Source: Ranitomeya imitator (lineage: Eukaryota). Taken from it: a stretch of DNA of 64,000 nucleotides. The stretch covers positions 59,954,001 to 60,018,000 of the forward strand of contig NC_091288.1 of assembly GCF_032444005.1 (NCBI RefSeq), written 5' to 3'. Position 1 is the first letter of the stretch; every line of letters begins with the position of its first letter. Position numbers and translations under genes: made by a program. Shown here piece by piece: positions 1 to 64,000 of the stretch. A model generated the notes under the pieces. The model was not told where the DNA came from, did no database searches, and saw only the letters and a list, made by a program, of their open reading frames with translations.

Positions 1-755
1 CACCACGGCATGTTATAGAAAAAACGAGAGTTCTGGATGTGTGTGTGTAGGCTGACCATGTTGCTATGGGTAACTTCACCTTTAGGCCGGTTCCATTCCA
101 CTCCTCAAAAGGTCCATTAGACTTCAAGACAAGGACACCAGGCATTTTCATAAAAACAAGGCACTCTTTACTTGGCAGCACTCTTTACTTGGCAGCACTC
201 TTAGATGCACAAGGCAGCAGGCAGTACACTTTACAACTTCTTCTGTCTCATACAGAGGTATATTCTGGTTTTGGGCATTCACACTTTACATGTGGACAAT
301 AAACAAGCAGAGCAAATGAGATAAACCTCCATCTTTCCAGTGCAGGGACACACGAGTCAATATGTTACACTGTGAAACCTGCACCCAAACAGCAGTCTGT
401 GATCTGTAAACGAGAGTCTCTCTTCGAGCAGCTTCCCTCTACTGTGTCCTCAAAAAAGCAAGACCCTTCTCTATAGGGCCTGCCCCATCTGGCCAACACT
501 GGACTCTCGTCTTCCTTTAATTCTCCCCACTAATAGGTTTCACCCACTTGCCTGCTGAACTGGATGTCAGTCGCCTCTCAGGTTCCTTAATGATCGTTGG
601 TACCTTATGCCTTCTAGCTCCACACTAGTTCTCTACCTATCTATATCTCAGCATATTCTCCTCTCTTCTCTTACTCCCCTCTTACTTTACTTGCTCCTTC
701 AATCTCTCACTACCCAGAGATTCCCAATCCTCCTCCCCACTATGGGCCTGCTTTA

Positions 756-1509
756 TGGTATGTTCACACGTTCCTGATTTCCATCCTTTTTTTTTCAGGA
801 CTGTTTTTTAAAAAACTGCAGCTCTTGGCAGAAAACGCAGGTCCTTTTTTTGGTCCTTTTTTTTATGCGTTTTTTGATCCTTTTTTTGATCCTTTTTTTT
901 ATGCAGTTTTTAAAATGGCTGAAAATACCCTAACCCTACCCCTAACCGTACCCCTACCCCTAACCCTAACCCTACCCCTAACCCTAACCCTACCCCTAAC
1001 CCTAACCCTACCCCTATTCTAACCTTAGTGGAAAAAAAAAATTCTTAATTTTTTTTTATTGTCCCTACCTATGGGGGTGACAAAGGGGGGGGGGGTGTCA
1101 TTTACTATTTTTTTTTATTTTGATCACTGAGATATAACCTATCTCAGTGATCAAAATGCACTTTGGAACGAATCTGCCGGCCGGCAGATTCGGCGGGCGC
1201 GCTGCGCATGCGCCCGCCATTTTGCAAGATGGCGGCGCCCAGGGAGAAGACGGCCGGACGGACACCGGGACGCCGGGTAAGTATAAGGGGGGAGATTAGG
1301 GCACGGGGGGGCATCGGAGCACGGGGGGGGCAGCCACACTCCGCCCACGCACTTCCGCCCGCTTCCCCGCACTTCCTGCTGCAGCGGTTCGGCACCACAA
1401 ACCGCAGTAAAACCCGCAGATATTTTTTTCATCTGCGGGTTTTACTGCGGGTTTGACCTCACAATGGAGGTCAATGGGTGCAGAACCGCTGCGGCTCCGA
1501 AAAAAGACG
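756..1509 (+). mobile_element. Harbinger-like MITE with telomere-like repeats and CpG-rich core (copy 1, right end truncated)
   Basis: Starts (T)GGTATGTTCACACG after TTA. Near-identical over about 700 bp to the complete copy at 34862-35834. No matching right TIR here. Confidence 0.8.
928..1026 (+). repeat. Degenerate telomere-like (CCCTAA/CCCCTA)n tract inside MITE
   Basis: Direct reading: ccctaaccctacccctaacc... A shorter tract sits at the same position in copy 2 (35064-35120). Confidence 0.9.
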
Positions 1510-2673
1510 CATTTATATTAAACTCACTGATGTCTTCGGGGGGTGGGAGGGAACATGACAGTTGGTCCACCACCTCACAATGGTAGGGTATGCAGGCAGT
1601 CAGGAGAAACTATCAATCTGCATCAGGAGCAGCACCAGAAGTACCATGGGTAGCAGGATTGGCAACTTGACTTTTTATGTTTTCTAGATGAATTATCAAA
1701 AAATCAGACAGACAATATTTTTTACGGACACACTGGAAAACCATAATAAATCTTTATGATTATAAGTGATACATGTTTACAGCCCATAATTCTTACATGA
1801 AGGCATTATCTGCATTCACTCTAAACACTAAAATGAATTGCAGTAAAAAAAAAAAACATCTGTATAAGTTTCTTGATCTATAAAAAAATCACACGTCTTA
1901 ATTTTTTTTTTTTTTTTACAGACAGTGGAAAGAAGTTTCTTATTTTTAAATGGAATCTGTCACCCCCTGTGATGTTTTTAACCTATTAATATGGGTATAC
2001 GGGTGATAGAATGGTTAAACTAGTCATACCTGTATGCCCATATCTTCAGTCTTGTTGAGAGATCGGCTTTTATTTCTTTATTCTAATGATTTCTTTCAGG
2101 CTGTAGGGCGTGCAGAGCCTGGAATAAAACTTGCCATCTTCATTATCATACCAGCCCCCTCCCATCAGCGTGACACTGCGCTGTGACGTGTATTGGTGGC
2201 CCCAGGATCCCGCGCCTGTGCTGCAATAGTGCAATTATACGCTCCTTATTCACCCTTCTATGGGCATTGGCTTCATCGTTTTTCTGCCCTTCATCATTGT
2301 GGTTTGCACAAAAGATTATCATTCTCGTTAGCACATTATCCTGGGTAACACATCGTCCTGTGGGTCCAATGGTCGTCTATGTGCACAGAGCGTTTATTAC
2401 TGATTGTTCACTGGACATCTGAAGGGCCTATGTAAACAGACTATTAAACGACCGCCAACCAGTTGGCGGTAGTCTAAGGAACAACCATAAATCGGGTATC
2501 AGGAGGTCCAGGCACAGAGAACCAGGAACAAAGTCCAAAGCAACTGGAAATATTGACAAGTTATTTCCTGCAGTTTAGCTTACACTGACCTCCAGTGGCT
2601 CCACATGTTAATGCAGCCAAACATATCTATGAGGACACACAATACCAGTTTATCAGAAGCAATAAGCATCAAA

Positions 2674-2674
<1 letters not shown>

Positions 2675-2711
<37 letters not shown>
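2675..2711. repeat. (TAA)n microsatellite
   Basis: About 12 perfect TAA units. Confidence 0.95.
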
Positions 2712-3505
2712 CACTTTAGATACATTATAAAATGGTCAATAAATTCTGGTTCCAGTTAGTAACTTTGGCAAAAAAATGCTTTTCCAATTTGCTCTGATTT
2801 TATTTTTATTGGGCCACTTATGGATTTAACTTTCAAGCCTGAATGTGGCAGATTTATTAATTCTGTACAATATTTAGACTAGACAGTCGTAAAAGATGAC
2901 ACATTTAACACCATGACTAGCGCTTTATAATTTGTAGTTATATTTTGAATTGCAGCTTTTCTATAGACATCTTTCTAGGAAATGTTCCAAGGGCTTTGCT
3001 CCATAAGAGCCGCAGGTTAAAGACATAAGACATTTTCTGTTGCTTTACCTGCATGGGGCCATATTCACACACTGCATTTTTGCAGCGTTTTTTTGCCACG
3101 GAAATAAACACAGTGTTTTACAGTTCCAGTAAAGGCAATAATATTTTTTTAGTCTCGTGCACACGCCGCTTAATTTTTCTTTGGATTTTCTTTGTGGATT
3201 TGAATGATCAAAGCCATTTTTTCCAAATCTGCAGTATCGAAATTATTTCAGCTGTTTTCACCCATTCATTTTTTGGAGGAATAAATGATTAAAAACGCAT
3301 ATAAAACGCATGTTTTACCTGCCAACACTCTCAGAAAAATCCATTGCAAATATACGATGTGCATATGCCCCTAAACTGTTCAAAAAACGGCTTTAAAACA
3401 AAAACGAACAAAGCTGCAGCTTTAAAGAGTGATAAAAATGTGGAATTTCACAATGGAAAAAATGCAAAAATCTTTTGTTTTTTTAATCTAACTTTTTTCC
3501 TGTTA

Positions 3506-3522
3506 GCCACAAGGTGGCGCTG
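3506..3522 (+). promoter_or_regulatory. Candidate CTCF site
   Basis: GCCACAAGGTGGCGCTG matches the CTCF core CC(A/G)C(C/T)AG(G/A)(G/T)GGC(A/G) with one mismatch. Motif match only. Confidence 0.45.
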
Positions 3523-5009
3523 AATCCACAAGATCACAAAGCTACAGAGCATCATCTGAAATCCAAGAGTAGCAGCTGACACCAGAGCGATGATGGCAGC
3601 TTGGCATTGGGCCTATTCAGACACATCTAGTATTGGTGCATTTCAGGCATTTGTGCTCCTCTGGGGTACAATGTAGTCACCTTCCTGTAAGTGAAGCATT
3701 AGCCATTGCTGTACGGGTGACATTTCTCAGAATGAATTGCAAGTCTTATAAACCAGGACAGTGTGAATATACTGACTATACTAAGAAGGGATTTTAGGTG
3801 AAATAAAATGTGTTTGCATCTATCCCCCTTATAGACTAACCCCTGACAGAGCCTGACGTGTGTCACTTCATGTCTCTGGAATGATTGATTCTGAAATTTC
3901 ACAACAATTTTGAAAAACTTAAAATTTCCATGCCCTTAAAGAGAACATGTCACATTATTTTGTCATCGCAGGAGTCCGATGGTTACTAAGGGGGTCTTGC
4001 AACCCCTTTGCAACCAATTAAATACCGCTGTGAAGATTGACATCAGTATTTAAGGGGTTAATCGGCCCACATCAGCTTCAAAACTGGCTGGGGCGGATAC
4101 TGCACGGTGTCAGCTGTTGTGTACAGCTGACACCCGTGGAATTGTGGCTGCCGGGCGGGCTATTTCCTTATTCCTCAGCGACGTTAAAAAGTGGCGCTGA
4201 GGGATAAGGCTTCTTAATGACTGCCGTTAAAAGTCGTATCGGCAGTTGTTAAGGGGTTAAAGAGCTATTGATCACCTGTCTCGCTCCAGGGCTGGGCCCT
4301 GCTTTATTCCATCATGACCTCCGCCCTTTGCTGTGGTTTACGTCAAGTTTCACAAAATACCCAGCAAACTCCACTAACATCACCACACAAAGACTTTTAT
4401 GGCTGACTCAGTCACCCATGTGCGCCTGAGTATTCAGTAAGCTCTGTATCCAGGTACCATTGGCCCTGGAGTTTGCCTCACCTACCAGATCTCTCAGCTG
4501 CAATCATCTCTGCAAACTCTTCTTTATTCAATCAGCATTCACTGCATGGCTCACACCCGCTGTTAACCCTTTGTCTGCTGTAAGCATGACTCTTCTCTGG
4601 AGATGTTCACATTACACTCCATTCCGGCAGAGTTGTAACTTCCCTACTAACTAGATTGTCTTTTCACCACTGCTAACAGCTATCCATTTATTTGCTGATT
4701 AACTCTTCGTCGGCTCCAAACATAACTCTGCTGTGGAACTGTTCACACTGCAAAAGCTGCTGCAACTCCCGTATTGACCATACATCTTCAGCTCTGGTGT
4801 ATAATTACACTTCTGTCTCTTCTGCTGTTTGCTGCTCTGCTTGTCTGCCCGCTGCCTTGGTCCCTGCCATTGATCAAGTCCTGGCCGCTGTTACATTGCC
4901 TTTGGTTCATGTTGCCCACCTGACCAGCGGCTGACAGAATTTATCTTAGCAGGTGATCCTACAAGAAAACAGTATAAACGCAGTAATACTGCATGCAGTC
5001 AATAATTAA

Positions 5010-5732
5010 AGGAAACCTATCGTGAGGTTTTTGCCAAGATTATTCGTGTCCACCACCTTTTTAGCCATCTTTAATACCTGCGAGCATAGCTGCCTTGCAT
5101 GCAGTGTCGGACTGGAGAGCCTAGGGCCCACCAGTAACCAACTCCAGGGCCCCACTTTTCAACTTCATGCAAATGTGACATTATCATCAATCACGAATTT
5201 ATATAACAATGATCTGGGTAGATTGTTACATGAATAAGATGCTGAAATTGTCTGTACATAGTGATTCAAGTATATTGTGCCAAATACTGCTCATATAAGA
5301 GTGTGGTGGCCCACCGGAGGATTCTCCTGTTTTCCAGTTGGCCAGTCCAGGCCTGTCTGCATAGCTAGGAAAATGCCTGTTATAATTGTTCCAGACTGTG
5401 TTCATTGCCTACATTACCTTCACTCCTGTTCTCATTGATGTGGAGGACTTCATTCCCACAACTAATGAGTCTGCGCAGTCAGGAACAAGATGTGTAAAGA
5501 CACAACAGTCTCCTACGTTAACGAGGCAGGTGGGCTGCTGATTGGAGGCAAAAAGGACGCGCTGAGCATAATCCGGAGATACTGACTGAACCGCCGATCA
5601 GATGGCATGGGACAACTATAAAAGGCATTTTCCTAGGTATGTGGGGCAGCTGGGTTCACCTGAAGGGCTTGCAGCGGTGCTATTAAAGATGGCTAAAAGG
5701 TAATGGGTATAGCATTTAGCGACAGGTTCCCT
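5010..5732. mobile_element. Kolobok/T2-type MITE with a nested hAT-like MITE (about 5101-5355)
   Basis: TTAA|AGGAAACCT ... AGGTTCCCT|TTAA. Internal CAGTGTCGGACTGG ... CCAGTCCAGGCCTG ends. Confidence 0.6.
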
Positions 5733-6633
5733 TTAAGTGGTAGCAAAACTTTTGAGAAATAAAAGAAATGTAATTAGAAGCTTTTCTTGGTCTTCAATGA
5801 CGACTTCTAGGAAGGGTTCAACTAGATTAAATACCTCCAGGCTAATGAAATAATCTTCTTCAATCAAGACTAATTAGAACCATTTAATTAAACATATTAA
5901 ACTAATGGAGATTGAAGCAAAGTCATTTGAAATTCTGACTATCCGTGCTAGGAATACAAAAATGATAGCGGGTGTTACCACAGATCCTCACCCCGCTATG
6001 TATTTCATAGACCACTGACAAGTCTCCTAAAAGGGCACACATATTGTTAAAAGGGTTGGCCCGCAACAAAATACATTTTAATCAATAATTTCCACAATTT
6101 TCGTTTGATCTTATGTGAACCAGGACACTTTGTTATACACTGCTATATATGTGGTTAAATATAATTTTTCCACTTATATCACTATACACAAGTGGAGTCA
6201 TATTGAAGATATATTCCACAATCGGATGTGTTAAAAAAAAATGTTCCTGTGCTGAGATAATCTTATAAATGTGCCCCTGCCGAGTACTGTGTAATGGCCG
6301 TGTCTCACCGTGCAGGAACATGGTCTGATCATACCACATCTCCCAGGCATGGGAGTACGCAAAACAAAGTATACAGACAGGTCCGTAGAACCACTAGAAA
6401 GTGCAAAACGGCCATTGTCTGCACATGCAGTGCATTTTTTCCCCCATTGCCTGTATCCTCACTTTTAATATGCCATAATAGAGATTTAATCAAATTTGGA
6501 AATTGCCACTGGGAATCCTTTACCCTTGATATGAACATTTGGAACTCTTCACATACTGTAATAGCGGAGCATCTCGTCTTAGAATAAGGTAGTGCAACCT
6601 GATCGCGAAAATGTAATCTTCGTTGGATAATAG

Positions 6634-7140
6634 TGTGGCGCCCCTGCGGTCCGGCCGCCACAATGGTATCGCCTCCCTAACCGGTGGTGGTATCATGTCT
6701 GGAAGTAAATGGAGCTCCATACACTAAGTAAACCACACATCCACACACAAGCCTGATCCCTGACCAGAAGGGGGAGCACAAGCCCCTAGTTTTTAGGGTG
6801 ACTGCCTCTTCTGGCTGGGGGAGGAGTAAGAAAGAGAGCAGTGTAGTGAGGAAGGGCAGGGAAGAAGAAGCATGTGGAGTTTCTGGGGTTGAAGCTATGG
6901 AAGGCTCACCCTAGGATAGCGATGAGGAGGACACCAGAGTCCTGGGCTACCAGGGATTGCAAACTCAGAGAGCAGAATCTGGAGACCAGGGGGACTGCAG
7001 GTTCTCTGGCCACATTACAGAGGGCTCAGAGCTTGGACTGGGAGAACAGCTTGCAAAGAGCTCGCAATGTATGCAGGCTGTAACTGCTACAGAACAGGCA
7101 AGCAGAGTACAGATCAGTTCATAATAAGGCTTATTCTACC
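6634..7140 (+). mobile_element. Solo LTR, 5' part (broken by inversion)
   Basis: Begins TGTGGCGCCCC after ATAG and stops abruptly at the satellite. A candidate 3' part lies inverted at 11365-11515 with the matching ATAG. Confidence 0.55.
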
Positions 7141-9253
7141 CACTTGTATTGCGCCGATGCCGCACCCCGTCTAGTGACGCACCTGTGCAGTGGGCGTGGC
7201 CTCACTCCATACACTTGTACTGAGCCGAGGCTGCACCCCGTCTAATGACGTACCTGTGCAGTGGGCGTGGCCTCACTCCATACACTTGTACTGAGCCGAG
7301 GCTGCACCCCGTCTAATGACGTACCTGTGCAGTGGGCGCGGCCTCACTCCATACACTTGCATTGCGCCGAGGTCGCACCCCGTCTAATGACGTACCTGTG
7401 CAGTGGGCACGGCCTCACTCCATACACTTGCATTGCGCCGAGGTCGCACCCCGTCTAGTGCCGTACCTGTGCAGTGGGCGTGGCCTCACTCCATACACTT
7501 GTACTGAGCCGAGGCCGCACCCCGTCTAGTGCCGTACCTGTGCAGTGGGCGTGGCCTCACTCCATACACTTGTACTGAGCCGAGGCCGCACCCCGTCTAG
7601 TGCCGTACCTGTGCAGTGGGCGTGGCCTCACTCCATACACTTGTACTGAGCCGAGGCCGCACCCCGTCTAGTGCCGTACCTGTGCAGTGGGCGTGGCCTC
7701 ACTCCATACACTTGTACTGAGCCGAGGCCGCACCCCGTCTAGTGCCGTACCTGTGCAGGGGGCGTGGCCTCACTCCATACACTTGTACTGAGCCGAGGCC
7801 GCACCCTGTCTAGTGCCGTACCTGTGCAGTGGGCGCGGCCTCACTCTATACACTTGTACTGTGCAGAGACCACACCCCGTCTAGGGACGTACCTGTGCAG
7901 TGGGCGCGGCCTCACTCCATACACTTGTACTGAGCTGAGGCCACACCCCGTCTAGTGACGTACCTGTGCAGTGGGCGCGGCCTCACTCTATACACTTGTA
8001 CTGTGCAGAGACCACACCCCGTCTAGGGACGTACCTGTGCAGCGGGCGCGGCCTCACTCCATACACTTGTACTGGGCCGAGGCCTCACTCCATACACTTG
8101 TACTGAGCTGAGGCCACACCCCGTCTATGGACGTACCTGTGCAGTGGGCGTGGCCTCACTCCATACACTTGTACTGAGCAGAGGCTGCACCCCGTCTAGC
8201 GACATACCTGTGCAGTGGGTGCGGCCTCATTCCATACACTTGTACAGGGCCCAGGCCGCACCCTGTCTAGTGACGTACCTGTGCAGTGGGCGCGGCCTCA
8301 CTCCAAACACTTGTATTGAGCCGAGGCTGCACCCCGTCTAGTGACGTACCTGTGCAGTGGGCGCAGCCTCATTCCATACACTTGTATTGCGCCGAGGCCG
8401 CACCCAGTCTAGTGACGTACCTGTGCAGGGGGCGTGGCCTCATTCCATACACTTGTATTGCGCCGAGGCCGCACCCAGTCTAGTGACGTACCTGTGCAGT
8501 GGGCGTGGCCTCACTCCATACACTTGTATTGCGCCGAGGCCGCACCCTGTCTAGTGACGTACCTGTGCAGGGGGCGTGGCCTCATTCCATACACTTGTAT
8601 TGCGCCGAGGCCGCACCCAGTCTAGTGACGTACCTGTGCAGTGGGCGTGGCTTCACTCCACACACTTGTACTGAGCCGAGGCCGCACCCCGTCTAGTGAC
8701 GTACCTGTGCAGGGGCGCTGCCTCACTCCATACACTTGCATTACACCGAGACCGCACCCAGTCTAGTGACGTACCTGTGCAGTGGGCGTGGCTTCACTCC
8801 ACACACTTGTACTGAGCCGAGGCCGCACCCCATCTAGTGACGTACCTGTGCAGTGGGCGCGGCCTCACTCCATACACTTGCAGTGCACAGAGGTCGCACC
8901 CCGTCTAGTGACGTACCTGTGCAGTGGCCGTGGCCTCACTCCATACACTTGCATTGCGCCGAGGTCGCACCCCGTCTAGTGACGTACCTGTGCAGTGGCC
9001 GTGGCCTCACTCCATACACTTGCAGTGCACAGAGGTCGCACCCCGTCTAGTGACGTACCTGTGCAGTGGCCGTGGCCTCACTCCATACACTTGCATTGCG
9101 CCGAGGTCGCACCCCGTCTAGTGACGTACCTGTGCAGTGGGCGCGGCCTCACTCCATACACTTGCATTGCGCCGAGGCCGCACTCTGTCTAGTGACGTAC
9201 CTGTGCAGGGGGCGTGGCCTCGCTCCATACACTTGTACTGAGCCAAGACCTCA
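7141..9253 (+). repeat. 71-bp satellite array 1 (about 30 units)
   Basis: Unit GTGACGTACCTGTGCAGTGGGCGTGGCCTCACTCCATACACTTGTACTGAGCCGAGGCCGCACCCCGTCTA. The period is confirmed by ORF starts spaced 71 bp apart (e.g. 7261, 7332). Confidence 0.97.
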
Positions 9254-9255
9254 GA

Positions 9256-9411
9256 TAAATGCCGCTGTCAGAGCATGCAGCGGTATTAAACTAATTAATA
9301 GGCACGGGTGGAACGCGATTCTGCCCACGCCTATTGCAGGCACATGTCAGCTGTTCAAAACAGCTGACATGTCCCAGCTTTGATTTGGGCTCACCGCCGG
9401 AGCCCATATCT
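9256..9411 (+). mobile_element. Fragment (3' part) of piggyBac-like non-autonomous element
   Basis: TAAATGCCGCTGTCAGAG...CAGCTGTTCAAAACAGC...GAGCCCATATC aligns by eye to 17427-17580 of the intact copy. Confidence 0.75.
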
Positions 9412-9512
9412 AACATTGCCTGTTTTCTTTTATAGCCCTAACTGGACTTATTCATCTATTTCCTTCTTCTTTCCATCGCAGATCTTACCACAAAGTCAGT
9501 ATACCTTTCTAA

Positions 9513-9707
9513 GGCCGGGATCACACACTACGAGATACGGCCGAGTCTCGCAGGTTAAAAACAAGCTCTGGCCCCGGCCCTCCAGAGCGGAGCGTGCGGC
9601 CGCATAGCAATACATGGAGCCGCACGCTCCGCTCCGTAGTCCCGGTGCCAGAGCTTGTTTTTAACCTGCGAGACTCGGCCGTATCTTGCTGTAGTTTGAC
9701 TCTGGCC
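9513..9707. mobile_element. Palindromic Harbinger-like MITE
   Basis: TAA|GGCC...GGCC|TAA. Almost the whole element is an inverted repeat. Confidence 0.8.
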
Positions 9708-9751
9708 TAACGGCTTGATCTGGATACCTAGGTCTCTTGAGACTATAAGAA

Positions 9752-9755
<4 letters not shown>

Positions 9756-9807
<52 letters not shown>
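9756..9807. repeat. (TA)n microsatellite
   Basis: About 26 TA units. Confidence 0.95.
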
Positions 9808-9809
<2 letters not shown>

Positions 9810-10256
9810 GTATATGTTTCATGCATTGAATGCGTTTCTTTTGAATCTTTCCTGCTCCCCCTATGCATCAAAAATTTCAGAGATATTGTAATAGTATACT
9901 CCGCTCCCCCTTCTTTGTAGCATATTAGATCACTATAATACTGTATATATTTCCTTGTAAAATTTATCTTTAGGGTTCTGCTTTGGAAGTTATTATGTCT
10001 CAAGTATGGAGGGTTTAATGTCATATGTAGGTATTCCATGCATTGAACGTGTTGCTTTTGAATCGGTCTTGCCCCTCCTGCACCTATGAGCCAAAATAAC
10101 TCCAGAGATACTAGAATAGTAGGCCCTGTATATATTTCCTTGAATTATTCGTTTGTGGATGTCTTCTTTGGGAGTTATTCTGTTTCTAGTATAGAGTGTC
10201 TAATCTCATTTGAATATTTTAACATGTATTTATGTACAGCACATTTATACAATGTA

Positions 10257-11133
10257 CCGTATATACTTGAGTATAAGCCGACCCGAGTATAAGCCGACCC
10301 CCCTAATTTTGCCACAAAAAACTGGGAAAACTTATTGACTCGAGTATAAGCCTAGGGTGGAAATGCAGCATTTACCGGTGAATTTCAAAAATAAAAATAG
10401 ATTATTTCCCCATCGCTGTGCCATATAGTGCTCTGCACCGTTCATATTGCCCCATATCTGTGCCCCATATAGTGCTCTGCACCGTTCATATTGCCCCATA
10501 TCTGTGCCCTATATGCTCTGCACCGTTCATATTTCCCTATAGATGCTCCACATAAATCTGTGCCGCTGCTGCAATAAAAAATAAAAAAAAGCCATACTCA
10601 CCTCTCTTGATTGCAGCTCCCAGCGTCTCGTTCCGCGCACACTATATGCGTCATCGCGCCCTCTGACCTGCACAGTCAGAGCGGAGGTAGACGCCGGGGA
10701 GATGGAGCGGCGCCCGGCGGCTGGAACGGGGACAGGTAAGTATGACATACTTACCTAGTCTCAGCGATCCTGGCGCTCCCCGCCTGTCACAAGGTCTTCT
10801 GTGCTGCAGCTCTTCCTGTCAGCGGTCACCGGCACCGCTGATTAGAGAAATGAATAGGCGGCTCCACCCCTATGGGAGGTGGAGCCGCCTATTCATTTCT
10901 CTAATGAGCGGTCCCACGTGACCGCTGAAGAGGGGAAGAAGCTGCAGCACCCGGAGACCGTGGGACGGCAGGGGGAGCGCCAGGATCGCTGGGACTAGGT
11001 AAGTATGCCTCAGCGCCCTCTCCCCCTCACCCGCCGACCCCACCGCTACCGTGACTCGAGTATAAGCCGAGAGGGGCACTTTCAGCCCAAAAATTTGGGC
11101 TGAAAATCTCGGCTTATACTCGAGTATATACGG
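10257..11133 (+). mobile_element. Tc2/pogo-like MITE (877 bp)
   Basis: TA|CCGTATATACTTGAGTATAAGCCGA ... TCGGCTTATACTCGAGTATATACGG|TA. CCGTA termini with a TA target are typical of TcMar-Tc2. Internal tandem repeats at about 10410-10530. Confidence 0.85.
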
Positions 11134-11364
11134 TATTTATTTTACAGTGAGGTTTTGACAAAGGTCGCCCCTGATCAAAACGTTAACCTTATTGTCTGCA
11201 ATCTACAGGTGTCATTAAGCACCTAGTTATGTCTGTACGCACGAATAAAGAAACAATATTTTTTGCATAATTTTCAACGATTTGAGTGCAGCTGATTCTC
11301 TTACGAATATTTGAAGCCCATATCAAAGGGGGGGTTCTGCCATCGGACGTACTATTCCTACTAT

Positions 11365-11515
11365 TGTGTGACAGCACTTATGAATCCCCCAGCGCATGCA
11401 CTGTGCGCTGCTGGGATTCGCCGGTTTATGACCTGGGACTGGAGGGTATGTATACATTATACATACTCCCGGCCAGAGCCTGTCTAGTGGGTGCAATCTT
11501 GCTTTCATACACTTG
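11365..11515 (-). mobile_element. Solo LTR, 3' part (inverted)
   Basis: On the minus strand it ends ...GCTGTCACACA followed by ATAG, the same 4 bp that precede the LTR start at 6634. Confidence 0.45.
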
Positions 11516-12147
11516 TATAGAGTGAGGTCACGCCCTCTAGTCAGCCACGCCCACTTCAAGGGTACGTCACTAGACCGGGTGCGGTCTCGGCTCAGCACAA
11601 GTGTATGGAGCAAGGCCACGCCCCCTGCACAGGTACGTCACTAGACAGGGTGCGGTCTCGGCGCAATGCAAGTCTATGGAGTGAGGCCACACCCCCTGCA
11701 CAGGTACGTCACTAGACGGGGTTCGGCCTCAGCTCAGTACAAGTGTATGGAGTGAGGCCACACCCCCTGCACAGGTACGTCACTAGACGGGGTGCGGCCT
11801 AAGCTCAGTACAAGTGTATGGAGTGAGGCCACACCCCCTGCACAGGTACGTCACTAGACGGGGTGCGGCCTAAGCTCAGTACAAGTGTATGGAGTGAGGC
11901 CACACCCCCTGCACAGGTACGGCACTAGACGGGGTGCGGCCTCAGCTCAGCACAAGTGTATGGAGTGAGGCCACACCCCCTGCACAGGTACGGCACTAGA
12001 CGGGGTGCGGCCTCAGCTCAGCACAAGTGTATGGAGTGAGGCCACACCCCCTGCACAGGTACAGCAGTAGACGGGGTGTGGCCTCGGCTCAGTACAAGTG
12101 TATGGAGTGAGGCCGCGCCCGTTGCACAGGTACGTCACTAGACAGGG

Positions 12148-12608
12148 TGCAAGAAAAGAAGCTGCGGAGACCCCATCACGTGTTTCTCGACGCAAGCAGT
12201 GAATAGCCAGGCCTTTCACCGGGAAGGAACAACCACGGGAAGGGCAGCATCCTATGAAGGAAAGCCACCTATGCCAAGCATGGTATCCATCCACAGACAG
12301 CTGTTTCGGGGTTTTAGCCCCTCATCAGTGTGGAGTAGGAATCTGGCTATTAGGAGCAGTGCCTAGTAAAAAGGCTATAAAGGCACAGATGATTGGCCTC
12401 GGGGAGACCAAAACATCCAACACCGCGGAGACACCATCACGTGTTTTTCAACGCAGTGATTCCAGAACACTGCCCCCATCCCTTATGGGAAATATGCAGA
12501 TGCAAGAAGGGGGCAGTGTTCTGGAATCACTGCGTTGAGAAACACGTGATGGTGTCTCCGCGGTGTTGGATGTTTTGGTCTCCCCGAGGCCAATCATCTG
12601 TGCCTTTA
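12148..12608 (-). mobile_element. Retrozyme / satellite-2-like monomer (353 bp) plus a 100-bp fold-back copy, inserted in the satellite
   Basis: TGCAAGAA repeated at 12148 and 12501 (353-bp spacing). Contains a hammerhead ribozyme. Flanked by ACTAGAC(A/G)GGGTGC at 12137-12150 and 12608-12621. Confidence 0.8.
12290..12334 (-). ncRNA. Type I hammerhead ribozyme (dimer-type helix III)
   Basis: Minus strand: UCCACA-CUGAUGA-GGGG cuaaaa CCCC-GAAAC agcu GUC-UGUGGA. The core is canonical: helix I 6 bp, helix II 4 bp, helix III 2 bp with palindrome ACAGCUGU. GUC cleavage site between 12296 and 12295. Confidence 0.92.
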
Positions 12609-13625
12609 CTAGACGGGGTGCGGCCTCGGCTCAGTACAAGTGTATGGAGTGAGGCCACGCCCACTGCACAGGTACGTCACTAGACGGGGTGTGGCCTCGG
12701 CTCAGTACAAGTGTATGGAGTGAGGCAGCGCCCACTGCACAGGTACGTCACTAGTCAGGGTGCGGCCTCGGCTCAGTACAAGTGTATGGAGTGAGGCCAC
12801 GCCCACTGCACAGGTATGTCACTAGTCAGGGTGCGGCCTCGGCTCAGTACAAGTGTATGGAGTGAGGCCACGCCCACTGCACAGGTATGTCACTAGTCAG
12901 GGTGCGGCCTCGGCTCAGTACAAGTGTATGGAGTGAGGCAGCGCCCACTGCACAGGTATGTCACTAGTCAGGGTGCGGCCTCGGCTCAGTACAAGTGTAT
13001 GGAGTGAGGCAGCGCCCACTGCACAGGTATGTCACTAGTCAGGGTGCGGCCTCGGCTCAGTACAAGTGTATGGAGTGAGGCCACGCCCACTGCACAGGTA
13101 TGTCACTAGTCAGGGTGCGGCCTCGGCTCAGTACAAGTGTATGGAGTGAGGCCACGCCCACTGCACAGGTATGTCACTAGTCAGGGTGCGGCCTCGGCTC
13201 AGTACAAGTGTATGGAGTGAGGCCACGCCCACTGCACAGGTACGTCACTAGTCAGGGTGCGGCCTCGGCTCAGTACAAGTGTATGGAGTGAGGCCACGCC
13301 CACTGCACAGGTACGTCACTAGTCAGGGTGCGGCCTCGGCTCAGTACAAGTGTATGGAGTGAGGCCACGCCCACTGCACAGGTATGTCACTAGTCAGGGT
13401 GCGGCCTCGGCTCAGTACAAGTGTATGGAGTGAGGCCACGCCCACTGCACAGGTACGTCACTAGTCAGGGTGCGGCCTCGGCTCAGTACAAGTGTATGGA
13501 GTGAGGCAGCGCCCACTGCACAGGTACGTCACTAGACAGGGTGCGGTCTCTGCATAGTACAAGTGTATGGATTGAGGCCACGTCCACTGCACAGGTACGT
13601 CACTAGATGGGGTGCGGCCTCAGCT

Positions 13626-14613
13626 CATTTAACAGGCGCTTCCAGGCATCCGGCCGAAAATGCGCGCACCACTGACTCCCGTCATGTGATCAGGGGTCAT
13701 CGGTTCATAGGCAAAACAACCAGAGGTCTCCAGCAGACCTCTATGGTTTTTGATGCATGATTGCAGTGAGCGCCACCCATAGCAATGCAGTAATTTTACT
13801 ACATAGGTGCGATCTGAGCATTGCCTCTATGTAGCAGAGCCGAATAGGCTACGGCAGCTTCTAGCCTCCCGGGGAGGCTAGTGAAGCATGGCAAAAGTAA
13901 AAAAAATACATGTTTTTAAAAATATGAAAAAAAAAAAAAAGTTCAAATCACCCTCCTTTTGCACCATTCAAAATAAATAAATAAAAAAAATACACATTTG
14001 TTATCGCCACGTTCAGAATCGCCCGATCTATAAAAAAAAAAAAAAGATTAACCTGATCACTAAACGGCGTAGAGAGAAAAAAATTAAACACGCCAGAATT
14101 ACGTTGTTTTGGTCGCCATGACATTGCATTAAAAATGCAATAACGGGCAATCAAAAGAACGTATCTGCACTGAAATGGTATCATTAAAACCGTCAGCACG
14201 CAAAAAATAAAGCCCTCATCCAACCCCAGAGAACGAAAAATGGAGACGCTACAGGTATTTTTGTTTACCAAAGTTTGGAATTATTTTTCACCACCTAGAT
14301 AAAAAAAAGAACCTAGACATGTTTGGTGTCTATGAACTCGTAATGACCTAGGGGGTCAGTTTTAGCATTGAGTGAACTTGGCAAAAAAGCCAAACAAGTG
14401 TGTGATTGCACTTTTTTTGCAATTTCATCGCACTTGGAATGTTTCCCGTTTTCTAGTACACGACATGGTAAAACCAATGGTTACGTTCAAAAGTACAACT
14501 CGTCCTGCAAAAAATAAGCCCCCACATGACCATACTGATGGGAAAATAAAAAAAGTTATGGCTCTGGGAAGGAGGGGAGCGAAAAACTGAAAAAAGTTCA
14601 GGTCATTAAGGGG
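13626..14613 (-). mobile_element. piggyBac-like non-autonomous element, 5' part
   Basis: Ends AAGGGG|TTAA. It is the reverse complement of 16290-17432 (e.g. 14500-14590 vs 16305-16410). Confidence 0.8.
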
Positions 14614-14861
14614 TTAATGGCCCGCAACCTGTGGCTCCTACTTGTTGAGAAACTATAACTCTCAGCATGCATATGGATGACATGTCCGTAGTTGCAATCT
14701 CACAAGGAAAGCACATGGTGCTGACCCGTTAATGCTCCCATGTGCATTAGCTGCCTACTTTCACTGAATTCCACCAATATGAACATTACGGGTGAGCGTA
14801 CTGAATTCATCAGCCTTTTCCGCCAACACTTTTTTCCATTTTCTGTGTGTGAAACTTTAAA

Positions 14862-15546
14862 GGCTATATGCACACGTTGCGGATTTACTGCGGATCCGCA
14901 GCGTTTTTTGCAGTGCAGAAATGCTGCAGATTCGTAAGCGATTTAGGCTGTGTGCACACGTTGCGGTTTTTCCCGATAAAAACGCTATAAAACCGCAAAA
15001 AAGAAAAAAAAACGCCTACAATAAGCATCCCATCATTTAGAATGAATTCCGCATGTTTTGTGCACATAAGTTTTTTTCCGCGAAAAAAAACGCATCGCGG
15101 TAAAAACCGCAGCATGTTCATTAATTTTGCTTTTTTTTTTTGCGGATTTCCCACTACAAAATGCATTGGGAAGTGTCTGGGAAAAAAAAGCGGCAAAAAC
15201 GCGGCAAAGCCGCATGCAGATTTCTTGCAGAAAATGTCCGGTTTTTCTCAGGAATTTTCTGCAAAAAATCCTGAACGTGTGCACATAGCCTTACAGTACA
15301 ATGTAAATCAAAGGGAAAAAAAATGCTGTGCTAAAGGTGCGGATTAAAAGAAGAAACATGTCATTTCTTTTGTGCAGCGTTTTTGTGCCCATTCCATTCT
15401 AGAAATCCGCAGGGGTAAAAACGCATGAAATCCACACAAAATCCGCAAAAAAAAAAAAGCATCAAATCCGCACCTGCATTTTCTGCCAAGAGATCAAATC
15501 CGCACAACAAATTCCAGAGGCAAATCCGCAACGTGTGCACATGGCC
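14862..15546. mobile_element. Harbinger-like MITE with a second MITE nested at 14946-15290
   Basis: Outer TIRs GGCTATATGCACACGTTGCGG / CCGCAACGTGTGCACATGGCC. The inner element is flanked by TTA...TTA. An uninterrupted copy lies at 53861-54259. Confidence 0.85.
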
Positions 15547-16289
15547 TAAAGGAAGAACAAACGGACTGAGGACTTCAGCTTCACCATCTCATAGTGAATA
15601 GCTATTCCAATCATTTGCCTACAGCATCATGAAAATCATATGCGCGGCTCCATTTTTAGCATTAGGTGGAAATATTATAACTCATTTTCATGAGCTATGC
15701 AAAAAAACAAAAAAAACAAGGAGATTCCGCAGACGGCAAACACAGAATGTATGAAGTGGGGAAAGGCGATTGTGGAGCTGGGGTCATTTCTGCAATGTTT
15801 CTGTCCAGAGAATAATGTGCACAACGTTCCGTGACGAACCTGCAGCAGGCGGATCTGACCAAACAGCAGATTCCATAATCCGCATGATAAATCATAAACG
15901 TCTAAGAGGGTAATGGTACGGAGGGGTGCAATACATTACTTGTGATAGCAATACAATTTCTGACTCATTTCAATTATATTTTTTGTTAACGAGGTTGTCC
16001 AAGAAGATTAAAAGCTTCACACAGGAAACATTAAAATAATTTATACTCGCTGCATAATTTATAATCAATGTTCTACTCTCTACAGTTACAGCGCTGCCCC
16101 TTTAAGGATCCCTGCAGACCTTCTGTGTACATTGTGAGTTGCAGATTTCATCCATACTAATGCATGGGAAATGCTTAAAAAATGCACTAAAGACATGTAT
16201 TTTCTGCTGCATTTTTCCTGTCAATACAGTGTAGAGTTTTCTGCTGCAAATACTGAAGGTATGCAGGTACCCCGATACATTGGATTTAA

Positions 16290-17633
16290 CCCCTTCACGC
16301 AGCAGCCCTTTTTCGCTCCCCTCCTTCCCAGAGCCATTGCTTTTTTATTTTTCCATCAATGGCCATGTGAGGACTTGTTTGTTGCAGGACGAGTTGTACT
16401 TTTGAACCACGTCATTGGTTTTACCATGTTGTGTACTGGAATTGGCCAATTTATGTGCTAAGCTTTCTCAATTTTTCATATTTCTAATGCAGTAATGCAA
16501 TTCAATTTTCATATTTGCATGCTATGGCGCATGCCTTGCCAGAGTGCTGCCTTTGTTTCAGCGTACTGGAAAATGGGGAAAAAAATCCAAGTGCAGTGAA
16601 ATTGCAAAAAAAACCTGCAATTCCACAACACTTTTTTTTTATTTTTATTTTTTACCATGTTCACCAAATGCTAAAACTGACCATTATGACTCTCCAGGTC
16701 ATTACGAGTTCATAGACACCAAACACGTCTAGGTTCTTTTTAATTTAAATGGTGAAAAAAAATCCAAAGTTTGTAAAAAAAAAAAAAAAACAGAACTGTG
16801 CCATTTTCCAATCCCCATAGTCTCCATTTTTCATGATCTCAGGTCGGGTGAGGGCTTATTTTTTGCATGCCGAGCGTTAAGTTTTTGATGATACCATTTT
16901 GGTGCAGATACGTTTTTTTGATCGCCCGTTATTGCATTTTAATGCAATGTTGCGGCGACCAAAAAACCTAATTGAATTAATTTTTTTATCATTGCGCTGT
17001 TTAGCGATCGGGTTAATTCTTTTTTTATATTGATCAGCCGATTCTGAACTCGGCGATACCAAATGTGTGCATGTTTTGATTTTTTTATCGTTCTATTTTG
17101 AATGGGGCGAAAGGGTGGTGATTTTAAAGTGTATATATATATATATATTTTTTTAACTTTTGGTACACTTCAATAGTCTCCATGGGAGACCAGAAGCTGC
17201 CATAACCTGATCGGCTCTGCTACATACAAGCGATGAACAGATTGCCTGTATGTAGCAGAATTGCTATGAGCGCTGACCAACGGGCGGCGCTCATAGCAAT
17301 CCGGCAGTGACTACCATAGAGGTCTGCAGGAGACGTCTGGTTGTCATGCCGACCCATCGGTGACCCGAGATCACGTGATGGGGTCACCGATGGGCGGGAT
17401 TTGTGGCGATTGCCGGAAGCGCACGGTAAATGCCGCTGTCAGAGTATGACAGCGGCATTTAATTGGCTAGCAGCCATGGGTGGATCGCGATTCCACCAGC
17501 AGGAGTTCCAGGCACGTCAGCTGTTCAAAACAGCCGACATGTGCCAGGAAAGATGTGGACCCAGCGCAAGAGCCCATATCAAAGGGAGACACACAACGTG
17601 CGCTGTATATGTACGGCGCATGTCGTAAAGGGG
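16290..17633 (+). mobile_element. piggyBac-like non-autonomous element (about 1.34 kb, intact ends)
   Basis: TTAA|CCCCTTC ... AAGGGG|TTA. No transposase ORF. Confidence 0.75.
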
Positions 17634-18074
17634 TTACCCACTACTAGGACAACCCTTTCTTGATCTAAAGGTTTGGTCCAGACAAAATAAAGCCTATACC
17701 CCTCTCCCGTGCCGGCTCTGAACAGCAATGTCGGCACTCGCGGACCCAGGGCTCTTGTGCGGTTGCTGTGACATGTGACCCCTACACCCAATCATCGCTG
17801 ACGTCACTGTCTCCGGCTTCAAACAAATTGAACATGAAGAGGAAGCCTGAGACCAGCAGCAGCCCAGACTCACTCCTCATGTTCAGTTCATATGTAGGTG
17901 GAGAGAGTGAAGCCAGCGATGATTGGGTGCCAGGCTCATGTGCCACAACAACCGCACGAGAGCGAGTGCTGACACCGCAGGAACAACGCCTGCACAGGAG
18001 GAGAGTATCAGCTTTTTTGTTTCATCAGGCCAAACATTTAGATCAAGGAGCTGTCCTAGTAGTAGACAACCCCT
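17629..18074. mobile_element. Kolobok/T2-type MITE
   Basis: AGGGGTTACCCACTACTAGGACAACCC ... GTCCTAGTAGTAGACAACCCCT. Same family as 41145-41563. Overlaps the end of the piggyBac-like element. Confidence 0.65.
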
Positions 18075-18465
18075 TCAACATCTGCAGTCAAGATAAACAT
18101 ATGACCAGTGAGGAAAACAGGGACATCACTGCTGTGGTCCAGAAACTTTGATGAACTTTATGGCCCCGAATCGTGTATGCAATAAACTGTAGCTCCGGCA
18201 CCAGTCCACAATCATGTTGGCAGTCAGTGGGACAAGACTGGTCTGCTTTTTACGAACGCCAAAAGAACTAGGAAAAAGAGACCCCCAATGTAAGGCATAG
18301 TAGTCAGGAAAGTATCAATACTAAGCAGCAAGCTATACAGTACAGCACTAGTACTTCTGCATCTCCGCACCCTACAGGGGCACAATACAGACCCCTACAA
18401 TACGGATCGGAACTATAGTGACTTATAGCCTCATACAACAGTCCACTGTCAATGGCAACAGTATT

Positions 18466-18471
18466 TTTATT
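18466..18471 (-). promoter_or_regulatory. Candidate polyadenylation signal for the SRPK1 retrogene
   Basis: First minus-strand AATAAA that I found downstream of the stop codon (about 960 nt). Confidence 0.4.
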
Positions 18472-19432
18472 CTTTACCTTCACAATCTGTCATCACATAT
18501 GAAAAATGTGGTCAAAAAGGTTTCATCAACTGGATATGGAACAACAGATGTAAACCACCCGAACTGTCTCACTGCACCCTCTACTTATGTTAGACAACAC
18601 AAAAAAACAGATCTCTGGATAAAGAAATACCTGAAACCTTCAAAACGTTAATAGACGGAAACACAAACAAATCAAAGTATATAAAAAGAATGTAACTGTG
18701 GTGGATTAGACGCAAAGTCCTGAACAGAGTCCCGGGAGCCAACAGCGTCAGATCTTAGACTACGTTTATACGTTTCTGCCGACGGGCAGGGTCTTCATCG
18801 GGACTTACATCTGAGGCCCTGGAAAACGGGATTCGGAGTTGGCACTGACGGCCGGCTGCGTCTAGGAACCAGTCTCAAATAGGTGAATGAGGCCGAAAAT
18901 TGCGTCAGTGACCCCATCGTCACCATTACAGTCAATGGCCCCATCATGCAGACATCTGAATCCAGTTTCCCAGGGCTTCAGACGTAAGCCTCGAAGGAGC
19001 CGCTGACCGCAAGGAGCCTTGGTATTACCAGTGTGTAAAGCATCTTCAGCCATTACAGACTTGATGATACAAAAGTTCTATCAATTGGAAACATAACGAA
19101 TCGATGGGAATTATTTTTTGATAAATATTGAAGCCACCAAAAACTTGAAAATGGGTCCATTATAGTGGAACTCTACGAGAGCCAGGACTGCACGGTCATT
19201 GTAGGGCTTTCTTCATTCCCTCAAGAGAGGATTAACCTAATCCCTTAATTTCCACCATAAATCAGCTGGAAACCCCCATCATCCCATTAGATCCTCCACG
19301 CCGATCACTCATACCAGGAGTAGATGACAAGTCCACGGTCCACCTCTGATACTACTTTCGTCTGACAGGGGGTTGGAGGACAGCCCTTAAAAAACTGAAC
19401 AAGAAACACAACGAGGAGTCAATACTATGCCA

Positions 19433-21442
19433 CTATGACTGCAGCCAGGGGTGGCGGAGGCAGTGAGCTGCAGTCGCCCGCTTCTCAGGGGCCAACTCTA
19501 ACATGGGCAGCAGGAAGTCCGCAAAGCCTGAGGCATCCTCCTCAGACCACTCGTATTTCTCCTTCAGGACGTCGGCCAGACCCCACGGCTTCAGCTTTGA
19601 TATATGTTTCAGGTCTCCTTTTTTGGTGAAGAATTCTTTGGAGTATTTTCCTGCAGCAATGAGCTTCCGTGGAATGTGACCCAAGAGCTCGATGATCAGT
19701 GCAATGTGATCTTCATCACGGGAGTACTCCTCCCCGGAGTCAGGCTCAAATAAGTAATCTCCTGTGGCCAGCTCAAACGCCATGCAGGCCGTGCTCCAGA
19801 TATCTGCGGGGGTGCTGTATCCTGCCCCAAGGAGAACCTCCAGGGACCGATACTGCCTGGTCTGAATGTCCTCAGTGAAGTGTTTGTGCACCCAGCAGGC
19901 ATTGCCCAGGTCAGCAACTTTCACTCGGATTTTTTCAGCATTTTGGGGTTCTAGAGGGTTTATAAGGAAGTCTGCGGCGGTCAGTTTTTCATCAGCCATT
20001 AATACAGCTTCGTCTTTTATTGCAGGTTCTTTCTTCTCATCAGCTTCTTGATGGTGGAGGTCTTTGATGGTTTCTCCTTTGTGCTGAGGGACTTCTTCCA
20101 TAGATTCTTCTTTCTGCTGCTGAAGCGCCATAATGTCTTCTTTCTGCTGGTGGTTCTCCATGGCTTCTACTTTCTGTTGTTGGACCTCTTCCATGGCGTC
20201 TCCTTTCTGCATGTTGATTGACTCCATCTCTTCACCTTTCTGCTGGTGGATCTCCTCCATGGATTCTCTTTTTTGCTGGTGGATCTCCTCCATGGCTTCT
20301 CTTTTTTGCTGGTGGATCTCCTCCATGGCTTCTCTTTTTTGCTGGTGGATCTCCTCCATGGCTTCTCTTGTTTGCTGGTGGATCTCCTCCATGGCTTCTC
20401 TTGTTTGCTGGTGGATCTCCTCCATGGCTTCTTTTTGCTGGTGGACCTCCTCAGTATCACTCTGCCTGGGTGGTGGGCATGAATCGCCATCTGGGGTGGT
20501 AGGACTACAAGTGTTAGACTCCTCCTGGTCTTGGGTCTGGGCGCCATCTTCTTCTACTTCCATGCCGGCGATCTCCAGCACCCGCTTCTCCAGCAGTTCG
20601 GCTTGGCGCTTCTGCTTCTTCTTGAGCTTTCTCTTTTTGTTCTTTGTCAGTTTGGTGGAGGCCTTGGGCAGTGGCGCCGTGCTCACCACAGATCCAGAGG
20701 GCGGAGGGGCACCGGAGCGGAGCCATTGTGTGGCGTCACAGGCCAGCCGGCGGATGTAGGCGTCGTCCACGCACAGCAGGATGTTCTCCGGCTTCAGGTC
20801 GGTGTGGATGATCTTACACTTGGAGTGCATGTAGTCCAGGCCCTGCAGAACCTGCCGGACGATGCTCCTCACGCACTGCAGGGGCATGCCCTGGTAGTTG
20901 GACTTGATGATCCACTTCAGCAGGTGGTGGCCCAGCACCTCGAACACCATGCACACGTGGGAGCCGTTGGCCCCAGAGATCTTGAAGTCGTCCAGCAGCT
21001 GCACCACCCGGTCCCGGCCGCCGTCCCCGGGGTCCGTGCCCCTGACGGCTCTCAGCAGGCGGATCTCGTCCTGCGCGGTCTCCGTGTAGTGCTCCGCGCT
21101 TTTCACCACCTTCAGGGCCACAAACTGCTTCATCTGCAGGTCCCAGCACAGCCACACGGTGGAGAAGTGGCCCCAGCCCAGCTTGCGGATCACGTGGTAG
21201 CGGTTATTGAACAGGTCGCCAATCTGCACCCGATGGTAGCCCCCCTTACAGTAATCGTAGGGGTCCTCCTGCTCCTCGTCATCACTGCCCAGGATCTCCT
21301 CCTCCTCGTCCTCCGCGGGGTCCTCTGCGGGCGGATCCGGGGCGCAGCTGCGCGGCTGAGCTCCGTCTGCCACTTTCCGGAGAGGTTTCTTGGCTTTTGC
21401 CCGTTTCTTACGAGCCTGCAGTGCCAGCACCTTCCGCTCCAT
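19433..21442 (-). CDS. SRPK1: SRSF protein kinase 1-like, intronless retrocopy, 669 aa
   Basis: N-terminus MERKVLALQARKKR. Intact kinase motifs LGWGHFSTV, VALK, DEIRLL, HTDLKPEN, DLG, QTRQYRSLE and C-terminal LRHPWL. The kinase domain is split by a spacer. Single uninterrupted ORF, strong Kozak context (AAC ATG G). Confidence 0.95.
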   Translation of the reverse strand: MERKVLALQARKKRAKAKKPLRKVADGAQPRSCAPDPPAEDPAEDEEEEILGSDDEEQEDPYDYCKGGYHRVQIGDLFNNRYHVIRKLGWGHFSTVWLCWDLQMKQFVALKVVKSAEHYTETAQDEIRLLRAVRGTDPGDGGRDRVVQLLDDFKISGANGSHVCMVFEVLGHHLLKWIIKSNYQGMPLQCVRSIVRQVLQGLDYMHSKCKIIHTDLKPENILLCVDDAYIRRLACDATQWLRSGAPPPSGSVVSTAPLPKASTKLTKNKKRKLKKKQKRQAELLEKRVLEIAGMEVEEDGAQTQDQEESNTCSPTTPDGDSCPPPRQSDTEEVHQQKEAMEEIHQQTREAMEEIHQQTREAMEEIHQQKREAMEEIHQQKREAMEEIHQQKRESMEEIHQQKGEEMESINMQKGDAMEEVQQQKVEAMENHQQKEDIMALQQQKEESMEEVPQHKGETIKDLHHQEADEKKEPAIKDEAVLMADEKLTAADFLINPLEPQNAEKIRVKVADLGNACWVHKHFTEDIQTRQYRSLEVLLGAGYSTPADIWSTACMAFELATGDYLFEPDSGEEYSRDEDHIALIIELLGHIPRKLIAAGKYSKEFFTKKGDLKHISKLKPWGLADVLKEKYEWSEEDASGFADFLLPMLELAPEKRATAAHCLRHPWLQS
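20045..20452 (-). repeat. Coding 33-bp (11-aa) tandem repeat in the SRPK spacer
   Basis: EAMEEIHQQ(K/T)R x6 near-identical (about 20235-20452), plus about 6-7 degenerate units. Confidence 0.95.
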
Positions 21443-21950
21443 GTTCTCAGCCGGTCAGCGGAAGAGACATGCGCGAAGACCTCTGCCCTCTGTAACTTTT
21501 CTCCCGTCCCGCCTAACTGCTGCGCCGCTTCCTGGACACGCCCACCGCCATCTAAGTCACCGCTAAATCCCGCCTCTGCCGGCAGACCACGCCCTTTACC
21601 CAGCCGCTGCCCTGAGCGCTTTCCTGAGGACACTCCCGCTGTCAACCACGTCAGATGCAGAACTCCGCCTATCATGGAACGTCTGTTCTCAGACAACGCC
21701 CATCACTAGCCTTCTCTCCGCCCACTCCATCATCTCGGGGCTGAATCTCCGCTCATCGCTAAACAGCGCGAGATTCTTCTTCCAAATGCGATTGGTGGAT
21801 AAAAGCTTTCAGTCACGTGTGTAGTGGGCGTGTCTGTCTCTGACACCGGAAGCTTAAAATTACTGGTGATAACCAATTAGATTATACGGAACCTCCCAGT
21901 AGTCGGAAGCTAATGGCTGCGGCCAGGGAGGCACGGAGACCAGGCTGACG
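21443..21950. promoter_or_regulatory. CpG-island promoter, probably bidirectional
   Basis: CCAAT boxes (ATTGG 21791, CCAAT 21873), E-box CACGTG 21814, GC box GGGCGTG 21826, ETS motifs CCGGAAG 21846 and CGGAAG 21904. CpG-dense from about 20500 to 22050. Confidence 0.7.
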
Positions 21951-22126
21951 GTCTGTGCTGGGGACACGGGGTCACTGTGAATGTCGGTGTGTATCCGCGT
22001 GGGGCCGCTCCTCTCAGCGTCTCCCTCTGGCGTCATTGCCAGGTCTCTTCCTGTGTAATCTAGAAAGCTGTCAATCAAGCTGAGCAGCAGCCTGTGAGGC
22101 AAGCCCCTCCCAGCGGACTCCCAGCC

Positions 22127-22801
22127 TATAATGTCCCCCATCCTGGGCCCCTTCCCATAATAGTGTCACCCTCCCTATAATAATGTCCCCCATCCTGGGC
22201 CCCTTCCTATAATAGTGTCACCCTCCCTATAATAATGTCCCCCATCCTGGGTCCCTTCCCATAATAGTGTCACCCTCCCTATAATAATGTCCCCCATCCT
22301 GGGTCCCTTCCCATAATAGTGTCACCCTCCCTATAATAATGTCCCCCATCCTGGGCCCCTTCCTATAATAGTGTCACCCTCCCTATAATAATGTCCCCCA
22401 TCCTGGGTCCCTTCCCATAATAGTGTCACCCTCCCTATAATAATGTCCCCCATCCTGGGCCCCTTCCCATAATAGTGTCACCCTCCCTATAATAATGTCC
22501 CCCATCCTGGGCCCCTTCCTATAATAGTGTCACCCTCCCTATAATAATGTCCCCCATCCTGGGCCCCTTCCTATAATAGTGTCACCCTCCCTATAATAAT
22601 GTCCCCCATCCTGGGCCCCTTCCCATAATAGTGTCACCCTCCCTATAATAATGTCCCCCATCCTGGGCCCCTTCCCATAATAGTGTCACCCTCCCTATAA
22701 TAATGTCCCCCATCCTGGGCCCCTTCCTATAATAGTGTCACCCTCCCTATAATAATGTCCCCCATCATGGGCCCCTTCCTATAATAGTGTCCCTCTCCCT
22801 A
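22127..22801. repeat. 52-bp minisatellite (about 13 units), resuming at 24147-24192 and 24446-24603
   Basis: Unit ATAATGTCCCCCATCCTGGGCCCCTTCC(C/T)ATAATAGTGTCACCCTCCCTATA, period 52 (22141 to 22193). Confidence 0.95.
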
Positions 22802-24146
22802 TTATTTATTTATATAGCACCATTAATTCCATGGTGCTCTACATGAGAAAGGGGTTACATACAGAGTTATAGATATCATTTACAGTAAACAGGTTTACAC
22901 TGACGGACTGGCACAGAGGGGAGAGGACCCTGTCCTTGCGGACTTACATTCTATGGGATAGTGGGGAAGAGACAGAAGGTAGGGGCGAGGCGGTGGCTCC
23001 GGTGATGGCGAGGCGGCAGAATGGTTATTGCAGGCCGTAGGCTTTCTTGAAGAGATGGGTTTTCAGGTTCCGTCTGAAGGAGCCGAGGGTGGTGGATAGT
23101 CGGACGTGTTGAGGCGTGGAATTCCAGATGATGGGGGATATTCTGGAGAAATCGTGGAGGCGGTTGTGTGAGGAACGAATAAGTAAGTGTGGAGGAGAGT
23201 AGGAGGTCTTGGGAGGATCGGAGATTACGCGAGGGAAGGTATTGGGAGATTAGTTCAGAGATATTGGGAGGGGACAGGTTGTGGATGGCTTTGTAGATCA
23301 GTGTTAGTAGTTTGAACTGGATTCGTTGGGGAATTGGGAGCCAGTGGAGGGATTTGCAGAGGGGAGAAACGGGAATAGCGAGGAGAGAGGTGGATTAGCC
23401 GAGCAGCAGAATTGAGGACAGACTGGAGTGGTGCAAGAGAGTTAGCGGGGAGGCCACAGAGGAGGGTGTTGCAGTAGTCGTGGCGGGAGATGATGAGGGC
23501 GTGCACAAGAGTTTTGGTAGATTGTGGGCTGAGGAAGGAACGGATTCTGGCAATATTTTTGAGTTGGAGGCGACAGGAGGTGGCAGGAGTTTGGACGTGC
23601 GGTTTGAAGGACAGGGCAGAGTCGAGAGTTACTCAGAGGCAGCGGATTTCAGGTGCGGGAGAGAGCGTGATGCCGTTTACCATAATAGATAGGTCAGGTA
23701 GGGGGGATACGTGAGATGGGGGAAAGATGATGAATTCGGTTTTGTCTCCATTGAGTTTTAGGAAGAGAGAGGTGAAGAAGGAGGATATGGCTGACAGACA
23801 CTTCGGGATTCTGGACAGCAGAGAGGTGACATCTGGGCCAGAGAGGTAGATCTGAGTGTCGTCCGCATACAGGTGGTACTGGAAGCCGTGGGACTTTATG
23901 AGTTGTCGTAGGCCAAGAGTATAGATGGAGAAAAGTAGGGGCCCTAGGACAGAGCCTTGAGGGACTCAAGAGAGAGAGGGCGGGTGGGAAACGCTAAATG
24001 TGCGGTCAGAAAGGTATGAGGCAATCCAGGACAGGGCAAGGTCTTTGATGCCAAGGGAAGAAAGTCGATCACTGCCTACCGCTACAGATTCTGTGTCGGA
24101 AGCAGAAGACAGGTCAAGAAGGAGGAGGATGGAGAACTGTCTGTTA
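22802..24146 (-). mobile_element. 5'-truncated L2-clade LINE (RT remnant plus 3' end)
   Basis: Minus-strand remnants [18 protein letters not shown] (23938-23967), [14 protein letters not shown] (YADD 23858-23869) and LIISRHDYCNTLL..LQSVLNSAARL. Frameshifted. A/T-microsatellite tail with stem-loop at about 22802-22840. Confidence 0.9.
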
Positions 24147-24192
24147 GTGTCCCCCATCCTGGGCCCCTTCCTTTAATAGTGTCCCCCTCCCT

Positions 24193-24445
24193 AATAATAA
24201 TCTTTATTTTTATATAGCGCTAACATATTCCGCAGCGCTTTACAGGTTGCACACGTTATCATCGCTGTCCCCGTTGGGGCTCACAATCTAAATTCCCTAT
24301 CAGTATGTCTTTTGAATGTGGGAGGAAACCGGAGTACCCGGAGGAAACCCACAAACTCTTTGCAGATGTTGTCCTTAGTGGGGTTTGAACCCAGGACTCC
24401 AGCGCTGCAAGGCTGCTGTGCTAACCACTGCGCCACCGTGCTCCC
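24193..24445 (-). mobile_element. tRNA-derived SINE
   Basis: Minus strand starts GGGAGCACGGTGGCGCAGTGGTTAGC (A box) ... GGTTCAAACCC (B box) and ends in an ATT/TAA-type tail. Other copies at 63234-63499 and a fragment at 44178-44216. Confidence 0.9.
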
Positions 24446-24836
24446 TATAATAATGTCCCCCATTCTGGGCCCCTTCCTGTAAGTGTCGCCATCCTGTAAT
24501 GTCCCCAAGCCTGGGCCCCTTCCTATAATAGTGCTCCCCTCCATACAATAATGTCCCCCATCCTGGGCCCCTTCCTATAATAATGTCCCCCATCCTGGGC
24601 CCCGTATCAAATTGGATGTATGAATGAACCAGTACAGTGGCAGAGATCGACTTTCAAGTCAAGACTTATTAGCTGCAACCTAAATACCTTGCCAAGTATC
24701 TCTACTCCTCGCACCCAGCGTCCCGGAACTTACCGTGCCCCATCGCCCAGCTCGCTGCCATGCACAGTGGGTACAGATAGGAATAAGCAATAATGTGCTT
24801 CTCTTCTCAGTGACTGGTGGGAGATGAGCAACAGCC

Positions 24837-24954
24837 ATGGCTCTTTCCGCCTCTTCAGCATTTCGACTGTTGCATGGAATGTTTGCTGTTTATAAACCTC
24901 CGGGGATTCGATGGAAGTTTGTACGAGACACAATAGAGATGAAGCTGCTGCAAG
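24837..24954 (+). CDS. TRUB2: TRUB2 (mitochondrial pseudouridine synthase TruB family) coding exon 1 of 8
   Basis: MALSASSAFRLLHGMFAVYKPPGIRWKFVRDTIEMKLLQ; donor AAG|GTAATT; 118 nt. Confidence 0.92.
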
Positions 24955-25031
24955 GTAATTCCGTGTTAGTGGAGACGTTCAGGTCGGAGCTCTTGTCTTG
25001 TGCACAAGTAATGGTTCGTTTCTTCACATAG

Positions 25032-25163
25032 GGCTGAACTCGCTGAAGCAGCCGCCTCCTCGGCAGCAGGTCCTGTTCCTACCACAAAGCAATGAGAACA
25101 GCAGTAACCTGGAACTTACCAAAGTGGCCACCTCCGTTCCCGTCCTGGCCGATCATGTTCTGG
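25032..25163 (+). CDS. TRUB2: TRUB2 exon 2
   Basis: TAG|G...G|GTCAGT; GLNSLKQPPPRQQVLFLP...VPVLADHVL; 132 nt. Confidence 0.9.
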
Positions 25164-25250
25164 GTCAGTCCCGTTCCTCTAGGCTTGCTCCTTAGGATTA
25201 CAGATATCATACCTATGTTATATCAGTGTAACGTCTCTCTGGTTTAACAG

Positions 25251-25325
25251 TTAAAGGACCAAGGTATACTTTCCTGAGGATCGGCGTGGGGCACAAGCTG
25301 GATACACGGTCATCAGGAGTCTTTG
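25251..25325 (+). CDS. TRUB2: TRUB2 exon 3 (catalytic Asp motif)
   Basis: CAG|TT...G|GTGAG; VKGPRYTFLRIGVGHKLDTRSSGVF; 75 nt. Confidence 0.93.
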
Positions 25326-25790
25326 GTGAGCTTGACGTAAAATTGATGCACAGTTTTTACAGAAAGGATGATAAGCTGCACAGAGCTTCTGTGTCCTCAT
25401 TAAAGGGAATCTTACTAGGATTTTTCTGCAAAGGCAGCAAAAAAGTGATAGAGACCCAGATTTCAGCACTGCGAAACTTTCCTGCCTTAATTGCCATAAA
25501 ATCCGCTACAGCAGGAGCCCAGTGGGGAGTCCTGGTGTCCAGGATTCATAGCTCTGTGCAAAACATGCAGGAGGCTCTAGAATATAAAGACAGAAGTACT
25601 CCTCCTTACCGATTCCTCCCCGCCACTCCTCTTCCTGGGCCGCTGCCGGTCTCTGTGCATCCTTTTGTGGTCGGCAGGTGAGATCGGTAAGGAGAGTGTG
25701 ATTTATTTTTGTATTGGGCTCCCTATATTACGGCTGCACCGTTTACAATGAGCCAGGTTGTAGTGAAAAAAATCCATACCTTGATGTTAG

Positions 25791-26192
25791 AAATCTCTTT
25801 TTTTGGCATTTCTAAGCAATCCAACATTGAAATCTTATGCAAATGAGCCGCATGTGCGTCAGGGTGGGAAATGCACTCGCAGTTCTCTCGCCCGCCACCT
25901 GGCTCCTGTGTCAGACTGATGGGTCAGTCTAGTTTTCTTTACCTTAGTGGGAAGCCGAAATGCCCTGTCTCCCACCCCAATGCGCGTGTCGACGTTTTTT
26001 TCTTCCGTGACGTCCCCGGAAGAAGAAAACATCAAAACGCGCGTTGGGGTGGGCACTTTACTTTTATCAATGTTAAAATTAACCTACCCTTAAAATTAGG
26101 CTGCTTACGTCTTTGTCAGTGGGCAAACTTACAAAAATCAACACGATAAGATTTCAATGTTGGATTGCTTAGAAATGCCAAAAAAGAGATTT
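25791..26192. mobile_element. Intronic MITE-like element with about 47-bp inverted repeats
   Basis: 25791-25838 is the reverse complement of 26146-26192 (one T-run difference). Confidence 0.7.
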
Positions 26193-26430
26193 TCAGACTG
26201 TAAGGCCGCTATTTGGACGTGACTTACCATGGCAAACATCAGGACCACAAAATCATGATCTGAGGGCACCAGTTTGGATAAAGAGGAAGCCCCCACACTC
26301 TGTTAACCATTTATATGATGTAGTCACTTGATAGCAGCATCTAAGGGGTTAAACAGATTTGGAAGGTGAGATTTTTTTTTTTTTTTTATTAATACACATC
26401 GTGATTGATTTTTCATGTCTTGTTTTTCAG

Positions 26431-26492
26431 TACTTGGGATTGGGAACGGTAACAAACTTCTTACTGACATGTATGACAACCATTATACGAAG
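26431..26492 (+). CDS. TRUB2: TRUB2 exon 4
   Basis: TTTCAG|TA...AAG|GTATG; VLGIGNGNKLLTDMYDNHYTK; 62 nt. Confidence 0.93.
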
Positions 26493-26631
26493 GTATGATC
26501 GGATGTGATTTTCGTGTGTAGCTTTCTGATGTATTTTCAGATTTTAGAAGTGTATTTAGTCTATATTTGCAATATTATTTTTATAATTGAATTTATTAAC
26601 AGATCTTTTACAATTTTGTTTCATTTAAAAG

Positions 26632-26713
26632 GACTATACAGTGTCTGGTATGTTTGGTAAAGCCACAGATGACTTTACAGATACGGGAAAAGTTATCGAG
26701 AAGACGACGTACA
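26632..26713 (+). CDS. TRUB2: TRUB2 exon 5
   Basis: AAAG|GAC...A|GTGAGT; DYTVSGMFGKATDDFTDTGKVIEKTTY; 82 nt. Confidence 0.93.
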
Positions 26714-26946
26714 GTGAGTGTCCGTAAGGGGTTATCTGAGAGTTGCCTTAGGGCATGTGATCGCTGCTGGCTTGTATCTTCCTCCGATGTATATGTTATC
26801 AGGACTGACATCGTATATATACGCTGGCTTCAGTGCTGCTTCTTAATAGCTCATGTATGGTCATAAAGATGATAACCTAATGGAGCACATTCTTCACAAT
26901 TCCAAATGTAGTCTTATTTTTTATTTTTTTTTCCTTTTCCCCACAG

Positions 26947-27019
26947 AACACATAACAAAAGACAGATTGGAGCGGGTCTTGGCCATGCTTCAGGGTTCAA
27001 ACCAAAAGGCATTGCTGAT
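26947..27019 (+). CDS. TRUB2: TRUB2 exon 6
   Basis: CCACAG|AA...AT|GTATGT; KHITKDRLERVLAMLQGSNQKALLM; 73 nt. Confidence 0.92.
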
Positions 27020-27569
27020 GTATGTGAGCTTACAATTAATTTTATGAATAGTTTTTTGTTTAATATTTTCTTCATACCGATACATATGATATGTCGTGCG
27101 ATTGGTTAGCAATGCCTTTTTTATCCGCTCTTACCTTTACCATTCCTAATAGTTGCAGTGCTAGAGTATGTGCGCCCGTGTGCATCTATACAACATTGCG
27201 GTGGATAATTTGGTGTGGTTGCGTTCTACATATTTTCCATCATGGACCATATTATCTGGAGCATGAAATGCTACACGTCATATAAATGGTCACTTGTATG
27301 ACATTCTCCAACTTTCCGCAGGTCTTGGCTGGCATAGGCTGTCTGCTTTGTGGAGTAGATGAACTTACACACGGACATCGCTTGTTACAGACTCATCTGT
27401 TTTTTTGCAACGTTTTTTCAATCCAGAACCGTAGAATTGGTCTAAGAAGGCAGATTTCCTATACCACATTGTATTCATGAAAAGTGACATAAAAGTCAGT
27501 CTTATTAAATGTTGTGAAATGTTTCCTAGTCTTGTGAATAACATATTCTTTTATCTATTTGTGTTCTAG

Positions 27570-27706
27570 GCACAGTCAGGTCGACATAAAGAGTCAGGAG
27601 GCATATGACATGGCAGTAGAAGGCCAGCTCCGGCCTATGGTAAAATCGCCACCCCTCCTGCTTGGACTGCGATGTGTTGAGTTTTCACCACCTGACTTCA
27701 CTTTAG
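27570..27706 (+). CDS. TRUB2: TRUB2 exon 7
   Basis: TTCTAG|G...G|GTAGG; HSQVDIKSQEAYDMAVEGQLRPMVKSPPLLLGLRCVEFSPPDFTL; 137 nt. Confidence 0.93.
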
Positions 27707-28726
27707 GTAGGGGTCTTATTTATGGCGTTGTAAGGGAAGAAGGACAAAGGTACAAACGGACCAGATAAAGAACAGTCTCATGCGTAGTCCTATATATCAG
27801 TGAATATATGCAGACTGTAGGGGCTCATTCAGACCAGAGCATCATACGTACATGTGCTGTCTGTGGTGAAACCAGATATCATGAATTAATATTATTTAAT
27901 AGGTCTGTTCAGATGAGTATTTTTTCACGTGGAGCAAGTGTGAAGTTTTGAAGTTATCCCCTGTAGGAAATGAAATAACTTGACGTTTGCTGGGGGGTCC
28001 AACCACAAATGCAGAGAATCGGGCTACAAAGAACCCCGTCTCAATGAACGGAGGTCGAGCATGTGCACCTCAGCTCCATTTTTTATGGGACTGCTGGAAA
28101 AAGCAGATTACAACTAGCCATGGCAATCCCATAAAGAAAGAATGGAGCAGAGATGCACATGATCGACCTCCTTGGAAGACCCTTCCTCTGCAATTGATGA
28201 CCTGCGGTCTGTAAGTAGACCCCTATTCTGTGGGCACGGAATGACTTCAAAACTTGGCACCATACCCTTTAAGAGCCACATATGAGACCCTATAGATTAG
28301 TGGGCTGTAGGCCTCAATACATTGATGCCATGTACTATATAATAAATGACAGAAGATGTATTTTCCATATACAGAGAGTAGCAGCCTCTATATATAGTAT
28401 ACACATAGGCGTCCTGATACTGCAGGCTATGAAATATTAGGGAAGCAATGTCTTCTGTTCATCTGCTTTCGTCTGATCCAAGTTGGTCAAAAGTAGAAGA
28501 TGTCTTTGGAGTTCACCTGGTACATTTTATATACTGTCCAGGTATTGTTTACAGGACATTACGGTGAAAAAGCATTATTTCCTGAAAAACTAGACCAGCC
28601 ATGGTGTCCATACAATATTGCGATACGTAGGTGTATATCACTGGATGATCATCTAGCCTAGAACAATATTCCTGGTGTAGATAATGTCCATATTCACCAA
28701 AACCTCACCATTTCTGTCTCATTCAG

Positions 28727-29013
28727 AGATCCAGTGCATGCACGAGACTCAGCAGTATCTTCGCAAACTAATCCACGAGATCGGCTTAGAACTAAGATCC
28801 TCCGCCGTCTGCACCAAGGTTCGCCGCACACGGGACGGGCCTTTCACCTTGGACTGTGCTTTAACACACGGACACTGGGATCTGGACAGCATCAGCCATG
28901 CCATTAACGAGTGCAAACCTATAGCTACACAGGTACAGAAACCTGATGGCAGCTTGATCTGGGAGAAGCCAGACGACGATTCACTGGGTAACGTAGGGAG
29001 GAACTTGCAGTGA
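28727..29013 (+). CDS. TRUB2: TRUB2 exon 8 (last)
   Basis: TTCAG|AG; EIQCMHETQQYLRKLIHEIGLELRSSAVCTKVRRTRDGPFTL...NLQ*. The eight exons sum to 966 nt = 321 aa plus stop, in frame throughout. Confidence 0.93.
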
Positions 29014-29592
29014 TGCGTCCTGGTCATAGCTCTCATGAGCACTTCTGATCGAGGATCCCACCATTGACCAACACTTCATATCCAGAAAATCCTTGCTGCC
29101 TCCTCACTGTGAAGCCGAATAGGAGCACGAAGGGTGTGAGCACTCAACGTCTTTCAGAAGCCGCCACGTTTACAGGCAGAAGACTCCTCAGTAACACGCC
29201 AGTGGCTTTTTTTTTTTCTGAAGGGTCCTTTTCAGTGTCTTTGCAATCATTTTTTGCTGGTGGCATTATTACTTTTCCAAGCAGAAGCCGCCGGAAATGG
29301 CTCAAGTGACTTCTTTGTCACGTCTTTGGATACCTGCAATGCTTAAAAGAAGCTCCAAAGACTGAACATGTGCACAGCCAGACGTTTCTACACTGCAGTG
29401 CATATGTTTATTCCTTTTAGTGCTTTTTTTCAGCGGACCTGCCCGAAAAAGACATTGTTTGCACATATCCTTAGTGTGTTCATATTGTAAAAAGCTTCAT
29501 ATCCACGTGTGCCTGGTCCCCTGCATCTCCTGGTTAAACAGGACGGCTTGTAACCGGAGCTACGTTTGTTTTTTTTCTCTAAGTTTTTATAA

Positions 29593-29598
29593 AATAAA
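29593..29598 (+). promoter_or_regulatory. Candidate TRUB2 polyadenylation signal
   Basis: AATAAA about 580 nt after the stop codon, followed by T-rich sequence. Confidence 0.45.
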
Positions 29599-31729
29599 AT
29601 ATTCCGATGTATTCTGTTTACCTTCAAACTTTTCCACGACTTCTTACTTACACAGACTTTAGGCTGGATTTACACCAATGTTTTATTGAATTTTGGGTAT
29701 TTTTGAAAAATGCTGCTTTCGATGTTAGATGTAAAGCGCGTGCGTTTTTTTTGTGCTTTCGCATTTTTCATTAACATAGTCATATGAGGGCTTGTGTTGT
29801 TGCAGGACAGGTTGTAAATTGCACCTTTCAATTTTTTTTATATGAATTGCAACTCTTCATAATTGTAAATGCAAAATTTTTCAGTGCTTTACCCCATTTA
29901 TTATACCAGATTTTTTTTTTTTAGTATCTATGCCAAGACTGAAAAATGACAAAAGTGGGCAAGGTTAACTTTTAGGTGTGAAATGTGACTTTTTTCTGTA
30001 GGCATTTCTACGTAAAAGTTGCAAGGAGGTCACATTTTAGACAGTTCGTAGCTGATTTTTAAAAGTGATGGAATAAATACCGTACGTTTGCTGCAACCAT
30101 TTCATAACCTGCATAAAAATGTGCAGTTTGGGCAGAATTCTACATTAATGTGCAACATTTGACACATCGGTCATCTGCTGTTTTCTAACATTGGAACGTA
30201 TACAAGTAACAAGCATAAAAAGTTGCAATATCTGCTCCATTTTGCATTGGCTTGTGACATTTAACACATTGCTCTAAGACTCTGATCTAATATAGGGAAG
30301 GACCAGACTAAATAGGTTTATTTATTTTTTTCATTATGTATGACTTGGAATGAGTGATTTTGAGATTTTTTTTTTTTTTTATTGCACCTGGTCAAACAGT
30401 ATGCTGCAGTACTGTTGTTCACATGCTGGGCTTCATTCAAGTGCGAGAAATGCAGACCTGGGGGTCTTCAGGAGACCCTTGACTACCTTGATACCTTTTT
30501 CATCTATTGTGTTGTGGAGGTGATGCGCCATCTGAATAAGGGCTCAATTCAGACCTCAGGTTTTCTTGCACTAGTTCTACCTGTGGCTTTCATAGTTTAT
30601 CAGGCCGTTTTCACACCTGTGTATTTTTGCAAACCAAGTGGTCGGCATAAAATGACTTGGACATTGCCGATTTGGAGCCAAATCTTGGATCAAACTCACC
30701 GATGCAAATCTATGGGTCCGTGAAAATAATCATCCATGTGTTGTCCATTTTTCATGGACTGTTTACTATGAGAAACTTCAATTTATTTATTTCCAATTTG
30801 GGATAAACTGATGAAGCTGACCAAACTCTGATTAAAAAAAATTGTTGAAATTCCGATTTTTTTTTTTTTTTTGCATACGGAAAAGTCACTGACATGTGAA
30901 TGAGGCCTTAGACTAGCAGACATCTAGGTGCTTGCCAGCAACCAAATCGTTTTCAGAAGGATTTAACTGATTTTTCAGAAAGTTTTTTTTTTTTTTTGCA
31001 AGAAATCTGCTACCTGTGACTATACCCTTAAGGGTACATCCATCTGGGACAGAAAACTGTATGGCATATTTATCAAAATATAACATTTTAACTATTGATG
31101 AGCGAGTATACTCATTACTCAGGTTTCTCCGAGCATGCTTGGGTGGTCTCCCTAGTATTTCGTGCTTGCAGATTTAGTTTTCGTCGCCACAGCTGCATGT
31201 TTTGCAGCTGCTAGACAGCTTGAATACATGTGGGAATTCCCCAACAAACAGACAACCCCCACATGTACTCAGGCTGGCTAGCAATAGCAAAGCATGCAGC
31301 TTAGGCCACGAAAACTAAATCTCTGAGCAGTCACAAATACTTGGAGACCACCCGAGCGTGCTCAGGGAAACTAGAGTAATGCGTATACAACCCCTGGCAA
31401 AAAGTATGAAATCACCGGCCTTGGAGGATGTTCATTCACTTATTTAATTTTGTAGATAAAAAGCAGATCACAGACATGGCACAAAATTAAAGTAATTTCA
31501 AATGGCAATTTTCTGGCTTTAAGAAACACTAAAACTAGAATAAAAATGTGGTAGTCAGTAATGGTTACTTTTTTTAACCAAGCATAGGGGAAAAATTATG
31601 GAATCACTCTGTAAATTTTCATACCCAAAACGAACACGTGCATTAAATTAGATCTGCTTGTTATTCTGCATCTAAAAAGGAGTCATCACACCTTGGAGAG
31701 CTGTTGCACCAAGTGGACTGACATGAATC

Positions 31730-32897
31730 ATGGCTCCAACACGAGAGATGTCAATTGAAACAAAGGAGAGGATTATCAAACTCTTAAGGCTGCCGTCACA
31801 CTATCAGTATTTGGTCAGTATTTTACATCAGTATTTGTAAGCCAAAACCAGGAGTGGAACAAATAACGGAAAAGTATAATAGAAACATATGCACCACTTC
31901 TGTATTTATCACCCACTCCTGGTTTTGGCTTACAGATACTGAGGTAAAATACTGACCGAATACTGCTAGTGTGACAGCAGCCTAAAAAAGGGTTGGTTGT
32001 TCACAGTCAGCTGTGTCTAAAATCTGGACCAAATACAAACAACATGGGAAGGTTATTAAAGGCAAACATACTGGTAGACCAAGGAGGACATCAAAGCGTC
32101 AAGACCAGAAACTTAAAGCAATATGTCTCCAAAACAGAAAATGCACAACAAAACAAATGAGGAACGAATGGGTGGAAACTGGAGTCAATGTCTGTGACTG
32201 AACTGTAAGAAACTGCCTAAAGCAAATGGGATTTACATACAGAAAAGCTAAACAAAAGCCATCATTAACACCTAGACAGAAAAAAACAAGGTTACAATGG
32301 GCTAAGGAAAAGCAATCGTGGACTGTGTATGACTGGATGAAAGTCATATTCAGTGATGAATCGCGAATCTGCATTGGGCAAGGTGATGATGCTGGAACTT
32401 TTGTTTGGTGCCGTTCCAATGAGATTTATAAAGATGACTGCCTGAAGAGAACATGCAAATTTCCACAGTCATTGATGATATGGGGCTGCATGTCAGGTAA
32501 AGGCACTGGGGAGATGGTTGTCATTACATCTTCAATAAATGCACAAGTTTATGTTGATATGTTGGATGCTTTTCTTATCCCATCAATTGAAAGGATGTTT
32601 GGGGATGATGAAATCATTTTTCAAGATGATAATGCATCCTGCCATAGAGCAAAAACTGTGAAAATATTCCTTGAAAAAGACACAAAAGGTCAATGTCATG
32701 GCCTGCAATTGAAAATCTCTGGTGGAAGTTGAAGAAAATGGTCCATGACAAGGCTCCAACCTGCAAAGCTGATCTGGCAACAGCAATCAGAGAGAGTTGG
32801 AGCCAGATTGATGGAGTCCTGTGTGACACTCATTAAGTCCATGCCTCAGAGACTGCAAGCTGTTATAAAAGCCAGAGGTGGTGCAACAAAATACTAG
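31730..32897 (+). pseudogene. Tc1 DD34E transposase pseudogene
   Basis: MAPTREMSIETKERIIKLL..., GRPR, FSDESR, WGCM, FQDDNA, ...RGGATKY*. Disrupted by a MITE, an in-frame TGA, a frameshift and loss of the SPDLN motif. Confidence 0.9.
31788..31982. mobile_element. Harbinger-like MITE inserted in the transposase
   Basis: TAA|GGCTGCCGTCACACT ... AGTGTGACAGCAGCC|TAA. Confidence 0.88.
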
Positions 32898-34861
32898 TGA
32901 TGTTTTGGAGTGTTTTTTTGTTTGTTTGTTTTTCATGATTCCATAATTTTTTCCTCAGAATTGAGTGATTCCATCATTTTCCCCCTATACTTGGTTAAAA
33001 AAGTAACAAATACTGACTACAACATTGTTTGTTCTTGATTTCTTTTAGTGTTTCTTAAAGCCAGAAAGTTTCCATTTGAAATGACTTTAGTTGTGTGCCA
33101 TGTCTGTGATCTGCTTTTTTTCTACAAAATTAAACAACTGAATGAACATCCTCCAAGGCCGGTGATTCCATCATTTTTGCCAGGTGTTGTACCTGCTCAT
33201 CACTATTTTAACCAACACAATATCTGATGTAGCAGAAAAAAAATATCAAAATGACTGATGTTTCAGTTGACTCCTCAGTTCCCCCAAAGTAAAGAGATCG
33301 ATGTACCCCTAAATTGAACTAATAAAAACTAGACCTCACCCTGCAAAAAAAAAAACAAGCCTTCACACAGCTCTTATCAACTGAAAAATTCAGAAAATGG
33401 CATTACGAGCCAAAACATTTTTTAAAGTTCTATATTATTTTAAAAAGTCATAAAATGAAGATAAAAACCTCTAAATTTGCAGGACACACCTGCAGAATAA
33501 AGTTTCCAAGTCATTTTTAAAGCTCAGTGAATGGCATAATAACATAAAAATAATTCTGCCATTTTTTTTTTTTAATCCTCCAGCAAGGTTACTAAAACCT
33601 CATCAGAAAAAAACGCAAAGCAGGAGTATTTTGAAACAGTTTTTCATGTTCATTTTGGAGCAGATCTGCTTCAAAATCCTTGAAAAATTGAGTAAATTCA
33701 AGCACTGGGATGTGTGCACTCATTTTTTTGTTTTCTCCAGCACGTTTGCTCTGCAACCCGCCTGAAAAAGCTGCAACTCTGGTTAGAGCTACACGGCGAC
33801 ATGTGCTGCGCGACGCAGGAATCGCAGCGACGCGCTGCAGTATCGCATCTACGACTTCCTATGGTGTCGCATTGTGTCCTGCAGCAAAGTCCTTTCCAAA
33901 TGCATTGGATTTGCTGTCGTTGGTCGCAAGTTGCATGCAACAAGTGTGCCGTAGACTTCAATGCAAGTCGCAAGCCCTGTGATTTGTGTGCAACCTGTTT
34001 CATCTACAGCAAGATCAGAGCTAAAAATTGTTGCGTGGTGACGAGTCGCAGATGTTTTTGTCTCATGACTTAGATTTGCTCTCGCTCGACTCGCCCCAGC
34101 CCTAAATGCTGAAAAGAAAGCTCATTCCCATTTCTATGTAAAAATGCTGTGCTGTGCGCATGTAAAGACTTTTCAGGTTCTCAGAAGCACCGATGGGCTA
34201 AAAAGAAGCAATCTGATCATTCTTCAGACGTTTTCTGCACAAAAGTCATCGGGAGAACTCGTAAATGAAGGTCCCATTCATGTTGGGAAAACGCTGAAAA
34301 AAAACCCAAACTCCATCCTTGATCAGAAACATTGCAGAAGCGCTCAGGAAACAGCTAAAAGTGGGCACTTTGGGGGGGAAATAAAAGCGCCAGAGAAAAG
34401 CAGCGTTTTTCTTCCTCTCACGACGCTCGGTGGGTCTGCCAGTCTGAAGAAAAGTGTGCACATAACTTATCTCACAGAGGTTTTGAGGAGGATTTTAACA
34501 CAAATCTGTTCCATAATCCACATAAAAACTACTCAATCCTATTCTTTCCATTCAAGCATTTTGTTTCAAACGAGGTATTTAAAAAAAAAAAAAAAAAAAG
34601 TAATTTCTTCGAGGCGAATTCTTCATGAAATACGCTCCAAACTGGCAAGAGGCTACAAAAGTCAGCATGGGGAAAAAACGCCTCAGAAACCTCTTCATGA
34701 AAGGCTTCGAGGGAAGCAACTCTTGAGCAACTTGGCGCATTTTCCGCTTCTACGAACTCAGTGAGAACTAGGCCTATGGGTACAGTCTAGCGGGAAGTTT
34801 CTGCAGCGGAAAAATCACCCAGTGGTGCTGCGGATCCTGTGCAGATTTTATGGCCATGTTA

Positions 34862-35834
34862 GGGTATGTTCACACGTTCCTGATTTCCATCCTTTTTTTT
34901 TCAGGACTGAAACCGCAGCTCTTTGCAGAAAACGCAGGTCCTTTTTTTGGTGCTATTTTGGTGCATTTTTTGATGCGTTTTTTATGCGTTTTTTTATGCA
35001 GTTTTCTATGCAGAGTCTGTGTGTTTTCTAGGAAGTTTTTTAGGGTTAAAATGGCTGAAAATACCCTAACCCTACCCCTAACCCTACCCCTACCCCTAAC
35101 CCTAACCCTATTCTAACCTTAGTGAAAAAAAAAAAAAAAAATTCTTATTTTTTTTATTGTCCCTACCTATGGGGGTGACAAAGGGGGGGGGGGTGTCATT
35201 TACTATTTTTTTTATTTTGATCACTGAGATAGGTTATATCTCAGTGATCAAAATGCACTTTGGAACGAATCTGCCGGCCGGCGGGCGCACTGCGCATGCG
35301 CCCGCCATTTTGCAAGATGGCGGCGCCCAGGGAGAAGACGGCCGGACGGACACCGGGAGGCCGGGTAAGTATAAGGGGGGGGAGATTAGGGCACGGGGGG
35401 GGGGGGGGCATCGGAGCACGGGGGGGGGGGGCATCGGAGCACGGGGGGGGCATCGGAGCATGGGGGGGTGGGATGGGGCAGCCACACTCCGCCCACGCAC
35501 TTCCGCCCGCTTCCCCGCACTTCCTGCTGCAGCGGTTCGGCACCACAAACCGCAATAAAACCCGCAGATATATTTTTGATCTGCGGGTTTTACTGCGGGT
35601 TTGACCTCACAATGGAGGTCTATGGGTGCAGAACCGCTGCGGCTCCGAAAAAAGAAGTGACATGGTACTTCTTTTTTACCGCGGCTATTCAGCGCAGCTT
35701 TTTTTCCCGATTCCCGCATCATGTGCACAGTGGTTCCTGTTTTCCATAGGGTACAGTGTACTGTACCCTGCATGGAAAACAGCTGCGGAACAGCTGCGGT
35801 TCCGCAGAAAAAAACGCACTGTGTGAACATGGCC
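34862..35834 (+). mobile_element. Harbinger-like MITE with telomere-like repeats (copy 2, complete)
   Basis: TTA|GGGTATGTTCACAC ... GTGTGAACATGGCC|TTA. Contains CCCTAA repeats and an expanded G-run motif (GGGGGGCATCGGAGCAC x3). Confidence 0.85.
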
Positions 35835-35906
35835 TTACAATTCAAATGAGTGCAGGGGAAAATATTGGAGTGCAGGAAGACATTTAGAAATACGCTGCCG
35901 TGTTTT

Positions 35907-35921
35907 GCCACCAGGTGGCGC
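35907..35921 (+). promoter_or_regulatory. Candidate CTCF site
   Basis: GCCACCAGGTGGCGC is a perfect match to the CTCF core. Confidence 0.6.
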
Positions 35922-36130
35922 AAGCACCGGCACTAAGTCACATACTGACGTTACGGTTGGCTGTAAATTAGTTTCGGTTCCCGCTGTTTACACCGGAGAC
36001 AGCAATGACCGCCCAGTAGAGATAAGTCTTTTATAGTGAGCTGGTAACTGCTTTCTTAATATATTTTATTTCATACGTTCCCAGTCAGCTGCTCTTGAGA
36101 GCTATGGAGCTCTGGGTTTCGTAGTTTTCT

Positions 36131-36280
36131 ATTGGTTATAGATCAGCGCTGCTTACAGCTGAAAAACTACAACTCCCATAATTCCCAGTACATGGTTGTG
36201 ACGTAGGTCTTGATCACGTCAGTTAGCCAATGAGACGCAGCAGTATAAAAGTGCGGGGCGGAGCGAGTTCGTCACTCTAT
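36131..36280 (+). promoter_or_regulatory. TATA-box Pol II promoter of an unidentified transcript
   Basis: ATTGG 36131; ACTACAACTCCCA (ZNF143/SBS-like) 36166; TGACGT 36199; TCACGTCA 36214; CCAAT 36227; TATAAAA 36244; GGGGCGGAG 36255; Inr-like TCACTCT with A at 36274 (30 nt after TATA). Confidence 0.65.
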
Positions 36281-37031
36281 CCATTGCTGCGGGCGGGTGA
36301 TGTGAGCAGTCAGTCAGTCAGTGTGAGCCGCCGGGTGAATGAGCCATGTGGAGCTGCGGGGATACAAAGCTCTGTGGCCGCCTCCTACATTGCAGACACG
36401 CTCACGTTTCCTCCCCGCTGTCTGGGAGGAAACATGGGAGTTTATTTCCTACATTCTGTGATTCATGTCTGTAGCACTGGAGGGAGAACGTTATTCAGGG
36501 CGAGAACTGATATTCAGTGGCGAGACACTTCACCACTTAGTAGTATAACCCCCAGGGCTGAGGGGGCACCCACCAATCACCCCACATTATAGCCGTACAG
36601 CTCGAATAAATGTCGGTGACGTTAAAGGGGTTGTCTGGTGGTATATAACATTGTGAAAACCATTAACTTTCCAATGTATTTACTATTCCCCGCCTTTCTC
36701 GATAACCGGTAGTGTTAATTCTATAGTTTATTGCTTGTTTCCTAGGCAGCCGGCCACCTTGGCAGTCTTATCAGCGGTGGCCAATTTCCTTGGCAAGGAG
36801 CGCAGCACTTACAAGCTCTTTGCTTTATAGCGCTCTGGATCGTACCCGCTATAATCCCCCGATGCGCTTCGGGAAGCTAGGAGATGAACATACTCGTTAA
36901 AAGCTTTCTAATAAAGTCGTTGGCCAATATTTTTTTTTAAAAATGGCTCCCTCCTATCAAAATCATAGCATGACCCCTGTGTGCAGGTCGTGTGTGGTAT
37001 TGCAGCTCTGCAATGACGCTGAACAGTGCAA

Positions 37032-37416
37032 GGCTACTTTCACACTTCTGTCGGTACGGGCCCGTCACAATGCATCGGACGTTGTGAAATAACTGCAAGA
37101 CGTGGGCAGCGGATGCAGTTTTACAACGCATCCGCTGCCCATTCTGCAGTCCGGGGAGGAGGGGGCGGAGTTTCAGCCGCGCATGCGCGGTCGAAAATGG
37201 CGGACGCATCGCACAAAAAAAAGTTACATTGATCTTTTTTTGTGCGTCGCATCTGCCAAAACACGATGGATCCATCGCACGACGGATGCGACGTGTGCCC
37301 ATCCATCGCGATCCGTCGCTAATACAAGCATTCTGTGAGCACATTTGCAGGATCCGTTTTTTGCCCATAAAGACGGATTGCGACGGAGGACAAAAGACGG
37401 ACGTGTGAAAGTAGCC
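37032..37416. mobile_element. Palindromic Harbinger-like MITE
   Basis: GGCTACTTTCACAC ... GTGTGAAAGTAGCC|TAA. Confidence 0.85.
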
Positions 37417-37813
37417 TAACAGTCACAAAGGGGCTGCTGCATGACACTCCGCAGGTATACTGTGTGGACATTAGTATTAGGACAGCTCCTTTTCACTAAA
37501 TTCACATTTCTTCCTCCGCCCCATAGCTCCCAGTGAATAGCATCCGGCCCCCACCATGCTGTCTGCCTTTACTAACGTGAGATCGGCTCGTTGTAAAGTG
37601 CTCACTGATACCAGCGCGGTCCTTTAATAGAAGCCACCGGTGTAACAAGTCCTTCCATGACAGTTCATCCCTCTTATTTATTCCACTATGACTATGATTA
37701 TTAAAGAGTGGAAGCGTTCAGGAACCACAGCAAATCAGTCATGAAGTGGAGACCATGTGAAGTTACAGAGCGGGGTCACCAAGCTGAAGAGCAAAGGGCA
37801 GAAAAGTCACCAA

Positions 37814-37970
37814 TAGGGTTGAGCGACTTTTACTTTTTTAGGGTCGAGTCGGGTTTTGCGAAACCCGACTATCTCAAAAGTCGAGTCGAGTGAAATCGGC
37901 CGATTATGGCGAAAAGTCGGGGATCGACCGAAACACGAAACCCAATGCAAAGTCAATGGGAAATCTATTT
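37814..37970 (+). mobile_element. Left end of a hAT-like MITE (truncated)
   Basis: TAGGGTTGAGCGA terminus followed by CpG-rich TCGAG/TCGGG subterminal repeats. Confidence 0.55.
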
Positions 37971-37999
37971 TTTTTTCCTCTCTCTCTCTCTGTATATGC

Positions 38000-38720
38000 A
38001 AGCCTTACACCACCAAGCACAATGCCAAGTGCTGAATGGAGTGGTGTGAAGCTGCCACCAATGGACTCTGGAACAGTGGAAATAATGGAGTCTGTGGAGT
38101 GATGCCTCTCTAATTGGCACCTGATGGACGAGTCTGGGTTTGGTGACTACCAGGAGAATGTCACCTGCCTGACTGCATTGTGCCCACTGTAAAGTTTTGT
38201 GGAGGAGCAATAATCCTACGGGCTGGTTTTTCAGGGGTCAGTATAGACTCCTTAGTTCCACTGAAATAAAATCTTAAAGTTTCACTATACAGGACATTTT
38301 GAACAGCTGTAGCTTCCAAATTTTTGGGAATAGATTGAGTACGGCCATCCCTATTCCAGCATGACTGCACCCCAGTGCACAAAACAAGGTCCATAAACAT
38401 GGTTGTGGTGGAAGACCATGACTGGCCACACAGAGACCTGTGGCGTTACTTGAATGCAAAAGCACCAACGGTGCCCCAAATTATTGCAAGTATTTTATAG
38501 CATTGGTCATATTATATAGGCAAGAGGGAGTTTTGGGGCCCCCTAGGCTCCAGAGCCCGAGTGCGATTGCAACCCCTGCACCTGTTGTAGCTACACTCCT
38601 GGCCTGACCTCAATGCATCCAACACCATAGGAATGAACTAGAACAGATATTTTGCCCAGGCTCTGACCTCACTAGTGCTCTTCTGGATGAATGGGCAAAA
38701 TTTGGGAATGGGACTTAAGT
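38000..38720 (+). pseudogene. Highly degraded Tc1 transposase fragment (third family)
   Basis: Remnants resembling WTLEQW..WSD, DCIVPTVKF.GG, FQHDC.PVHK.RSI and DLTSALLDEW, with many stops and frameshifts. Interrupted at about 38440-38600. Confidence 0.7.
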
Positions 38721-40851
38721 GAAAACATATTTCCAATTTTATCATGGGGAACGATGTGTCTGCATTTCCTTTCATTTGTTTTTTTTTTTTTTGCAATTTA
38801 CAGCAGATAATATCCCAATTACCACTAAAAAGCAAGAAACATGTTTGAGGCATGAACAGATCTGATATGGAAAGCCCCGCATATTCACAACATATTTAAA
38901 GATATAGATTTGAAAATCTGTGGATGCCCCAATTTTTCTCAGATTTTTTTCATGTGTATTGTACAGTAATCTGGATTTGGTGTTAAGAAATGTAGAGATG
39001 TAATACTCACCAGCTGTGCCCGCCTGTTCAGAATCCAGTGGGTGGCCACATACTGGTGTGTGAAAATACCAGACTCCATTTGCTAAGGTCCTGTTTACCA
39101 GTGGAAGAATAAAATAATAACCCTAGGCTTCCAGGAAGGCCAGCATATTAAAAGCTTTCCACTCACTGTCCACGGCTGCAGGCTATTCTATGGCAGGCAA
39201 ATCACAGTAAGGCCAAGTTCACACAACCATATTTTCAGATTGAGTTATGTCTGGAAAAAATTGTCATCACTTGGTCAAATGTTATTCACTCGCGCTGTTC
39301 AGATTAGTGTTTTTTTTAAAGACAATGTAAATGTATCTGTGTGTCAGATGAGACTCGCCCAATCAAGTCTATATGTGCCCAAAAACAATCAGATATCACA
39401 CAAATCAAATATATAGCTTCTGTTTTTTACAGATAAATAACCGCTGATGTATAAAAACGGATTGAATACGGAGATGAAAAACGACCATTTTTTCAAGATG
39501 AATCTCAGACTATTTTTTTATACGCTCTTGTGAACTTAGTCTAAGGAACTTAGTTGGAGGTGGATCCCATGTTCTTGGCAAGGTAACTGGTCCAATCATG
39601 AACCGGATGATGCCCCCTTGACACCCTGCTGCAGGTACTAGCTGCTGTCTGTGTTTCCACCTGTTGATATGTGTCTGTGCTGCCAGTCAGACCAGTTTGT
39701 CATTAGTTGCTGCCCCAGTATCTCTTCCTTGGCTTGGCATTAGTGGCAGGTCCTGTTCCTTATTGGAGTCTGGAGGCATTTTTCCTTCATTTGGTGAGGA
39801 TACCCTACTGTCTGAACATCACTGATCTTGAAGATCAGCCTCTACCTACTAGTCTGCCTGTTATACCCTTAGGCTGGTTCCAGATGTAGCGGAATAGCTG
39901 TGGATTTGCACTACAGATTCGGCACTGTAAATCCATAGCAATTTACATTACAGTACATGCAAATGTGTTTTGTTAAACACCATGCGCTCGCAACAGAAGA
40001 AAATCTAAGTGAAAATATGTGCATGTTGAAGATTTTCAAGTCTGCAGCATGGTTATTATGTTGCAGAAAAGCTGTTTTCAGTCCATAAGGTGTAGTCCGT
40101 GGATAAGTGCAATCAGCAATTTTTGGAATGAACTCCCTTTATGATGGAGCCATGAGACCTGTGCTGGAATTCTTTTCAAAAGTAATCTGTGAACGTTTCA
40201 TTATGTCTATAAGCAAGAATAGTGCTGCAGAACCTCTAAACAAAAGTGTGAACAGGGCTTTAGGCCAGTTTCACATGATGGAAGTGATAGGGGGTCTGTT
40301 TCTAATCCTCAAATGACTGAAACTCACAGCAGCACAGGGACTTCTGGTGCTATTAGTTCAGATCACGGTCTTACAATCAGGCCAGGACCTGCCCTGCCGG
40401 ACACAATAATACGGCTGCTTTATGTCCTTCTGAATGAGGCCTCATGCTAATTTCTAATCACAAGAATTAACAACATGTTTGTAGACTAATTGAAATTCAT
40501 GTCGACATCCATTGTCATGTCTACCACCAGGATCTTACTAACGACTTTTCCCCGCTGATGTGTTTCTATAAGGGCTTGTTCATAAGCCCGATTTTCTCAT
40601 ACGAGCGCTATCCATGATTTTCACAGATAATACTCGTGCCTATGATATTCTGTGCGGCTGTGCACATGTCCAAGTTTTCCCTTGGACCGAGTAATTTGCG
40701 GTAAATATTGAAGGCATGTCCAATTCTGATCTGAGCGTCTATGGTTCCATGAAAAAAAATTAGTCCTCTCTCTGATGTTATCCAAGTGTTGTCCAGTTTT
40801 GACAAACTGTGAGAAAGGAGAAGGTGGAGAATTATTTTTGTTTGTCTCTAC

Positions 40852-41034
40852 TAGTGATGAGCGAACAAGCCTAACAGGCAACAGGCAATCCCCGCATGCG
40901 TTATGGCTGTCAAACAGCTGCAAATCATGCAGCCTCGGGCACTCGAACATATTATTCGAGCACACCCAAGATACTCGGATGTTACCCGAGTATGCCCAGA
41001 TAACACGTTATCTGAGCACGTTCGCTCATCGCTA
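40852..41034. mobile_element. Short hAT-like MITE
   Basis: TAGTGATGAGCGAAC ... GTTCGCTCATCGCTA, with GTCTC on both flanks. Confidence 0.75.
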
Positions 41035-41144
41035 GTCTCACCATATGAGAAATACTGATGACACTCCGACCACAGTCTGACCAAAGTCTGATCAGAATAA
41101 CTGGTCTTGCACATGGAATATGATGATGTCTGAATGAACCTTAC

Positions 41145-41563
41145 AGGAGTTGTCCACTACTTGGACAACTTCTTCTCATACCCCTATACTCGCCTCCCGT
41201 GCTGGTGCTGTTCCCACAGTGTCGGCATTCACTCTCCGCAAGGCTCCCATGCTGTTGTTGTGATACGTGACAATCAGCAAAGGCATCACTGTCCCCACCT
41301 CCTGTCGAATTGAAAATGAAGATGAAGTTAGAGATCAACTGCAGCCTGGACTTCCTCTTCTTGTTCGATTTGTCCGAAGGCGGGGAGAATGACGCCAGCG
41401 CTGATTGAGCGCCGGGGTTACATGTCCCAACAACTGCACAATAGCCTCAGGACCGCGAGTGCTCACACTGCTGGAACGGCGTTGGCACAGGAGGTGAGTA
41501 TAGTCCTTTATCGGGGCCTAACATTTAGATCAAGAAGGGTTGTCCTAGTAGTTGACAACCCCT
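41145..41563. mobile_element. Kolobok/T2-type MITE
   Basis: TTAC|AGGAGTTGTC ... GACAACCCCT|TTAC (4-bp duplication). Confidence 0.75.
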
Positions 41564-42326
41564 TTACGGGAAAGAATGTCAAGAAATAACATTGACATTT
41601 GCTTTAACTCTAATCTTTGTGTGAATATGATTTGAAGGTTAAAGTTGCAGAGAATGGTTGTGAAAGTCTAGTTGCCATTTCTAATGAACTCTACCTGATC
41701 AGGTTTACAGGTGATTTTCCTGCTATAGAATATCCAGCCCTTGGGCTGCTATACGCAGACTGTCAGCATGATGAGCTAAGGCTTACTCACTGCTTGTGGT
41801 AATTTCCCTGTTTCGGAAAACATCTGCATGCTATAACTAGCTTTTCTAGATAGTATTATCTAAATTGATAATATCTCAGTTCAGTGAAATCCCCATAGTT
41901 TGGTTTCTATTATTCTGGCTCTTGCTTTTATGGACCTAGAATACAATGTAGGGTTTATGGCTGAGTTCACACATCGTATTAATATCATGCTGCTAAATCA
42001 GCATTTAGTCTCCATTTAATCTGCATCAATACATGTAAATTTAGCTGATGTTTCACCCATGGCTATGGATAAAATCAGTAATAAATGTCCACAGCGTCTT
42101 CACAATAGAATGGGTGTCGCACGTCGATATTTTGAAAATCTGCCCCAAATCTACAATCAGCTCTCTTCTCATAGAAACTGTTTCCCAAAGGTTGTATTTG
42201 AAGATCAGCAATTTAGTTTGCGCTGCCATGGTCCGGTATCCAGTCCTTCGCGGTAGCGGGTCTCTACTTCTGTGCCTTCATACTGGGTGCTAATAGGTAC
42301 AGCGATGTCCTCATGTTGAGACTTAA

Positions 42327-43033
42327 AAGGGTTTTCCCACTAACAAAGTTCATATTAATTACGGTAATACATCTTAGAATAATAATAACTTCCACAATTG
42401 GATATGTTAAAAAATAAAATGTTCCTGTGCTGAGATAATCTTATAAATGTGCCCCTGCTGTGTACTGTGTAATGGCCATATCTGACCGTGCAGGAACATG
42501 GTCTGATCATACCACAGCTCCTGGGCAGGGGAGGATGCAAAAAAGTATACTGACAGGACAGCAAGAGATTGCAGATGATGCCTGTGCAGAGGCATCTATT
42601 GGCGATCCGATACATGCTACTGCGCAGGCGCCATTTTCAGACTGATTTTTTTTTCTTTTTAATTTATTCATCCTATCAAAAACAATAATTAAATACACAT
42701 TATAGATGCGATCATGCTGCAGCGCCGGTGCCTGCCTGCAGAAGGTGATTTTTTTTTTCCTTTTTTTTTTTAAATATATATAATTCATTATGTAAACTAG
42801 GGGGCAGGTCACTGACTGACTGTCAGAAGCCCATACTGATGAATACTTAATCAGAGCACCACATAAAGACCCCCCACAGGCCGCCCCGGAGCACGAGCAT
42901 ATCATTAACTCAAAACTACAAATAAACATTAAACAACCACAAGACGGATTTCATCAACCAAGGTATCATTGTAATGGCGCCAACCTGACACTGTGTGTAG
43001 CTTACTTTGTACAATCCTGCTGTCAGGTTCACT
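42327..43033. mobile_element. Kolobok/T2-type MITE sequence (possibly chimeric)
   Basis: TTAA at both ends. 42410-42545 is nearly identical to 6230-6355. The two termini do not match each other well. Confidence 0.5.
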
Positions 43034-43100
43034 TTAAGTTCACCCGAAAAGGTTAGAGTGCATTTTAGGATAATCCTGAAACTTCACCCGATAGTGAAAT

Positions 43101-44177
43101 ATATAAGCCGAGATTTTCAACTCATTTTTTGGGGCTGAAAGTCCCCCTCTCGGCTTATACTCGAGTCATACCCAGATGTCGGCAGGGGAGGGGGAGCGAG
43201 GGCTAATTATACTCACCTGCTCCTGGTGCAGTCCCTGCTTCCCAGCGCCCCAGCTTCTTCCTGTACTGAGCGGTCACATGGTACCGCTCATTACAGTAAT
43301 GAATATGCGGCTCCACCTCCCATAGGGGTGGAGCCGCATATTCATTACTGTAATGAGCGGTAACGGTGACCGCTCAGTACAGGAAGACGTGCGGCGCCGG
43401 GAAGCAGGGACCGCGCCTGGAGCAGATGAGTATAACGGGCAGGGGAGCGCAGCGCGATATTCACCTGCTCCTCGTTCCGGGTGCCACTGCGCCTTCTGCA
43501 GTGACACTCAGGTCAGAGGGCGTGGTGACGTGGTTAGTGCGCGCCCTCTGCCTGAACGTCAGTGCAGGAGATGCTGAAGATGGAGCAGCACCGGAACGAA
43601 GTCAGGTGAATATTGAAAGTGCCGGGGGCCTGAGCGACGGAGAGGTGAGTATGTGATTTTTTTTTTTAATGCAACAACAGCAAATGGGGCAAGTGTCTAT
43701 ATGGAGCATATTATGCGGCCATAGCGTTTGTGCAGCACTATATGGGGCCAGTGTCTGTATGGGGCCATACTGTTTGTGCAGCACTATATGGGGCAAATAT
43801 CTTTATGGGGCATCTTATGGGGCCATAATCAACATTTGTGCAGCATTATATTGGGCAAATGTGTCTATGGAGCATCTTATGGGGCCATTATTAACCTTTA
43901 TGCAGGATTATATGGGGCATATTTTAATATGGAGCATCATATGGGGCCATCATAATCTTTATGGAGCATTATATGGGGCTCCTGATTCAATATGGATATT
44001 CAAAAACACTTAACCTACTGATGTCTCAATTAATTTTACTTTTATTGGTATCTATTTTTACTTTTGACATTTACCGGTAGCTGCTGCATTTCCAACCCTA
44101 AGTTTTCCCAGTTTTTTGTGGCAAAAATTAGGGGGGTCGGCTTATACTCGGGTCGGTTTATACTCGAGTATATACGG
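43101..44177 (-). mobile_element. Tc2/pogo-like MITE copy 2 (opposite orientation, one TIR truncated)
   Basis: Ends CTTATACTCGAGTATATACGG|TA. Both ends are the reverse complement of the 10257-11133 copy. Internal TATGGGGC-rich tandem repeats at about 43690-43990. Confidence 0.8.
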
Positions 44178-44216
44178 TATGTTGTCCTTGGTGGGATTTG
44201 AACACAGGACACCAGT

Positions 44217-44349
44217 NNNNNNNNNNNNNNNNNNNNNNNNNNNNNNNNNNNNNNNNNNNNNNNNNNNNNNNNNNNNNNNNNNNNNNNNNNNNNNNNNNNN
44301 NNNNNNNNNNNNNNNNNNNNNNNNNNNNNNNNNNNNNNNNNNNNNNNNN
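44217..44349. other. Assembly gap (133 N)
   Basis: Run of N. Confidence 1.
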
Positions 44350-44714
44350 GTCTTCAGTTTGAATTTCGCCAGAGGCCACAGTTTGTCTAAAACCTGGTCA
44401 GATGGATCATTTTAACTACACTGCTCAAAAAATAAAGGGAACACTTAAACAACAGAATATAACTCCAAGTAAATCAAAATTCTGTGAAATCAAACTGTCC
44501 ACTTAGGAAGCAACACTGTTTGACAATCAATTTCACATGCTGCTATGCAAATGGAATAGACAACAGATGGAAATTATTGGCAATTATCAAGACACACTCA
44601 ATAAAGGAGTGGTTCTGCAGATGGGAACCACAGACCACATCTCAGTACCAATGCTTTGTGACTGATATTTTGGTCACTTTTGAATGTTGGTCGTGCTTTC
44701 ACTCTCGCGGTAGC

Positions 44715-46440
44715 ATGAGACGGACTCTACAACCCACACAAGTGGCTCAGGTAGTGCAGCTCATCCAGGATGGCACATCAATGCGAGCTGTGGCAAGAAG
44801 GTTTGCTGTGTCTGTCAGCGTAGTGTCCAGAGGCTTGAGGCGGTGCCAGGAGACAGGCCAGTACACCAGGAGACGTGGAGGGGGCCGTGTTATGATCCGG
44901 TGACCTTGCAGCCGCATGAAACTTTCTCTGGAGTAGGTGGTAACTGTACTGGCCGCAAATCCTGAACTAACACCGCAACTAGAAGTAGCCGTGGGGTGTG
45001 CCTAACAAACCCTAGACACCTCGACACAGCCGGAGGACTAAATACCCCTATAGATGGAAATAGGAATTCTACCTTGCCTCAGAGCAGAACCCCAAAGGAT
45101 AGGCAGCCCCCCACGAATATTGACTGTGAGTAGGAGAGGAAAGACACATGCTGGCAGAAAAGAGGATTTAGCAAAAGAGGCCACTCTAGCTAAATAGGAA
45201 AGGATAGGACAGAATACTAAGCGGTCAGTATTAAAACCCTTCCAAAAATATCCACAGCAGATAATACAAAAATTCCACCATCTAACTAAAGACGTGGAAC
45301 GTATATCTGCAACTCCTGAGAATCCAACTAGACTGAGTAAATACTGACACAATCTAAGCTGGACAAGAAAAAACAAATGAATAGCACTGAATTATCTAGC
45401 ACACAGCATGAGTGCCACAGAAACAAAACCAGACACTTATCTTTGCTGATTTGGCAGCAAGGCACACCTAAATACCCAAGTCAGAACTGCAATCAGCAGA
45501 TACACCTGACCAGGACTGCAACCCAGGGACAACTGCATTACCACCTACGACCACCGGAGGGAGCCCAAAAGCAGAATTCACAACAGGGCTGTAGGAGGGC
45601 AACAACCCTGCATCCGGACCGTTACCTCAGCCTTTGTGCAAGGAGGAACAGGAGGAGCACTGCCAGAGCCATGCAGAATGACCTACAGCAGGCCACAAAT
45701 GTGCATGGGTCTGCACAAACGGTTAAAAATTGACTCCATGAGGATGGTCTGAGTGCCCGACGTTCACAGGTGGGGGTTGTGGTCACAGCCCAACACCGTG
45801 CAGGATGCTTGGCATTTGCCACAGAACACCAGGATTGGCAAATTCACCACTGGCGCCCTGTGCTCTTCACAGATGAAAGCAGGTTCACACTGAGCACATG
45901 TGACAGACATGAGAGAGTCTGGAGACGCCGTGGAGAGCGATTTGCTGCCTGCAACATCCTTCAGCATGACTGGTTTGGCAGTGGATCAGTAATGGTGCGG
46001 GGTGGTATTTCTTTGGAGGGCCCCACAGCCCTCCATGTGCTCGCCAGAATTAGCCTGACAGCCATTAGGTACCGAGATGAGATTCTCAGAGCCCTTGTGA
46101 GACCATATGCTGGTGCGGTTGGCCCTGGGTTCATCCTGATGCAGGACAATGCCAGACCTCATGTGGCTGGAGTGTGTCAGCAGTTCCTGCAAGATGGAGG
46201 CATTTAAGCTATAGACTGGCCGCCCGTTTTCCAGACCTGAATCCGATTGAACACATCTGGGACATCATGTCTCGCATCATCCACCAATGTCACGTTGCAC
46301 CACAGACTGTCCAGTTGGCGGATGCTTTAGTCCAGGTCTGGGAGGAGGTCCCTCAGGAGTCCATCCGCCGCCTCATCAGGAGCATGTGCAGGCGGTGTAG
46401 GGAAATCATACAGGCACGTGGAGGCCACACACACTACTGA
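44715..46440 (+). pseudogene. Tc1 DD34E transposase pseudogene
   Basis: [16 protein letters not shown]..., FTDESRF, MQDNARPH, PDLNPIEH, RGGHTHY*. In-frame stops near 45731 and 46205 and an LTR insertion. Confidence 0.9.
44888..45585. mobile_element. Solo LTR (698 bp)
   Basis: TGTTA ... CAACA termini, flanked by GGGCCG / GGGCTG. The transposase frame resumes exactly after it. Confidence 0.85.
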
Positions 46441-47029
46441 GCATCATTTCCTTGTCTTGAGGCATTTCCACTGAAGTTGGATCAGCTTGTAACTTCATTT
46501 TCCACTTTGATTTTGAGCATCATTCCAACTCCAGACCTCCGTGGGATATTAGTTGTGATTTACGTTGATCATTTTTAGTTTTTTTTTGTTCTCAACACAT
46601 TCCACTACGTAATGAATAAAGATTTACAACTGGAATATTTGTCAGTGATATCTAGGATGTGGGATTTTAGTGTCCCCTTTATTTTTTTGAGCAGTGTATA
46701 TCGTGGGGTCCTTTTAGTTTCCTTTCGAGGGCCGCCATTTTCCCGGAGAAAATAGTGCAGCTGCGTTTTTTTGAAAAAAATGTGTTTATTCTTTTTTGTT
46801 TTAAGGTAAAACAGAACGTCTGTCCGGGCTGAGATGTCATACTCCATCCCCTCTCCCCATTACACTTTTATAGCATGTGCAATTAATATGTCTTAAAAGA
46901 CAATTATTAAAAATCCCTTGAATCCAGCTTTCATTATGTGAGTGGAGATCCAGTCCATACATACAGGGTTGTCCTATAGTGTGAAGATCCCACGGTACAG
47001 AATGGATATTAGTGGTGGCAGCCTGGACA

Positions 47030-47209
47030 TGAGTGTCTGCTCCAGTGTCAGTGCTGCAGGAGACCCTCCGAGTGTGGGGGAGGAGACAGGAAGGAGAGGC
47101 TGAGAGGAGGAGGAGGAGGAGAAACCAAGGGAAGAGACTCACGGAGGAAGAGAGGAAAACACAGCAGGATCAGGACACCGTCTTGCAGGGAATAGAAAGA
47201 CGCCGCCGG
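47030..47209 (+). promoter_or_regulatory. CpG/GA-rich region, candidate non-coding first exon of AGAP1
   Basis: CpG-rich from about 47030 to 47340 with a (GGA)n tract. Candidate donor CCGG|GTAAAC at 47210. A matching acceptor CCCCAG lies at 48286, 35 nt before the AGAP1 ATG. Confidence 0.5.
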
Positions 47210-47399
47210 GTAAACGGTACTGGGTGCTCCGCCACTTACCGGAGACAGTCCGCACCCGGAGTCACGGACAGGCTGTGCTCACAGCACGGAAAGCTGAAAG
47301 ATCGAGACCGCTTCCTCCTACCGGCTGCAGCCCGTGCTTTCCTTAGTGCACCCTGCCTTCCATCCGAGCACATCCAACGTTCCAGCGGATCACCCTCAT

Positions 47400-47592
47400 A
47401 CAACCAACGTTCTATTAGATCACTTCCATCACCTAGGGATCTACTCGATCACCCCTATACATTCATCGTTCCATCCGATCATCTTCTCTACAGCCAACGT
47501 TCCATCGGATCACCCCCATACCCCCAACGTTCTACTGGATCACCCCCATACCCCCAACGTTCTACTGGATCACCACCATACACCCAACGTCC
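47400..47592. repeat. About 30-bp degenerate tandem repeat
   Basis: CAACGTTC(C/T)A(T/C)(C/T)GGATCACCCCCATACCCC recurring 4-6 times. Confidence 0.75.
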
Positions 47593-48321
47593 CCTAAGCC
47601 TCTTACAGCCCTGATCTGCTCTGAACACCCCAGCTTCCCCGATTCCATCAGTGACTCTTGTTCTTCCTCCTACCACCCCTCTTTGGTGGTCTCCATCAGA
47701 TGACCCCTCTCCTTGCCCTCCCTGTTGCCATTCATCTGGTTGCCTCCCCAATACATATTCATCTCTTTTCCCAACACTCACTGTGCCATCCATAAGATAG
47801 GTCCTACTCTCATTCATATTCTCTTTTGTGCCCCCCTCCCTGTATACTGTCATCTTGCAGTACCAGTTGAGCTATCCTGGACCACATCTTCACCACTGGC
47901 CTCCATCAGGTAATTGTCATCCATGTGCATCACTTTAGCAGAGCTGCCTTGGATTAGATCTTCCAGATCTGTCTGTATTGTACTGTCACAGATGATTAGA
48001 CGTCTGTCATATTGCAGCCATGCCCCTCATATGACCTTACTGTATATGTAGCATGTGTCCTGTATACCTCAGCTGTCACAACCATTCACAGGACTAATGA
48101 GAACACATTCAAGATCTTCACAGCTCCAATTTCCATGTCCTGTTTTATAGGATATTAGGCATTATCCTGGCTGTCTGCTTTTATAATTGTATTTACTGGT
48201 CCTCTCTAACCCCTCTCCGCTCCCGATCATTGCCCTCTGGCACTCTGCTTGATCTCTACCCTACATATATTACATTGCACCCCCAGGCTGGATATGTGAG
48301 GCCTTCCTCAGCCTTGGAAAG

Positions 48322-48484
48322 ATGAACTACCAGCAGCAGCTGGCCAACTCGGCCGCCATTCGGGCTGAAATCCAGCGATTTGAATCTGTGCACCCCAATA
48401 TCTACTCAATATATGAACTCTTGGAGCGACTCGATGAACCTGCGCTGCAGAACCAAATCCGGGAGCATGTTATAGCCATAGAAG
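48322..48484 (+). CDS. AGAP1: AGAP1 (ArfGAP with GTPase, ankyrin and PH domains 1) first coding exon; gene continues beyond the window
   Basis: MNYQQQLANSAAIRAEIQRFESVHPNIYSIYELLERLDEPALQNQIREHVIAIE, near-identical to the AGAP1 N-terminus as I recall it. Donor GAAG|GTAAGC, 163 nt. I found no exon 2 (DAFVNSQEW...) before 64000. Confidence 0.93.
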
Positions 48485-51400
48485 GTAAGCGGTGTGTGAC
48501 ACCTTCCGATAATATGATGTGAAGTAAGAACTCTACATCTTATTTTTTCCTATACACATTAATGGTAATGACTTTGTGCTCCCAGTATTAACCCAATCAA
48601 TGCCGTCACTGTGCAATATTATGCTCCATATGATTCTTCTCCCCTTGTCAGATTACCCATTCTCTCTGGATAAATCTGTGTTTATATGAAGTGGCACTCA
48701 GTGTATATTGCTACATTTATAGAGTATAAATGTTGTGTTTTTCTGCTGTATATTATTATTATAAATATTTTATTTGCAGGATATTGTATAGTTTTGGGCT
48801 GGTGTGTGTACACATGGGGGCTGGGATATGCTTGTGTCCCCTGGGCTTTCTAGACTGCTCCATTTGCTCATTGTTAAAAGAACAATTCCATAAAAAGTAT
48901 GAAGTGAGCACAATGCTTTGTACGCATCCGTGGGAGCGGAGGAATGCAGATTGCTGTAAATATTTGCTATGAACGCCCATTATTCTGTGCATGGTCTTGA
49001 ATATGTTAGAACTAACTCTCTGATTTATTCTGTCTTGCGTTCAACATGTGTCTTGCTTCACATATGCTGCGGCATATTTTTTTTTTTTTTATATGGCACA
49101 TCATTTACATAAGAGATGTAAATGATCTAATATCTGCTTTCCGGGGTTAAAGTGGACCCCATGCATATGCTCCTGCCCGGTCGGACATATATTCTTTAGG
49201 CGTCATGCAGTAGCTAAGGCAACTATCCAGTTCGGAGTGCAGTTGTGAATCTCTCTACCCAATGTTATCTCATGGGAGATCATGTCTGACAGTGTACCTG
49301 GGGAGACCTTAAACATTTAGGAAGTGCTCACATCATGGTTTACCTCTGGGAGACGCTGCCAGTATACACTCTAAACAAATCAGTAGGGATCCTTTTACCC
49401 TATGGAGGCCAAGAGAGTGTCCATTTGTGACTCTGGGGTACCCAACATGAATAGAATAATGTGATAATCTATAGTACTAGTATATAAAAGGTATACGCTA
49501 TGAGCACTGTATACTCATACGACTCTGTATTGGTGTATAGTGTATGGCGCAGCCTCTCATGAGTGGCATACACTGTGATTTTTTTTGTTTTCCCGGTGCA
49601 TATATCCGTGGCCTGTAGTGTGTTGCGCATAAGGCCTCTGCTGACTATTAGGCGCATTCACACGTCCGTTTGTCACGGACTGTGATTCACTGACCGGCTG
49701 TGGACCTCCTGCCCTGAATTCAGCAGCCTTGTAGACACTTAGACGTTGTATCGTTCAGGCCGGGAGACCCACAGCCGCTGCATGCGCTGCAGTCCGTACT
49801 CGGACATGACACTCGGATGTGTGAATCCGGCCTAAACCAAGCTTGGATGTCCGTGAGACGCAGTCCGAGCAAGGACCAACATCTCCAGATGGTGGAATGT
49901 TGAGATTGGGTGAGGAGACCAATGGCCGATCCAGTCATTGTGTTTTCTGAATGTTTGAATCCAGTCTTAGGTGTAAGTTGCACCAGTTACTTTCTTTTTT
50001 TAGACTTTTTTTTCTCTCTGTATGTTTTTTTAATGGTTTCTTGTATTATCACAATATTTTTTCTTTATCAGAAAGAAAAAAAAATTGTATAAATATTACG
50101 GTATATGCGTAAGGAATTCCAAACCATAGCATTTAAAAGCAGTTGTGAAAACAACATTTTCTCTGCCTTTCATTTTTTTTCATGCTGCATTTATATAGTC
50201 TATGGCATTCAGTGGAGCATGGCGTCGGTTTTCGTATGTCAACGCAACATCAGATCGGACAGGCTGAGCATGACGGCTGCATAGAAATACATGAAGCGGT
50301 CACGCTCGGGTTGGGAGAGCCGCCGGCCAGTCTGTGCATCACAGTTCGATCTCAGTCCGATTTATACAGCCGCCTGACTGCGCCCTAATCGATCGTCCTG
50401 CGATCATAGAATATCATTGTTCTCGGCAGCAGATGTTCGGTTTACATCATACAATGTGCTGCTGTGAAGGATGCTTTATAAGCACTCTTAAAGAATTTCA
50501 CCTGTGACCTAGTGACGTGGAGAGGTGGGCAGGTGTCCAAACTCTGTGGCTAGGAGCAAAAGGTGTCAAGATCCTGGCCAGAGTGTTTTCCGTGTTTGGG
50601 CAGCCATCTACAATAACTGGCAGCATTAAAAAGAGCCGATTACTCACTTATTGATGCTTTGAACTAACCCTCTCATCCATGTAGGAGTGCTCATTCCCAA
50701 TGACTGACCTGTGTACACATGATGATGATCACCACAAAAGAGCAAAATGAGAATTTGTCAGGAGATTGGATTGTTAATGCCGGCAAAAACGAAAAAAGAA
50801 AATATCGGCAGCACATCATACTGTGCGAACAGGGAATGTGCTGCCGACAATGATATACTGTGGGGACAGAATGTTCTTAGTAGCGAGTGTTCTGTCCCCA
50901 ACATTGTCAGCACGGGTAAATAGGTGAGTAGGCGCGCTCCAAAGGACTTGTATGCGGTCGCTTGGGGCTTGTTATGGTTCATTGATGGCCTGAAATCAGC
51001 ACATCGAAATACACTGTAAAGTCTATGGCTACCTTTGACTGCTTCATGTATTTCTATGCAGCTGTCAGGCTCGGGCCGGTAGAGCTGCCGGCCAGTCCGT
51101 ACACTTTGGTACGATCCCTGTTCGATTTAGACAACCGCCTGACTGCATCCTTAGAATGTATAGGTTTCTCTTAATTATTACTATGTCTGTGTTTATTGGC
51201 TATTGCTAAGGAAAATTATTTTACATGCAAGATTACACATGAATGAAATTACATCTGTGGCACAAAATGCACAAGATAGGGCATCCTGCCCAATCACATG
51301 ACCTTATTGCGGCCACAATTCTTGGTCCGGCTGCAAGTGAATCTGTCTCCTAAAATTTCTTTGCTGCAAGAATCTAAGATAAATCGCAGTATACAAAGTA

Positions 51401-53860
51401 AAAAAAACCTAATAATATACTATACTTGCTGTCCCTGTTTCCTTGTCTGGGATCCTACCTGTTTGGCATAGCTGGAGGCCGGATTTAAGCCATTTTGTCC
51501 ATTGATATTTATTTTTACAGTGTACAAGTTTCCCCATTAATAATTCTCTTATGTGGTAGTAAAGGAGGATTTCTCTTTGTCACCATCCCTCCTTCTCTAC
51601 ATTCATCTTCTCCATAGTGCTGATCAGGCAGATTATAGAATTGTCTACTTGTAAATTCCTTGAAGATTAGCTCCTATCCTATCCAGGTATTCATAAGTCT
51701 GGTATAAGGTCTCGTTCAGACTAAGTATTAAACGTCTGTGTGTTGTCTGTTTGTACACCCGTTCAGAGACAGCACACGGACCGGTGCACGCCGTCTGTGT
51801 TAGTCCACATGAACATTTTTACATGGGGACCGATGTCCAGTCTGTAAAAGATCGCAGCATGTGCTACTTTGATTACACAGTCCCATCATAAGCCAATGGT
51901 TGCGTAAAAAAAGCATCACATTCAGGTTACCATTCGTATTGCAATTATTATTTTTCACAAAACTGTGTTGTTTTTTTAAACCCATTATTACATTTTTAAT
52001 TTTTGATGTATAAAGCGGACACCATACAGAAATATAAAACTGACATCTGGATGACATTCTGATGGGGAAGAAGACTATAAAAGAAAATTTCTAGATGCAA
52101 AACTGACATTTTTATACTCTCTGAACCCTGCGTAAAGAGGCTGTCCACTACTTTAGCATTGATGAAATATCCGTAGGATAGTCATCAATGTCTGATCAGT
52201 CAGGACACCCGGCAACCCCCGCTGATCAGTTGTCACCTGGGCTGCTGGCCAGAAATACTCTCATGCGAAGCTGGCCATCTTCTGGTAGAGGCCGCTGCTG
52301 GGTACTGCACATCTGCTTCCTATTCAAGTCAATATAAGGTGGATGTGTAGGCCCCTGTGGCGGCCACTACTAGAAGTGCGTCCACAAGTGAGTATTTCTG
52401 GCCAGCAGAACAGGTAACAGTTGATCGCTTGGGCTGCCGGGTTTTGGACCCTGACCGATCAGACATTGATGACCCCAGTGAAATACAAACCGTGTATAGT
52501 CACCTCCCGTAGTGGCGCCTCTCCGGTGATGTCGGTGCCGCTGTTCCCGGAGAGTGACGTGATGTTGTCAGGTGCAGGCCCGCAGGGTGGACGTCTGCTC
52601 TGCTGAAATGAGGAATGCTGCAGCCGATGAGCGGCTACACTGGGTTTATTTGGGGTCCTCAGTTGATTAAGTTGAGGTTGTCCGGTAGTAGACCATGCCT
52701 TTAACCACATTGCTGGGTTAGTTCCATGCCAGACACCGGACGTGTGCTCTGTGTTACCTTGTGCCTCATGTGACACCTAATTGGGGATCACGACTGAATC
52801 CTCCGCTGCCGTCATGGTTTCCATCCAGACATCAGAGGAAGAACACCTGGTATCTGTATCTGCGCAGTAAATCTCGGCCTCGCTGGTGGTGAGCAAACAT
52901 TCATTCAAAGGTGAAGCAAGTCACCGGCAAGGCCCAAAATGTGATTTCTGAACTTTTTGACTTATCCAATAAAATTATATTTTTCCGTCTCTGATCAGAT
53001 CTGACATTCAGTATTTGGATCTACCTTCTGTAGTGGATAATGGACGGCCGCGTGCTATCGGATTACTGACGTGTACGGAATCCTCTATGACGCTGCTCGT
53101 CTGCAGCCTTGTTCTTACACATTACTTGGATATTATTGTTTTTTGGCTTTTTAGACTGTCAGCGGAATGTAGAAAATGAGATTAGGAGGCATTTTTCTCG
53201 TCTTGAGTCAGCAGTATTCTGTTGGTCTGCATGTCCGAGTCCAGAAGTCGTACAAGTGTATCAAGCGGTGGCCATCACCTTAGGTTTCCTAGTCCGGGTG
53301 AATATTCCTGTACAGAACTATTATTGACTGACTGTCACCTGCAGTCGTGTGCGCCCATCTCCCTCCATAGCAGCAACTGCTTGACAAAAAGGGGGTTTCT
53401 CCCCAAAGAATAGCAAGTCACATTGTAGAGCAGCACCTCCTTAAAGGCACGATCACACATAGGGTCCAATTCATCAAAGCTTTTACATTAGTATTTCAAT
53501 GTAAAGAAATCTTTTTAAATTCACATAATTTTGGCGCAGTCGTGCTAACACTATGACTCTTGGCATTCTCACGCCATTTTCGCCCAGCTCCAACAACGTG
53601 GGCAGAACCGAGGCGAGGTTCGTGGTACCGCCGCTTGTGAAATGAATGACGAGAGGACACTACACCACGAATCTTACTCCAGCAGGGACTGGAGTAATAT
53701 TGATATTGAGCTGCACGCCACTCATCCAACTTCTGATTCATTAAGAGGCCTTGAGTCTTTTTTGCTTGGTTTTTGGAGCCAAAACTGAGTGGAAACTCTC
53801 TAAAATCCAATTTCTGCTCCTAGAGCTCAGCAATAAAAGACTCAATATGAACAGTCTTTA

Positions 53861-54259
53861 GGGTATGTGCACACGTTGCGGATTCTCTGCGGATCCGCAG
53901 CGTTTTTTGCAGTGCAGAAACGCTGCTGATCCGCAATTGATTTACAGTACAATGTAAATCAATGAGAAAAAAAAAATGCTGTGCACACTTTGCCGAAAAT
54001 CCGCTGCGGAAACGCTGCGGTTTAAAAGAAGTAGCATGTTACCGTACTTCTTTTTTGTGAATCTGCAGCGTTTTTGTACCCATTCCATTATAGAAAACTG
54101 CAGGGGTAAAAACCGCAGCAAATCCGCAAGGAAACCACAGCAAAAACGCTGCAGAAACGCACAAAAAACGCGACAAATCCATAGGTGCGTTTTCTGCCAG
54201 GAGAGGCAGAATCCGCACAAGAAATTCCTAAGGCTAATCCGCAACGTGTGCACATGGCC
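53861..54259. mobile_element. Harbinger-like MITE (uninterrupted relative of 14862-15546)
   Basis: GGGTATGTGCACACGTTGCGG ... CCGCAACGTGTGCACATGGCC. Confidence 0.85.
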
Positions 54260-54544
54260 TAAATTAGGACTCGTTCACACAACCATATTTTCCGTCCAAG
54301 TGCTGTCTGTGAAAAAAAACAAAGCAAAATGCACTCGGATCAATGTTATCCAATAGGGTAGTGCAAATGAGCAATTTATTTTGTTTTTTTTTTACGTGAA
54401 CAAATCTGAATCTGCTAAAAAAAAAAAAAAAAAAAAATCAGTATCTGATGAGACTCACTCATTCAAGTCTTTGGGTGCATGAAAAACAGAATAGCCTTTG
54501 TTTTTTACTGACAAATTAGAGTTTTCTAACATGGGAAACTGTGG

Positions 54545-54910
54545 GGCTATGTGCACAAGTAGAATGGTCCTCTGCGGATTTTTCCGCAGCGGATTTGATA
54601 AATCCGCAGGGCAAAAACACCGATTTTTTTTTTTTTTTTTTTTTTTTTTCCTGCGAATTTATAGCGGTTTTTCTGCGGATTCCACTGCGGTTTTACACCT
54701 GCGGTTTTCTATTCTGGAGCAGGTGTAAAACCGCTGCGGAATCCGCAGAAAGAATTGACATGCTGCGGAATGTAAACCGCTTCGCTTCCGCGCATTTGTT
54801 CCGCAGCATGTGCACAGCGTTTTCAGTTTCCCATAGGTTTACATTGTACTGTAAACTCATGGGAAACTGCTGCGGACCCACAGCAAAATCCGCATCATGT
54901 GCACAGAGCC
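54545..54910. mobile_element. Harbinger-like MITE
   Basis: GGCTATGTGCACA ... TGTGCACAGAGCC, with a CCGCAG/CTGCGG-rich interior. Confidence 0.7.
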
Positions 54911-57292
54911 TGAATGGTCTTAGAAATGATTAACAGCTGCTGCTGTAAAAAAAAAAAAAAAAAAAATTCTGAATTTAAAAAAAACAAAACAAAACACTTG
55001 TGTGAACTGGCCCTTAGTAGCAGTGACACCCAAGAAATCTGCAGTCGCGTTTTTCACAGCTGCTGGTAAAGTACAGCTGGAACAGACAGCAAAAGTTTGT
55101 GGAGTGACAACCCCTCTGAGATTGATGGTCTCTGCAGAGGTAATTGTGGCCGAATTCTTGAGGGCTCGTTCAGTGGAGGGTATTATACGTGCATCGAGTG
55201 CTTTCAGATGAGTCCATGTGAAAAAAAATTATCCGACACTATTATTTTCTATATTTCGGATGACACTCGCCTATTCAAGTCTATTAGAGCACAAAAAAAA
55301 AAACACATCCCCTACTTATCATCAGTATAGTATTCGTTTTTCTTCATACATTGTCAATAGTAATATAGGATTTGTATTTGGCCTTGTAACTTTTTTTTTA
55401 TACTGTTGATATATATATAAAAATGGATGACGGAAGTAAAAAATGTACATCCGGATGGAGTAGAGATGAAAATCTGTACATAGTTCTGTATGATAAATGG
55501 ACGTATTGGTCTAAGCCCTCCTTCACACATACGTGTTGTATCCATTTTTTTTTTCATGGACGGAATACGTACCAGTTATAATCTATGGTGCAATTCACAT
55601 CCGTTTTTTTCCGGCATCACAGATGAAAAGTAACGATAAAAGTCTATGGGTGCGTGAAAATCAGGTAGACGGATGGTGTCAGTGTACAGTCCATGTGCAG
55701 TCTGGGATTAACATTGCAAAAGATAGGAAAAGCTTTGTCATTTATCTCTTTATCCATCTGTGAAAAACACCGATGATAAAAGTGGACACAAACCCCGATG
55801 TCACACTGATCCAAAACACTGACACCCGTCCCATTTTCTCAAGTACGTATTTAAACACAGTGTGTGAATGAGGCCATAAACTGTTTTATCAACTGCATTT
55901 TTTTTTCACACCATGATATGTAATATGTGATCAAATTGTGCATTACTCACTCTCCCCAGGTCCAGTGCTGAGTCTCCCCTGTGTCTGTTATTGTCTGCAG
56001 TGCTGATGTCAACACCAGTGAAGTCAGCGGCTCCTGCGATCAACCCGGACACAACTGTTACGCTGACTGACTGCAGAGCTATTGACCCGCCATCAGCGCT
56101 ATAACCAATGACTGACAAGGGAGGCAGTGGTGGAGACTCAGAGACGGACCCAAGGAGGGTGAATAAAGCACGTTTTTTTTTAAACTGCACCTGTGGACAG
56201 GGGTTCTCTGAAAGTGGAAAAACCTCCTTTAAGAGCTGCTTTACCTTATCCTCATACGCTTAAATGGATCTAAAAGTTTACATTTTTTTTCAAATATAAA
56301 TGTTTAAATATGATCAGAATTGTGCCTGGTTAGGCTGCGCACACATTGCGAATTTGTTGTGTTTCTTTTTCTTTATGCAGAGTTTTTTGTTTTTTTTCAT
56401 AAAAACCTGACTGGTTTCCTGATGCCCGCAAAGTAAATGAGAATCCTGATGTCTCATGCACGCGTTGCAGATATAAATTTGCAGCCTGTCAAGTTTTTCA
56501 GCGTTTTTGCTGCAGATTTCACCCATACTAATGAGTGGGGAAAAATCTGCGCAAAAAAAGCGTCAAAACGCACTTATTTTCCTATGTGTTTTTCCTGCCA
56601 ATAGATGCAGAAATGGTGCCGGTGTGCACATACCCTTATAGGAAGCACGTAAAGCACAATGACAGACCCCAGTATGGATACACATGTACCTATATGGGTA
56701 AAATCCTCCAGAAACACCAAGAAACTTCTCACAGCAGCCGCAGGATTACGCTGAATATCGAGGAAACTTCTCCAAGGTCATTACCCGCACATTATTTACA
56801 GCCAAATGCAAAAGCAGGTGGGGCGAGTGTGAACGCTTTTCTGATTCTGTATAACCATGTAGCCTGCAGTACAATGCTCTCCTACACAATGCCGGCTGCA
56901 GAGCGTTGCACAGGAAGTATGTGCGCTCCATAACAAATAAACCCGCTCATCAGCACTCCTAGATCCTACAAGGCCATTATACGAGTGCAATGGCTGCAAG
57001 GGCCACGATACTCTATTGCTTTATGTATATAAGAATATGTGTAGCATGTGATTCTCACCATGCAGTTGCTTTAACGAAGTCAGATTTCACAATACTATCT
57101 CCATACATTATTAAATAGATATTTTAGACCTAATGAGGCTGGTGTACTTACTTTGAAAATCCATTTTGTTTTGGTTTTCCAGACATCTTTTAAAATTAAC
57201 ATTTTATGAGTGCAAGCCTCATCAGGACTAGGAGATCTTATTCAATAATGTATGCTGTTTGTAGTGCGAAATCTGATCACAGATCTGCTTTA

Positions 57293-58008
57293 GGCCGGTT
57301 TCACACGTCAGTGGCTCCGGTACGTGAGGCGACAGTTTCCTCACGTACCGGAGACACTGACTCACGTAGACACATTAAAATCAATGTGTCTCTGCACATG
57401 TCAGCGTGTTTTCACGGACCGTGTGTCCGTGTGCAAAACACGGAGACATGTCAGTGTTCGTGGGAGCGCACGGATCACACGGACCCATTAAATGGGTCAG
57501 CGTCGCAGCTCTTCCTGTATGAGTGGTCACGTGGTGCCGCACATTACAGTGATGAATATGCGGCTCCACCTCCCATAGGGGTGGAGTCGCATATTCATCA
57601 CTGTAATAAGCGGCACCACGTGACCGCTCATACAGGAAGAGCTGTAACGCTGAGAGGAAGCATCGAGTGAGCCGGGTAAGTATTTTAATGCCAGCGGGCG
57701 GGCGCACAGGGGGTGGTAGGGGGGAGATTAACGAGAACTTTATTTTAAACACACAAAAAAAAAACCCAATGATTTTTCATTCCTTCTCTCCAGCGAACGC
57801 TGCTGGGAAGAAGGAATGAATTCTGGAATCAGCATCCAAAGCAGGGGACAGCGCTTAACTCTAGCGCTGTCTCCTGCATGGTGCGTGTGGTACCCAGTCG
57901 GCACACGGCTGCCGCACGTGTGCCACACTGATGTGCCACGTGAGCACACGGATAACTCCGGTACCGATTTTTCCGGTACCGGAATTATCTGGACGTGTGG
58001 GACAGGCC
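57293..58008. mobile_element. Harbinger-like MITE (716 bp) with central hairpin module
   Basis: TTA|GGCCGGTTTCACACGTC ... GACGTGTGGGACAGGCC|TTA. Confidence 0.8.
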
Positions 58009-58012
58009 TTAA

Positions 58013-58270
58013 AGGGATTGCCCAGCCTTAGGCTTTAATTCTGCAGTCACTTTCTGAACGCACACTATGAGGAGCCTCCAGCAGCGAGTGCATGACTACA
58101 AGTATGCAATTTGCATGCATGCGGTCACGTGCCAACTAGACGTGCACAGCCTCGCTCAATACAGTTGTATGGAGTGAAGCCAGACACGTCTAGTTGGAAT
58201 GTGTCCAGAAGAATGCAAATCACATACTTGTGGTCACGTTACCTCCCACCGAGGCAGGGACCGGATAACC
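58013..58270. mobile_element. Kolobok/T2-type MITE with central palindrome
   Basis: TTAA|AGGGATTG... Palindrome CCAACTAGACGTG...CACGTCTAGTTGG at 58132-58197. Confidence 0.6.
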
Positions 58271-61200
58271 TGGTGCCGATAATAATTTTTAAACTGGCTA
58301 AAAAAGATTTGAACTGATGAACGAGCGTTTTACCAGTTCATTGGGTGATTTCCAACCTGTTTAGATGGGCAATAGCGTAAAGACACAATTCCACCATTAC
58401 TGGATAATATAAATGGGCCATAAATCTTACCCCCCCATCCTATACACACATTCCATGTAATACATACAAAGGATCAAAACCTGATATGTGAACAGAGCCT
58501 GACGATTGCAAACATATATATTGCGTATATGTGGACTGTAAAGTGTAGGATAAAAGAAATTGGCATGTTCCATTTCATCTTGCTCCCATCGCCACATTGA
58601 GATGTTATGTTCTCATGTATAAATAGTTTCATCAGTGAGTGTCATCTGTTTTTCATGGATGAGACAACTTTTAGTTTTTTTAACCTTCTCCTATTTAGCA
58701 GCCCCTAACAGTGTTCGGATGGCATTAGTCTGCTGTCTGTGACTACCATTGTATGGTTGGGTTCACACCAGCATAGAAATAAAATCATTCAGAGTTTCAT
58801 CCAGAAAACAGGGGCGATTTTTTTTTTTTTTTTTTTTTTTTTTGTATTTTTTTTTTTATATATATATTTTTTATTTTTTCTCTTTATCTGTATTCAATCC
58901 GTTTTTTTCACAGCAGCTATTAATAATTCACAAGACCATTTGCAGTTTCCTAAATTACGGAATTGCAACTTATCCGAAAAAAAAAAACCAGATGCTGTAC
59001 TGAGGCTCCGTATGGCGTTTTTTTTTTTTTGCTCACCCAGAGACTCCAATGGGCGAGTTTCATCCGATTTACTAAAGAAACTAGTGCACTCTTCCATTAT
59101 TTATTTTTATTTTTTTTGCATTTCTCATGCAGATTCGGTCAGTAAAAAATGCCTCATCTGCCCTGCCCCCTTGAATAACATTAGTCCATTTTTTTTCACA
59201 GTCAGCACTCCAGACCAAAAATAGTCGTGTGAACGACGCTTGATGGGTAGAAGTTTTTTAACATCATTTTGTTTGCATACGAGTAATCACTAAAGAAATA
59301 CCGATGGCAAAATTGACACATTGACCAAACGCTGAAGAAAATCGGCTGTTTTTGATAAAAATCGCTGCTGTCTGAGTGCGGCCGTAGTCCCAGCAGCTGG
59401 ATAAATGTCAGGCGGACAGCTGATATAACTGGTCCCAGTAGAGGTAGAACAGGTACTGCCTTTGTCCGCATAAAGTGACATTTCATGCACCATTAGTAGT
59501 GTTGTCTGTGCTCAGACGAGGTAATGTCGTTAGACCAATCACCTAAAATGTGAGCACAGATGGTGTGATGAATAGATGGCTGACTCAGCGTAAATAAGTG
59601 CATTCATAAACATATTATTGTATCCACCGCCGGTGGAAGAGGATGATCTAAGGTTGGCGGCACGGTTGCATGCTGTGCACCATTGTTTGTATGTGTTTTG
59701 TGTATACAGCCGCTATCCTGTATTTTTATAGATGGGGTATAGCGCAGAGCAGCACATATACGTGTCCAGTGTGTAATTACAGCAGATCTTGTTTTACTGT
59801 AACCTGGTGATTACAAGATATTAATGTATTTGTAGCGGGACGAGCCGGCCGTTCCAGACTTGAATGATGGCTGTCTATTCTTATCATTGAGAAGTAATGT
59901 ATCACTGAGGGTTCTTGAGGGTTTTGTCATATTAGTTATGTATTTTTATTATTGAGCCCCTCTTCTTGTCACTATCTTATGTATTGTACATGTAGCCTGG
60001 CGGTCGGGGATGCGTTTGTGGCACCTCCAGATTAGTTATGTTTTACTGGCCGTTGTATCCATAAAAGAGGAGACGCTCACTTCCTATAGTACCGGGACAG
60101 AAGTATTATCTCCTGAGGCCTCATTCAGACCCCAATTTTACCTTGTATGTAAAAATAAATAATTTAGCAATTTTCATCTGTGTATGGTGTGCGTGCCTGT
60201 TTTTGCCATACGTTTGTCATCAAATTTTTTTTTTTACCTATGGAAAATATGAAATTGTTAAAATATTCTAAATTAAATCCGACCAGCACAATGAAGCCGT
60301 CGGAACATTTTTTTTTCTCGGGCCTAGAAGCTTGCATTAGGTCAACTTTGGACAATTGGTCATGCCTCTGTTTTTAGTGCCTCTCAGTTCGCAACAAAAG
60401 ACGGACATTCGCAACAAGACGGACATGTGAACAGTCCCATGGGTTATAATAATGGGTGAATGAGGCTTAAAGTTGTTGGCCCCTACTTCTCTTTATTGAT
60501 GGCCTATCCAAAGGATCCATGGGGGTGCAACACTCGGCACAGGCGTCCATCAGCTCTTGATGAAAGTTCTCAGATGCCGCTGGAACATAGCAGCTCCATC
60601 AAAACTTTAGTGGCCACTGCCGGGTAGTTCACATACACCCCCTTACCCATAAATATCAAGTTATATCCTATCCATTGGATATTGACTAACGTGCTTTTCA
60701 CTAGGGGTCTTAATTTAGGGAACCCAATGATCCTGAGATTACGGCTTTGGAACCCTAAGAATGGTGCTCCACAACTCCATTCTGATGTGCGCATGCAAGG
60801 TCTCTGCTCCAATCGTTTTCTATGGGACTGCCCAGTACTGCACTCTTTTCTCTCTGTCCCATGGACAATGAACGGAGCAGAAGCCGTACATGATCATCTC
60901 TGCTCCATTCAGAAAGGGGCTTCAATGCCCCACTCTTTTGGCTCCAGAACAATGATAACAGGCTTTCTGGGAGTTTGAACCTCCAAGAATCTGCACGTTA
61001 TCCCGTATTCCCCTAGTTCTGATCTTGTTCTTATTCTGCAGCACAGTGTGCCTATGGCGGTAGAGTAATGACATTGCAGAGACCAAGTGCGCAAGGGTTG
61101 CCAACAGTCCAGAAATTCCAGGACCGTCTGTAACAATAGGGCAGTTTTTTTTTTGCTCTGTCTGTAAAAAGTTTTTTAAGATTTTTTTTTTTAAGTTGAA

Positions 61201-61284
61201 GAAACTTATACAGATTATTTCCCCATTTTACAAGTTATAGCGAATGAGGATAATGTCTTCATATCATAATTATGACCTGTAGAC

Positions 61285-61572
61285 TAGTGATGAGCGAGTA
61301 TACTCGTTACTTGAGTTTTCCGAGCATGCTCGGGTGGTCTCCGAGTATTTGGATGTGCTCGGAGATTATGTTTGAGTCCCCGCAGCTGCTAGACAGCCTG
61401 AATACATGACGGGATTCCCTAACAAACAGGCAATCCCTGCATGTGTTCAGGTTGTCTAACAGCCGCAAATCATGGAGCTGTAGGGACACAAACAGTCTAC
61501 TATCCAAGATATTCGGAGAACACCTGGGCATGCTCAGAAAACTCGAGTAACGATCACACTCGCTAATCACTA
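61285..61572. mobile_element. hAT-like MITE (288 bp)
   Basis: CTGTAGAC|TAGTGATGAGCG ... CGCTAATCACTA|CTGTAGAC: perfect 8-bp target duplication. Confidence 0.9.
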
Positions 61573-63233
61573 CTGTAGACATGTCACTGATGATCATAAC
61601 TAGTTATTATGCTTTCCCAATGTGTACATAATTTTTTTGGACCAATTTTCAAGAAAAAAATAAAAAATCAAGTTGGCAACTTTGAAGTGCGCCGCCACTT
61701 AGCCTCCTATACATGGAAGGTACTCCTTGTAATGGTAGCGGTAAAGCACGTAACATTGGATTATCAGATCTTTTCTGTGAGATCGCCAGTGATCTGTTCA
61801 GGCTCCGGGCTCCTTCCCTTTGTGGAATTTAGAGCAGGGTCAGAGTTTCCTATTCTCCATTCCCGATTTCTGCTCGTAGCAGAATAAAACCGAGGGGCGG
61901 AGGAGTGTGATATATAATATGTGACAGCTGAATACCGCACTGAAGACATCCGCGCTGCCAAGCCTTGTAGACTTGGCATGGTGCAGCCCGATAATTACTG
62001 CCACCTGTGTGCCCTGTTTGTGTAGCACATACCATAAAGTCACATTTCTCTTATATAATTGTGTTTATAAAGATGAGCCGGACTGTGTCTTTCTACATGC
62101 TACATGCTGGTTGTGTCCGTTGGCGCTTGCAATCTAGTGGCCACATACGACCGCTGTAGTTATCTGCAGGCAATCTGTAAGGCCATGTTCCCACATGGCA
62201 TAATGCTACGCTTTTTCCATTCCTTTTTGTTTTGTGGTGCGCAGAAAACCTGCATTTAATTGTCTAAGCAAAGTGATTTCTAGAAATCTCATGCCCAAAA
62301 GATGCTGTTGAACTGTGTTTTTTTTAAATGTAGTTTTTTCTTGGATAGTCTGAAAAAAACACATTAAAAGAAAGTTGCGTTTTTAAGTGCAGAATCAACA
62401 TTTTTGTACAAAAAAATGAGAAACGTAAACTATGCTTCAAATATGGATCCAATAAAGAAGGAAATGGATAAAAAAAACACATTATTATTGCGTATTATGG
62501 CATGGTCACCTTGAAAAAATATGCAGGAAAAAAAACACAATGTGAACAAGGTCTAAGCCAGGCTGAGCCAACTAGAGACCGGTACCATCCAAAAAAGTCT
62601 TGGTTCACATTCATACTGTGCTCTATGCTGAGCTCTTACGTTGGTATTTTTGTCTAAATCTTTTAAAAAGGCATTCAGCTGGAAGACTTGATGTTGCCAT
62701 TCTAATAGAATGGGGCAGATGGAGTTACTTTGTACTCATCTAGTCTCCATATTTTTTTTTAGGTGGACAGAACAGCTTGGTAGACAATGCTTTTGTGGCT
62801 GCCTCAAAAAACGTACAGGGCCGGCGTCATGAGGGGGCAGACCGGGCATCTGCCCAGGGCCTCCAAGCACAGAGGGGACCCACTGCTTGTCCCCTCTAGT
62901 CTACCTGCAAAGGAGGATAAAGTGACTCCTTCTGCTGCAGATATCGGCACAGTTTTATAGAAACACCAGAGAAAACACGGAGTATGAGTCCCATTTAACC
63001 AGAGTATAAATACAAATCGTTATTAGTAAGACCATCAAATACAAACCAATATAAATAATAAATCATAGAACGTTACAGACATACAATACTCAGAAAGGAA
63101 CCAGAGGACCGCACTGAAAGGAGTCACTGCAAGGCGGCAGCCCCTATGAATCCCTGTCAGTTATAAAATCATAAAGTGCCAATAGTGCATGTAAGGGTGA
63201 GAGACACCAAGTGAACCAGATGGCTACAAATCT

Positions 63234-63370
63234 ATAATAATAATAATAAATCTTTATTTTTATATAGCGCTAACATATTCCGCAGCGCTTTACAGTTTTG
63301 CACACATTATCATCACTATCCCCGATGGGGCTCACAATCTAGAATCCCTATCAGTATGTCTTTGGAATGT

Positions 63371-63401
<31 letters not shown>

Positions 63402-63499
63402 ACGCAAACACGGAGAGAACATACAAACTCTTTGCAGATGTTGTCCTGGGTGGGATTAGAACCCAGGACCCCAGCGCTGCAAGGCTGCTGTGCTAACCA
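63234..63499 (-). mobile_element. tRNA-derived SINE, slightly 5'-truncated
   Basis: Colinear with 24193-24445; (TAA)n tail. Confidence 0.88.
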
Positions 63500-63607
63500 T
63501 TTAACTCCCATAATGGGATACTAAGCGCCAAGTGCGGCTGCTAACATATTCAATCGGGCTCAATGTCTCTTACCCATGGGACAGGAGCACAGGGGTCACC
63601 GCCGCGG

Positions 63608-63643
63608 CCCCAACGCGCGTTTCGCGTCGGCTTCGTCAGGGGG
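63608..63643 (-). ncRNA. Minimal type I hammerhead-like motif (Penelope type)
   Basis: Minus strand: CCCC-CUGACGA-a-GC cgac GC-GAAAC gcgc GUU-GGGG. Confidence 0.6.
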
Positions 63644-64000
63644 TGTTTCTATATATTGCTGGAGTGTCCTTTATTGAATGCTTATCTTGGTCTTTTTCTT
63701 TTAACACAGTACCACTAGGATGTGTAAAAGACCAAGTACATTGGTGTCCATTGTGGGATGTTTTTATTGTATCAGCACAGTTTTGTCTACTTAGTCTATG
63801 TTCACATGTTGCATTTTTTTTTCAGCTTTTTTTATGCAAATTTTTCATTTCATTTATTTTTTTGCAGTAGCAGCAAAGCGTATGAGATTTCCAAAATCTC
63901 ATGCATACAGCTTTCTTTTTTTTTTTGTCCTCCATATTTTGTGGAAACCATGGTTTTTACAGAATGCAGCATGTCACTTCTTTAGGCATTTTTCACCCAT

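Follow-up and report, generated by a model that had tools for sequence, protein, structure and literature searches.

Orphan retrogenes, in which a retrocopy survives its multi-exon parent and takes over the parent's function, have been described in mammals, e.g., RNF113, and nine of ten such genes carry a CpG-island-type promoter (Ciomborowska et al., 2013, PMC3548309; Carelli et al., 2016, PMC4772013). Retrocopies which make use of the bidirectional promoter of a neighbor lie head-to-head with it within 2 kb (Carelli et al., 2016, PMC4772013). The SRPK1-type gene of Ranitomeya imitator, found on the 64-kb stretch of DNA analyzed here (the window), resembles the mammalian orphans in its CpG-island-type promoter, in the purifying selection acting on it and in an apparently broad expression; like them it is annotated as an ordinary gene, its nature as a retrogene having gone unrecognized. 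Unlike them, it belongs to an amphibian, is fixed on the stem of the Neobatrachia and encodes a core kinase of splicing regulation, and the loss of its parent is deduced from proteomes. With the second group it shares the head-to-head arrangement with a housekeeping-type gene; in Gastrophryne, Mixophyes and Bufo, 0.9–2.1 kb separate the two coding starts. Unlike in that group, however, the gap amounts to 3.4 kb in the window, where it holds a CpG-free tandem array, and to 7.4 kb in E. coqui. A literature search for a frog SRPK1 retrogene, an intronless SRPK1 or neobatrachian retrogenes found no published report of this frog gene. A paper on bat Helitrons was rejected as a precedent, as it deals with the capture of a promoter and an exon fragment of SRPK1 and not with an SRPK1 retrogene.

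SRPK1, which is conserved and single-copy, regulates the phosphorylation of splicing factors, and the spacer of the mammalian enzyme controls its cytoplasmic anchoring. The window contains a single uninterrupted ORF of 2010 nt, as originally predicted; it lies on the minus strand, starts with ATG, is free of internal stops and encodes 669 amino acids. The next independent ORF anywhere in the 64 kb comprises only 229 amino acids, so that this ORF, three times as long, is no product of chance. The start codon lies in a strong Kozak context (GAGAAC-ATG-G, with A at -3 and G at +4). The features of the locus are compiled in Table 1.

Table 1. Features of the SRPK1-type locus in the window (positions count from the first letter of the window).
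Feature	Position	Strand	Remarks
SRPK1-type intronless CDS, complete	19433..21442	-	669 codons + stop
Kinase domain, first half (residues 60-258; Gly-loop, catalytic Lys VALK, HTDLKPEN)	20669..21265	-	
Spacer insert separating the kinase halves (residues 259-487)	19982..20668	-	K-rich start conserved, remainder remodelled
33-nt tandem repeat, 9.8 copies, 11-residue unit EAMEEIHQQKR-like, within spacer	20136..20452	-	
Kinase domain, second half (residues 488-669; DLG, activation segment, MAP-kinase-type insert, docking groove)	19436..19981	-	
5' UTR and core-promoter block	21443..21560	-	Conserved in neobatrachians; colinear with the 5' ends of relatives' transcript contigs
CpG-rich patch: 5' end of ORF and ~550 nt upstream	21000..22000		Same patch in Mixophyes and E. 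coqui
Inferred 3' UTR	18450..19432	-	AATAAA at 18466-18471
TruB-family pseudouridine synthase gene, TRUB2-like	24837..28992	+	8 coding exons mapped; head-to-head, 3.4 kb away

The identity of the encoded protein was established on several levels. All of the named genes among the best 120 matches of a database search were SRPK1. The best solved structure was human SRPK1 (6fad, E 1.8e-250), with 836 bits compared to 740 bits for SRPK2, and the alignment spans residues 45-258 and 488-669, which flank a spacer of 229 residues; in agreement, Pfam matched Pkinase in two stretches with a spacer in between. The two kinase lobes show 82–84% identity to other vertebrate SRPK1 (82% over both lobes in comparison with primate SRPK1). 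The window protein has the bipartite kinase with spacer, the catalytic motifs, the MAP-kinase-type insert (seen in the structure alignment) and the acidic docking-groove segments in common with vertebrate SRPK1 (human; PDB 6fad, 1wak, 4wua), and also the N-terminus, MERKVLALQARKKR. The original prediction named a complete set of catalytic motifs and a retained docking groove, and both statements held: translation and alignment with human SRPK1 place the Gly-loop GWGHFSTV, the Lys of VALK, the Glu of DEIRLL, HTDLKPEN, ADLGNA, TRQYRSLE and DIWS, and the docking segments TGDYLF, RDEDH, IIELL and EKYEW match the human sequence exactly in the alignment. Because catalytic machinery, docking groove and bipartite architecture are all kept, SRPK1-like activity is expected, and the product is predicted from its sequence to be an active kinase. 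It would dock on the RS domains of SR factors and phosphorylate them processively; protamine-like proteins may be further substrates.

Differences to vertebrate SRPK1 concern gene structure, spacer and rate of evolution. The vertebrate gene consists of about 16 exons and has a different genomic neighborhood, whereas the window gene has no introns. Eight substitutions are clade-wide, including Met to Leu beside the catalytic Lys and Ile to Leu in HTD(I/L)KPEN. The window spacer does not contain the SQLQESIR-type motif which aligns between Discoglossus and human SRPK1, but a lineage-specific array of 11-residue units instead. The underlying 33-nt repeat array was also found in Anomaloglossus and is therefore regarded as dendrobatoid-specific. 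The regulatory spacer appears to have been free to evolve and, in the poison-frog lineage, to have been rebuilt by this tandem repeat.

The canonical genes of Pelodytes and Hymenochirus, each of about 50 kb with at least 14–16 exons, bear out the expectation that vertebrate SRPK1 is multi-exonic and that its first exon encodes only MERK. In Pelodytes (L009, 20219-20231) this exon reads ATG GAG AGG AAA G and is followed by a GTGAGT donor, and the exon starting with VLALQ follows 2 kb downstream after an AG acceptor; the first exon of Hymenochirus is the same. In the window ORF, MERK is joined directly to VLALQ, and none of the mapped intron positions (at least 13 in Pelodytes, about 15 in Hymenochirus) is kept. 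Intronless and intact copies were found in eight frogs: in the window, in Anomaloglossus (649 amino acids in 1950 nt), Bufo (587 in 1764 nt), E. coqui (one ORF of 591 amino acids), Aquarana (607 in 1824 nt) and Mixophyes (592 in 1779 nt), and in a hyloid frog and a ranid, the latter two represented by contigs only. As had been stated, no poly(A) tail remnant survives in the window copy, and no run of six or more A is present around position 18450, where the 3' end is presumed to lie; since an erasure of poly(A) tail and target-site duplications is expected at such an age, the missing tail is weak evidence either way and offers no positive hallmark. The 3' UTR of the retrogene shows no homology to those of the two canonical genes, but these do not match one another either, so that the comparison is uninformative. 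Boxes in common with the canonical 5' UTR of Hymenochirus (GGGCGTG, and GCGCATG...ACCGG just before the ATG) are too short to be scored.

A phylogenetic tree, from which SRPK2 and SRPK3 were left out, recovered the anuran SRPK1 sequences with a support of 100/100 and the window protein nested within them. All intronless genes form one clade (100/100) with an inner topology equal to the frog phylogeny, and the intronless genes of the neobatrachians therefore have a single origin. In the unconstrained tree the canonical frog genes grouped together (90/79) and the retrogene clade was not nested beside Pelodytes; a position as sister to Pelodytes was, however, not rejected (p-AU 0.168). Five coding sequences are intact at the DNA level, and pairwise omega values amount to 0.04–0.08 in the kinase lobes (380 codons, 10 pairs) and to 0.2–0.36 in the N-terminus and spacer. 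The intronless protein has evolved at two to three times the rate of canonical frog SRPK1, with Tajima tests giving mostly p 1e-2 to 1e-5. Presence in all neobatrachians sampled, a conserved TruB neighbor, the single clade, the low omega and the transcript-like contigs of relatives together characterize the gene as an old, selected retrogene. This agrees with the original prediction of an old retroduplicate kept open by selection: the gene is common to Ranoidea, Myobatrachoidea and Hyloidea, the lobes show the low dN/dS, and the orthologs, in which disruptions had been named as a sign against function, are intact in six other assemblies.

The predicted CpG-island character of the 5' end was found as well, as GC content over the CpG-rich patch ranges from 0.54 to 0.67 and CpG o/e from 0.77 to 1.01, compared to 0.61 for the whole window. 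Between the window and Mixophyes or E. coqui, the 5' UTR/promoter block shows 79–83% identity over about 120–138 nt, and in these three no intergenic conservation was detected beyond the kinase gene's own 120–140 nt. Comparison with the transcript contigs of relatives revealed no intron in the 5' UTR. These transcript-like contigs have a length of about 2.6–3.0 kb and derive from many runs; in a related hyloid frog, the ends of six contigs (about 2.6 kb, different runs) fall 12–40 nt behind one AATAAA, which is orthologous to the signal in the window. An exact match of the bullfrog protein was present in 112 separate run assemblies on contigs of 2–5 kb, which hints at a broad expression that is not restricted to the germline; the tissue of origin of the runs was looked up and none was found, and no record was obtained for the exact proteins of Nanorana, Ascaphus and Xenopus laevis. 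For R. imitator, 19 small contig sets from seven studies share up to 0.82 of the words in 18400-21800, with no run recorded as RNA, and expression of the gene in this species is presumed.

At 7/7 neobatrachian loci (the window and six further assemblies) a TruB_N gene lies head-to-head, 0.9–7.4 kb upstream of the kinase gene. Pfam searches with its single exons and with the other long ORFs of the window yielded nothing except a weak TruB_C_2 match in the last exon. A bidirectional promoter shared with this gene at present was considered and rejected: promoter sharing today is unlikely because of the gaps of 3.4 and 7.4 kb, because conservation is confined to the 120–140 nt beside the kinase ATG and because the CpG patch belongs to the kinase gene itself. 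As to the mode by which the retrogene acquired its promoter, the insertion site may have lain in open chromatin; parts of the parental core promoter may also have been carried along by the retrocopy, which we regard as a lead.

The fate of the multi-exon parent was addressed by two protein searches with canonical frog SRPK1 and the window protein as queries against annotated proteomes and transcript-derived proteins. Among the matches listed, canonical-type SRPK1 was returned only for the non-neobatrachians Discoglossus, Bombina, Xenopus, Hymenochirus, Ascaphus and Pelodytes, and for 19 neobatrachian species both searches returned the intronless SRPK1 alone, in a protein collection that is incomplete (no SRPK1 of Spea or Pelobates appeared, for example). 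A canonical copy would be expected above 950 bits, and the list for the canonical query extends down to 911. As canonical SRPK1 was obtained only outside the Neobatrachia, the intronless gene looks like their sole SRPK1, and the multi-exon parent has presumably been lost from the genome of R. imitator, where an unannotated or decayed parent might still be present.

We consider it probable, with good confidence, that the gene is a functional SRPK1 retrogene which replaced its lost parent on the neobatrachian stem and now acts as the only SRPK1, i.e., as an orphan retrogene. The original prediction favored an additional SR-protein kinase, and a persisting parent with a second, possibly specialized kinase of SRPK1 type (e.g., in the germline) would indeed correspond to the usual fate of functional retrogenes; the two- to threefold faster evolution and the remodelled spacer would fit sub- or neofunctionalization, and the search for the parent covered protein sets. 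This part of the prediction is nevertheless probably wrong, and we consider a second kinase unlikely, given that none of the 19 neobatrachian species yielded a canonical-type SRPK1 in the matches listed while six non-neobatrachian genera were recovered, that the occurrence of the bullfrog protein in 112 run assemblies is unlike tissue restriction, and that omega values such as those of the lobes are typical of a core housekeeping kinase.

A single SRPK1 per neobatrachian proteome is also what would be observed if the ancestral locus had recombined with its own cDNA and lost all introns in situ, without duplication, the TruB neighbor resulting from an older or later rearrangement. The 5' UTR boxes resembling those of Hymenochirus would suit this explanation, but they are predicted by retroposition, too. 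We consider it less probable still than a second kinase, and the genomic surroundings speak against it: no TruB exons were found in the two canonical loci of 70 kb, neither upstream of exon 1 (20 kb in Pelodytes, 5 kb in Hymenochirus) nor elsewhere, whereas the TruB gene accompanies the kinase gene at all seven neobatrachian loci. Human SRPK1 (6p21) and TRUB2 (9q34) reside on different chromosomes. A precise and simultaneous removal of about 15 introns combined with relocation is the outcome of retroposition, and the apparently relocated position beside the TruB gene speaks for a retroposition with later loss of the parent rather than for intron loss. The absence of an intron-containing parent, which had been put forward as a sign of intron loss, thus stands for the neobatrachian proteins searched, but its interpretation is the less likely one, as the TruB neighbor favors retroposition. 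Finally, the lack of introns alone would be compatible with a functionless processed pseudogene or with contamination of the assembly by a cDNA, either of them open by chance; in view of the length of the ORF, the intact orthologs that six other assemblies show in this genomic context, the low omega and the conserved promoter block and poly(A) signal, this explanation is effectively refuted.

According to the replacement of the parent by its retrocopy, a full-length SRPK1 mRNA would have undergone reverse transcription, and the copy would have landed close to the 5' end of a TruB-family (TRUB2-like) gene on the stem of the Neobatrachia, after the split of the Pelobatoidea and before the divergence of Ranoidea and Hyloidea. 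Transcription of the retrocopy would run from its own compact CpG-rich promoter to the conserved AATAAA and yield an unspliced mRNA of about 3.1 kb, and the multi-exon parent would then have been lost, leaving the retrogene as the only SRPK1 of neobatrachian frogs. With somewhat less confidence, but still as the likelier course, we assume that SRPK1 of the neobatrachian ancestor thereby became independent of splicing, without splice isoforms and with a new compact promoter that maybe includes part of the parental core promoter, and that since then the kinase has evolved at its two- to threefold rate while the spacer was rebuilt repeatedly by lineage-specific tandem repeats. The faster evolution and repeated rebuilding suggest a relaxed or rewired control of the localization of the kinase.

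An intronless frog SRPK1 is new in kind neither as a molecule nor as a mechanism. Neobatrachia comprise the great majority of living frog species, and the gene would, if the replacement is true, represent a clear amphibian orphan retrogene, a class mainly described in mammals, in a clade of thousands of species. The replacement would also explain why annotation pipelines label the frog gene "SRPK1-like" instead of SRPK1, and orthology tables as well as cross-species inferences between Xenopus and Rana, Bufo or poison frogs would need correction. The locus may serve as a natural experiment on how a housekeeping gene rebuilds its promoter within about 120 nt, on the expression of an intronless mRNA encoding a splicing regulator, and on the share of the SRPK1 spacer that is dispensable. 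If the reading holds, the main SR-protein kinase gene of these frogs would have been freed from splicing, the very process under its own regulation.

The kinase gene consists of one uninterrupted frame; the longest unrelated ORF of the 64-kb window, whose 133 N were left as they are, is about a third as long. In its product the Pfam match to a protein kinase domain is split into two stretches. Among solved structures human SRPK1 (6fad, E 1.8e-250) ranks first, with an alignment that begins at residue 45 and extends to the final residue; the SRPK2 structure scored about 100 bits lower. Translation and structure alignment confirmed the complete set of catalytic motifs described in the original prediction, and all four docking-groove segments named there were found in the product. 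The strong Kozak context (A at -3, G at +4) and the CpG-rich 5' end likewise proved correct, and an A-rich trace was not found at the 3' end of the retrogene, in agreement with the reported lack of a poly(A) remnant.

Coordinates of features in the window
Feature	Position	Strand	Remarks
SRPK1-type ORF	19433..21442	minus	single 2010-nt frame, 669 codons
Predicted mRNA	~21560 to ~18450		unspliced, about 3.1 kb
Retrogene 5' UTR	21443-21560		
CpG-rich 5' end	21000-22000		CpG o/e 0.77-1.01 (0.61 window-wide)
Alignment to hyloid AATAAA and preceding sequence	18454-18710		
Poly(A) signal	18466-18471		likely cleavage site near 18450
52-nt tandem repeat	22128-22802		13.0 copies, 97% matches, zero CpG
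Degenerate copies of the 52-nt unit	24441-24603		just upstream of TruB start
G-over-C biased stretch	23000-24000		GC skew +0.54
TruB gene	24837-28992	plus	eight coding exons
Transposon remnants	32319-32660; 45827-45943		39-41% protein identity to Mixophyes ORF

The canonical SRPK1 gene of Pelodytes ibericus spans 50.6 kb and that of Hymenochirus boettgeri at least 50 kb. Mapping of a canonical protein onto the DNA yielded at least 14 coding exons in Pelodytes, and the Hymenochirus gene has about 16 exons. In both species exon 1 reads ATG GAG AGG AAA G before a GTGAGT donor, by which the earlier statement that the first exon encodes only MERK holds for frogs, and the VLALQARKK exon begins 2 kb further downstream, behind an AG acceptor. 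All these junctions are joined in frame in the window ORF. The true MERK exon is located at 20219-20231 of the Pelodytes locus (L009) and at 5156-5168 of the Hymenochirus locus (L013), and the public models of both canonical genes have wrong 5' ends (L009 10001-39368; L013 5156 / 10001): the first 234 residues of the Pelodytes model derive from a repeated, transposon-like element present in both orientations, and the start of the Hymenochirus model falls within an intron.

The nearest protein to the ORF product is an 'SRPK1-like' protein of Anomaloglossus baeobatrachus (87% full-length). Similar 'SRPK1-like' proteins occur in Leptodactylus, Dendropsophus, Eleutherodactylus, Pristimantis, Hyla, Rhinoderma, Engystomops, Bufo, Pyxicephalus, Pseudophryne, Mixophyes, Mantella, Lithobates, Aquarana, Gastrophryne, Hyperolius, Staurois and Nanorana. 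The gene span equals three times the protein length plus the stop codon in four species, namely Anomaloglossus (649 aa, 1950 nt), Bufo (587 aa, 1764 nt), Aquarana (607 aa, 1824 nt) and Mixophyes (592 aa, 1779 nt). The DNA of E. coqui contains one uninterrupted ORF of 591 aa (10001-11776 of locus L001); since the annotated product of 558 aa is shorter, its model wrongly treats 99 nt of the spacer as an intron. In Gastrophryne the model exceeds the need of its protein by 390 nt, which may be an artefact of the same kind. The intronless gene is common to all sampled neobatrachians and is found at one locus.

In each of the six assemblies the kinase gene has a head-to-head neighbor 0.9-7.4 kb upstream that encodes a TruB_N-domain protein (322-344 aa), and TruB-like exons were not found in the two 70-kb canonical loci. 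The last exon of the window gene gave weak matches to TRUB1 and archaeal Cbf5 and a weak TruB_C_2 match, which together with the size of the gene fit a putative TRUB2. A transposon ORF is nested inside the TruB gene of Mixophyes, and two remnants resembling it in the window have a Tc1/mariner-type look without a Pfam match. The gap between the kinase and TruB genes harbors a 52-nt tandem repeat. Next to this C-rich tandem array (skew -0.34) lies a 1-kb G-over-C biased stretch; a tandem structure was not detected in it, and it has the look of a repeat element of unclassified type.

A maximum likelihood tree of 44 proteins (582 columns) united all anuran SRPK1 (100/100), and within these the intronless genes form a single clade (100/100) with a stem length of 0.29. 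Branching inside this clade follows the frog phylogeny, with Ranoidea separated from Myobatrachoidea plus Hyloidea, and the window protein is paired with that of Anomaloglossus (100/100). The canonical frog genes cluster weakly in the free tree (90/79); forcing the retrogene clade as sister to Pelodytes, the species-tree expectation, cost 1.8 log-likelihood units and was not rejected (p-AU 0.168). From the tree and this placement we infer that the retrocopy dates from between the pelobatoid split and the sampled neobatrachian radiation.

For the comparison on DNA level five coding sequences were used (window, E. coqui, a hyloid frog, Mixophyes and Aquarana), and the frame is intact in all of them. 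Omega of the kinase lobes is 0.04-0.08 in all ten pairs (Nei-Gojobori, 380 codons), deep pairs being approximate with dS near or above 1, and reaches 0.12-0.36 in the N-terminus and spacer. The gene had been described as an old retroduplicate under selection: with intact frames and low lobe omega the selected SRPK1 retrogene stands; duplication beside a kept parent is unlikely. Against SRPK1 of primate, turtle, salamander or coelacanth, identity of the retrogene lobes is 81-84%, compared with 86-89% for the canonical frog genes, and Tajima relative-rate tests assigned 2-4 times more lineage-specific changes to the retrogene (e.g., window 38 vs. Discoglossus 14, p 9e-4). Eight substitutions, all conservative, are fixed clade-wide against all other vertebrates sampled, among them a Met-to-Leu change beside the catalytic lysine and an Ile-to-Leu change within the catalytic loop.

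The complete ORF was present on seven contigs from seven runs of a hyloid frog, six of about 2.6 kb and a seventh cut short at 2.15 kb. The contig 5' ends are grouped 75-120 nt upstream of the ATG, and the 3' ends of six contigs lie 12-40 nt past one AATAAA, which is the signature of polyadenylated mRNA. This signal and the preceding sequence align to the window and thereby locate the window's own signal and likely cleavage site. The 5' UTR of the contigs runs colinear with the window sequence, and across ~120-140 nt upstream of the ATG the identity among window, Mixophyes and E. coqui is 79-83%; in the remaining intergenic DNA of these three no alignable stretch was found. The colinear, conserved 5' UTR points to a compact promoter of the gene's own without a 5'-UTR intron. 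Two boxes conserved across neobatrachians were seen here, GGGCGTG ~100 nt upstream and CGCGCATGTCTCTTCC...ACCGG directly before the ATG. The canonical Hymenochirus 5' region (L013 about 5030-5155) contains resembling boxes at similar distances, too short to score, and a carry-over of the parental core promoter is possible judging from these sequences. Contigs of 2-5 kb in 112 separate run assemblies encode the exact bullfrog protein. In R. imitator, 19 runs of seven studies contain the stretch, with at most 0.82 of the words sampled from 18400-21800, the contig sets comprising only 52-145 million letters each and the run type being marked 'RNA?' or '?'. The 0.82 plateau presumably represents the predicted mRNA minus its 317-nt tandem repeat.

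A protein search with the canonical Discoglossus SRPK1, with matches listed down to 911 bits, returned canonical-type proteins of Discoglossus, Bombina, two Xenopus species, Hymenochirus, Ascaphus and Pelodytes at 941-1409 bits, where 1409 bits is the self-match of the query and the others reach up to 1159. One caecilian and two salamanders were also among the matches. The neobatrachian matches listed are intronless proteins only (913-936 bits), and a search with the window protein gave the same pattern. Had neobatrachians kept the parent, its protein should look like those of the canonical frog genes and exceed 950 bits; among the matches listed, canonical-type SRPK1 was absent from 19 annotated neobatrachian species and from transcript-derived entries. 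That a multi-exon parent was retained is therefore unlikely, and the original prediction of an additional SR-protein kinase probably gives way to replacement, as the protein matches listed for these 19 species are of the intronless type only. Still less probable is a loss of the introns in situ via cDNA conversion, against which the missing TruB neighborhood of the canonical loci speaks, though the canonical flanks compared are short. A pseudogene or artefact is excluded by conservation. Most likely the retrogene is a replacement, not an addition, and on the most economical reading of the sequences the parent would have been lost on the neobatrachian stem, leaving the retrogene as sole SRPK1. 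Read in this way, the frog gene fits the 'orphan retrogenes' as Ciomborowska et al. (PMC3548309) define them, a class also studied by Carelli et al. (PMC4772013); it shares with them a CpG-type promoter and was likewise annotated without recognition as a retrogene. No report of a frog SRPK1 retrogene was found in the literature.

Within the spacer of the window ORF a 33-nt unit is present in 9.8 copies; it codes for an 11-residue repeat and is shared with Anomaloglossus, likewise a dendrobatoid. Leptodactylus (P0003) has a different repeat of the SSDGLN/SSDSLAN type at the same place, and the Mantella protein (P0016) is unusually long with 691 aa. Tandem repeats seem to have grown in the spacer again and again, with own expansions per lineage. 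By homology, the frog protein would be a constitutively active SR-protein kinase, in which RS-domain substrates would be docked in the conserved groove and then phosphorylated. What would differ from canonical SRPK1 is the regulation: a short new promoter rich in CpG would drive transcription, the mRNA would need no splicing, and the spacer is under loose constraint only.
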